Shown: positions 1-64,000, counted from the first letter of the stretch. The stretch is 64,000 bases of DNA from Bugula neritina (GCA_964035545.1 OZ037765.1:30751504-30815503); one strand, 5' to 3'. Notes: generated by a model not told the origin, from the sequence alone. Numbers and translations are program-made.

Positions 1-2
1 TA

Positions 3-86
3 TTCGGATTGGTCATCGTTCAGTCTATCATGGACGATGCTGCTCCAGCCGCTACACCCATCTCCAATGTTACAATATGTACTTAG
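3..86 (+). CDS. Possible last coding exon of a gene entering from the left edge (FGLVIVQSIMDDAAPAATPISNVTICT*)
   Basis: GC-richer open stretch at the window start ending in TAG at 84-86, followed by AT-rich UTR-like DNA and AATAAA near 425. All three frames are briefly open, so the frame is a guess. Confidence 0.3.
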   Translation, partial: FGLVIVQSIMDDAAPAATPISNVTICT

Positions 87-564
87 TTTGAACAATCATC
101 TTCTAAATTCTATAATTTTTGATACCTTTCCATTTTTGGTGCTCAAATTTTTGTATCATTTTTAATGAGCAAATTTGTAATTTTTAAATTTTATTTGCTT
201 TTATACAAATAACAGATATACTTTTATGCTAAATCCTTTTCAATAACAATTTTAATTTCTGATTTATATAATAATTTATTCTACAAGTTTCAACTTGAAA
301 CTTAGAATTAAAGAATTATAAACTACTGTGTAAAATGCTCAACTATATTATTTACAATGTTAGCACTTGACAGCATAAAAATATATTATATATATTAAAT
401 TTTATAAAAATTATAAATTGTGGAAATAAATAGGCCTTCTCTGAGCATAATTAAATGTTTTGGAACTAAAAGGTGTCTGTAAACAGTATTTCATTTATTG
501 CCCACTTCCAACCTAATCTAGCCCATTTGACTGTGAATTATAACCTTGCTAGTACCCAGAGACA

Positions 565-3500
565 TCATTTTTTTAGACTCAAACCCAGTATTAGTGCAAT
601 GACTCCCCCGACTACCACCAGTATTATAGCCAGGATACACAGCTTCTTTCTGTAGGATTTCTACAAATGCAGATTTATAACAAGATAACACAATTCAGAA
701 TGCTGATAACTCGTAGCATAGGAAACTTGAAATTAGTACAGTGCTCCCTCCGTATCTCACAGAGCTACAGGTCCTGAAACCTCAATTTGTGACAGTAGAA
801 TACCAGATTTAGCTTATGGATCCGTTAAACTCGCCCATTGTTTCCCTATACACACATACATAAGCCACAAAACGGTGGGGGGGTGGGTGGGGTTCAAGCC
901 CTTTACGTAACCTATGGAATTTCTGTATCCATGAGATATAGAGGGAGCACCATGAAGGATGAAGATATTTATTTTACTGGCATCTTCTAACACAATGAAT
1001 TACAAATTCAAATTAGTTTACATATGAATTTTCTACACTGAAAGCTACACAATATTGACCACAAAATTAAGAATGAGCAACTTTCTTCAAATGTTTCAAC
1101 GTCCATTGATATCAAGAAATTAAATGAAATAATTTAAAGTTGGGCAGCTGTGCTACAATTCCCTAACTGTATCATTATACAGGGGATAACTGAAATTGAC
1201 AGAAACAGACTTTAATTATGCATCAGTCACATTTAAATTAGAATAGATGGTCGTCATTACCAAACTAAGATGTTGCAACAATGAGCCCGGTGTGTTATGA
1301 AGTGTCTATAAAGATTTATTAAGCTCAGCACATCCTAATTTAGTAGTCAGTCAGTCTACATGATAAGAAGAATATTGGACTCAATTTAATTCTGTCTATC
1401 CCACCCAATACTATACCTGGTATGTTGCTGCCTTCTCTAGCTGAACGTTGCCTTTCGACACATTATCAGCGGCCTGCACTATATTTGCTTCTATATCATC
1501 TTAAAATAGAAATATCTTCCATTGCAACACGTATAGTCTATCAAGCTGCAATAATATTTCTCAGCACATTTATCTTAGTTCATACAATGTTACTATAAAT
1601 ACTCGATGTTTTTTTATGAAACAATTCTATAGGCTCTGCAAGTTATTTTCATCAATTCCCGGTGAAAAACTGTTTGCAGGAAAATTTTGCAACACCGAAA
1701 CACAAAAAGCTGACATAAGAAGCAAGTCAACTCTTACGTACCTATTTGTTCTCCCTGTTCCACTACCATCGTCCCCAACTCTCTAAATATGTCATTTACA
1801 TTCAGCACATCTGCCTGACGGTATAATAAATAAACTCAATTATCATGGAGTGATAAAATTATTATAGTTTAACACAAGTTTATATCCTATAATCTAGTAA
1901 AAACGCAGGGATAAAATTGCTTCAGCCTCAAGACCAATGTGATTCCAATTCATTGAAATTACTTGATTTTCAATTCGAGAAATTATATAGTTTAATAAGC
2001 AAACCTCTAACTGTCTCATTCTTTCCTCTCTTTCTCTGGCTAAATCAAACTCATCTTCTACTAACCGCTGCTCTTGAAAGAGTTGTTCTCTCCTTTGAGT
2101 CTGCGCTAACAGTTGGGAGTCATCTGACCACATTTCTGGTTCCTAAACGCCAAGATATTATGTAAAGAGGAATAATAAACTGAAGACAGACAGACAACAT
2201 AATGACATCCACCAGCAGGCAACTATTGTAAAAGCTACATGATTAGTTGTATTTGATTTTAATGGGATCAACATCTACCAACCTATAGAGTGTCAACCAT
2301 GCATAATTGATAAATCCTAATTCAACTATTCATACAAACTGCTACGGGCTATATAATTAGAGAACACAGGCTAGATATTATAACAGGATTATAGACCTGT
2401 TTACTATTGCATTGTTGAAAGACAGTCTGAAGTTGCAGGTAAAATCAATAGCATTTCTAGCTGCATCACATGTGAACTTGTACAGTATATCAGTTGAGTT
2501 ATTCATATCATAAGTATAGTACAAATAGTCACTAACCTGATCTACACTCTGTGTACGCACTCTCAGTGACTCTCCTTTCAATTGATTTTTCACTCTCTGA
2601 AACCAAAACAGATAGCATTAATGTCTAGTTACTGGAGCATGTAACACAACATGCTGTAACTGAACAAAAATTGACATATAATGAGAAGTTGTCTGTCCTG
2701 TTATTAAATGGTTTAATTTATACCCAGTCACTAGTATGAATTACACAAACACAGATATGCAAGATGGCCAGACAAGAAACAATTAAAAGTAAAATTTTAA
2801 CGAGCTTTGCTTTTAAGAACAAGTTGCAGGGTAATAATAATTCTGCAGGGTTTGCTAAAATACACCACCAGTTATAATATTCAAATTAAATATATGCTAT
2901 AATGTTATAATAGCATCATTAAATAATAGAATATTATATAATCCATATGATGATACATATAATAGGACTATATATACATATGCATTATATTGTGTGTATC
3001 ATTACACACATGGACAAATAAATGATTATCTAACAAACCTGCTGAATAGAGGAGTATCTATGTAATGCTGATTTGAAGCTAGTTTTTAATCTCTCCACAT
3101 GCAGCCTCTTTTGCTGTAAAGAAACAAATTTATTTCGTGAGCTATTGAAAAATTTCATAGCAATAAGTTTGAGATGACTGTCAGTGATAAAATAAACTTT
3201 AGTATCAACAGTTGATTAATGAAAATGGCAACTGTGCAAGTAATACGTGACTGAAGGACACATCTTACTCTATCACCCCGGCCAGCATTCCTTTGTAGAG
3301 TCTGTATCATCTCTGATATCTGCGTGGCTATACCGTTTGTCTCGGCTTGTATTTCATGCCTTAAATAAAAAATTAATATTCCAGCGACTACGTGTTTGCG
3401 TAAAATAAAACCCAAAGTTAGAAATATTATTTATAGCAGTGAATTCTATACGACACCGTTGCATATTTTTATGGAATTAGTTTGTCACACATAAGTTGAA

Positions 3501-4091
3501 AATTTAAAATCGCCATGAAACTTGAACATACAGTTTGTCCCTCAGTTCTGGGCCATCATCTGACGTGCCAATTTTCCGAGCTTGTCGTTCCAATGCTGAA
3601 GCTACAATTCGCTTAAAATGAATAATTTCAGATCAGAAAACAAAAAATATGTTATTGAAAAAAAAGGGGAAAATAATTGTGGCGTCAACTATTGATTATT
3701 GTAAAAATAAAGCCAGGAGCAAAATATATTCAGGCCTGTGTTAAATGTTCACACTTCTTTGAAAGGAAAAACACTAAATATCATCAAACAAAAACTACAC
3801 TATTCTCACCATTATTATTGACTTTAAAAATGTGCTTTCCAATCTTTTCAGAAAGATTATCTTGTGAGCCTCCTACAATAGCAATCATACTTTAATTAAA
3901 ACAATTTTAATAGATTAATATCAAATAAGCAAAAGCAACATATAGATGCTATAAGTTAAAGCAAACCTACAAAAGTATATTGCAGATTGATAGACAGTTT
4001 TCTAGATCACGTTTAGGTACATACCATCTCTTCTCATTGCACCGTATGAAGAATGAGATCCAGAGATTGGTTGCCGAGAGTCACTCGCCAT
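565..4091 (-). CDS. Endosomal Qa-SNARE, syntaxin-7/12/TSNARE1 group, 271 aa, 10 coding exons
   Basis: Exons 4091-4025, 3872-3810, 3601-3532, 3359-3269, 3113-3039, 2596-2537, 2142-2005, 1814-1742, 1499-1417, 660-565; all GT-AG with matching phases (816 nt). Habc region IFKVNNNASALERQARKIGTSDDGPELRDKLHEIQAETN...VERLKTSF; SNARE motif REERMRQLEADVLNVNDIFRELGTMVVEQGEQIDDIEANI with 0-layer Q; C-terminal TM LCILAIILVVVGGVIALILGL. An acceptor 4 nt upstream of the ATG implies an extra 5'UTR exon. Confidence 0.92.
739..952. mobile_element. MITE, Tc1/mariner (pogo/Tigger-like) type, in the last syntaxin intron
   Basis: Left end TA|CAGTGCTCCCTCCGTATCTCA; right end TGAGATATAGAGGGAGCAC (reverse complement GTGCTCCCTCTATATCTCA). 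The right terminal bases are eroded. Confidence 0.7.
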
Positions 4092-4559
4092 GGTACTAGA
4101 AATATTGCATTCTCATTATGTAGAGTATATACATTTAAAGATAATAGTAAATTTATATTCATTAGCTTTAATATATTTATACAACAAGTTAAATTTGAGC
4201 ACCAAACTATAATAGCTCATTGAAACGAAAGTAGTTTCTTATACATACATTCACGGGCTTTGAAATAACAAGTAGCTATATATGTATATTGAATTTTTAT
4301 CATTTTTGAAAAATTCTAGCCAAAAAATATATTTCTCAAAGCTGTTGATTAAAAAACTAACTCAATATCTGCACGCTTAGTCACTAAATTGTTGCAAATT
4401 ATTTATGTAAGCAAATAAACCTGATTTCAATTAAGTATATGAAATCAAAAATGCTTTTTTTTGCAGTTAGGTGCAGAAATGGAGATTTTGACCAAAAAAT
4501 TCCCCCCTGAATAGTATACTGTTGAAAGTTTTTGGCTTGTGTTAGATGGGCCCTACCAA

Positions 4560-4950
4560 CATATTAGCACTATAATTGTGATCATCATAGTACTAGTGAC
4601 AATGACTAATCCCTTAGAGTAAGGCTAATGATAGTAATGAGTAACGACTTATACTTAATTATAATGCTAAAACATTAACTATGACTATAAAGTATAAGTC
4701 TAAGTATAAAGTATGCGTATGGCTATGAGTATCACTATCACTATGACTATAACTCAGTATAAGTCATACTGATACTAAATGCTAAGTGGTAAGTATAACT
4801 ATTACATTTACTATAACTATAAGTATAAATATTACTAATACTTGTAGCTAAACTTAATGTTATACTATTACTCTAAGTCTATCACTATGAGTATGAGTAT
4901 GAGTATCAGTATGACTATGACATTGACTCAAACTCAAAGTGATTGACAAT
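4560..4950. repeat. Cryptic period-3/6 low-complexity tract (ACT/AGT alternating with ATG/ATC/ATA)
   Basis: For example actatgagtatgagtatgagtatcagtatgactatga near 4884-4920. Confidence 0.8.
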
Positions 4951-5109
4951 GGGATTAAGGAGGAGTTTATATATTTGGTTTTAAAGCTTTGCATTGTGAG
5001 ACAGCATAATTTTAAAAAGTAATTTTGTCTAACATCAAAATAAAAATAATTTAGTAATATAAATATGCACCGTAAAACTAAAAATATTATTTTTACTTCA
5101 TTTGATGAT

Positions 5110-5316
5110 CAGTGGGAAGAATGCTATTCGGAGCTTATAAGCGCATGTAGGCGTGTCTTATTACTAGCAAAATACAAACCTTCAACTCCAGACCCAAGAG
5201 TCCAATAAAAACGCAGATTCGACCCATCCGACCTCCCACTAACAATTTTCTGGATCATATGGCTCGCACGTGACTTAGAAAAACAGCTTCCTGGCGATAC
5301 CACTACGACTAGTAAG
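5110..5316. promoter_or_regulatory. Probable bidirectional promoter and non-coding first exon shared by the syntaxin (-) and the 3-TM gene (+)
   Basis: CpG-containing island in AT-rich DNA between two divergent genes whose ATG exons both have upstream acceptors. Contains GCGCATG (NRF1-like half site, ~5141), CCAAT (~5202), CACGTGAC (5267-5274) and a + strand GTAAGT donor (~5312). Confidence 0.6.
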
Positions 5317-5479
5317 TTTGAAGTTGTACTTGTTAATAAACGATATCAACTGAAAACAATTTTATTTTTATTATTACTTTAAAACTTTATTACGTTAAGT
5401 AGAAAATAGATTAAAATTTTAAACGCGATTATTTTTATTGTTTGAAGGCAGTTTAGTTTTAGTTTGAACCATGAAGGCA

Positions 5480-5990
5480 TAATGATTATATTTATAATAA
5501 TCTCATTATAATTATTACTGATAGTGATTGACTGATAGTGATAGTGATTATCATTGACGTTATCATTATCATTATGATTATCATTTGATTATGACGCAAT
5601 AATTATCATTATCATTATGATAAACTTAAAGTGATGTATCATTATTATTATTAATCATAATTATAAGCATATTGATTACATTCACTCACAAAAATAATAT
5701 AGATGTTATTAATAAATTACTTAATTAGATTTAGTAACTACTAGTACTAATTAAATTTACTCATTCATTATTTAATCGTATTAATATTATTATTACTATT
5801 GCCATTGGTATTAGCAGTTGTGCAAACTAAAACTTGAAGAATGAACTATAATAATAATATTAGTATTACTAAATTTTAAAGCCGATTATAATATGAAAAA
5901 TGACTGTAAGTTAGAGTATAAGTATAAGATTTGGTATAAATATAACTATAAGAAAGGAAGTATAACTTTTACAACTATAAGTATTAATAT
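5480..5990. repeat. Cryptic period-3/6 low-complexity tract
   Basis: Degenerate ATT/ATC/ATG/AGT triplet runs (attatcattatcattatg, agtataagtataag). Confidence 0.7.
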
Positions 5991-6575
5991 ATGTATAGGT
6001 ATTTTAATTTATTTCTAGCAGCAGCATGAGCACTAGCTATAATTCTCACTATGATTTTGATTCTCGAACTATAACTGTTGCTGAAGTATGTTTTCTTTCT
6101 CTCTTTTTGCCAGGACAACATAAACATACTTAAGACTGTGTTGCTAGTGAGTTTCAAATTCAATAAAATTTCATTTATTTTCTTATTCATTCAAACTAGG
6201 TGATATCGTGTTTAAAAAACCCATCAACGTTCTGCCAAGCTAGGCTCTCTAACTGTATCAAGCCATGCAGTTTTATTAAGATGATGAAAAATATGATTGT
6301 TTATTTTTTTTTAGTTTGTAAGCCTCTAAAACTGTAATGGCAATGCACAATTTGTAATGCCTTATAAGGCTGATATGCTTCATAAAAATTAGCAGTTATT
6401 TACATGTATGTGTTTGCTAAAATAAAACATTTTTAACTGATCAATAGTTTTGCAAATCACTTGATTATGCCATCACCACTTGTGAAATCTTAGGCATATA
6501 ATGGTACATATGTGTACATTTCATCTATATTATTTTAGCTTGCAGTATGAAATGAATTGAAAACACTTCTGCAAC

Positions 6576-7952
6576 ATGGATGAAAAAACTCCAATAGTAT
6601 CTGGTAGATCATCATCTGATACAGAAGATTCCCAAGCTATCTATCATGGGGAGGGGCAGTCTCGTAGTCAGGTGAATCACAGGCTACATTTATTATCTTA
6701 AGACATGCTTGTTTATCTTATGAAAATATAAGGATAAATACTTATTGTTTTACATTCAATAACTGACCAGCATACTGAAATTATATTTTGTTGTTTTTCA
6801 TGTCATCTTGGTTTTGTTTCAGAAAGTTGGCCAGATTATCTGCATGATAATAGTTGTCTTAGCTTCGTTGGTGAGTTTCTACCACACCTATGACTCATAT
6901 CATTGACTAAGAGTCATATTTATATCCAAGATTATGAGTCATAGCATATACTTACATAAGATGTTGTCACTTAATGTAGTCAAAATTGTAACCTAGAAGG
7001 CATTAAAAGTGTTGAAAGTAACTTTAGTGTTTGTAAACAAAAAGTGATTTACAAATTTAATCAAGTTATAAAATATGGATGAACACTCTTGTTGGAATAT
7101 ATTATGTGAATACATAAATACTAGTTGTATTTTTGTATCATGAAACAACCATACACATGGCACTGTATTCTCTGGCAAGATTGCTTTTTACAGGTGTGTC
7201 TGGGACTATGTATACGTGGTGGTATATTGAAGCAGAGTACTCATATTGCTTTCTTATATTTCATGTTTGCTCTGACTGTAGCCGGTGTTGCGGCGGTACA
7301 CATTATTATGGTGAGGCCATTATAAATTTGTTTATCGTTCTATTTTCCAATTGCACACAGCATCAGTTGGTACCCCCCTCCCCCCCTCCCCTATCCACAA
7401 TATTCATATATGATGTGCGCCAAAGCTTTTTCTTCTTATTTTAGACTATATAAATATCAGCATTATATTATCCATATTAGATGTGCACTAATTCCCCATG
7501 AGCTCAGTGCTCTGAAGTCTTTTTGTTTTGAACTGTTGAAATATAAACAAGCGGTTTTCAGGTTTCAGTGACTAAAGTTTAAACATCTAAACAACTTGGT
7601 GTGCATATTGAGTGTATACGCATTGCGCGACATTTATGCGCCATGAAATTATGTAAAATAGTTATTGTTATATGCTGTAGTTTTATTTCCCAGCTTCTAC
7701 AAAGTTAAAAAAAATTATCTAGAAGTCTTTAGCCTTCAGTTTTCTTCATATGGACAGTTTGGTTGTTGCTATGGTTGCCATTCTGTATAATATATTGTCT
7801 TATATATATATATGGTTCATATTTTACAGGTGATATTCATGAAAAAAAATTACATATCTGAAGAGAAAATATGGTTTGCTTATGTGTCAGGATTTTTTGT
7901 AGTTGTACAATCTGTCTTTATAGATATTATCGTGTTGTCTAAGGGTCTATAG
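6576..7952 (+). CDS. Small three-TM membrane protein, 127 aa, weakly TMEM243-like
   Basis: Exons 6576-6671, 6823-6870, 7194-7310, 7830-7952; all phase 0 and GT-AG. Sequence MDEKTPIVSGRSSSDTEDSQAIYHGEGQSRSQ-KVGQIICMIIVVLASL-VCLGLCIRGGILKQSTHIAFLYFMFALTVAGVAAVHIIM-VIFMKKNYISEEKIWFAYVSGFFVVVQSVFIDIIVLSKGL*. The gene model is solid; the family call rests on size and topology only. Confidence 0.8.
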
Positions 7953-8890
7953 GCATATTATGCTCTTATATATCTAAGTTTTTAATTGAAACATTAAGCC
8001 AGCAGTTTAAAGGAACTCTTATCAGATCCAGAGGCATTGTTTTTGTATATAAAAGTATTTTATTTCGCTATTAAATCTCTAGTGTAAATGCATCTTCAAA
8101 TGTAAACACTGGTTACGAGCTGCTTTTTACATTTTCATGTTGTTGTATTCACTTACAAAACCAACAGGATTTTTCAATTGTAGTATTATGTATTGAGTTA
8201 GCTATTAGCATTAAACATTTATAACTATTTATATATGTTTTTATATTTTTATAATTTGAATTGTAATAATCATGGCTGTAATTTTTATATGCATCCTTGT
8301 AAATAACTGAATCAATTTTTTTGTAAACAAATGTAATTTTTCCTTTAAAAAGTACATTTCTAAAATTGTTTCTGCTAAAACATAATCTTTTAGGCTCATT
8401 TGTTTCACTCATTGCTGCATGTGGATACAATTGAGTTTGGATTAATTTTGGTTTAGTAGGTTTCATGGCTATGAAAATTGAATTTGTGCCAAAATAAATT
8501 GGCTGAAGTTGAAAATACTCTTATTTGCTGTTATAATTCTTGAAAGCAGGTTGATGTAATTCTAAGCTGTTTGTGTATAGCCACCGCAAGGCATGGAGTT
8601 TGTTTATTATGCTACACAATACTCTGAACAATAGTGTCTAGACAACTAGAACTCTGTATGTGTACATATGGGTCATATTATTAGCAAGTATTTGATTATT
8701 GCAAACTATATAAATGGTCACCAAGTCAAAATAATAATCCTGTTATGTTTAATTTATTGTAAAATCGTTTGTCTTATTGGAGTTTTCTGTCCGTAGGTAT
8801 CTAATCTATAGAAGCTGCAACTCCAAAGTAAATACAGATTTTCATTTTCTAAATCTAGTGGACTTTGGCTAGGGTGTAAAGTTTGAATTG

Positions 8891-8997
8891 TTCCATAAGC
8901 AACTTCGAGTTGAGGGTGACTGGGGGCAGCAGTTTGCCTTTCTCGAGTCTCCAAGCTACTGCCCTCATTCACTACCAACTTGAAGCTGCTTATAGAG
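8891..8997. mobile_element. Foldback (palindromic) MITE, copy 1 of 3
   Basis: Arms TTCCATAAGCAACTTCGAGTTGAGGGTGACTG...CACTACCAACTTGAAGCTGCTTATAGA around a central CTCGAG. Related arms occur at 46336 and 48844. Confidence 0.75.
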
Positions 8998-9199
8998 CTA
9001 TTCGTAAAATATTTGCCAATGTTGTTTTTATCGAGTTATCCTACCTCAGAATACTTCACGTCTATGACACAATTAATATTTTTTTAGAGATGTGATAGCC
9101 TTCGCTCTCTATAGAATAAATGTGTCATTATGTATACATTAACTTTATTCAGCAGTTTTAAAAAAATCCAAGGCTGTTACATTTTAGTCATTGATGATT

Positions 9200-11010
9200 T
9201 TTTAGAATCATACTCATACACTCACACTGATCCAGTCATACTCATACTGAAAGACTTGATGAATATCTTTGTAGAAGCAGTATACTAGTAATAAGACTTT
9301 AGTGACTACAGTAAAGTTTCACTTTAGTCTTTACTGATTTTTGGGATGTTTCGAGGTCGCACTCACTAGTCACTAGTACTACTAGTACTACACTACTACT
9401 ACTAGTACTACCAGTAGTAGTAGTACTAGTACCTGGTCTTGTAGAGTGTAGTGAGCCTGTACTGTAGTACTAGTAGTAGTACTAGTACTAGTAAGACTAA
9501 GTAGTAAGTACTCTATACTATTACTATTAGTATTACTAGTGACGCTGACAGTCACAGTGACAGTGTCTAGTAGTAATACTAGTAGTAACTAACTGAGTGG
9601 TCATAATGATACTGATAGTCGTACTGATCGTCATGTCGATACTGATAGTGATACTGACACTGATAGCCCGTGATACTCATGATAGGACTAGGGGTATCAG
9701 TGTGGGTATGAGATTCAGATTCTATTTACTATCACTATTTATATTAGTATTTAGTATGACTATCACTATGAGTATCACTAATCACTGACACTATGAGTAT
9801 CATAGTGATAATCACGGTCATAAATATCAGTATGAGTATAATTATCACTATGAAATAATGATGGCTATGACTTAATAAAGGTTTAGGTTACTCAGTTTCA
9901 CTTGGCACTGTAGCCATTGGCTATGCTTACAGTTACTGAGAGTGAGTACAGAGTACCAGTAGATGTAGTTGGTTGTACTAGTACTCTTACTGATACTGGG
10001 TACTGTGAGTCATAATGTGTCTAGTAATACTCATAAGTCATACTGATCAGTGATTAATTTACAGTTAGTGTCGCTCTTAGTCTTACTATTAGTCTTACTC
10101 TTATTCTTATAGTTCATGTTAGAGACATTGACATAGTTAGATTAGGACAGCTAAAATAATAATACCGACCATAGATGGCACAGATGAACTCATGATGGTG
10201 ATGATGCACTCATACTGATATTCATGTTTATACTACCTACTAAGTATAAGTCGTATGGTAATAGTATTAGTAGTATTAAGTTTAATAAAACTAAAAATGA
10301 AATTCAAACTTGAAGTTATTAGCTGATACATAAACTTGGAATTATTAGCATTACTATAGGTTAAAGTATAACTATTAGTTTTGCTAATACTAACAGTATT
10401 AGTATTACTGATGTGTAACAGTAATACCAATACTAATAGGCATAATCATAATGATTACAATAGTTGTAGTCGTTATAAAATTAAATATTTTTTGAGTAAT
10501 TATTGTGATGATAGATTTTAGTGTTAATGATACCAATGCTGGTAGTAATACTAATGGTAATAATTAATATTATAGTTAATGATTTATACTTACTCTGGGA
10601 GTTTAAGTTAAGCTTACTTTCAGTTTTATACTTCAACTATAATTATACTCACACCCAATAACCATAATAATAATTATGATGCTAGTTATCATGATGATTG
10701 TGCTGATTTTAAATAATAATACTAATGTTAGTCATAGTAAAATTGATAGTAAAAGTGGTACTTGTAGTGATGCCAAAGCAGGGATAGCTGTAAGTGATAG
10801 TAATAGTATTATTTTGACTTTTAGTCATAATTACTGGTGGGCTTGTTGTAGGATACTGATACTTTTCATGATAGTCATGTTTCATATTATACCACTATTT
10901 GACTTTAGCAGAAATATGAAGTACAACATAGGGATAAATCATTTGAATATGAATGCGATTTTTGATAACTATAATAACACTCACTCACACTGGGACAATA
11001 GTATAACTTA
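9200..11010. repeat. Long cryptic period-3/6 low-complexity region upstream of the PSD coding exons
   Basis: ACTAGT/AGTACT/ACTGAT/AGTGAT mosaics, densest at 9360-9870. Confidence 0.8.
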
Positions 11011-12707
11011 ACTAGTCTTAGTGAACTGCATTAAGCGAGTTGCTTTATTAAGTAAGACTAAGATTAACTGTAGAGTGTAAAAGTTAGTTTTACTGTAAGT
11101 TAGTGAGTGCATCTATAAGTTGCTGGAAATTGCTAATAACTTTACTCTATCAATTTCAATTTGCTTTTTTATTCTCTTCAATATAAATGTAGCTACTTTG
11201 TCTTGAAGTTTTAATGGTACAAACAGATGCTAGCAGGGCACTATCAAATTGTTATTTGGCATCAACTTGTAGCTTAACAAATGCTATTATTCTAAAATTG
11301 AGTTGTTGATAACAATTATAGCTAAATACTTTATTATATGTTTTTACACTGTCAACTATAAGTATCATTATTATTTTATGTCATACGACAAGCCACACTA
11401 AAATGCAATATAATTAGGCCTATGCTTATCACAAAACTGAATATAATCAGATGACAATTGGTATTATAAATTGTAGTTGTTCATTTAACAAAGTTATACC
11501 ATATTTTCTTAAAATTTATTGATAATATAATTAATTATTTCAATATATGATAATAAATGGTTAGCAGATTTTGTAGATGGAATAAATTGAGGTTTGATTT
11601 TTATACTAAATGATATTTTTACTTTAACCCCCAAAACATTCATTATTCTTATCTAGATTTAAATGTGAGGTTTGTTTTTTTAATTTTTAAACTCTTATAT
11701 GTCACAAAGTTAACCGAAGTTCTTATTCCGTCCCCACTGTTACTCATAGTAAATGAATACTTCTTAGTAGCTGGTATAGTAGGAACACTGGTTAAGTTTA
11801 GATTACATGTAACACTTTCAGTGCGGTATAATGTCTATTCATAATGATAATCTATCAAATGAAGCTTTTCCTGATGCAAACAATTGTATTGTTAGTATTT
11901 AATTGAGATTAGCCTTGTATTATAGTTTAATGTTTAGAGATACAATTAAATGCTGGTTAGATGTGAATTCAGTTTTCTGTGGTGGCTGCTACAATTTTCC
12001 CCAAGGGTCTGCATTGGTTGTACCTTAAAAGTTGAAATTAAAATTCAAATGTATGAGGCTGGAATTATGTTGTCCGACACACAATTTTCAAGACTTGAAA
12101 TTTACGAGTTTAGATTCAGTCATTGTACCAGCTCTTTTTTATGAGTTTAGTGAATTTTTTGTATGCATAGTCAAACTTGAGCAGGACAATGTAAGTGCTA
12201 TTAATCAGCCTACTCATAATCTGTGAATTGTTTTACAAGTGACTTATTGATTTAGAATGTACACACTTGTTGAAACTTCCAAGGAACATGCTGTGTAAAC
12301 TCATATGTTTCTGAATAGACTACCAACTTATCATCACGGCCATCTTTTCATTAATAAACACGCCTATAGAAACTGTGGAATAGTTTTCTTAGCCAGCTGC
12401 TTGCGTAATCTGTCTTCTGTTGCAAGAAACATGGTGTCGCACCAATACAGTCTGCGATTGAGATCCTTTTAGCATAATACTTTAATCAATAGTTGATCCC
12501 GTGGTGATTTGATAATTGTTCTTGGTATTTTAGTGTGTCTATTCTATTTACACGACAATATAAATAATATATATTTTTATTTGCCATTCACGGTAGTAGC
12601 TATTCCATGTAAAGAACCAGCGTGATACAAGTCAGTGTATACTTGGTAGGTCTATGTTTAGCTTAAGATGTTGAAATAATGTGTTTCTATATATAGGTGT
12701 ATATGTA

Positions 12708-15700
12708 ATGACGGAAGCTGTGCAATCAGTGCCATCTGGTGGGTATGAAGAATTTGTTATGACAGGAGATTTAATATTACAAGTCAAATCATCTCCACCT
12801 TCACCAAAGAGAAAGTCACGCTTGTCAGGCGACAGCAATTTCTCCGAATCAGACGCTGATGCCGGTACAGTAAAGCCGACAGCAGTAAATGGCGGTCTAA
12901 CCACTCCTGACACCCATGTTGACACTTCTACTGACACTCATGCCAACAGTAACTCATATGACCCTATGGTGACTTCAGACTTTGATACTCAGCATACCAA
13001 CAATCACAATGGTAACTCCTTTACCAATCTGGAATGTTCCGACATTACTACTAATACAGACATCAGTGCAGACGACGATGCCAGCTCTGTTGCATCTGAT
13101 GACTCATTTCCGGAAGAATTCATTCAAACTAACTTTACTGAAGGTGGAGTAGTTTACGGGACAGTGAGAAAAGTGGATGAGCCATCAGCTCATCGGTTAG
13201 CCAAGAGACTGTTTAATTTGGACGGGTTTAAGAGGTCTGATGTGTCGTACCATCTAACCAGGGAGTGAGTATTAGCAACTTAGTCTACGTTGATTGCTAT
13301 TTTTAGCCACTGGTTTACAAGGTGCCATTGTTTAAGTATAGTATTAGCGGGTAGATTAGGCTTTATTCCGTACTACCACTGTGCTATCTTATCTCTTCTT
13401 AATTCTGATTCATTTTACTATGAATTGTTATTCTTAATTGAGATAAATTTATCTTTAGTCTACATCAGTCATGTGTTTCAAAACTATTGTTTTGCCTTCT
13501 ATTAAATGTCATTCGTTCTTCATTATTTAACATTCATACAAGTTCCCCTAGTATTTAGGAAAAGCTTTACTCTATGCCTTCATGAAGTATGATGATGTGA
13601 ATGTATCTACAGTTTAGTATGCATGTACCTATACACAATAACCCGCTTCACTATGTACATCTACCTAAATTAGCTACAGTGTACATCTAGTGTTTCAATA
13701 AAAGTATTTTTAGCTTACTCTCTCTTCATTTAGCAACCAATTCTCCAGAAAAGTTAATGAAGAATATCTCAAGCACTTTGACTTTGTTGATAAGAATCTG
13801 GTGCAGGCGATGAGGCAATTCTTTGACCATTTCACACTGGTGGGAGAGACTCAAGAGAGAGAGCGAGTGTTGAATCACTTTACTAATAGATACCTCGAGT
13901 GCAATCCCTCCGCACTGAATGTGGACTATAACTCTATTGGTCAGTTTAACAGCAGCAGCTCTGTTAATGTGTCATCTTGCTGACTTAGTCATAGTTTGAG
14001 TCATAGTGATAACAGTACTAGTAGTACTAATAATACTATTACCAATAGTGCTAGTAGCAGCAGCAGTAGTAGTACTTTTACTAGTAGTACTAGTACTATT
14101 ACTAGTTGCAGCAGTATTAGTACTACTACTAGCACTAGTACTACTACTAGTGCTAGTAGTAATACTAACGCTGCTGCAACTGGTAATAGTACTAGTATTA
14201 CTGGTAATAGTACTAGTAATATTAGTAATAGTACTAGTTGTAGTACTAGTACTGAATTTGCTCTTAGTCTATAATAAAACACACTTTGCTAATCGCTGTG
14301 TCAATTCTTAACCCAACAAAGTGAAGAGCTACTAAGCTCATGTAGAAAGCTATAAAATGTATAATACTAATAACATTCACCAGTAAATCAGGAAGTCGGG
14401 TTACATGACTCAGCCACTGTGAGTCTTTGTGTGCATCACTATGTCCATTATGTAACATGGCAACCCCTTGTGTAATAGACTGCTATAGACAGCTAGATGT
14501 AGAGATTGCTGTGGTTATGAAATAATCTATGATCTCTTAGCACAAGATTTAAGGGGAAACAGGATCTACTAGGCTAGTTCTGCATACAATTATTCAAGTG
14601 AACTTGAAATTATATTATTTATTTATCATTAGAGCCAGGTTTGAATTCACTAATGCCTATATATCCATTACAGATGCTTGTCATACTTTGACCTGTGCAA
14701 TTATGTTACTAAACACAGATCTACATGGCCAGGTAGGTCACAGTATTCTCTCACTATCTCACTCAGTCAATCACTGCAAGTGATTGATAAAACTATCCTT
14801 TTATCTAATTTGTTTGCACATATATATTAATCTAAAGCACCGGCCCTAATACCACCTTGTTGATGCGTACAGTTCTATATGCAGTGAAATTTATTAACTG
14901 TAAACAATGATAAGCAATTTCTATCAGTTGCTATCATATTTTTGGTTGCATAAACATTAAAAGTGACGCTCAAATGAATAAAGTTGATGCTGTGGTGTAA
15001 CTGTTTTGAAAGAATTCGATGGAAATGTTGTTTTTATGTTTAGGCAAGTTTTAATTCTGCATTTTATTACAAAATATGCAATCAGCGTGACTTGGTGGTT
15101 TGTAAGACTTTAGTTTCACAGCCAATGGCATTGGCCAATCACGTGATGGCTTTCATCATTGAAAGAAGCTGGTGATTGGCTACACAATCTGTGTGTGGTG
15201 AAACTGCATCCAGTGAAGCTACTGCCTGCTTCACACTTTTATATACAATGGGAAACAAATTTATATGCTGGGAATTGTTTAACTGAAACCAACTGGCCTA
15301 TTGGCTGTGGTTTTGGCCTATTAGCTATGATGTTACTCATTCTAGCATGCCATTGGTTCAAGCAACTCAATCTCTCGCATGTTATTGCATTGCATTTCCT
15401 GTTTGAAGAATGTGGGTCGACGGATGACCTTGAACGATTTCATCGAGAATTTAACCGGTTTAAATGGAGATGATGATTTCTCCAAAGACATGCTCAAGTT
15501 GTACTACAATTCAATAAAGCACCAGGAGCTGACGTGGGCAAGGTGGGTCAGCACACTTGTATATGGGATGTCACTTTTAGAGCGGGTCTTTATCTTGTCT
15601 CAGACTAGAGTTTTAACATCCAAATCATTCTATAGTGGCAGATGCAGTTGCAATGTCAAAGAAGATTTATTACGCAGTGTTTATTAGTTTAGTGAGCTAG

Positions 15701-18700
15701 CAGTGTGTATGTTATACTAGGGTTGGATTTTGTTTACATGTTAATTCATTGAGATTAGAAAATACACCTTAGTTTGAACTTGAGTGCACTGCAAGGTGCA
15801 AGGATGTATTGTCTGATGGTGTGTATAGTGTATTGTGTCCACACAATAGGTGGTCCAATTCATCCTCACTTAGCAGGCTATTTTTTGTATTTCTAGTTCT
15901 TTGAAATGAGAATATAAGTGAATAATATACATATATGATCACTTTGGAAGGAACTTTGCCCTTAACTACATGGCTATATTGTATACAGTGTATGGTGTAT
16001 ATGCTATAGCAAACCTCTATATAGCTATATGATATACAGTACATATTATGGTTATATTGTATACAGTATATGGTTATATTGTATACAGTATATATGCCAT
16101 ATGGTTCACCATACTTTTATATGGTTAGAAATTAAACTTGCCTTTACATGTGTTTGAAATCTAAACTGCTATAGCCCAACACACCAACACACCAACACAC
16201 TAACACACCAATTGCATGCTTTAATCTCACGTTGGTTTAACTGTCATTCCTATTTAATGAAGTGTTTAGCAACTGCTGAGATAAAACTGGCCTTGTGTTG
16301 TGATGTATTTGTATCAATATATTTAGTGTTTAGTGTAACAGAATGGTTTCTTGCCTCAGTGATATATTTTCCTCCTAACTTTGTTGTGTTTCATATTAAA
16401 CCAGCCTGAAGCATTTGATTTAATGATTCAATTTAAACTCTCCCACTTTATTGATTGTTTCATTACATAATATTACACTCCACTCCTTTATCAATTTGAT
16501 TAAAGTACACAATGTTCTTTGTTTGCTGTCAAATTGAATAAGATTGTGGTCATTTCTCTTTTGGAAAACTTCCAAAATGTAGTAGTGCTATTGTAATGGC
16601 ATGGCATTGTGAATATAACACTATGAATGTGACGCTGTGTATGTTACCTTGTGACATAGTGACTGTGACATAGTGGCTGTGCCACAGTGAATCTGGTGTT
16701 GGTTTTATGTAACTTTCATTTGGTGATCGTTGGCTCTAGCTCACATATCAACTCTCTGCTCTGCATGATAGGCCCCTCTCCCGGGAGTCCTGGTGACCTT
16801 TCTAAGGTCAGCCTCGAGTCTAGAAGTTTTCTTCTGCTGACACATAATTTCTTTACTCTTATTTCCAGTGTTTTCATTGTGGATTCAACACCCACTCCTA
16901 TAGGTAGTGTTGCATTGGGACATTTATGTTATACTATGCTATACTATGTTATATTATGTTATACTATACTATACTATATTATGTTATGTTATACTATGCA
17001 ATGCTATACTATGCTATATTATGTTATACTATGTTATATTATATTATGTTATGTTATACTATGCAATGCTATACTATGCTATGCTATATTATGTTATACT
17101 ATGTTATACTATATTATGTTATGTTATGTTATATTATGTTATACTATGTTATATTATGTTATACTATGTTATATTATGTTATCCTAACTCTGCAGGGATG
17201 AACATGGAGATGACTTAAGCAAACCCAACAGCGGGACCCACACAACTGAAATGAATGGACGAAGTAAGCATAGCTCGGCGCTTTCATCTCCTGTTCAGAA
17301 TAACACCTTATCTGACTCATTTCTGACTGTAAGTACATTGAATAGTTACTGCTGCTGCTACTGCTGCTGCTGCTAGTAGTATCTAATAGTGCTGCCTGAG
17401 CCATTATCTTTTAGTGCTCCTTTACTACTTACTCTCAGATAGGCTGCTTCTGTTATTATCTAATAGTGCTGCCTCTTAGCACTCTTAGCAGCTCAACAAA
17501 GCTGCTGCTGCTACTGCTACTACTGCTAGCACATTATTGACTGCATAGAAGAAGTTACAAAGTATGCATTTAGAGTGAAAGTTACATGGAGACTGAAGTA
17601 GTTTAATGACTGGGTTTAATTTACACCAAACTGATTAACTTATTAGAAGTTATTTTTCTATTCTCAAGTAGAGCACAGACCTCTGCTGCATTATTATATT
17701 ATATTGAATGTATTGATAGCCCGTATTGATATTCTATTATGTGTTATTGAGTGCTGTACAGGTGCAGGCCTGTTGGTATATTTGGGTCAGTTTAATTTAG
17801 TACACATCTCTAATAATCACTATGAACTCTTTTTGCTGATTGATTTCAATTATTTTGACATGAAAATACTGCCATAGTTTTGTGTTAAATCTTTTAAATA
17901 TCGTGCAAATAATGTATATTAGTTTACTGTCGCGTCATTGGCAGCGTTTGATGCATGGAGTGGCAGCATTTGTGTTTTTCACACTAGGTTCATAATATAA
18001 AGTTATTTTTATTGTGGTGTACTCCGCAATTTTTCCTCTTTTTTGACTCTGTTAGAGGAAGGTGACATAGAAATTCACCCGTGCCAGTAGTGGTGCTCAT
18101 ACATATAGTTCACAAAGTATGATACGTCGTGTTGTTTTCTGCTAAAAGGTGCCGGCCCATGAACATTGCACAGAGTACAAGAGAGGAACGTTGCAGAAGA
18201 AACACTGCAAGGGACCTGAACTTAAACCAGGTACTTCCAAACTCTAAATATATCTAATAGGTTGTTCTATGCATGCTGAGTATGAGCTACATGTATTCCC
18301 ATGTGGTTGTCAGTCGTAATTTAATTTCTGTCTAATTCCTTTATGAAATAATAAGTTTTATCGTTTGCATTCACAATTAACTTCCTATCCACTAGAATTT
18401 ATTGTAGTTTAAGTAATTGTTTAACCTGTTTAATCATGGCGTACCATGTAGCTAGGGTTGTTATTCGACTGTCCCTTGGTTGCAGTGGCCACGGGGAAGC
18501 GAGGTTGGAAGACACATTTTGTAGTATTGAAAGGTATGGCGTTGTACTTGCTCAAGTCGTCTGCAGCTCATTTAGAAGACAAATCCACAAAAGTAATCTT
18601 GCTGCACCACAGTCTAGCTCAGGTGGATCATGAGTATAAGAGAAAGTCGTGTGTGTTCTCTCTTCGCACAGCTGATTGGTCAGAATATCTCTTCTCTACC

Positions 18701-20167
18701 AGGTAATTCTTACATCCTGTACAGGCAGTTATTTCTCGCGCATGAAACTGCTTGTCGTGAGATTTAATTAGCTTAATTAGCTGTATTAACCTATGCTTTG
18801 GTATCCAATTTGCATGTAGATTTATGCTTGCACAACCAATGAGTCATGCTTGGTAAGTTTGATACAGGGGTTCGTATTTGGCACCATCTCAGCCAGTTCC
18901 AGTGTTGGTTGTGTTGTAGCGGTGCAGGGGAGTTGGAGAGTTGGGTGAAGGAAATCAATACCGCTGCCGCTCTCCTGTCCTCAGAACCTCTGGCAGCTCC
19001 TGTAGGCGCACAGAAAAAGTTCCATAGACCTCTGCTGCCGTCTTCGCACTCTAAGCACAGCATAGTAAGTATGGCGTGATGTAGATATCATGCAGATAGC
19101 ACTGAATTATTTGTATGAAGTTCTACACTGTATATATATGCAGACGAAAGAAATGTTCTTTAATTTAATGGACTACAATAATATCAAAAGAAGACGATTC
19201 TTTATAATTACCTCTTGAGACTAACATTTGTTAATGTGGCATTGCGAGACTTGTGTGATGTCTGTATGTTCAATATGGTAGACGGAACAGTACGATGCTC
19301 ATGAGCAGCAGACACTGGCTCTAAAACAGTCGATAGCAGACGAAGAGATGTGTCGGCCAGACAACTCCGCCTCTAAACAAACTGTCAGCTATCATAAGGA
19401 GAGAATGGAATATCTTAAGTTTGAGGTAAATGTGTTTTCCAGTGTTTTTATGATAATTTTTTAAATTATGCTGAGTTGAATAGTTTTTTTGAGTTTATAT
19501 AACTATTGGAGGGATTTGATGCAGCTGGTCGTTGACGAACAGGTTGCTGTCTAACTTGTAACTATGCAGTTCTGTTTGATAGAATATTTCCTGCCAACAG
19601 GAAGTAATCTATCAGTTATAAAATCATTGATTATTACTTAATAAAGAAGTAATTATATTGCGTATGTAGTTGACTCTGTAGTGTGTAGGACAGCTTCACA
19701 TCAACCTAAAACTTGTATCACTCAGACTATCTCAACCCTAACACAAATTTGCCTTGTGTTGTATCATTATTATTTCTCTGAAATCATGAAAATTGACACG
19801 AATTGACAAGTTAGAATCTTAACCATAGCTCTTCACATCCTTTCAGTGATAAGATTTGCTCCACGTCTCAAGACAGTTCATTTCAAAATATGGTTTGCTC
19901 TGTGTTAAACATTTTTGTATTGTTTTTATATAAAAAGGTTTTTGTGCTTTTTAGCTACACAGATATATAGTTTATGTTAATCTACTAAAAGAGAAAGTTG
20001 GCCAGATTAAAAAAGAGAAGACAACTATAGGGGAGGTGGAAGAGACTGGAAAGTCAATAGCCTCAGCTCCACAGTCAGACAACTCCCAGACAGGCAATAT
20101 TAACTCTACAACCAATAGGTACAGTTACCAACAAGCAATCCACAGCAGTCTAACCCCAGTAACATAG
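12708..20167 (+). CDS. PSD: PH and Sec7 domain-containing protein (EFA6, ARF6 guanine-nucleotide exchange factor), 629 aa from Met at 12708
   Basis: Exons 12708-13264, 13734-13939, 14674-14732, 15409-15542, 17196-17328, 18149-18230, 18486-18702, 18920-19064, 19282-19425, 19955-20167 (1890 nt, phases close). Sec7: SAHRLAKRLFNLDGFKRSDVS, LVGETQERERVL (catalytic Glu), HTLTCAIMLLNTDLHGQ. PH: GKRGWKTHFVVLKG, FSLRTADWSEYLF. Then LAAPVGAQKKFHRPLLP and a coiled coil. The frame is open back to the acceptor at 12697, so an N-terminal extension is possible. Confidence 0.95.
13995..14255. repeat. Degenerate (AGT/ACT)n intronic repeat
   Basis: agtactagtagtact... runs ~55 nt after the donor at 13940; these explain the Leu/Val- and Ser/Thr-rich ORFs here. 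Confidence 0.9.
16925..17182. repeat. Period-5 microsatellite (TATGT/TATAC/TATAT)n abutting an acceptor
   Basis: About 50 pentamer units ending 13 nt before the exon start at 17196. Confidence 0.95.
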
Positions 20168-21028
20168 TCCATGCTCAAAACCTCTAGCTCTTCTCGATCA
20201 CTGATGTTGGCATTTATTTCCTTATTTTTTTTATTCGCATTTAAATGATCATAAATTTATGTCACATCATTTATTGCTTTGCATTTCTATTGTTGATTAT
20301 ATAATATAATACACTTTTATATATCTGTAATGTATATGGTACTTCGGTATATTTTATTAGCGATGCATCAGCTCATGACAACGCTCATGACTCTGCATTA
20401 TATTCAGAAGATGGTATGTATATTCATTTAGAAAGTGAAGTGACCCAGCTTTAACTCTATCACTTCTTTCAGTGTAATTAAATTCCAGTATGTTTCTTGC
20501 AAATGTCACTGCAATGGCCACCATGGCGTTGGGCAGTTCCACTAACTCTTGCTTCAACCAACTAATCCCTCAGTGCAAGTCATAGACTTGATTATTATCA
20601 ACTTTTTTTAGTATATTTATTGTATGAATATAATAATTATTGTAACAGTAATTCGACCAAGTGTAACAATTTAATTTGTATTGTTGATATGTCTGACCTT
20701 GAATTTTTTGCTGAAATATTCCCAATAATGTTTCATCAATGAAATAAGACTGAATAATACACAATAACCTATCTATTGCAGTGGAACTGTTCGTTTGATC
20801 ATCAAGCCAAGTTAGCACGGTATAATGTATATGTAATTCTGCAACACACGTGCTTATGGCTGAATTCTCTGTTTAGTGTTTGCATGTAAATTTTCACTTG
20901 TCCATGATCAAAAATTCAATAAATAAAATACAAGAATTTGCTAAATTATATGAAAGTTGATAATCAGCATTCTTAGTCTAAATAATCCAACTTCCAACAG
21001 CACTGAGTGCAACCTTGCTGTGGTACTT

Positions 21029-24000
21029 CTACATGGGTGGTGGTGGTGGCGGCGGCGGCGGTGGTGGAGGAGGAGGTGGTGGTGGCCCATCACTGGGAGG
21101 TGGAGGGGAAGCGACTCCTGCAACTTCAGGCTGCACACTTGCAACTACAGTTACAAAACAGAAAAAAAATATTTTAATGATGTAGAAACAAGAGTTTAAT
21201 AAATTTCATTACATGTTTTATTTACAATTTATTTGCCGAATAATTCTATAGAAACGCTAATGAACACAACACAAGCTAAACACAAAACTAGCTGGCAAAC
21301 TACATCTACTAGCCATGAACATAAGTAAAGTGTTTATGCAGCAGTATCTGCGAGCATTGTTACATTATGGAATAGTTCCATCTACAGTGAAATGTTAGCA
21401 ACACAGAAACTGTGGTGTTTAACAAGGTGTTGAAACAAATAGATGAACACACAACTTACCAACTCAACTTTTTCCTAAAACATTTTTACAATTGAAGACA
21501 TTCATTAAGATAAAATACCTGAGAATTATAATTTACAACCAAAGTTATATCAGCAAAAAATTCATAATTTACACATATTTTAACTTGGCTCTTGAGGGAT
21601 TAAACTGAAATATCTCTATACACCCATTCCAAGTGTGGCATACACTCTATCAGTAGCTCATACTTTATACATTATACTATACTATTAGTTTACCAGCAGC
21701 TGCGGCTCCTTGCGTAGCCCCTGTGTCAGAGGCCCCTTCTTCTGCCTTAGCCTTAGTTTCATCTTTCTCTTCTTCAGCTGTCTGGTCAGCCCTGAAGAAT
21801 ATTCTAGCACTCCTCAGAGAATAGTAGAGTAAGTTGAACTCCTGCAACATTCATTACTGAGTTAACACAAAGCATGCAACACGTCTACGAATATGACTGT
21901 GTACACATTTTTAATGAAAGGTTTCTATATTGAAAAGTGATAACACACCGTATATATTGTAGAGTTTCAAAAAGAATAACATCGTTACTCTTGCCATGTA
22001 ATCTGAAGTTGTTTTGTGCCACAAAAAATAAGCTTGCTGTGGTTAACTGAAATTTCTTAGGCAAATTTGCAGAAACCAACATTTTTAGCATAAAATTTGT
22101 TTCTCCTCAGCAGTTGCACCCACCTGTTGGTACGTGTCGAGTCTCTTAGTAGTTAGTGACATGGTTTGTGACAGCTTTTCGTCACTTGAGCCTCTAGCTG
22201 CCTGTTTCCTAGCTGCCTCCTATACACCATATGGACAAGTGAAGTTTTACAGAAGAATGAAATAACTATTGTTAATCTACTCAATTTCACTTCAAGAAGA
22301 AAATAATGTTAGCAGCTTAACAAACAAGGAATATTAATTCAATAGCCATTCAACATATCAAACATTTATTGCTTCAAAATCTTCTTTTAAATAGAACAAG
22401 AAAACTTACTTTGTCCCCCTTGTATCTGGTGAGTACAGACTGGAACCAATGTAGAGAGTCAAATTCGTTGTACTGGTCCAGCAGTTTAAGTATATACGCC
22501 ACCCCTAGTCAGAACATTGTACCACTATATAGCAGAGATAAAAAACTGAAAATAAACATTCTTGTAACTTGTTCCTAACAGCAAGCTAACAGATTTTTGC
22601 CATTAACAATTATTGACTGAAAGAAATCTTCTAGTTAGTCACTAATAACCCCTACAACAGCTATTAGTTTTGGATTGCTTTTGAAAGACTGAGTACTAAC
22701 TAAGCTGTTAACTACTCACTACTAGTTTACTACTAACTATACTGGTAATTACTCACTACTAGCTAACAAATACAGAATTAACCATATTTATAAAACTTTG
22801 ATTGCTATAAACATGGTTGCCGATTAGCGAATACTAAATACTCACTGCTTCGAACAATCTGTTGACTGATAAATCCGGAGTACAGCCTGCTAGCTATTAA
22901 CACACTCCTCAGAGTTTATAACTTTCCTACTTAGTACTGTAACTCACCCATAGTCACTATCACACATAGTACTGTAACTCACCCATAGTTACTATCATAC
23001 TTAGTACTGTAACTCACCCATAGTTACTATACATAGTACTGTAACTCACCCATAGTTACTATCATACTTAGTACTGTAACTCACCCATAGTTACTATACA
23101 TAGTACTGTAACTCACCCATAGTTACTATCATACTTAGTACTGTAACTCACCCATAGTTACTATACATAGTACTGTAACTCACCCATAGCAAATCCATCA
23201 TCAGTGAACAAGGCATCCTGTTTGTTCTTTTTATTCATCTTTTCCTTGCAGCTAATTGAATTCTCCACGAAATTCACAGTCTAGAAAATATATCACAGCA
23301 GCCAGTTATTGCATAGTTGGAAATTGTATCCACTGGCATTATTAGGAGTTGTCCTATTTATGTATGCCATGCCTTACCAGAGGAGGTATTATCATGAAAA
23401 AGTTCTTCAGATGAATATGTTTCTGGTCTCTAAACTCCGGAGCGAAAACATTCACCAGCATCTACAACGTAAAAGTAATAGTAGACAACGAGAGGTCAAA
23501 GTAACTTCAGAGAATTTGTTCGATTATATACATAAAGTACGCAAGCATATCTGCAGCACAGTGTAATAGGTCATCACCTTGAAATATTCCGTTCCCTCAG
23601 AAAAGTTCTTTACCATACTCTCCACCACTCTGTCCAGGGTTCTACATATTGCAAGAGCATAGGTGTGATCAGTTATTGTCAAGTTAACAGTGAAAAATGG
23701 CTACACTGTAAACATCATTTGGAATATTCATTTGTAATAGACGTTGTATTGGCACTGTACGCATTAATTTTCAATAATCAAAAGCCTCAACTGCACACTT
23801 CAAAAACTTTGTTTTTGTTTGATTTTAACCAAGTTAATGAGTAGACAACTCTTGCAATTAACTCTCCTCAACGCCTCCAGCTCTCTAGCGGCTCTCACCT
23901 GGCCGATGACTCAGTCTCGGAAGGCAATGACTCATCCCGACAACATTCCTCAAAGGAAATGATGTCATCTAAATCGGGAATAAACCGAATAGCACTGCTA

Positions 24001-27000
24001 CAGCAGTGCAAACCTCCGGACCTGATCATCCGAATGTAGCCCATAGCATTTCCTGTAATTAACTAAAGTCCGTGAGCATAGCATTGTGTGAATGATATAT
24101 AATATAGGTACTTGAATATTTATACTCTGAAATAAAATAATTCTTTTAGTAAAAAAATAAAAGCCATCAATCAAAAAGTTGTTGTCTTCAACATTTTTTA
24201 TAAAAGCTAAAAGCATGAGAATTCAGAATAATATCAGTTGACTGGAAAAGCAGGCGAAATTATTTACATTTGCAAAATTTTTAAATGCATGAAAAGTAAA
24301 ACGATAAACCAGTTAAAACAATAAATATTCTACAATTAGTTATATAGTCAAACTAACGAACCATACACAAACAGTACTCTCACCTATTTCAGTGATGAGC
24401 ATTCTAAATCTGTCCAGATAACTGAGTCCGTCTGCACTGACCCCCAACTTCCTGATTCCTTTGTTGAACTTATCAGCTCTGTCATACGGGTACTTCTGGT
24501 CCGTCTCGACGTGATTCTCTCTGAAGAACCGCCAGTCCTGCAACATGTAGTAGTAGAGGTAGTAGCAGTAGCTAGTAGTAGTAGTAGTAGTAGTAGTAGC
24601 AATAGCTAGTAGTAGTAGTAGTAGCAGTAGTAGTATTAGTAGCAGCAGTAGCAGCAGTAGTAGTAGCAGTAGTGGTAGTGGTAGTGGTAGTAGTAGTAGT
24701 AGTATTAGTAGTAGTAGTATAGTTAGTAATAAGAGACTATTACGAGTAGCAAGCCACACCTTGATCAGTTTAGATTTGATGTGTTCATCAAAGAGGAACT
24801 GAGAGAAGATGAAGAACTTCTGCTTCAAGAACTGGAAGGTGAAGTTGACGGTAGTGTTCATTATTCCTGTGCCGTGAGTACGAATAGAGTTGGCAATATG
24901 GCGAATGTTGATTGTGTTCAAATGCTTGTTTTTACTCGTTCTTTCTATAAATATCTGCAATGATAAATTATTTAAAGTCAAACTTTTGAGCCACACAACA
25001 AAAACATAGCATAACTTGGACATTGTATATCACTATTGTATATCACTACACCCGTCTAGGTGAGAAAACTTGAACATAGGGCATTGTGCACTTCAAGTCC
25101 ATACATAAAACTTCACATGTTTAAAATTGAGTTTTTAATAAATAAAAGATGACATGAAAATACTCTTCCCCACAAGTAAACAGAAGCTTGAGTAAAAGTT
25201 TCAGCAACTTCAAAGTTAAAATCTCACCTGGTTGTTAAGATTGTAACTGTACTTGGAGACAAACACTTGAATGTTTCTCATAATCTCAAGTACATCAAGT
25301 CCTTGCTCTAGAGTCTGACTCGGTAGATGCGACTCGGTGAGTTGAAGTCCGTATTTCTGGGTGGCTACGTGTCGCATCTCGCTGTACTTCTTCCAGTCAT
25401 GCAGAGCCACTGTAGTCAGGTTGTAGAAAGTAGTGTCCAAGTACCTCTCCACTGCAGCTGTACAATACAGAAGAGATCAATGCATAATGTCTGAGTCAGT
25501 CAGTAGATGTATATTGTGTGCTCACTCTTTCAACCTATTGAGCTATTGTAGGTTCGTTCACAGTGACTCCACATATGTTTATAAAGTGTACTCGCTACCT
25601 GTACAATCATTTTAGTAAATAATTTTAAAAAATTATAAATAATTTCTTAAAAAAGAGAAAACATTCCAAACTGCTTCATGTAACAACTAACTCAGTTATT
25701 TCAGAAATCAAAAGAGGTTTGAATCAAGATATAAAGCATTGAGCGGGTAAATGCAGAGCTTGGAAAATAGAAGTATGGAGTCTAACAAGTTAAGACTTTT
25801 ATTTTAACAAATCACAATTTTTTCATCACTTCTTTTTCAACTAAACTATTAAAAATATACATATTTAGTCTGTGTGCCTCTTCTGCAGTCTACGAAATAA
25901 ATGTTTAGACAAATCTTGCACAGTGTTTGCTGCTATCAAAATGGTTCTAAATAGAGTCAGCAAACACAAGAGTCAGTAAACACAACCTACCATATCCACG
26001 AGAATAAGGAGGATACAGAATACAACAAACCTTTGATGTCTAGAAACCGGCCATAGAACTTGATAGGTTTGATCTTGAGAAAGACGGTGAGGTCTTTGAG
26101 ACCGACGCTGAAAGGGTTTCTGTTATCCAGCTGATACTCATGGTGGTGTATGTCCAGCCTGAGCTCAGTTTCTATAGCAGTACACAGCGGCTCTACTAAA
26201 CTCTGCAATACAACAATCAGACACTTGAACACAGAAGAGTGGTGCCAAGGCTATGTAAACACAGAGCGGTAGTGATTAGCATGCTCTACTTTATACATCG
26301 TGTGTACCTTTCAGATACTTTTGCATTGGGAAGGATTCACAATCGTTCAAGCCTTCTAACTTCACACTCATGATTAATATCTACAGAGGTCACCTGTCTA
26401 CAGAGGTCACCTGTCTACAGAGGTCACCTGTCTACAGAGGTCACCTGTCTATAAAGGTCACCTGTCTATAGAGGTCACCTGTCTATAAAGGTCACCTGTC
26501 TACAGAGGTCACCTGTCTACAGAGGTCACCTGTCTATAAAGGTCACCTGTCTAGCAAAGCCTACCTGGTGAAAGTCAGCACAGATCTCTTCATTGAACTT
26601 ATCTAAGAGCTCAGTGTGGTCATCTACATGTCTAGTGGACATCAGTGGCAAGAAGCAGTCTTGAAGGGCTGAGAACATGTACTGTAAGAGACAGGGCAAT
26701 AGATTAAATATTAAATATTAAATACATTGTAGTAATATCCATATAATAATAATATGGTTGGTAGTGTAACCATTATTTAAAGACAACACACAAAAATAAG
26801 TTATTATTTAGATATTAAATACAGAAGAAAAGTTGTTATATATAATAAGTTATGATTAATTCAATAAAACAGAATAAGATAAAGTTTAAAACATAAATAT
26901 AAGTTTTGATGCATAAAATAATATAGCAACACACTGCATACATACATGTTTCTAAGCAGTGTGACAAGTAAATAAAAAGTCCAAAACATAATATGTTACA

Positions 27001-30000
27001 CTATTTATACTAATGTGAACTATAACTACGTGTACAGGACAGAGCTGACATAGGTGGGATAGCTGTGACAGGTGAGAGAGGTGGGATAGGGAAGAGGTGG
27101 GATAGGTGAGACAGGCGGGATAGGTGAAACAGGTGGGATAGGTGAGATAGATAAAGTTGAACTGCCAGTTAACATGACATACCTTAATCTTGTAAACATC
27201 CACGGCATTCTCAAACAGGTTAGCCACATACGTTGGGAAGATAACTCTATGCCAGTACAAGAAGCTCGTGTCACATGCACTGCGCAGCCTAAGATATCAA
27301 ATATAATCAATACAGTCACTACACGGCATAATGCTGAGCCAATATATTTGGCCTAGGATACACAATTGTATTAATAATATTTTAAAAAATTGATATTGTC
27401 AATTATTTATATTATTTTCAACACATCAGTGGTGAACGGCCATAGAAATTGATAATTTTAACCTTGAGAGATAAAATACCGTTCCTGCAGAAATATGTAT
27501 CATTCTACAGAATTAATGTTTGCCTTTTAAGTAGCACAACCAAATAGTGCTAAAAATAGCATGAGCTAAAACTTAACTCAAATGAGTAACTTTTTCATTT
27601 GTATTAAATAACACGCCGCATGTGTTTCATCAACCATTTGGAATAGCTTCACTAATAGTAGAAAAGATGTCATCTTAGCTCATTATTCAAATGTAGATAT
27701 CAACTTTGCAAAAATAAATATCATTTCAGCTCATCTGCGTTTTCATTAACCAGAAAGATTGACACCAACATTTCACTCTATAGTGAAATAAAGTACACCT
27801 GCCTCTACTGAGAAGTTTGGGAGTTATTCTATAAAATAACATGACTTTTAGCAACCGTATGTTTTCAGTCAGTTTTAGTCTAAGGTGTACTGTAACGGCT
27901 GCAAACTACTTGGGAAATACTTACACTTCCTGTAGACAGGATATGTCAGACAGTCTTTTCAAGATGGCCGACAACTGGGAAAGTTCATCTTCTTTGAATG
28001 ATCTCTAAAACATACATAGACTGTAGACATACTTGTGCAGATACAATAACTGTAGACATACTTGTGCAGATACAAATAGTGTAGACATACTTGTGCAGAT
28101 ACAAATACTGTAGACATACTTGTGCAGATACAAATACTGTAGACATACTTGTGCAGATACAAATACTGTAGACATACTTGTGCAGATACAAATACTGTAG
28201 ACATACTTGTGCAGATACAAATACTGCAGACATACTTGTGCAGATACAAATAGTGTAGACATACTTGTGCAGATACAAATACTGTAGACATACTTGTGCA
28301 GATACAAATACTGTAGACATACAATATATGCAGTGAGGCACATAGGCCCATACAATGCAGCTTAGCACACAATACAGGGCATATTAAAGGTACGTTGCGA
28401 TATGGTTACCCTGAGAAAAGTCACTGGCTCAAGTACTTCAGATATTTATATAAACTGATACAGTTTATAAGAAACCCGACTTATTTCCCTAGCATATGAG
28501 CTTTCAACATTTTACTTGTTATCAACACAAGATACATTAGAGGCTCAAAAAAGATAACCCAGATCATCTCAACTTGAGACAAATAATTTGCATTATACCC
28601 GATTCGCCATTTCCAAGACCTAAAACTAACCATTCGTGTTGCCATGCAGAGAGCCAAGTCTATGATCAGCTTCCTCTCCTTGGTGTTTGGTCCGTTCAAC
28701 GCTGTCTCAGCCAACACAATGGCCGACAGCACGTCTAGACGCTTGTCTGAGTACCTCTTGTCAGACACGATGCGTTTCTAAAACATAGACCCCAGCTCTT
28801 AGCATAGACACCAGCTCTTAGCATAGACACCAGCTCTTGGCATAGACCCCAGTTCTTAGCTCCATATAAAACTCATACAAATTTATAGTCACTATTCTTG
28901 TAAGAAACCCTGATGGAAGGGAGTTTTTAAATCGGGCTAAGTACTTATTCATATGTGATACAAGAGCAATTATGACTGGACGCTCTTCTTAGTATCACCA
29001 ATAACTTTTACTGGGGTTCAAACCCATGACCTTGGGTTTACTAGGTCATCGCTCAAACCCCTAGACCACGCTACTCCGTTTAACTCCACATGATCATTAG
29101 GTAGCTGTTGGTAAAGCTGCATCACTGTACACTTGCAGTCAACAGAGTAGAGTATTGTTATAACAATACTAAATACTTAGACTTAGGTCTTACTTTAGCA
29201 GCTCCCAGGCTAACGAGAGCTAAGAAGCTAAGTCTCTGTGCTATATGGTTGACAGACTGAGCTATAAGCATAGTCCGTCTGTGGAACGTCATTTGGACAG
29301 CCTGAAAGTAACACATAATAAAGTTAGGATAGAGTCTACGATATGACATGTCGAACACTGAAAGTTCTAAGGAATACAGAATGTATTTTAAACAAATTCA
29401 TAAACCTCAACATTAGCACAAATCATAATAGCCCAAGTTACTCAGAACTGATGAAGTAAAGCAATTGAGTTACACTTGAAGTGATATCACTTCTGGTTAA
29501 ATTTACTTTGCTGACTCTAAACATACTCACATTTTATTACTTGAAGAAACAAGTTTTCCTTATTCAGCATTATCATCAGTTAACAAAATATACTCTCTGA
29601 GTATACTATGAACTGCAGTTACTACAGACTAGCTAGTAGTATGAATTCATACTAATAGCTATTTATCAGAATAAATCGTGAATGGTGAACCATTTCTCTG
29701 AGCAGCAAACTTCATAATACTGATAACTTGTAGAATATACTTTAGAGTAAGATTCACCTTAAGTAGCTCAATCAGCCCACAAAGTTGTATCACCAGAGAC
29801 TTGGTCATGGCCCTGCTCTCATACACGTGCATGTTCATTATAGAGGTAACCATGTGGTTGATAGATCTGGCAATAAACAGTCCCTGTAACACGTATTCAT
29901 AGTGATTGAATTCACACAACTCAATCGGCATGCTATAACAGGTAGGTGAAAGAGTTGACATGTCATAACAGGTAGGTGAAAGAGTTGCATGTCATAGCAT

Positions 30001-33000
30001 GTAGTTGAAAGTATGTCACCTGTCGAAAGAGGAGACAGCGTTTATCAAGATTTTCTAAGACTGTTCCAGAGCTCTGAAAGTGAGACTCCATTTGAATCAT
30101 CCAGACATTAGCTCTGGCCTTCATCGTCTGAGCATCCCTGCACACATTAATATACTACTATGACACTTTTATATACACAATTAATTACCAGACAGAAAAT
30201 ATTCAGAAATAAGACCAACTTTCACTATAAAATGTACATATATTTGAAATCAAATCCAAAGTTCTATAAACATTGCCCATGAGTAGCATTCTTGGAAGTC
30301 TGTTACAGTCTGTTACAGATATCAGTGAACTATACACACTGAGAATTAGAATTGTCTTCTCGACGCAAGATTCATAATTACCTGAGCAGGTTGACAGTCC
30401 TGGTGTTGAGCCACTGAGTCTTTGCACTGGAGACTATGAGTTTAGCCTTCCTGTCCAACGTGTTCATCATTTTAGGTAGCATCTTAGCCAGGAAGTGGTT
30501 AGGAAACCACATGACATTTCCTGTCAGCTGAATGCCAGGCACCTGTGACACAGAAAGTTCCAGAAGTATTGTCAGGTGACTGAATTCACAGCGAGCTGGG
30601 ACTGGCCATCAAAACTGTTCCTTAGCATCATTTTATTCAAATCAAACTGCATCTATTATTTATCACAGACTATAGCTAAAATAAAATACATAGAGCATAG
30701 AGTTTCAATTAGCACAGTTAGAGTTTACCCTTCTAAACGAGTCCCAGAACTGTCTAAACAGCTTCTTGTCAGAAGTCTGGTAAATTTTGATGTACAGCAC
30801 ATACAGTCCACACAGTCCGACAAACTTGAACCTCTGATCGGTTTCTGTAGGCTCCCCTAAACACGGCACACATGTAGTATATCACTATGAGGACATGCCC
30901 TCCTATTAGGCTGATACCCAGGTCTTGTGGTTTGTGTTAAAAACTTGTGCACTGGTTTTATGAATGAGTATTAGAATATATAATATTAGTATTAGAGCAT
31001 ATAGTATTAGAGCATATAGTATTACAATACAGAACTAGTAACCCAGTAAATGTAAACAAGTAAAGAAAAAAAGGAACAAGCTCCAATTTAACAAAATATA
31101 AATTATCTATAAAAACACAAAACTTGATAACCTAATTGTCCCAGGCTTATTATCAAACTTACCAATCATGGGTTCAGTAAAACTGAAGAGAGTTTTGATA
31201 ACGTGCGCCATTTCCTCTGCTAGCGTGCTGTTCTTGCTGACGTGTGCACCTCTGCTCATGTCATCAAATCTTCCATCAACACAATTCTAAAAAATGGAAC
31301 TAACAATTATAGCCTTAGAGAGTGGAACACTCTTCACTATCAGATGTTGGATTATCTTGCAACCAACCATCAAGGTTGTATGTAAGCAGAGTTCTAATGC
31401 TACTATTCCAATGTGATACAAGCTTTCATAAAGATCAATTTACTTATTGGGATTGCCTTCTTTTCATGAGAAATTTTCTAACTAAAGTGTAATCAAAAGT
31501 ACTTTTCTTTCTGCTACAACAACTACATGAACAAATTTCAAATATCTTCATATATACGGTTTGTTTCATCGAGCTTATCGGTACAATTTTCATCCCTATC
31601 TAAGAGCTACTATGGTGACTCACCGAGAAGATGTTGCCTTCAAACAAGGCCATCTCTAGCTGTAATATAAGTCTTTCAAATGGCTTCAGACTTTCTTCAG
31701 TGAAACCAAACTTAGTTGGATTATGATGAACAGACTTCAGCATTCTAACAAACGAGACAAAGTTTCAAACCAACCGCAGTACTATGACCTTCATATTTCA
31801 TATTTAACTAATAAATATCTATGTCGGTTCACAAAATATCTTTGGCAAAATATAAAAAATGTCTTAACACGCTGCTAACATTAATGTATTGCAAAAACAT
31901 ATGCTTTTTTAATGCTGAAATAGTAAAGCCAGAGTAGAGAATGTTGAAAACACAACAAGCCCTTCTGGTGAAGATGCACACCTTTTGTACAGAGTCCAGT
32001 GCTCCTTGAGGATAGTGTGCCCGCCTATCACCTCGTCCAGTGTGATGAGAATCTTCAACAACTCAGCTAAATGCTCAAACATCGGCAGGAAGTGAACTTG
32101 AGTCACGTCCAGCATAGAAGAAGAGTTTCTTGAAACAAAGAGAAACAAATTTTATTACATAAATTTTATATAAAAAATATATAAATAAAATACATATATA
32201 AAAGTATAAAATATATAAATAAAAATATAAAAATAGAAACATATCAATAAAAATATAAAACATAAAAATAAAAATATATAAAAACAAAAATACATAAATA
32301 AAAATATAAACCATGTGGGAATGAGTGAGTGTTAGCAACAGATAACCAACACTGAAATATGAGGTCAACGAATTCAAAACCATCCATCATTACTCAAGAA
32401 AAGTTTTGTAATTCAAAATGGAAGCTGTGCAAATCTCATGTCATTTCTTGTAACAAATTAGCATATAATAGAAGCAAAGAAAATTCATACATTAATAAAT
32501 TCAGAATATTTTTATCAAAATAAAATATTTTGCAGCTTCACAAGTGAAAAATTCCATAAATTATTTAATATAAACTTAAGACATACTTAACACCACAGTG
32601 GAGGGCAGATAACTGCTGAACAGTGTTCTTAGCCACATCATAGCATCTGGTCACAAAGCAATATAACTCCTGCAGGGTGGATATCATACGCCCCATTAAT
32701 ATCTGAGCATCTCCATCAGAGTCACTGCCTGCTTTAACTGCAATGAAAATATCACACTATCACTGTCCACAAAGTTTGTAGTAAGATTTGTATAATGACA
32801 GTATTGTATAGCCTATGTTCTCTAACAAACCTCCTTCCCCGTAGAACAGAACTGCCGGATAGAACTTGGTCTCGGCTTCATGTTTCAGTGTATTAATTTC
32901 ACAGCATAAAGCAGACAATACTGTGATAACTTTATTAAAGACCTTGTTGTCTGTACAAATGAGAGAAAGTAGAGAAGTCTGCTCGTATGGAATACACTGT

Positions 33001-34455
33001 AAAGAAAATAAAAAATATTTAAATATTATTGAAACAATAATTCAAAATATCTGTATAATAGTCCAACAAAACGAATGCATACTGTTCAACGTATCTTGTG
33101 CAAGACAACAAAAAAGCTGCAATGTCAATTTATTTAATATATGCCTTTTATTCACAGTTGAAACAACAATTTCAGTATCAAATGGTAAAACCAAACTTTT
33201 AACTTTAATTTATTTTTTAAAACTAAATTATATTTTAAACATTCGGTTTTCAAATAGTATTCATAAGTACAAAAGCTAATATTTAAAACTGTTGAAAAAA
33301 CAAGTTGAAACACTTGTAGTGTTGCTTTGAGTTATTGCAGCTTTGATATACCTGCATATTTCATAGACATGGCTACCAGCTAAATGCACTGCTAACATGT
33401 AAAAACTGTAAAGCAAATACATAGACAAAAAAACCAATAAAGAATAGTTTACATAAAGATTTTTCATTTCTTATGTCATAAAAATACACATTCAATTTTG
33501 CAATGCAATATAATACAAGTATATAATAATAATAATAATATATCACAAGTAATTGTAACTGCTACTAGGTTTTGAGTCTAACTCTTTACCTGAAGAGCAA
33601 TGGGATCCAGAGTGAAATCCCATGTTTCAGCAACTCTATCATCTAATGCATCTTCAATATCTCGCAGTTGAGAGGCATACTCTTCCATAAAACTGCCATA
33701 ATTCCTTAACTGTGCTTCAGCAACAATCCCTATATAATCAGCACTATGTATTGTAAAAAATCAGATGTTACAATATTTTTTTTCAATAAAAGTCCAAGTT
33801 AAAAGTAAATTTAAAAACAACCATAGTTTAGGCTTTGGTAAACAAATTTTTAAATAAACAATACAAAAGCCACTGGCTAAACTGTGAACAGCAGAAATTT
33901 TCAAGTCTAACAGCAATATGAATGAAATTTAAATCAAATCACTATTAGGTTGACAGTGCTAGTTACTCATACTGATAATTTTAGATCAAGTGAAAAATAA
34001 ACATTCAACAAGTTCCTTAGCACTGTGACTATTAACTTTAAGCTTTTAATAGCTATTTTAAATTATCTTCAGTTAACTTTTGTTTTAGTATGACATTGAC
34101 TATAAGTATCAGCATAAGCATCATAATAGATCATTCATAATGATAATTATTAATATTAACTAACAATTAGTATCACTGTCAATCTCATTTTTAGAAATGA
34201 TATTCATTTTGATTTATTCAGTTTCAATTTGAATTTTACACAACCATTAATTTTACACTATTTGTTGAAGTAAAAAGTTTATTAGTTGTAATAAAAACTT
34301 GGGGTAATATTGAACGCTAAAAATCATAATGATAAACCCAAGAACTCGATAAACTGCGCCCTAACACTAACAGAATGAGTAACTCAGTGTTACTTACGTA
34401 ATGAATCGTCGTCAAACTGTCCAAATTCCTGATCTAAAACTGTACTACGACTCAT
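21029..34455 (-). CDS. WASHC4: WASH complex subunit 4 (SWIP/KIAA1033), 1200 aa, 28 coding exons
   Basis: Exons 34455-34398, 33729-33590, 32996-32831, 32737-32587, 32128-31982, 31744-31624, 31286-31163, 30856-30729, 30542-30382, 30137-30020, 29883-29758, 29301-29194, 28777-28631, 28004-27925, 27288-27183, 26681-26565, 26202-26031, 25457-25228, 24954-24760, 24537-24384, 24052-23899, 23641-23578, 23461-23378, 23280-23184, 22504-22410, 22219-22124, 21841-21694, 21144-21029 (3603 nt, phases close). Motifs: [114 protein letters not shown]. Confidence 0.97.
22930..23190 (-). repeat. 32/35-bp minisatellite made of 8 copies of the WASHC4 exon 24 splice donor
   Basis: TAGTACTGTAACTCACCCATAG starts at 22932, 22967, 23002, 23034, 23069, 23101, 23136 and 23168. 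The minus strand reads CTATGG|GTGAGTTACAGTACTA. Confidence 0.95.
24545..24730. repeat. (AGT/AGC)n trinucleotide repeat filling a 222-nt WASHC4 intron
   Basis: gtagtagtagtag... between the donor at 24759 and the acceptor at 24538. Confidence 0.9.
26381..26553. repeat. 17-bp minisatellite, ~10 copies, next to a donor
   Basis: Unit CTACAGAGGTCACCTGT, ending ~12 nt from the exon end at 26565. Confidence 0.95.
28021..28321. repeat. 29-bp minisatellite, ~10 copies, next to an acceptor
   Basis: Unit CTGTAGACATACTTGTGCAGATACAAATA, starting 16 nt from the exon start at 28004. Confidence 0.95.
28784..28860. repeat. 19-bp minisatellite, 4 copies, abutting an acceptor
   Basis: Unit CATAGACACCAGCTCTTAG, directly beside the exon start at 28777. 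Confidence 0.9.
29008..29080 (-). mobile_element. Degenerate tRNA-like or SINE head
   Basis: The minus strand has an A-box-like TGGTCTAGGGG and a B-box-like GGTTTGAACCC at tRNA spacing, but no clean cloverleaf. Confidence 0.45.
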
Positions 34456-34599
34456 AGTAATAATTAAGTGTTTACCATAGCACTAATTGTTGAAACTACC
34501 ACGCATTAAAGTCATCAATAATCGGTTGAAAGAAATTATTATCACACTAAAATATAAGTAATGTTGTTAATAATTAATCACTTGAAGTTGATGTGGTTG

Positions 34600-34800
34600 G
34601 AACAAGTCTTCACTGTAAAATTAGGGAAATCTTCTTACGGAAACGGGAGGTTTGTTAGTACCGAGTCAAGCTAATAACTTTTTTCCGCAAGCACTGGTGG
34701 GTGAACTTTAACCCTTTGGGTGCACATGACCAGTGTGATACATTTTACCATTTTTCACATGACAGTGGAGTTGTCCTACTCACGATGTCACTGTGAACAT
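34600..34800. promoter_or_regulatory. Probable WASHC4 promoter
   Basis: GC/CpG-richer block 150-350 bp upstream of the ATG, with ACGGAAA (ETS-like) and two CACATGAC boxes (34723-34730, 34756-34763). Confidence 0.5.
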
Positions 34801-36029
34801 AATATTATATAATTAGGCTGGTAATAATTAAAATTTTGTTATAATCTATAATGCTATAATAGATTATAACAAAATCTTCATTTGATCACTATGCATGTAG
34901 TTTGTAGATACTTGTGAATTACTTTTTTATAATTTTGTGAATATTCATTCTGTAAAGTGTAAATAGTGTAAATTCAGTGGTAAATAGTAAATGGAATAAT
35001 GCTTATAATAAAAATAAATACAATTATAGCATCATGTAGAAAAGATAACTCCCTATACGGTAGTATCAGTGAAGTGATAAAATTGAGATTCGTCTCTGTC
35101 TCTATGTAGGACTTACAATATTATTAGAATTAATGTCCTTTTAGCAACTATATAGAAATTTATAGCAACTAAAAAGTATTTAATTGGTCTGTAGATTTCA
35201 GCTCAGTGTATCATTAATAGTAACACCTGATGCACATTGACCTATTATGGCCATTATTTTGTAGAGTTGCCACAAATTATTAACAAAAATAAGTACAACT
35301 ATGGGCACATGGATACTTGAGGTATGTCTAACACAAAGTGCCCTCTAACCATGAATATGTTGAAGCTATATGAATTTGTAGTAAAATGATCTGAAACTGT
35401 ATTACAAGGTGTATATAGCCTGTGGCCATTGCACTAGCTTGTAGTTGAGTCTTAAATATAACAAACTCTTAAATTTGATTTAGTCACAGTGAATAGGTTA
35501 TCAGCAGGCTATGCCTACATTTTACTTCTGAACACAAGTTGGGAAATCATTTGATGAGCTGAAGGAAGAAAACTAGTAGAATTTTCATGATGTTTTAAAA
35601 AATCAGCCTAGAGAAGGGATATACACTAAAAGTATTTTGAATAGCATTAGTTCTAACAGATCATAATATAATTATATTTATCATTAAACGACGCCAAACC
35701 ATAAGTTAGAAATCGAAGCTAAGGGAAATCTGCATACTTAGCAGCATAGCATATAGAGCTGTGGAAAGCTGACGTAAAAGACTGTTATTGGCACTAAAAG
35801 ACCAATAATCTACCTATAAAGCAGTTAGTGGAACTTTTTACTGTGTAAATGAATTTTGCATCACACCTAGGTGTGTTCTTTTTTATCCTTTTTCAATATA
35901 CTATTTCAAAATACTTCAAAGGTATTGCATCATAACTACCCACTCTCTCCATAGCACGAGGACATGTTATTGCAAGTCTATATAGTTGATTGCACAGTCT
36001 ATTTCACACTTGACCTAGCATCTACTTCC

Positions 36030-36235
36030 TTATAAAATATAAAAAGTGATGGTCACGTGATAGTCTATTGTAAGTTATGCTGGTCACGTGGGGTGTTGTT
36101 ATTGTTCATAATGTTTAAGTAGTGGATGAATAGAGTAGCTGTGTTGAGCTGTACTATAATACACAATTTAACGGATAGTTATCACGTTATCACGACAATT
36201 ACCTCTTTCACCCCTCATGGATTAACAAGGTAAAT
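36030..36235 (+). promoter_or_regulatory. Probable promoter and non-coding first exon of the ZnF-SH2-like gene
   Basis: GGTCACGTG twice (36051, 36082), TATAAAA at ~36031, and an AAG|GTAAAT donor at ~36230 that could join the acceptor at 37742. Confidence 0.45.
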
Positions 36236-37761
36236 TAAGTTTATTTAAATCTGTAAAGCAATGTATTACTTCATCCACCTTGGTTTAGCAGTTTTTCATT
36301 AGTTCTGTGGAATAGAATTACCAGAAAAGCTCATGCATTATTTTCTAATTATGCAAATGATAGTTCCTATATAACAGAATTATTACTACAAAAGAAACTT
36401 GCTTACAAACACATTATGTAGGGCTGGTTATGTTTTAGTTTCAATTTTTTGCAATAATTTGTCACATCATTGTTTTTGGTTACCTGTCACCTCTATTCTT
36501 GGCAACTAAGACATTGTTTGCAAGTAGATAATTGTCACATAATTATATGCAGCTGGGTGTTACTTTACTTTTTATATTAGATTAATATCTCTTTGCTCAG
36601 AGTTCAGGTTGAATCTGCAGATGTTGAAAATCATAACTGGTGTTAGATATTGGGTCACTTTCTAAAATCTCTAAGCATACAAACCTCTCCCGTTTGGGCA
36701 GAAAACAAGCTTGAGGAAAAATATTTGCAAATAGCAGCATTTGTATTAAATTAAGATAAAAGAGTTACAATTTGCAACTCTCGTGGTATAAACTATAAAG
36801 CACACATTAAGTATTATTACTATATAATAGCTCAAGAAGCTTACTGCAGAAAGCTATTTAGAGCTAAAATACCACATTTGTACCTTTTCTAAGAACTTGT
36901 GGAGTTTCAGTTTATTCAACTCGGCTGAGCGTTCATTTACAGCTTTTATGTGTTGATTTGAAAGGATTACACGAATCAATCAGTTTAACTAGTTTGGGCT
37001 ATTTATGTAAAATTTAATTTAAATATGCATTTTATAGCTTTTACTTAGAAAGTTTCTTTAATTCACTTCCACTTCAGCTTAGCATGACTGGCAGCCTCAG
37101 GCTCTCCGAGGATCAATAATTTCACTAATGGACTTGTTAGCATTGGAGCATTGCTGGACTTTAGAATAGAAGAGGGGTTTTGTGTCTACAGCCTTTATAT
37201 TTTATAGTAGCTTAACAAAACTATGCTTCATAGTTTCTTGACTTGAATTGAGCAACATAGAATAAGTTTACATTGCTGAAAATAGCTATAAAAACTGGCT
37301 GCAAATTTGACTTGTAAGTAACTTGTAGTTATATGACACGGCTGCAGTTTGTAGAACTACGTAATAATGGCTTCTTGTATCAGGGTATCAGTAAAGCTGA
37401 ACACAAAAAGTTATAATGATGAATGTTAGGCAAATAAATCCTTTTGAAAAAGGTTTTCAATACTTGACTTTAATTGATTTTAATATGTGCATACTGCATA
37501 CTATGAGTAAGCTCACACATCAAAAGCACCAACAATATTATTATATGCAATTAGTTCAATCAAGAGTAAAAAGGTAGCTGACAAACAATTATCAACAGAT
37601 AATAATACCCTTGATTAGAAAGTAATAGTTTCTTCATATATAGCCGAAGTAGGATGGATTTATTCACCTCTTATCAAGGAATATAAGTCACCAAGTGCTA
37701 TGAGTAGTTACTCATTTCGTGCCTATTGAATATGATTACAGGTATAATTTACACTGGAAAG

Positions 37762-40700
37762 ATGCCATCTCTAAATAAACCGACTGTACGAATCTCCCGC
37801 ACGTTTTCCTGTAAGAATTGTTATAAAAAGTGGGAGTCATATTTAGTAGTGCCTCTTCTAGATACTTCCTCTGATGTCACCATGGAAACAGCTTTAAAAC
37901 GAACTCTATACGCTAGCAATGTGAGTACAGCACCCCTGTGAATACCTTCCCAGTCATTACCTTGCCAATCACTAGTGAAGTTGTAGCTATCACTGAGCTG
38001 ATCAATGCCACTCATGATGTCACAATAGCCAACCAATCAGTAACTAGCCTCAAATATACATCAACTAACTTCTCACTCGAAGAGTTGAAAGTCTAACAAG
38101 TTTATGCAGAAGTATGACTCATACTAGTTATTTTTGGCAAAAGCTTTCTTACTTGTCACAGTAAACAACAAACTGCCGTTATGGTACTAATTTAGTTTAT
38201 TCTGTTCATGTTATGTTATTCTATAGGCTAACGCTGTAGCATCAATTTCCTTTTCAACAGCTTACATTAGCCAAGATACGGAAGTTGAATTTTATGGTAC
38301 TTTTAGTTCTGATATTTGAAACTCGACAGCTATGTAATATATAATTAGATCTACTAATAGATAGTTGCATAAACCTGCAGTACCAGTTTCCAAGAAACTC
38401 ACGTCTCCTAGCTCTTTCATTGGAGACAAGATAAAAATATCGTTTTGCGTAAAAGTGCTATAATAGCTCTTATGCAAGCTTAAAAGCATGAATTTCCTCC
38501 CCCCCCCCCCCATGTTACGTCAAGCTAGAAATCAATTACCTGCCTGATTTAAAGTGCAAAGAGCTTAAAACTAAAATTGAATTTCTCATTTAACATAAAA
38601 AGTGTTAGTAGACAATGATAACTGATACTTTTACTAATTGATAGGCAATGTGTGATTACTGCTAATCAGTCAAGTTTGGTATTTTCTACTGCCAGCTCAC
38701 ATAACACGTTTAAAGATATAACTACTATGCACTAGATTGTTATAACTATTATATGTTTACGTACTCTAAATTTCAACTATAGTTTTAAAAGTAAAAAACT
38801 GCAACATTTATGGACCACTTAGTTTCATGGAAATCAAGGAGCGGCTTTTTTATTGCATAATACTGAATATTTTAAAAACTAGAAAATTGAATCGTAACAA
38901 TGAGTCAGCACTTCTTTATACTAAATTCTAAAATACATAATATTGCTTTGTGCAAACTAATAGTTGAATGACATGTTTGGTTATTTATTAGCATTTTTCT
39001 GGCTGTAAGACCAAGCGAAAGTCACAGCTTTTATTATAACACTTGTAATATACTATTGAACTTCTTTTGTGTTAATCTTTTTTCTTTTACATAAGAACAA
39101 AAATTTGCTACCATATTATGGGTGTAAGTGAATGTTTATGTTTTTTTTATCAAATTCCGTAACACTTAAATACTGCTATCTGGATACAATTATTTAATAT
39201 TTGATTTTCTATGCTTGTAGAGCGTTTTGTTCAATGGAAACATCACAATGGAGGATTTAAATGTAGATGCGCACTCTCTAGCCTTGCTGGTCTCACCTGC
39301 GCAGGTAAACAGCCAGTAGATGTATTAATAGGAAGTTCGTTTCATCCCACTTAGACGATTTTTTATTTTGGTACAATATATATAGTAATATACATACATA
39401 ACTTTTGCATTTACTGCTAAACATGAAATAAGCTACCAAGCCAGCTATATTTGCTTTAACTCAATACTAATTTAGCTACAGTTTATTTTATTCGGAATAA
39501 CAGAATAAACTGCACAAATGCATTACATGGTATATCACATACTGCTATATTACAACTTTACTGCGCCATTTTTGTCTAGAATCTCTTTAAATATACCACT
39601 TAATAAACATATTTGATAGTTTTTTCTTATTATATTTTGTCTATCTTTTACCTTTAAGTTTAGGGTTTGTGCAAGATGGCTTCTTATAGAAGCATTGTTA
39701 CTGTAAGTGGCTTGCTGATGGCTTCTTTGCTTTCTATTATGTGCTAAATAATAGCATAAAAATAATACATTTATCACACTAAAATCTATAAATATCGTCT
39801 AAGTGGGAAGCGTCCATGTGGGAATCATCTAAGTGGGATGACACCAGGAAGTTTAAAGCTCTAGCTGTCATTGTACGTTCTTCCACTATCTTTATTTATC
39901 CTTATAGCTATTGGGAGTCTCAGAATGATCGTATGATTAGCTAAATGCAGGATTTTTACTCGTATTACCAGTTTTTTGCATTGAGTAACATAACACAACG
40001 GTGCCGGTCACTCCATTATCCAGAAATATAGCTTTAAGCTGTATTATATCAACCATATTTTTCATGCTTAATAAATGTGGGTAAATAAAGGTCAAGGTTA
40101 AGTACTATTAGTTGTCATAATCTTATAGCAATTATAGGTATTACCCCTGTATAAAACTTGCATTCCAATAATCTCACTTCTTACAAAAAATAAAATTGCG
40201 CCATAAGTTTTATGTTGCCTCAGCCATTACAAAATCAAAGTTTGTATGTGGAAACAAGCCATGGTTATAGCTATTTGTATTAACTTTGGCACTATGTTAT
40301 AGAATAGCTTAATATTAAAGAGTTGCTACTTTTTATTTTTGTGATTGTTGTACCAATCTGTGCAATGCCACTTTGCCCCATATTTTTATAGAATGAAAGC
40401 TTGAAAGCTTTTTTCAGCTTTTATAGCTTTTAAAAGGTGTTATGCTATGCTGAAGGTAATGTAAATATAATACATTTGTCATATTGATTGACTTTCCTGG
40501 GTAAAACTGCAGTCCTTTGGCCTGCCACAAGCCAATTATTTACAAGTTGTCAGAAACTTGAGGGACAACAAAAATTTCAGCTCAACTAAAATTAGACTGG
40601 CCGTAGCTAACTTTAATTTATGTACTAAAATCATTCAACAAAAACTACTAAAAACAATTGTAGCGTGAATAATACCTACTGAATATTGGTACTATATTCT

Positions 40701-43700
40701 ATTGGTTTAACATGCAGGATAACTTTTGTAAACTATATAATGATAAATTCGGTTCAATGCGAAAGCAATATAAGTATATAACCAGACCGACTATCTAATT
40801 AAAGCCTTTGCTCAAAAGAACTTAGAATAAGTTGATTTTAGACGGACTTCTTCAGAAATCTGCCGTCTGTCAAAACCTGTAAACCTGTCAAAACATGAAA
40901 AAATTTCATAGCATCCACACAAGTTGAGACTGATTGAGCTGCATCTTTTACCTTCTTAAAGAGATCTTTAAAATACCATCTCAATAATATATTGATCCTC
41001 AGATAAGGTGCCCATCATATTTTATTGAACAAGAAATTAGATATTAAAGAATTCTTAAAAAGCTCATGCTATTAGTTGACATATAAACATAAATAGGTCA
41101 AAGAGGAGAGGAGAAATCATCGTTGCTATTAGCACTGATCAATGAGTGAGAAAGGCTGTTTTAGTATATAATGTCCAAATAAACCGCTGCATGCAACATG
41201 ATAGTGCAGATTTCTCTGATAGGGCATCATTATGTATATGATGAATTGATGCGAGTTTCGAAACTTACTGGTTCTTATGTCCTCCAACTGTATAATTATA
41301 CTCTAGTTAGAGTGATTTGAAATCATGCATATGAAGTGCATTGATGGAGAAATGTCAAGTGTCTAAATCTAATTTTAGACCTTCAGTTTGAGGTTCGGGT
41401 TGAAAATCTTTAAAGAACATTTTTGCATTTTTCTCATCTACAACACAGGCTTTTCTGAATCTCTCCTTCACTGTACTTACTTGGAGGTCAGGTAAAGGAG
41501 CTGTTGATAATGCACAGCAACTAAAATTAAACTGTAACTCTTTTTATTGCCTAAAGTGCAAGACCTGGTGGTAGGTTATCGCTGATGACATTACAATTTA
41601 TGTACCTACCATACTGTACTTACTGCACTTACTCCATTTACTGTACTTGCATACTGTACTCACTGTATTCACTGTGCTTACAGGGAGAGATTGAGATATC
41701 GTGTAGGTCAGTGCTTGCTGGCAGGCTATGCCCTGACTGTGTGTATCCTTCCACTCAGGAAGAGCCGAAAAAACCAGCAAGGTGCAGACAATCCCAGTAT
41801 ACTATATTCATCCACTCTCTACAATCAGGTGGGCCTTGTCACATATTCCGTCTGCACATTGCAACATCAAATTATGGAATGGATGCTGTAAGGATAAATT
41901 TGCGATTGCGATTTCATTATAAGCAGCTATTTCCAAACCTCCATTTGTAAATCGGAAGATTGGAAACGTAGCATACCTTACGCTGCTTTCTTTTTTTGTT
42001 GGAGTTATGCCCCTTGAACATGCTGATTTCGAAAACCTCATGTTAGGAGCCTAAACTTACATCAGCCCTCGATCCCTGTTGCCAACCTGCTAGAATTACT
42101 GTTTCTTTCAATTATAATGCTTTTTGTGAGAAAAAAGAACACAAATTTGATTGTCACCTGTTAACCCTGTAGCGTTCAGTTTACCCAGTGCCCACCCCCC
42201 CTGGTGTAATGGTAGCACACTTGCTTGCAAGCCAGAGGACTCTGTTCGATTCTCAGTGGGGGCAAAATTATTTTTCAAACCCTTCAGTCATTGAAGTCAT
42301 CCATCAATTGGTTAGTCTATTTTAAATTCACACAGCACCAAAACAACTTAAAAACTTGCGAATACTAAAAGGTTATCAATGTCGCTCATAAAGACAGCCA
42401 ATCAGGGAGTAGCTAAACTGGATAAAACGTAGCATAGCTAAATACAGCTTAAACTTTGAGGAAGGGATCAAATATTGCTATTTACTATAAAGAGCTTTCA
42501 CTTTTTCAATAACGCATTAGCTTACGAGTATAAACCTTGGCTGTGTACAAAACAGGTTTTAATACGTTTAGCTTGGTAAAACTTAGGCTATGCGGTTGTA
42601 GCTTTTAGCTGAACACCTTAGCTAAGTTGTTGAACAAGGAAACAGTAGTTCTTTGATCAAGGTTACCTCATTCTTTGCATAATTGCTACCAAATGAATAA
42701 CACCAAACTTGTAGCTGTAACCATCTGATACTATTAAATTCAGGAATTTTTTAGTAAATTTGAACCTCAAATTCCGGTTACTTGTATTTGAGGCAAATTT
42801 CAATAAGACTTAAGCCAAAAAACTGCAAATGGTAATGTGAAAACTGCGCCTCTATTATTACAGTAGCTGTCAGTGAGATGCATAGAGGGTTACTCTTCAA
42901 TGTGTTGTAATTTTGTTTACAGTAACCATGATTTCTACAGGTGCAAGTTCTTTCAACATGTTTGATAGTTAGTATATAATATTACAGTTAGTATATAATA
43001 TTACAGTTAGTATACTATATTACAGTTAGTATACTATATTACAGTTAGTATATAATATTATAGTTAAATATATTATATTACAGTTAGTATATAATATTAT
43101 AGTTAGTATATAATATTACAGTTAGTATATTGTATTACAGTTAGTATATAATATTATAGTTGTTATATAATTTTATAGCTAGTATATAATATTACAGATT
43201 TAAGCCACTGCCCTGATAACCAAACTCTCCCCTGTTTAAATACAAAGACACCTGTCAGTCCACTGAGTGAAAACCCACCAGAGTTACACAAACTCGCTGA
43301 CTCCACGCTGTCAGGAGATACTACCAACTTAGATGGATACGAAACTTCACCCTCGTTCCTGTCACACTCAGTACACACCAGCATGCAACAAACTCTTCCT
43401 TCTTCCCACAACCCACAGTCGGCACAAAACCTGAAATCATCAAACCACAAAGTTTCATCAGAGAATCTAGAAAGTTCCCAGCGGTTAGTTTCACCAGAAG
43501 GGCAAGATCCAACACCTATTTCTTCCATTTATCAGCAAACATCTATATTACCACAGACATCTATATTACCACAGACATCTATATTACCACAGACATCTGC
43601 AATACCACAGACATCTATATTGCCACAGACATCTATATTACCACAGGCATCTATATTACCACCCCATGCAAACCTTCAACAGGACACTGTTTTACCATTC

Positions 43701-46700
43701 CAACTGACTACTTCTGCTAGTGCGCCTGTCCCTGCCCCGAGGTCAATTAACAACAGCAGATCCTCTGAAACCTCTTCCGAAACATCTCGGGTAGAGAGTT
43801 CCTCTGAGAGTCAGCACTATGAGGTCTACGGCAGCGAAGTTATTGATGATGACTACCTGCTACCATCACTACAGGCCCGTATACCTCCCCTGCCACCTAA
43901 AACATGGAACCCTCTCAATAATCTGTTTAGCTACATTTATATGCAACAGGTAGGTACAAGTCAGCACTACAAGTTTGAGAAGAGCAGGTTTTGACGTTGA
44001 ATCAGATATCTAGAATCAAATCATTACTGAGTGTTATTTGTTGATGAATTGCTCAGTCAAACTGTCTGTGGTGTGCTTTTATCAATTGTGTCATTGGATC
44101 TAACAATAGCACATAATAGAAGTGTTTTAATCCAGATTTCTCCTATTTCTATTTGTAGCTTTGATGTAATATTGGCATGCAGTGTTGCATTAACCCTTTA
44201 GATTGCTTGCTATAAATGATAAAATATCTTATTTTAGAAATTAGTCTTAGCAACTTTATGCTCATAGACATGCCCTTGCTTTTCTTAGGTTTCCAGTTAT
44301 TCATTTAGCCGGGATAGGGGTAATACGCACATGATGGGTGTTAAAAGTCAATTGCTAGTTGTCAGTATAAATAATATACAACATAAATATTTTTATTGCC
44401 TATCAATGTTGAGAAAATAGCCAATGAAGCTCTCTGCATGACTAATGCAACATTATTCGTTAATATGCTCTTCATTTACAAATAGAAAATTAAACATATC
44501 CTATTCATGATTTATATAGAAGTTAATGTAGTCAAATCCATTAATGGCAGTGATTGTTGGTTTTGTTTGTATTGGCACCGATTTTCCATGCTTTATTTGA
44601 TGCTTTGTTTTTACCATGGAAAATTCCTCTATATATCTGGAAAATTCCAATTCATATCGAGGCAACTCTTTTACCCCTTTCCCCTGCTATTCAAAAATAA
44701 AAGAAGCCAATGAGGATGATGTTTGATTTAGAGTGTTTAATTAACTCTTCTCCCTTTCATTTTAAAAAGGCTGGCAATGTAAAGTATGAAAATAGTTGTG
44801 AAGGGAAGATAACTCTTGCTGTTCATATAATGCACACATTCCTTATTAGCAGTATGGAAAGCCAGTGATATAGAAATGGCTGATGGTTTACATTTTACAA
44901 TAATGAAGTTCAGCTATTGGGTAAAAAGCATGTCACACTGAAATTAGACAACTCCCAATTTCATGGGAATACTTTAATGCGCACACGCCTGTATTAAACT
45001 TGCAAATATACATGCTTGGAATGTGAATACTTTTGTGGACAATTTTTTCATTTCTATAATAAAAATGAAAGTTTCATTGAGCATTTAATGAAATAGCTAC
45101 TAGATCAGTTGTTTTAGTATAATAAACAGCAGCTTATTGCATCTTTCAGAAATGCGTGATTGCTTATTGTGAAACTACCAAAATTTTATGTTCTTGCACT
45201 CAATATATCTGCACAATTTTGCTGGTCGCTTTCCTAGAAATTAAATAGTATTCTATATATTGTTATTTGTATTTAAAACTTGTAATTCAGGTGCTATAAT
45301 TCTCATAGTGCTAGAATGCTCAAAATATCGTATAATTAATTAAAATTTGTTGCGGTTAATAATGGGAGAACAATAATGGATTTACAACTACTGATTGACT
45401 TTCAACGTGGTATTAAAAGAAAGTTTCAACTAAAATAATCAACTATCTAATTTCAGTATTTAATAGTATCTGTTATCAAAGCATTTATTTTATGTACACT
45501 ATAAGTGACATCATTCAAAGCAATATGGAGGACGTGATTTCTCTTAGAATGAACCGTATACTTACATAATTGCTTACATGAATATACATTCACTCTACAA
45601 GTTGTCTAGTAACTAGAACAGTAGTTTCCAACCTTTTTCATATAATTCCCCCTTTCATAAAGGTTTACTATAACTTCCCCCCTTTTTGAAAATTTCAGTT
45701 TATAGGTACTTAAAAAAAGACTGACATAACATATGATACCAATCTATGTTTTTCTATAATATTTGGTTATAATATAATAGCTGCAATACCATTATGCATG
45801 TATAAAATACAGAGCAGTTAATTATTAATAATATGATGGTTGCGGCTGATGCTTTTGTGCCATCTTGCTGACTCTATTTTTACAGGTAACATCTCAGGTA
45901 ACTTTGCAGGTTAAGGCAGTTTCTCTTTACATTCTTAATAGTATTGGTGAGAATCTTATCTCGCAATGAAAGTTAGTGCTAAATGACACCAAAATTTCTT
46001 AATGTTTTGTGATAGATTTTGCTTGTTGAAACCCATGGATCTGGTCAATTGGTAAAGATTTCATTGCATAATTAGTAACCATCTCAATCAATAAGCTACA
46101 GGAAGCCTTTAAAATCCTCCTGCGACTCATCTGGGATGGGTCACGGTAGAATGGGAGTCATATTTCAAGTTAAGAAACTTTTGCTTTTATGAAAGTAGCT
46201 CAAAGAGTTAATAGGAGTTCAAAGAAATGCTCAGAAATGTCTTGCAAGAAATTTTGGAACATGTTATGTTCCTAATAATTCATTCAGTATGAGGAAAGAC
46301 ACCATGTTTTTGATATGCGTGTCTGCCACAAATCATTCTATAAGCAACTCCGAGTTGGGGGTGACTGAGTGCAATAGTTTAAGATTCTCGAGTTTAAAGT
46401 TGGGGGTATCAATTGGAACTAGGAACCCCCAACTACAAACTTGAGAATCTTAAACTACAGTAGCCCAGGTATCAGTTAGGGTAGACACATGCATGTAGAA
46501 GTAAACTTAGATTGTAAAGTCTAATATTGATAATGATAGATGAACTAAGATGGAGGTGTTTATAGAGATGTAGATATACATGTAACTTGTAAAATAAAGC
46601 AAAAACTCAAAAATCGTTGACAGACTGCATAAAATTTTTAAAATTATAATGACCCCCTAAACTGTCAAAACTCCCTCCAGGGGGTAATACCCCCTAGGTC

Positions 46701-47622
46701 GGAAACCACTAAACTAGAAACATGTTGAGCATTATGTCATCTTTTCTGCTATGACACACTTTGCTTATTTGAATTATGTCCCTCCACAGATTTTCTCTTT
46801 CTGATTTTAGATAAAAGACACTTTGGCTAGATTTGGTGAGAGAGGTCTCTACGCTCTAGTACTAACTCCGCCGTTAGACAAACAAAGTTGTGGCCAAATG
46901 GAAACACCTTACGTAATAGTATGGTATGTTCCTTATAACAAATACATCGCAATAGCTATATTATAATGGTATATTTGTGCTGAAACAAAAAATTACTCTG
47001 TTTTGCAAATCATTTGGGAGTTATCCACACATTTTATGCTTGCTGGATAGGAGTTGTCTGCACTACATATAACCTGGTTTCAAAAGCAGCTAAATTTAAT
47101 GCCTTGGTATACAAAGTTTTCACTGGTGGCTTATGTAGAAATTTACCCGTCTGGCAGGTCTTTTACAAGTATAGGGGGCAGCTGGCTTAGAGGTTTTATT
47201 GCCTAATACAGTGCTAATGCCCTTAAAAATACTCAGTTAGTATAATAATCTCAACGCCCAGTATTTGGAAGACTTACTTTATAAACTTCAATAAATTTTG
47301 CAAAAACTGAGAAAGATAAATTTTATTGATATAGTTTTTTCTCGAATATATATTTTGTAGCTTCACCATTTATATGCTGTTATGTTATTTGGAAATTTAA
47401 ATATTTCAGTGCTAATTTAATTTTTGTAGCCCACAACTTAAGAATGGATATAAACTGGTCTTCAGTTTCCAGACTACAGGCGGTACGAGAAAGTACTTTA
47501 TTCATCGAGACCAGACATTTAGCGGTCTCAAAGGCTTGCTGTTGTATTATGGGAAACATGCCACGAAATGTAATGTCTATCTTCGTACGCAGCTTAAGCT
47601 ACGGGATATGAACAGGCATTGA
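37762..47622 (+). CDS. Uncharacterised 481-aa putative signalling adaptor: 3CxxC-like zinc finger, disordered Tyr/Pro-motif linker and degenerate SH2-like domain
   Basis: Exons 37762-37920, 39221-39304, 41684-41828, 43198-43949, 46811-46923, 47430-47622; all GT-AG, phases 0,0,1,0,2 close (1446 nt, no internal stop). N-terminus RTFSCKNCYKKWESYLVV...GEIEISCRSVLAGRLCPDC; C-terminus IKDTLARFGERGLYALVL...PYVIVC...KYFIHRDQTFSGLKGLLLYYGKH...VYLRTQL. Confidence 0.8.
39336..39845. mobile_element. Non-autonomous DNA element with inverted ends and 15-bp periodic subterminal repeats
   Basis: The left TCATCCCACTTAGACGAT (~39342) is the reverse complement of the right-end units ATCGTCTAAGTGGGA / AGCGTCCATGTGGGA / ATCATCTAAGTGGGATGA (39794-39841). 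Confidence 0.6.
42167..42285 (+). mobile_element. tRNA-derived SINE-like element, copy 1
   Basis: TGGTGTAATGG (A box), TTGCAAGCC, GTTCGATTC (B box), GGGGGCAAAATTATTTTTC. T and anticodon stems are mismatched. The same flank GTAG.GTT.AGTTTACCCAGTG and tail recur at 56756. Confidence 0.7.
42969..43197 (+). repeat. 19-bp minisatellite made of 12 copies of the splice acceptor of the 752-nt exon
   Basis: Unit TTAGTATATAATATTACAG; the last unit supplies the AG at 43196-43197. Confidence 0.95.
43536..43661 (+). repeat. Coding 18-bp minisatellite, (QTSILP)x7
   Basis: Unit CAGACATCTATATTACCA, in frame within the adaptor exon. Confidence 0.95.
45619..46711 (-). mobile_element. Internally deleted hAT transposon (Charlie/Buster type) with an 8-bp TSD
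   Basis: TIRs CAGTAGTTTCCAACCT and AGGTCGGAAACCACTA. The TSD AACTAGAA is identical at 45611-45618 and 46712-46719 (nnnTAnnn). Minus-strand relic KNVKRNCLNLQSYLRCYL...MAQKHQPQPSY (~45830-45940) resembles the hAT C-terminal dimerisation region. Confidence 0.88.
46336..46462. mobile_element. Foldback MITE, copy 2, nested inside the hAT element (right arm truncated)
   Basis: TTCTATAAGCAACTCCGAGTTGGGGGTGACTGAGTGCAATAGTTTAAGATTCTCGAGTTT...AAACTTGAGAATCTTAAACTA. Confidence 0.75.
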
Positions 47623-47656
47623 GCTGCAGAACAGTAAAGCGTCATACTAGTATGCC

Positions 47657-47659
<3 letters not shown>

Positions 47660-47738
<79 letters not shown>
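47660..47738. repeat. (TA)n microsatellite, ~39 units, 38 nt after the stop codon
   Basis: Pure TA run. Confidence 0.98.
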
Positions 47739-47742
<4 letters not shown>

Positions 47743-48367
47743 ATTATACGTTAATATTATACAGCTTTATTATGTAGCTTAACAGATAATGTATATTTGT
47801 ATATTGTAGCAAATGCTCTCCTATTATAAAGTACAGCCTGGCATATTAAAAGCTAAAGCTGCATTTCTTTATTTAATTTATTGCTTATTTAGACAGCTGC
47901 TTTCTGTAGTTTTCTTTTTAATTTTATGCTTTTTCGAGCAATCAATAGATAATATCTATTATTGCAAATTTTATTTATTTCCCAAAACTAACTTTCAATT
48001 TATATATGAACTGTAGCATAACATTTGAGGAGTTATGTCGGCTTGTATTCTACGTAAAATGAATAAACTGTACAGAAAAAAATTTAATTATTGTTTATCA
48101 TATATTTAATCAGTCATTATATATTCATAATTTTTTTTCTATAAACAACTGTCAGGTTTTGACAGATAACACTCTCCTTGCATTGTTTATATTGTTTAAA
48201 TTGCTTCAATGGAATTTTGAATTATTATAAATTGCGATTTAATAAATAAAACAATGTTAGAAAAGTGTATCCTGTATACTTTGTTGATGAGATAGATCTG
48301 TTGGCTATAGTCACCGTAATCCTGTAATAGGATACAAAACAAATTACTTTACTCGCACTCTACAATG

Positions 48368-48580
48368 CTGGCAAAATATGGCATAGGTAAAATATAGCAT
48401 AGGTAAAATAAAGCATAGGTAAAATATAGCATAGGTGAAATATAGCATAGGTAAAGTATAGTGTAGTCAAAATAGAGCTAAAAAGTGTTGACGGAACTTC
48501 AAGTTGTATAAATTGACAACTTACATGATCAAAACAACTTTTGGGCCAACATTTATGACGAAATACTTTTGGCAAACAAG
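48368..48580. repeat. 15-bp tandem array (GGTAAAATATAGCATA-like), probably a DNA-transposon subterminal relic
   Basis: About six clear units at 48370-48465, then decayed units of similar period. Confidence 0.7.
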
Positions 48581-48843
48581 GATTTAAATGCAAATTAAAA
48601 TACAGGAAATAACTTCATCCAGTTCTAGCATCTTACATCAAGTCTACTGGGGATTGCTTCATAGTTCCAAGATAAAGATGATCAAGCACTCCATTAGTAC
48701 AATTTGATGTCTAACTTATCTGTTCACCAATGAAACAGGATCTAACACCATAAATCTGAGATGCCTGCGTTCTATGACACAATTGCATTCACCATGGTTT
48801 CTCCCTTATGTTACTAGCATCATGGTAGATGGAATAGAACTTA

Positions 48844-49001
48844 CTTATAAACAACATAAGTTAAGGATGACTGAGTGCAGAAATTTGAGGTCTCGAGTTT
48901 AGAGTTGAGAGTTCAAAGTTCAAACTTGAATCTCCAACTTTAAACTTAAGAAACCTAAACTACTGCACTCAGTTACTCTCAACTCAGAGCTGCTTATAGA
49001 A
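48844..49001. mobile_element. Foldback MITE, copy 3
   Basis: The right arm AAACTACTGCACTCAGTTACTCTCAACTCAGAGCTGCTTATAGAA is the reverse complement of the family arm; the left arm is decayed. Confidence 0.75.
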
Positions 49002-49484
49002 TAATTCGATGGAGTAGCAAAGAAACTTCAATAGCATAAATTCTTTAATAATTTCTATATGTTTTCAGTGGAAATGTGGGTTGAAACGTAAATCCTTTCA
49101 ATTATTTTATCTTCTGATGAATTAATTAACTTTTATGTAAAATATACAGACTTTTTTAATTTGGTCCAATCCTGCACCTGGTTTAAATATCTATTAAAAT
49201 AGTTTATACTTTGCAAATTATTTTTAAAATGTCACTTTTTTGTTTGGTTTGTGACAACAAGCATGACCTAACCTGACCAAAGCCTGCCATTAGTTAAGTT
49301 TAATGCAAACATCAAAAGCATTCCTAATATATTTTACCCAGGAATAAGATGTCAACAAAGTAAGTTATAAATAAGAATATTTCAAATACTCTAATTAACT
49401 GTAAATAATTGCTACACTAACTGTAAAAAAGGAAATATGCATGCATAAATGGTGTCCGTATTTTTCTCTCCTTTATTTTGGTGT

Positions 49485-49755
49485 CTGGTAAAATGGCACC
49501 AGCAAAACGGCACAGGTAATAATAGACCAGCCAATAATGGCACAAATGGCAAAGTAAGTAAAAATGGCACATTTCCAATATTAGAGTTTGGGGTGGTGAT
49601 TGGGGGTTTGGAAGGGGGGTTTAGATTTGGGGATAGGTTTAAGAGTTGGGGGTTTAAGGGTTGGGGGTTTGAGAAAGTTTAACATCAGTGTGCCATTTTT
49701 ACCTATATACTTTTCCATTTGTGCCATTATTACAGCTGTGCAATTTTTACCTAAA
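49485..49755. mobile_element. Non-autonomous element with inverted GGTAAAAATGGCAC repeats and a G-rich core
   Basis: Left units GGTAAAATGGCAC, AATAATGGCACA, AAAAATGGCACA; right units TGTGCCATTTTTACC, TGTGCCATTATT, TGTGCAATTTTTACC; G-runs at 49589-49667. Confidence 0.65.
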
Positions 49756-52004
49756 ATCCTTTTTTATAATCTATTGTTACACAAAGCATACAGTTCAATG
49801 CTAAGTGAAACGGTAAACCTGTGGGCTTCATAGTAATAGTGTCAGGGAAACTTTAAAGCAATTTTAAACTAAGGATGTTTAATAATCTGTATGCATTGAG
49901 TCAAATATGAGTCATAAGTTTACAACATTTAGGCTGTAAGCCACAGGATGTTTAGAATTACCTAATAATTAGTTTTTACTTATTATAAATTATTATAACT
50001 ACTTTTATTTTGGTCTTTGAAGTTTGTAAAAAACCATTTAGCAATATTATATTTTTCAAGTATTCAAATATATGGACAAGTAAAACAAAAATATATGGCA
50101 TCAAATGCATAATTATTTCAAATAATAAGTATAGGGGTTGAAAATGACTATGGACAATTATAGTTAGCATAAGTATAATATAGCATTGGCTGTTATTTCT
50201 TGTTACCTGTTGACATTACACAACCACCTGCCCAAACCCGAGGTCATTCAGGTAAAGATGTATGTGTATGCAACACGTGAGGCCAACGTCGCAATCACTC
50301 GGTATTACATTTTACAAAATGAATATCATATTTATCAAAATATTGTACAGTATTATTATGCTGCCACTGATTGATACTACTGTAACTATGGCAACATAAA
50401 TGATACATACTTTCTTAAATAAAACAATAAGCAGGAAGTAATAGTTTTTGTTTTGTTATTAAGACATACGAGTACTTTCTAAGCAAGGATGGACTACAAT
50501 ACTGGTTGCATAATTCTAGTATCTATAACATCCTTGATTGCTTTGCCTATAAAGGAAGGATTACATTTTGCTGTAGTGCTTTTCATAAAACTATACGTTG
50601 TAGGAACTGCTGGGATATTCCATGTTTCTTTCATTTATCCAGCAAAACTTATAAACTTGGAAGAAATTACGGTGAGTTATCATATCTCTTTGGTATTCGA
50701 CTCTTATTCTAAGTATTCATTCATATATAGATGACATATATAATATATACCTGTCATATATATGACAGGTATATAATATTATACATATATCTGTATTATA
50801 TACATACAGTGATGGGCTTGCAAGGAAAACATTTGTTATTATTATATTATATTACTTATGAACTAAATATTTACTTTATTTATACAAAATATTAAAATAG
50901 GCTAGTTAGGAAGTTTTCAATAATGCATTGCATAACAGTACATTATTACAAATTAATGTTTATACTCAACAATATTTTAATGTTGCATATTACAGTTTAA
51001 TTATTGCGACTGCTTTTATCAGCCCAGGAGTGTTTTTTGAAATTTTTGATCTAATTTTAAAAATAGACCAACATTTGAAAATCAGTTGAAAGTTGAAAAC
51101 TTTGGTTTTTAAATCATGCAATTTATGTAAAAATAGTGGTTAAGTTGTTATCATAATTCGTACATTGTAATATAATTGATGCAATTGTTAATAGCAGTCA
51201 AGCAATTAGAATCCATATAATAATTCTGTTTGATAAATGCTCTCAGTTTTAGTCAATCAGTGTTTAGTGTTTGCTGAATAAGGTATGATTTAAACTACAA
51301 GAGAACTATTCTGTATTCTTCAATTTCAGCATTTTAAGAACCAGTTTAAAAATTGTATTGACCCAAATGAAACAAAAGAGTCTTCTAATGTCTGGAACAC
51401 AGAATGTAGATGGTGATATTATTAACCCTCCTCCAAATGGGAACACATCCAGTATATTCCTGAAAGGTAATTTATCTCTAGGAGTGCATGCGGAGATATA
51501 CATTGTAAAGATAATGCTATTATTCAGAAGATTTATTACACTCATTTATTAAGTTTAACCATATATTATTTTGAAATCAAATTTGAAAGTTATTTACTTG
51601 ATCAATGATTTACACCTACATTACTGCTAGCCAGTGTAGTGTTAGTGATGACGAAAGAGAATATGCAACACGCTTTAAACTCTTTTATGTTGAAAGTATT
51701 TTCATCACTAAGACTTGGTAATTTATAGCATCGCCTACTCAATTTGTCGCAAATGCACATAAACATGACTTCACTGAATAATTCAATAAATAAATAATAA
51801 TAAATATGTGTTTTTGCAATTCAAACTACGCATGCCACAAACTTTCTCTTGCAACATTTTCAAGTCATAAAGTGAAATATATAGACCGACCTAAAAGAAT
51901 TACTACAACATTCACCATCAGATGAGGGTGCAAACACCAGTTTTCACATTTAAAGGACAAAATTACTCCCAGGAGAGTTTAATTGATTTTCCTTTCCGTA
52001 ACCG

Positions 52005-52114
52005 CTTGTATAAAGGAGAGAGAGAAATGTTCGTTCTAGCAGTTTTTCTCGAACAACTCACGTAAGCACACTTGCTAATCAAGGAAATAAGCGTGTCTAA
52101 CACAAACATTGCAG
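52005..52114 (+). promoter_or_regulatory. TATA promoter, short 5'UTR exon and 53-nt intron of the methyltransferase gene
   Basis: TATAAAG at ~52009, donor CAC|GTAAGC at 52062, branch-like TCTAAC near 52096, acceptor TTGCAG ending at 52114, two nt before the ATG. Confidence 0.6.
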
Positions 52115-52116
52115 GT

Positions 52117-53936
52117 ATGACAAGTCGGAATGTAACGGATTTAATTGGATCAGCTAAGAGCATGCCTGGAGTAGAGAGCGCCGAGTTGTACTCTGACACG
52201 GCCGCACAAGTATGCAGACGATCGTTGGAATTACTCTTTCAAGGTAAACAGAGCAAACTAATTTCTAATAAGTGATTTTCATGTCTTTATTAATTTTTCA
52301 TAATAAAGAATGAAGTTTTGATAAGCAAAAACATAAAATATCGAGCAATTTATGGTTTTTTATGATTAATAGTGTTGAGAGAAAAGTGTAATAAAAAGCA
52401 ATGTTTCGTCAAAAGTTAAATTATTTTCCTCTGGCAACTAACTTCCCTAGGGAGGCTCGGTTAATTCTGGTGTTGGTAGAGAAATACAAAATGTAAAAAA
52501 TATTATATAATCTATACAGAATTATATAAGACTGTTTAGTGTTCCATAGTTTAAAATTTGAAATCCAAGTTTGTGCACCTGGGATCTGTGCATTATTGAC
52601 TATTGAAAAAATTGATAATTAAAAAATTTATTTTAATAGTTAGGACATTGCAAATTGATTCTCACAGTTATAGTAATAATCAACTACAACATTGCACAAT
52701 AAAAAAATTTGAGACATTCTATGCTTGTCAATGCAAAAAGTAGTAAATAGCTTTATATTATGAATGCCAGTCAATAAATGAACTTCATTAATAGAATACA
52801 TTATTTTGCAGGTGCTTTGACTTCAGTGAATAGACACAAGGAGCAGACTATATTAGACATTGGCTGTGGTACTGGTGAGGCCACCAACTGCCTCATGCAG
52901 TACCTACCCTTCACCAAGTCTATCACTGCCATAGATAGAAGTATGGAGTTTATTGACTACGCGAGGGAAGTAAACGCATCACCCAGGATAACCTATGAGT
53001 GCCTGAATGCTGAGAAAGACTGGCCTAAAGAGTGGCGTGAGAAATTTACTATGGTAGGTAGCTTAATTTGTTCTGCCCATAATTTTAAAATATATTTTAT
53101 TAAGCCAAGTCATTTACCAACTTTTTATTAAAAACTCAAATCTGATCCAGTGCTGATTTTAAATATGGTATTTACTTGTTGTAATGCTAAATTATCCTTT
53201 AAAATTTTGCAGCCATTTTACAACTATTACAGAATATTGAAATTAAAAATGTTTGGACAGCAAATTTCACAGATTGACAATAAGTTTCAGTATTTTGTGT
53301 GTTTGGTTTAGAGCCTTGCAATGCATGTAGACCGAGTTCTAAGCAACTAAAGGCAAATTAATAGAAAGCAAGCTATAATTATGCTGTTACAAAAAAGATG
53401 TATAAACACACTTTAGATCCTAACAGCTATATATTTGTAATGTTTAGGTGTATTCCAACTACGTATTCCACTGGATTAAGGATCATAACTTATTGCTAAG
53501 ACAAATCAACAGAGCAATGAAAGTCAACAGTGACCTTTTAGTACAATTCTTTCATTCGGCTCAACCAGCAAATAACGAAATGATGGCAGCTAAAAGGGCT
53601 GCCGAAGACTGCGGCATCGTCAATGAAATGCAAGCGGCCATATTGGCTGTGAAGAAAATGGTGCCTATATGGAAGGACGCTAGCTCTTACAGCCGTGTAA
53701 TTTCTTCACTCGGATTCGTAGTGAAAACATGCCGAATTGAAAATAGACAGTACAGGTGTAAATCTAAATTTGAAAGAGCAGGGATGACAGTTACTGTTAG
53801 TCCTTTTATGAATCACGTGCCACAGGATAAGAAGATGTTGTTTGCCACGAAGTATGTGAACTATCTAGCCGACCCTTTTACTATCTATCACAAGGCAGTT
53901 GTGGTGCACGCAATAAAGATCCGCAGCATTGACTGA
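52117..53936 (+). CDS. Class I SAM-dependent methyltransferase, juvenile hormone acid O-methyltransferase (JHAMT)-like, 285 aa
   Basis: Exons 52117-52243, 52812-53053, 53448-53936 (858 nt, phases close). Motifs AELYS, ILDIGCGTG (motif I), ITAIDRSMEFIDYARE and KFTMVYSNYVFHWIKD, as in the JHAMT/Tam-like clade. Confidence 0.85.
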
Positions 53937-55581
53937 ACTTTATTCTTATTACTCAGCAGTTTTTAACTTATTAATAATAATACTATTTATTGAATGATAT
54001 ATCCTCATGATGAGTCTGTATCATTAGTTATACTTATGTAATTAGTGTCTAGCCCAGGTGGTCAGTGTGGTCCCTAGAGGGTCATCACTTATCTCATAGA
54101 CACATTGGCATACATTTAATGTGTTACCGTGCAGTACCTATACTACATGTATACAAATATGCAGCTATTATTAATGTGTGTATAGTAATGTGTATCCTTG
54201 CAAAATTATAATCAAGCCCTGAGGGATTTTTAATAAGAGTAATATATTTTTGAAATCATTGAGCAATAAATTGCTAAATTCCAACCCATTGATTATTATT
54301 GTTACAGGAAGCTTTAAAAATATACATTTTACTTTAATTGCACCAAACCACACACACACACATCTGAGTTGAGTGCAAAACTGCTGTTTTTAGCAATACC
54401 CAAGGTTTTGACTGATTACAGCATGAAAAGCTATAGAGATGAAAAACTAAAATTAGCTAAAAGTTAGCTTGGTATAAAGGTAACAAAAAACTTATGTGAT
54501 AACAAATATATAGAAATGTATATTTTTGGTGACCAGCAACAATATAAAATAGTTTTAAAATGACAATTATTAATAAAAGCATGTGTATAGTTCATATGGA
54601 CAGTTGACATCATGCGTCTATATGATATTATGCAGATTAATTTTAACACTGTAGATCTTAAACTAAAATGTAAGGTAGAGCTAAAAGCCTGCATATAGGA
54701 ACGATTAAACCCCCTCCCATAAACATAAAACTATGGGTAGCGCCAGGTAAAAATGCTGAATACCAAATGCCACCATTGTGGTTGCACGTAGGAACCACTA
54801 ATGCATGTGCTCGATGGAAAGAGCTCATGCAAAACTAATTCTATAAAATCAATAACACACTTGCAGTGCACGCAAACACCCAACAGAGATCTCACCCAAC
54901 AAGCTATGTGTGAATCATAACTTAGCAAATAAAGTAGTTAACCCCACAACTACATTCTTACCAAATGCAATCAAAGCTAACAAGTCATATCTGGATATAT
55001 AATTCCAAAATTGAAAGTAAAACAATCGGAGATGTTTAGAATTTATAGCATATAAAGTATTATATAAAAGGTAAACTCAATACGAGACATACAAGTCATA
55101 TTAAACAAGAACTCAGAATCATAATAGGTAACACTGCAAGCAAGTGCTTGGTGCAGTATAATTTTATAGTTCACTATTTTTAACTAACCGTGCCTTGCAA
55201 TAATAATCATATATTATTATCATAGTTAAAATAATTGTATATAATGTCAATTTATTATTGATAGTAATAAGAATTAACATATTGATGTTGATACTTATAA
55301 GCATTGAGCTGCTGTGATGAAATGTATAAATTATTTAGTTATTTAAAAACATAAAATATAATAACATTGAGATAAAATTAACAAAAGTGAATTCTTTTTA
55401 CAAAATCAAGTTATAACTAAAAAATTGAAAAAAAACGACAATAAATATGAAATTAAGCTAAACAATAGTAGAATCTATATGTACAATATATAAGAGTTAA
55501 AAACTTCATTACATTCTTGCGTTAGAAAATACATTCCCTAAAGTAATATAAAATAGTGTAGAGTGAGAGGTAAGCGACACA

Positions 55582-58500
55582 TCAGCTTCGAGCAGAAGTC
55601 CTTCGAGTAGACCGACTAGATGAGAAATTACTCTCATTTCTGCTGGCTCTAAAATATTTATGACATAATATTTTCCAAAGAAAAAGAATATATCATAATA
55701 ACAATTACAGGTGAAATAGTTTGGAACACTAATTAATTATAATATTTGAATCCATCACATTATAAGAAACAAAATAACTAAATTTTTTCAGATGCTGAAT
55801 TGTAAAAACTGTTCACCTAAAAGAAAAAGTTGAATTACAAACTAATGATGATAGACTAATCAAATGGAACACTATAACAATCATAATTTAATTTCAAAAG
55901 CAAACCTTTCAGGTGGGAGCTCAAACTTCAACTTGGTTTCATCAAAACTAGAGTCATTTACCAAGTATGCTGGAATATATTCAGCTTTAAGACATTTAGC
56001 TTTACTGGCTAGCAGTGACTGCATTTCTTCACGCTGCAACAACATATACACACGTTTGTAAGCGGAAGTTTCCATGAGTAATAAAGTTATGCAAGTAAAA
56101 AAACTACATAAAAATTGGTATTGAATAGCCACCCATTGTTATGCGTACCTTGACTTTGACACCAAATCTTTGCATTTCTTAATGATTTTTTAAATTTTTT
56201 TGTATAAACTCATATTTACATTACTCTATTGTTAGAGACAAACAAGAGATTAATTGTACATAGGTTCTCTTTTACAAGCATAGTAATGACAGCAGTAAAG
56301 AATTCAACTAGTGTCTTTATGACAGTAGTAATAAGATGTAAAATAAAGGGTTTAATGAACAACTTGAAGTTTTTATACTCCTCAAGAGCTTTATTATCAA
56401 CAAAAAATAATGTTCCTTAAGCTTGACGTGTCCATCATTAGAGTATAAAGTTGCTGAACTTTGATAATTAAGGAATTGAAAACAAACCCCGAGTTTTTAT
56501 TTTTTTTGTATACTGGAACATTTATCCACAAATACATTAGAAGAGTCTACCTGAATAGCTTTACTAGCAGTTGATACACATCTAGGTTAATACAGCTAAG
56601 GATGCAAAAATGTACTTTTATAAGAGCATCAAAAACTGGCAATTATCGCTTTAGTTCTTGATAACCTATTCTATCAATTGTACAAATGTTGGTTCATATT
56701 GCAGATGATAGTGAAAAATAGTAGGACACGAAATTATTTAAAAAGAGTTATTGAATGTAGGGTTGAGTTTACCCAGTGGTCCCTGTGGTGTAATGGTTGC
56801 AAGCCGGAAGTCTCGGGTTTAAATCCTAATGGGGGCAATTATTTTTCGTTAAACACAGCAGAACTGAAACTCAACACGACAGTTGCCTGATCTCAACACA
56901 ACAGTTGTCTGATCTCAACACAACAGTTGCCTGATCTCAACTCAACAGTTGTCTGATCTCAACAGGACAGTTGTCTGATCTCAACACAACAGTTGTCTGA
57001 TCTCAACAGGACAGTTGTCTGATCTCAACACAACAGTTGTCTGATCTCAACAGGACAGTTGTCTGATCTCAACACAACAGTTGTCTGATCTCAACAGGAC
57101 AGTTGTCTGATCTCAACAGGACAGTTGTCTGATCTCAACACAACAGTTGTCTGATCTCAACAGAACAGTTGTCTGATCTCAACACAACAGTTGTCTGATC
57201 TCAACACAACAGTTGTCTGATCTCAACACAACAGTTGTCTGATCTCAACACAACAGTTGTCTGATCTCAACAGGACAGTTGTCTGATCTCAACTCGACAG
57301 TTGTCTGATCTCAACAGGACAGTTGTCTAGGCTGACAGGGCAGGTGCTTACCTTGAGTCCAGATTTCTTTGAGTCTATAAAGGCATGAGTGGCAACAGAG
57401 AGATCAGCTGGTAATTCACTGCAAAGGAATAAGGAAAGATTTTTCAGTTACTGTAACTCAAAATTTTGATTACACTTTTCATCATTAGCATAAAGAGCCA
57501 GTCTGAATGTCAACAGACTGTTTTATGTTATTTGGTAGGTGCTAAAAATATTAATTCCAACAACATTTCACACATAGAATGGAAATAATATCATGTTTGC
57601 TGAAATCCTGGTTATGACACATATTTTGTTTGAATTTATTGATATGGTGCTAATAATTTGAATAATGAAAATCAGCAGCCAAATGTTTTTTAAACTGTAG
57701 TAAACACTGAAATTTATTTTGCATGTTTTATTGCATTGAAAAAAATAGTTTTTCCCGTAATTGATTCACCTGTGTGTAAGGGAAAGCTGGCAGATCTCAA
57801 AAATCAGTAATATGAAAATAAACAGCTTCCAACACAAAAACATAGATAAACAATGTTCAAATATTTAATCTATAGTAACAAGATTGAAATGCAGCAAAAA
57901 TAAATACCCAACAACTTTTTTTTCTAAATTCTTCCTAATTATTAAAAATATTGATAGACTTTGCACAAGTTTAATTCAAGTTTCAACAAAAAGCACAACT
58001 AAAATTTTGCACACTACACTGATTCTAATCGCCAAAGTGATTAAATTTAGGAACCAGTTTTTATGAAGTTTACCAAGACTTTTGTAACCATGCATTATCA
58101 GCAAAGTAAAATGGTGGTGCTTTATCTTGAATATTAAACTGTTCTGGCTATATGATATAAAGAACCTTATTTCAAAGCCCATTAACGAATGCTATGTTAA
58201 TTTTTCATCTAATAATATGCTGCTCAAACTATATACCTATTTAAAATGATGACATGTCAACTCATAAGTCATTGCAAAAACTTTACAGCTTTTTACACAT
58301 CACGTTTACATGTGACAATACTACAGAGACTACGGTATAGGAAAAGAGAAGTCCCTAAGCACCTGCTGGCACCTGTGAGCACCTGCTGGCACCTGTGAGC
58401 ACCTGCTGGCAGGCGGTTGTCAGCCTACCTGCAGGAAACTATGCTAGCACCTCCCATTTCCAATATTCTTCTCATAGACTCAACTTTGTCTTTTGGCAGA

Positions 58501-61354
58501 GCCAGTATCACCCTCCAATCAGAGAATGGGTTACATCCATTTCCGTTCTATAGACAACATCATTACTATATTACATGCGCTCATACGTGGACAATTTTTC
58601 CATTCATAAAATTAGCTGGCAGCTACTACTCAACTATGTAGTATAAAAATAAAACTGCTCTAGCCAAGTCTGGTCTTCCGTCCAGCATATTGACACTTGA
58701 CCTACGAGAGCAGGTATCTGCCTGTGCACGTGCATGCAGCAGACACTTGAACCCCAAGCATAAATCCCTCACGGAATACAACTGCTACGTAGCAGCTTGA
58801 GGTGATGGCGTCACATAACACGCAATACTCTAGGGGATAAGAAATGTCCAGGGGGTATTTTCTGTTACTATAGTTACTCTCCCATTGGAGTGTCGGAATG
58901 TTTTAAATTAATTTTTTTGTACTTTTTACTACCAACTGTGTTTCACCACCAGGGAATAAAACAACTTTTTTATCCAAATGTTGACACCCAGCCCTATCCA
59001 AAAAACAGTTATTTAGGTTTGAACAATTATTTTTCATTTATTCCAAATTATGAAAATTTATTTTTAGCCTTTAATTTTACTTGTAAATATTCAACCAAGT
59101 TTATTATATAAAAGTAATATCTATACATGAAAAATTTTTTTGAAGCCCCTAGCCTTTGAAATTTAGTTTAAAGAAAATTATGGCTTTTGATAACCGTGAC
59201 TTTAAACTCACTCCTCTTTTAGAACTTAAGGCTACCATAACCAATAGAATCAAATGCCAACTGTAGGATTAACTATACCTGAACAGCTACTCTGCGCCTG
59301 TGAGCTGCCGAGGCATATGTCTGTATGGACGGGTTAGTGGCAGCAATGTGCGTAGCCTTAGGATTCCCCCACTCATATTTTTCTTCCTAGAAATCAAACA
59401 TCCAACTCCACAGTTTCCAGAAAACAAGCTAAGAATAAAGACTCTCATTCGGTTGAGAGAAAATTCTTTAGCAAATATTTTAATACAGTATTGAAATATT
59501 TATTTCATTAATTTATAATTTTCTTACTTTATAACTTCACGATGGTTCTGATAAAATTGAGTTTATATAGCATTAAAATTATATTAAGTTAAAACAACTA
59601 CTTTCTCCATTATAACAATTTGCTGCTACTACTGTAGTCTACCCATCTGCTGCACACTCAAGACAATCTGCTGTCAGCGAATAGAAGGTAATGACTTACT
59701 GGCAGCAGAGAGTTAGATTGAACTGATGACTTGACGTAGGACGTGTCCAATAACCACAAGCCTCTCACCAGAGCACACAGAAACTTCTCATTTCTCTGAG
59801 GTTTATCTAAAAATAATTGCTAATATGTCAAGAAAAAAGCAAGTATTTAGATACCATTGTAGTCAACATCAGCACTAGCTAGCCAACAAATTATGTTAAT
59901 ATATTGAAATATATTTAGATTGTAAAATATTCAATTACAGGTTGTCTTTTGACAGTTTTACTACCAAAAGCAAAAAGAATGAAAATATTATTTAAGCAAG
60001 TTTGGAATGATATACAGTTTCTATTAAAGGTATGCCAGAATAAACTAAGGTGTAGTATAGCTGACAGTAGATTACTAAAAATAATCCTGTTTATTAGTCC
60101 TGTGAAGGTAATTGTCATTAGATTAGTAACCAAAATGGACTACCACACATTACAACATGCGATTTAACTGAAGCCTAAGCCCGTATCTCTATATGAAGAC
60201 ATGCTGCTTAAGATTTGCCTGCGAGAAGCAATTCATATTTTAAAAAATGGTCAGTAATACAATAAAATTAGCAGAAAGTATACTCATGTTGAAATACCTA
60301 CAAATTGCATAATATTTTTAGAATTTAATCTCCATTTACACAATTCCAAAAAGTTTACAAATGAATAAAATTCTAAATTTTGTGTGGGATTAAATGAACA
60401 ATTTCCACTAGAGGAGAATATGCACCAAAATAGACCTGGAGATGCTACAAGACTTTGCCAAAATATAAATAACAAGTAAATCCAGAAGAGCAGTGTGCTT
60501 CTGATGCAACTAGTAGCTTTCTTACCAGTTAGTTTCTACTATTTTTTCAATTATAAGATATGTGATCAAAACATTTCAGATTTGAAATAATTTAATAAAT
60601 AAATGTCGACTAAAAACAAAATTTGATTATAATAAGCAGAATCTAGCGCCCAGGACTGTAAAAAGTTGCCAACAAGTGGAGTGAAATTTATTAGAAGTTA
60701 CATGTAAGTATTATGTATGTATGTATCATACACTATTTAGAATTTAACTCTTAAGCCTTTAAATGTGAAAGGAAATAAATAAAATAAATGATTAGTCCAT
60801 TAGGGCTAATGACTTGTGCTTAAGTTTTCTGAAAATAAAATGTCAGAACACAAAAAGTTGGCTTGTATCACCACAAAAAGTAGCTGTTATGCAGATTGTG
60901 ATGAAGTAATTTTTAGGGCAGCTAAACAGAAATACTATTTATTTAATACAACCCTACAGCTATCAATCTTTTTACAGTGGTCAACATTGTGTCCATCGGA
61001 AGTCCCAGTGACCTTTCAATAAATTTCAGCCATTTTACATTTGCACCTAGCAGGCAATCACTCTCTGGCTTTTTCCCCTCTGAATAGCCATCCTAGAGTG
61101 TGTGGGTAAAACAGCCCGACTCTATACTTACTCAGTATAACATGTGTACATCTTGGCTATATATTAATACTTACTCAGTGTAACATGTGTACATCTTGGC
61201 TATATATTAATACTTACTCAGTATAACATGTGTACATCTTGGCTATATATTAATACTTACTCAGTATAACATGTGTACATCTTGGCTCAAAGTTTGAAGT
61301 AAGTATAGTCTCAGCACCTAACAACTGTAGCTGCTCAGCCAAACTATCTCGCTC
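55582..61354 (-). CDS. TOPBP1: TOPBP1-like protein, C-terminal tandem BRCT pair (BRCT7/8-like); 5' exons not found in the window
   Basis: Exons 61354-61261, 59806-59700, 59386-59279, 58547-58429, 57418-57352, 56033-55906, 55648-55582 (phases close). Sequence LLGAETILTSNFEPRCTHVILNKPQRNEKFLCALVRGLWLLDTSYV...EEKYEWG...FSDWRVIL...RRILEMGGA...ATHAFID...CLKAEYIPAYL. The pair is C-terminal, which favours TOPBP1 over SLF1. Confidence 0.8.
56756..56855 (+). mobile_element. tRNA-derived SINE-like element, copy 2 (internally deleted)
   Basis: GTAGGGTTGAGTTTACCCAGTG...TGGTGTAATGGTTGCAAGCC...GGTTTAAATCC...GGGGGCAATTATTTTTC, matching 42167-42285. Confidence 0.7.
56864..57328. repeat. 22-bp minisatellite, ~21 copies, next to a donor
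   Basis: Unit CTGATCTCAACACAACAGTTGT with ACA/GGA variants; ends ~23 nt from the exon end at 57352. Confidence 0.97.
61124..61287 (-). repeat. 43-bp repeat, ~4 copies, containing the exon end plus donor of the BRCT exon
   Basis: ATACTTACTCAGTATAACATGTGTACATCTTGGCT starts at 61124, 61167, 61210 and 61253. Confidence 0.95.
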
Positions 61355-64000
61355 CTAGAATAAATCAACAAATCAGATAACAGCAAGAACACAGGCTAAG
61401 AGAAATGCATAGTGTTATATATTGTAAACTTGGCTAAATTAAAAACGATGCTGCTGAAATTACCGTTTTCAGTTCAGGAAAACTTCTGAAATACCAAATG
61501 AGTTCAAAATTTTGCAGACAATTATTTATTCATTAAAACTAAGCCTGCTAAATATGATGAATTAGCGTAAAGAACTTTAAATTAAAATACATGATAAATA
61601 TAATATTTTTATTGGTTAATTAATAACATGGAGTGTTTAGTAAAAAAATATTTAAATTAAAACTTTAAATATCAAAGGGCTACGGCCAGATTATACTGTA
61701 GCTATTTATCGATACAGCTTTGGCGATATTCATCACTAGCAAAAACTACAATTTCTTTGGACTATAAAACACAATTATTTTATATGAGCTGGAAGTTACA
61801 GTAGGAATGATTACAATGCTCGCAAAGTTTTAATCCCAAAGAAACAAAGGTAACAATATCATAAACAATACAATAAATTTGGGTGTCATTTAAAAATGTA
61901 CCATAATGTGTTATCACAAATATAATTCCAGGGCAATACTACTACATTATAACGACAATGGCAATAGATGGAAAGTGTACTAAATGGTACGGACCAGGAA
62001 CTTTCTGTTGTGTCAAATGATAGTTGTAATATAATACAATATAATACAATGACATAAAATTTATATAATCTCAGCGACAAAAAAGAGTGTATAAAATGGA
62101 TGTGTAGAACAACGTTGATCTCAAAAGTACTTTTTATTTGCCTGTAAAATGCATGTAACAGTCTAAATATTCTCAAGGTTAAAAATGCCAAAACAGCTGG
62201 GCCAACATTGCAGCAGTCCAATGACATTCTAATGTTACTTGGGGTCCACGTAACACTGGCTACAATGCAATGGGGGCATGTAATAGCATTTCAATGAAAA
62301 TAGTCTTGAATATCCCATGGGGCCTCCTTATTACAGAAGGATAAATACCATGAGTAGCTCTAGGAGTGTCTGGGCCACAGGTTGCATTACTATCACAGGA
62401 TTGGGTGGATCCAACCACGGAAATGTTAGTTTGAGGAAGACGCTCCAGGTTAGCTGAGGTGATGACATCAGCTGTCATGCAGGTGATTAATGTACAACAT
62501 CCGCCCTGTCAATCGCATGCCTAGAGCCGAGGCTAAAGGCTGATACTGAGAAACTAGGGCCAAAACCCAGCTGGAATAGAGCTAGCCAATGTACTTTATC
62601 TACACAGGATAATTAAATAAGCTCCGTGGCATAACTTGATATCAAAGTTTTTTTTTCTATTCTCACCTATCTCCGCTTTGTCTAGATATTAAACTATTAA
62701 AAATAATACTATAGCATTATGCATTACTGCAACAACAGCAACTATTTAATATTTATATCATAAAATGTTTTCTTCTATTGCCATTGAAACTAGCTTTCAT
62801 TGCTAAAACTAGTGGTCTAGTAGTGATTTGAATTCTATGTTGTGATTAAACTTAATTAAATAATCATTTTGATTCAATGGGTTTTAATTTAGATTATTCA
62901 ACAGGTAATATTGCTTCAATATTATCAGGAAAATGTACTGAATGCTATAATGATGATTTGTTTTTAACTATATTATGGTGCCCGTTTTATTATTATTATC
63001 CATTCATTACTAACAGATATTGTAAATTTAATTTTTAAAACAAAAATGATCACCAATTTATTATATTTATTAGTAGGCCTACAGCTAAAAGCTTATAAAT
63101 ACTTGTCACTTGTCTATATGAACATCTTTTCCTTGACTGGATAAAAAGCTTGTAAGTAAATTATATTGACCAAGTCATCTCAAGTCATTACTTGCCTAGC
63201 TTGATTTTCTACTTGAGCCATGATTTGATAAAGTTGGAAATGAATTCAACTAAATTTGAATAACATAGTCAGCAGTTTCCAAAAATATGTTCAAAACGAC
63301 ATGCTAAACCAAGACCGGAAATAAGCTAATGCAGTAAAAGTTGCGAGTGGCAATACAAACAGCAGTCATCTACAGAAACCTAAAACGAATATAAACTGCA
63401 GCAGAAAGCCTGTGCACCAGTTTTGACTGCAGCTGTGAAATCGGCAACAATTCTATGAACTAATAGTTGACGCCTTCATCTACCGCAATAGCAAATTACT
63501 CCAAACTCAAGTAATAGCTGCTGGCAATTAGTATATATATATAAAGCATCATCACTGAATCAGCATGTAAAGAGGGGTGCAAGTTTTATTCTGATCCGAT
63601 TGTGTAACGAAATGTTCTCAGGGCAATCAATCTCTGTCAACATATAAGCACCTACATAGTGACACTAGACGATACTAGTCCCAGAACTTAGGCTATTCCT
63701 GTTACCAGGACAGCCCCTCGGCACCAGCTACGGTTTCTCAGAATTCAAGTGAGCCCCAGGCAGCACTCTCACACTATGTGACTATACAGCACACGTTCAA
63801 GGCAGCAGGTTGTAAATACATGCGAATACTATGTCTGAGAGAGCAGTAAAAAGCTTCCGCTATGGTTTCTATTAGAAAACCTGTTTAGCCCAAAAAATGG
63901 GACGTTGTGTGCGGGATTTTCATGCGTCTAACATGCTGAGCGAGAAGTGCAGCAAGCTCGTGCATGTTTGATCTAATTGGCTTATTATCATTTAGCGAGC

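Follow-up and report, generated by a model that had tools for sequence, protein, structure and literature searches.

A predicted Bugula neritina gene with a ZAR1/RTP-type zinc ribbon, a motif-rich linker and an SH2-like C terminus

Known proteins that resemble the two ends

Adaptors of the SLP-76/BLNK and SH3BP2 type end in an SH2 domain, ahead of which lies a long disordered stretch that contains acidic tyrosine motifs and PxxP sites. Atypical SH2 domains in which the beta-B5 arginine is replaced occur in human RIN2, TYK2 and SH2D5. The gene model described here lies in a 64-kb window of the Bugula neritina genome (the whole stretch of DNA that was analysed; positions are counted from its first nucleotide), on chromosome 1 at about 30.789-30.799 Mb, and has the layout of these adaptors. 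The likeness is one of layout only: no sequence homology to SLP-76/BLNK/SH3BP2-type adaptors was found in searches with the long third exon (E3), a zinc ribbon stands at the N terminus where those proteins have a SAM or PH domain and, unlike theirs, the SH2-like domain has no FLVR arginine. What the model would share with RIN2, TYK2 and SH2D5 is an SH2 fold in which the phosphotyrosine-clamping arginine is replaced; here the beta-D histidine seems to be absent too.

At the other end of the model, the first exon (E1) matches, below the cut-off, the Pfam family of RTP1-4 and ZAR1 (PF13695), and hence that of RTP4, an interferon-induced 3CxxC protein. The zinc-finger CxxC pairs of RTP4, at residues 57, 95 and 157, are said to support nucleic-acid binding, and a disordered variable region follows the zinc-finger domain (PMC12431671). 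Successive CxxC are spaced by 38 and 62 residues in RTP4 and by 52 and 37 residues here; the insertion between the first two pairs that the initial annotation had pointed out thus amounts to 14 residues more than the RTP4 spacing (PMC12431671). Unlike RTP4, the gene here encodes no C-terminal transmembrane helix, its third pair is incomplete and it is known from sequence alone.

ZAR1/ZAR1L and the ZAR1-like genes of the same genome (G000, C9:1.28 Mb and C8:10.5 Mb; loci L009, L010, L012 and L013) have in common with it the F-x-C-x-x-C-x3-W-E-S start, the G-E-[IFV]-x-[IV] strand ahead of the second CxxC, and cysteines at +37 and about +45 relative to that CxxC. Compared with the ZAR1-like genes, the loop between knuckles 1 and 2 is 14 residues longer here, the third pair has Asn in place of its second cysteine, there is no cysteine after W-E-S-x4, the intron positions differ, the Pfam score falls under the cut-off and some 340 extra residues with an SH2-like end are present.

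Exon chain and coding signal

On the + strand, an exon chain with canonical GT/AG sites and matching phases can be followed from 37762 to a TGA at 47620-47622. Five of its exons (E1, E2, E3, E5 and E6) are well supported and give a product of 453 aa; all four of their junctions are GT/AG and phase-compatible. E1 (37762..37920; 53 codons; G+C 0.39) starts with an ATG that has A at -3 and ends in phase 0 at the donor AAT/GTGAGT. E2 (41684..41828; 145 nt; phase 0 to 1; G+C 0.476) lies between the acceptor cttacag/G and the donor CAG/GTGGGC. E3 (43198..43949; 752 nt; phase 1 to 0) belongs to a 271-codon stop-free frame and ends at a near-consensus donor, CAG/GTAGGT. E5 (46811..46923; 113 nt; phase 0 to 2; acceptor tgattttag/A; donor TG/GTATGT; G+C 0.416) has no usable ATG before its core, and its phase 0 is forced by the strong acceptor, since the in-frame TAG coincides with the acceptor AG. 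E6 (47430..47622) is entered in phase 2 and comprises 63 codons and the TGA. The G+C content of these five exons is 0.39-0.48 versus 0.31-0.34 for the introns, and their codon usage stands out from that of stop-free intronic windows (P = 0.07 for E1, 0.005 for E2, 0.017 for E3, 0.035 for E5 and <0.01 for E6). For E2, the value obtained in the modelled frame contrasts with 0.046 in the +1 frame. A tRNA scan found no tRNA genes in the introns.

A chain of six exons and 481 aa had been proposed in the initial annotation and could not be reproduced. Its 28-codon exon 4 is absent among 64 phase-0 candidates; among the phase-compatible intermediates between E3 and E5, only one has any SH2-like look, a doubtful 25-codon candidate exon, E4 (44704..44778, + strand; phase 0 to 0), which ends in ...SSPFHFKKAGN at the donor AAT/GTAAAG. 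If it is included the product has 478 aa; if it is skipped, E3 joins E5 in frame. Upstream of E4 lie a long pyrimidine tract and then the first AG, as is typical of internal-exon acceptors. Its G+C content (0.333) is intron-like, its codon usage carries no coding signal (P = 0.55) and a profile built from 17 in-genome SH2 exons gives it no support. It could be the beta-A/alpha-A start of the SH2-like domain, it could open a separate SH2-only gene with its ATG at 44710, or it may not be an exon.

The three parts of the predicted protein

The N terminus had been taken for a 3CxxC-like zinc finger, and the motifs quoted for it are in place: RTFSCKNCYKKWESYLVV in the ATG-led frame from 37762, and GEIEIS...LCPDC in the frame around 41684. 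Of a ZAR1/RTP-type zinc ribbon, E1 supplies the first CxxC knuckle together with W-E-S; the segment with the first CxxC followed by W-x-S, FSCKNCYKKWES at 37804-37839, aligns with FKCPSCHKRWES of the in-genome ZAR1-like exon L010 (pairwise BLASTP, E = 6e-5), and tblastn of E1 against the in-genome ZAR1-like exons gives E = 0.004. The pattern [FY]xCxxCx(2-3)W occurs twice in the six frames of the 64-kb window (0.23 copies expected), both times on the + strand and within the gene. When the exons were scanned one by one, E1 was the sole match to PF13695 (Zn_ribbon_3CxxC), at profile positions 3-26 with 16.4 bits and E = 0.014, below the gathering cut-off of 23 bits. The locus is not among the matches of a six-frame genome scan with PF13695, E2 alone gives no Pfam match, and E1 has no match in the PDB search and is unrecognised by its Atlas features, which lead to random phage clusters.

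The second knuckle, GEIEIS...LCPDC, is located in E2 together with further Cys and His residues. Its CxxC lies 52 residues past the first; chance alone should produce several isolated CxxC in an intron-sized span, and the support for this one was drawn from the phase and from the spacing of the cysteines downstream. Counted from it, cysteines stand at 0, 3, 37 and 45, versus 0, 3, 37, 40 and 46 in L010. The skeleton is completed by the first 12 residues of E3 (SHCPDNQTLPC), which hold the only two cysteines of that exon; since their positions at +37 and +45 match the spacing in L010, the zinc domain spans the modelled E2/E3 junction. The third CxxC is incomplete (H-C-P-D-N at +37, where the first cysteine persists but Asn replaces the second; the last cysteine is at +45), in agreement with the initial annotation, which had seen no clear third pair. 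The zinc-finger claim thus stands in part, carried by the sub-threshold PF13695 match, the match to L010 and the cysteine skeleton and weakened by the missed Pfam cut-off and the broken third pair; the start of the protein, from E1 to the beginning of E3, may be called a putative zinc ribbon with a modest level of confidence.

An alternative first-knuckle exon (E1b, 41492-41570, NSFYCLKCKTWW) whose phase would fit a frame-shifted short E2 and E3 was rejected, because it has no coding signal (codon usage P = 0.77), because it has no DNA similarity to E1 and because the short-E2 donor it requires is lost in the other haplotype (GT to GA at 41783).

After the cysteine segment, E3 continues for about 238 residues without Cys, rich in S, T, P and Q. 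This linker contains (QTSILP)x7, YEVY, DDDYLLP and PPLPPK, and an 18-bp coding minisatellite is found in E3 at 43539-43662. The tyrosine and PxxP motifs on which a reading as a phosphotyrosine-adaptor tail had been based therefore exist, but each is short, and the exon around them is disordered, polymorphic and an orphan. An exhaustive HMMER search of E3 against 1.84 billion representative proteins found no true homologue, its 18 matches being dismissed as alignments of the QTSILP repeat with unrelated XXXLPE/IPQ repeats, and a word search among proteins of 149-474 aa gave no match. As no E3-containing protein is present among these 1.84 billion representatives, neither a public annotation nor a transcript-derived ORF or orthologue includes this exon. 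Searches of the own genome with E1, E5 and E6 returned self matches only, apart from locus L002 at E = 0.65, which is not a zinc finger and was rejected as a paralogue. Neither an orthologue nor a paralogue with the same architecture was thus found, in the own genome with those three exons or among the representatives with E3.

The C-terminal SH2 domain of the initial annotation is borne out for the last exon only. E6, NGYKLVFSF...RKYFIHRDQTFSGLKGLLLYYGKH, corresponds to the C-terminal half of an SH2-like domain. In a phmmer search of the PDB, its best six chains are PLC-gamma-1/2 constructs, all aligned on the N-terminal SH2 domain (E = 0.06-0.4; Src SH2, E = 1); in the best solved-structure match GTRKYFIHRDQTFSGLKGLLLYY is aligned to GTPKFFLTDNLVFDSLYDLITHY over 35 residues, from beta-D' to alpha-B (E = 0.06), and no profile alignment is obtained for the N-terminal half. 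Among the 30 best named clusters by Atlas features, 27 are PF00017 (score 0.92, 178-187 shared features, recognition 2589). E6 is thus recognised as SH2 by two unrelated methods, which supports the assignment in part. Pfam is silent: scanned singly, E4, E5 and E6 give no SH2 match up to E = 10 (PF00017 cut-off, 21 bits), and none of the 60 matches of a six-frame genome scan with PF00017 falls in the gene. E5, IKDTLARFGERGLYALVLTPP...PYVIV, is read by eye as alpha-A, beta-B and beta-C of an SH2 domain without the FLVR arginine, GLYALVL being the putative beta-B strand in that alignment, and it is the sole match to G-x-[FYWL]-[LIVA]-[LIV] within an open frame of exon length. It is unrecognised by Pfam, by the PDB search and by the profile from 17 in-genome SH2 exons; E5 and E6 both score at background with this profile, which is too weak in its C-terminal half. 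The W-[YF]-x-G start of the domain would be ...KTWNPLNNLFSYIYMQQ in the E3 tail or ...PFHFKKAGN in E4, depending on the choice of exons, and neither scores against the SH2 profile. No FLVR-type arginine motif, [hydrophobic]3-R-x-[SDNTC], exists in any + frame between 43950 and 47440, and the label 'pseudo' given to this SH2 is a fair one.

One fused gene and its alternatives

The most economical reading of the locus, to which we assign a probability of about 0.5, is a single lineage-restricted protein-coding gene of five exons (or six, with the doubtful E4). We infer that these exons are joined in one mRNA; for the step from E3 to E5, the E3 donor is near-consensus and in phase 0, and E4, the sole ATG-bearing first-exon candidate in between, has no coding signal. 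The protein would begin with a ZAR1/RTP-type zinc ribbon of about 114 residues that has lost one cysteine of its third pair and keeps the first two CxxC knuckles, which would suffice for one zinc site. A disordered, cysteine-free linker of about 240 residues would follow, with the hexapeptide repeat, the YEVY and DDDYLLP motifs and PPLPPK as an SH3 ligand of the PxLPxK type, and the chain would end in an SH2-like fold devoid of both the FLVR arginine and the beta-D histidine. Such a protein may act as a scaffold: the ribbon might bind either RNA, as ZAR1 and RTP4 do, or a protein partner, tyrosine phosphorylation of the linker might let it recruit SH2/SH3 adaptors of the Crk/Src type, and the degenerate SH2 might serve as a protein-binding module independent of phosphotyrosine. 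The literature searched contains no protein that combines a 3CxxC/ZAR1-type ribbon with SH2. The gene, if real, would be a new combination of known domains, present so far in the B. neritina genome only, and, if the single transcript is true, the first case found of such a ribbon, an SH2-type module and a phosphotyrosine-adaptor tail in one chain. It would then represent a lineage-restricted scaffold in which an ancient RNA-binding finger was combined with an eroded phosphotyrosine reader, and would add one more to the few natural arginine-less SH2 domains known; its wider weight is limited by its being a gene model in one genome, under weak constraint over most of its length. The initial annotation went further, to a nucleic-acid- or receptor-binding finger wired to tyrosine-kinase signalling in what may be an invertebrate immune adaptor. 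In its boldest form, this would be a bryozoan-specific adaptor that couples an RNA- or receptor-binding ribbon of the ZAR1/RTP4 type to tyrosine kinases, for example for nucleic-acid sensing in immunity; the wiring would run through the tyrosine and PxLPxK docking sites and the non-canonical SH2. We consider this very unlikely, and the immune-adaptor and RNA-sensing roles are pure speculation.

The exons may instead belong to more than one gene. Small SH2-only proteins have a known format, that of SAP/SH2D1A, and two neighbouring genes on the same strand, although unlikely, would also account for the exons, because the E3 frame meets a stop 14 codons beyond the E3 donor and E4 contains an in-frame ATG. 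The upstream gene would consist of E1, E2 and an E3 extended past its donor as far as the stop at 43992-43994, and would encode a zinc ribbon with a disordered tail (~366 aa); the downstream one, from the ATG at 44710 through E5 and E6, would encode a small SH2-only protein of ~124 aa. A second in-frame ATG of E4 (44716) has a good A at -3, ATTAAA and AATAAA occur at 44489 and 44696, the ...PFHFKKAGN of E4 is by eye nearer to a WYHGK SH2 start than the E3 tail, and the linkage of E3 to E5 is a modelled one. Two genes would, however, have to fit a 3' UTR, a poly(A) site and a promoter into ~715 bp; moreover, E4 has the composition and codon usage of an intron and the pyrimidine tract of an internal exon, and the E3 donor has the phase that E4 and E5 need. 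A division into three units appears very unlikely. Here E1 and E2, read on to a stop at 41948-41950, would form a two-exon ZAR1-like gene (~141 aa), and a separate gene, with or without the SH2 exons, would start at the ATG at 43383 in E3. Several two-exon minimal ZAR1-like genes do exist in the genome, the E2 frame is open for 131 codons, beyond its donor, and the internal ATG heads a 203-aa ORF. Yet E3, of which this is the first ATG, is open for 68 codons upstream of it, back to a phase-1 acceptor that matches the E2 donor; the E3 start supplies, at the expected spacing, the two cysteines that close the ZAR1-like skeleton; and neither AATAAA nor ATTAAA is present within 650 bp past the E2 read-through stop.

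A silent, very young or decaying locus, whose frames and domain remnants are real and whose functional protein is not, or is no longer, expressed, is another quite unlikely reading. In that case, decay would explain why both domains have lost key residues, with a degenerate third CxxC in one and no FLVR arginine in the other. The absence of a transcript-derived or annotated protein among the 1.84 billion representatives and of any orthologue or paralogue found would fit such a locus, as would the sequencing-run search with the whole 9.9-kb stretch, which found one run (X1) and no RNA run: X1 consists of DNA unitigs from two haplotypes, with no splice joints across 41660-47650. A query of this length is, however, insensitive to weakly expressed genes, which it masks; a query limited to exons might have detected runs with a weak RNA signal. 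Compared by hand, E3 of the other haplotype has six non-synonymous and two synonymous differences, one of which turns the tyrosine of YEVY into Ser, and the single difference in E2 makes the cysteine at 41783-41785 Cys/Ser polymorphic in X1. These mostly amino-acid-changing differences fit weak constraint. Against decay, the splice sites are canonical, five exons carry a codon-usage signal and a 271-codon frame in DNA of 33-37% G+C is very unlikely without selection or a very recent origin. In both haplotypes of X1 the exons are intact, with neither stop nor frameshift, and all eight indels are located in introns.

Exon structure and coding signal

The genome searched was an assembly of 216,009,554 bases, in which the nine largest contigs have the size of chromosomes; for Bugula neritina, the published genome comprises 216.00 Mb in 9 pseudomolecules (PMC11480708). 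An exon chain was read from the three + frames and from the splice-site sequences (exon boundaries are marked by a slash): E1 (37762-37920; ATG, 53 codons, donor AAT/GTGAGT, end phase 0), E2 (41684-41828; acceptor cttacag/G, donor CAG/GTGGGC, end phase 1), E3 (43198-43949; acceptor attacag/AT, split codon GAT = Asp, donor CAG/GTAGGT, end phase 0), E5 (46811-46923; acceptor tgattttag/A, donor TG/GTATGT, end phase 2) and E6 (47430-47622; acceptor tttgtag/C, stop TGA), all on the + strand. E3 is a 271-codon stop-free frame within AT-rich DNA, and since this frame is open for 68 codons 5' of its first ATG, E3 can only be internal, with entry in phase 1. Phase 0 is forced for E5 because its acceptor AG is part of an in-frame TAG. 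A sixth candidate, E4 (44704-44778, +; 25 codons, phase 0 at both ends), is doubtful. The chain codes for 453 amino acids, or 478 if E4 is included. The initial annotation was largely right, its exons and motifs being recovered by our reading of frames and splice sites; its detail of six exons, five junctions and 481 amino acids is wrong or unprovable, and no 481-residue version occurs among 64 candidate exons.

G+C content is 0.39, 0.48, 0.45, 0.42 and 0.43 in E1, E2, E3, E5 and E6, respectively, versus 0.31–0.34 in the introns, 0.33 in E4 and ~0.33 in the window. Codon usage was scored as a log-likelihood ratio (training set, 960 codons from in-genome SH2 exons) against equal-length stop-free intronic windows; the P-values (fraction of null windows scoring at least as high), which are rough because the training set is small, were 0.07 for E1, 0.005 for E2, 0.017 for E3, 0.035 for E5 and <0.01 for E6. 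By the same test E4 carries no coding signal (P = 0.55).

Two repeat arrays lie close to exons. A 19-bp minisatellite (AGTTAGTATATAATATTAC, 12 copies, 42967-43197) abuts the E3 acceptor and, as its unit junctions all read ...TTACAG, presents a series of sequences resembling 3' splice sites before E3. A (TA)39 microsatellite (47661-47738) starts 39 nt 3' of the stop codon, within the presumed 3' UTR; the first AATAAA/ATTAAA signals beyond it are at 47845 and 48062.

Putative zinc-ribbon part and linker

All searches were run exon by exon. E1 alone matched Pfam Zn_ribbon_3CxxC (PF13695) at positions 3–26 of the profile below the cut-off (E = 0.014; 16.4 bits, cut-off 23); it was not recognized by protein-language-model (Atlas) features and had no match among solved structures. 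Scanning the genome in six frames with PF13695 found true family members elsewhere: two RTP-like genes on contig C3 and, on C9 and C8, small ZAR1-like genes. With the ZAR1-like exon of one small locus, L010 (FKCPSCHKRWES), E1 (FSCKNCYKKWES) aligns at E = 6e-5 pairwise; an 11-kb tblastn gave E = 0.004. Taking the second CxxC as the origin, cysteines stand at 0, 3, 37, 40 and 46 in L010, at 0, 3, 33, 36 and 42 in L009 (another ZAR1-like locus), and at 0, 3, (18), 37 and 45 in the modelled gene, with His at 28 and 36. E3 has just two cysteines among its 250 residues, +37 and +45, and both lie within its first 12, so that the skeleton spans the modelled E2/E3 junction with the expected spacing; judged from sequence, this is the best internal evidence for E1-E2-E3 as one putative unit. 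Unlike L010, the modelled gene has Asn where Cys is expected at +40; the third CxxC is thus incomplete, as first noticed. Cys +18, in E2, is polymorphic (Cys/Ser, T to A at 41783) and so probably does not bind zinc. The first and second CxxC are 52 residues apart, versus 38 in RTP4 (PMC12431671).

The remainder of E3 codes for a Cys-free S/T/P/Q-rich region with a coding minisatellite (18-bp unit, 6.9 copies, QTSILP) and the short motifs YEVY, DDDYLLP and PPLPPK. PPLPPK would fit the Crk-SH3 consensus PxLPxK, and DYLLP the Crk/Abl-SH2 preference, pYxxP. A word search of protein collections with E3 returned nothing, and an exhaustive search of 1.84 billion representatives returned repeat-driven matches only, with no real relative; hence proteins with E3, whether annotated or derived from transcripts, are absent from these collections, and so are orthologues.

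A second F-x-C-x-x-C-x2-W motif lies 113 nt 5' of E2 (41492-41571, +; QQLKLNCNSFYCLKCKTWW, followed by TAG or a GTAGGT donor); the knuckle-W pattern occurs twice in the six frames of the window versus 0.23 expected. The stretch resembles LKLN...FECRKCKHNW of the ZAR1-like locus L012, and its phases are compatible with a +1-frame short E2 (donor 41782, whose GT reads GA in the other haplotype) and with E3. It shows no codon-usage signal and no DNA similarity to E1, and could be the remnant of an exon or a coincidence.

Two further full-length 3CxxC matches (L006/L007, C58:4991-6284) lie on a small contig; their only interruptions are TAA and TAG codons, which suggests a non-standard code, and the contig may therefore not be bryozoan.

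SH2-like part

Pfam found no SH2 domain in E4, E5 or E6 singly, and none of the 60 matches listed by a six-frame PF00017 genome scan lies in the modelled gene. A phmmer search of PDB with E6 placed PLC-gamma-1 and -2 on top (E = 0.06–0.4, N-terminal SH2 aligned over the beta-D'/alpha-B hallmark), and Src SH2 followed at E = 1. Among the 30 named Atlas clusters nearest to E6 in protein-language-model features, 27 are PF00017 (score 0.92; 178–187 of 256 features common; recognition 2589), all figures exceeding the tool's stated bars. E5 was recognized neither by Pfam nor by the PDB search nor by our own SH2 profile from in-genome exons; by eye, its IKDTLARF would be alpha-A, GLYALVL beta-B and PYVIV beta-C. 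No FLVR-like motif occurs in any + frame of 43950-47440, so the domain, if SH2, would lack the phosphotyrosine-clamping arginine, in agreement with the pseudo-SH2 originally proposed. In the alignment with PLC-gamma, the beta-D histidine seems to be missing as well. The C-terminal part is best described as SH2-like and probably not a phosphotyrosine reader.

Transcription units, haplotypes and neighbouring sequences

On the internal logic of the sequence, a zinc-ribbon-plus-SH2 adaptor would be the most economical reading, and we give a single gene E1-E2-E3-E5-E6 a probability of about 0.5. All junction phases are compatible, the cysteine skeleton spans E2/E3, and E5, having no start codon, needs a phase-0 partner, which the near-consensus phase-0 donor of E3 could offer. 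A zinc-ribbon gene followed by an SH2-only gene would work too, given the stop 14 codons beyond the E3 donor, the in-frame ATGs of E4 and the similarity of its PFHFKK stretch to an SH2 start; however, E4 is the sole ATG-bearing alternative and has no coding signal, and we regard two genes as unlikely. Three units seem least likely, although the E2 frame is open beyond its own donor and a small two-exon ZAR1-like gene is therefore conceivable. If the single gene is real, it would combine known modules anew in an orphan gene, seen in the B. neritina genome only.

The sole run returned for the locus, X1, is DNA: short unitigs of two haplotypes cover exons and introns alike, with no intron-sized joints, and its contigs leave 47460-47650 uncovered. 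In the other haplotype most differences in E2 and E3 alter the protein: E2 carries a Cys-to-Ser replacement, and E3 carries Ala-to-Pro, Thr-to-Ile, Asp-to-Asn, Gln-to-His and Tyr-to-Ser replacements versus two synonymous differences (read by hand). The pattern is consistent with rapid evolution of a disordered region or with generally weak constraint. The exons of this haplotype have no stops and 8/8 indels are intronic; a silent or decaying locus appears somewhat less plausible than two genes.

Word depth in X1 reaches ~20,800 at intronic 42060-42259 and ~8,600 at 46260-46459, versus ~80–100 elsewhere, which marks both as high-copy repeats. ARAGORN found no tRNA in these stretches; loose ends at the former carry GGGTTCGATTCCCAGTGGGG, similar to the T-arm of a tRNA, and this suggests a SINE of tRNA origin. 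Two open frames of 117 and 162 amino acids (52778-53936, +) probably represent exons of the next gene downstream; they carry ILDIGCGTGE, a motif typical of SAM-dependent methyltransferases. A gene upstream probably accounts for a 195-residue acidic and Ser-rich open frame (12681-13268, +), ending ...AHRLAKRLFNLDGFKRSDVSYHL, as one of its exons.
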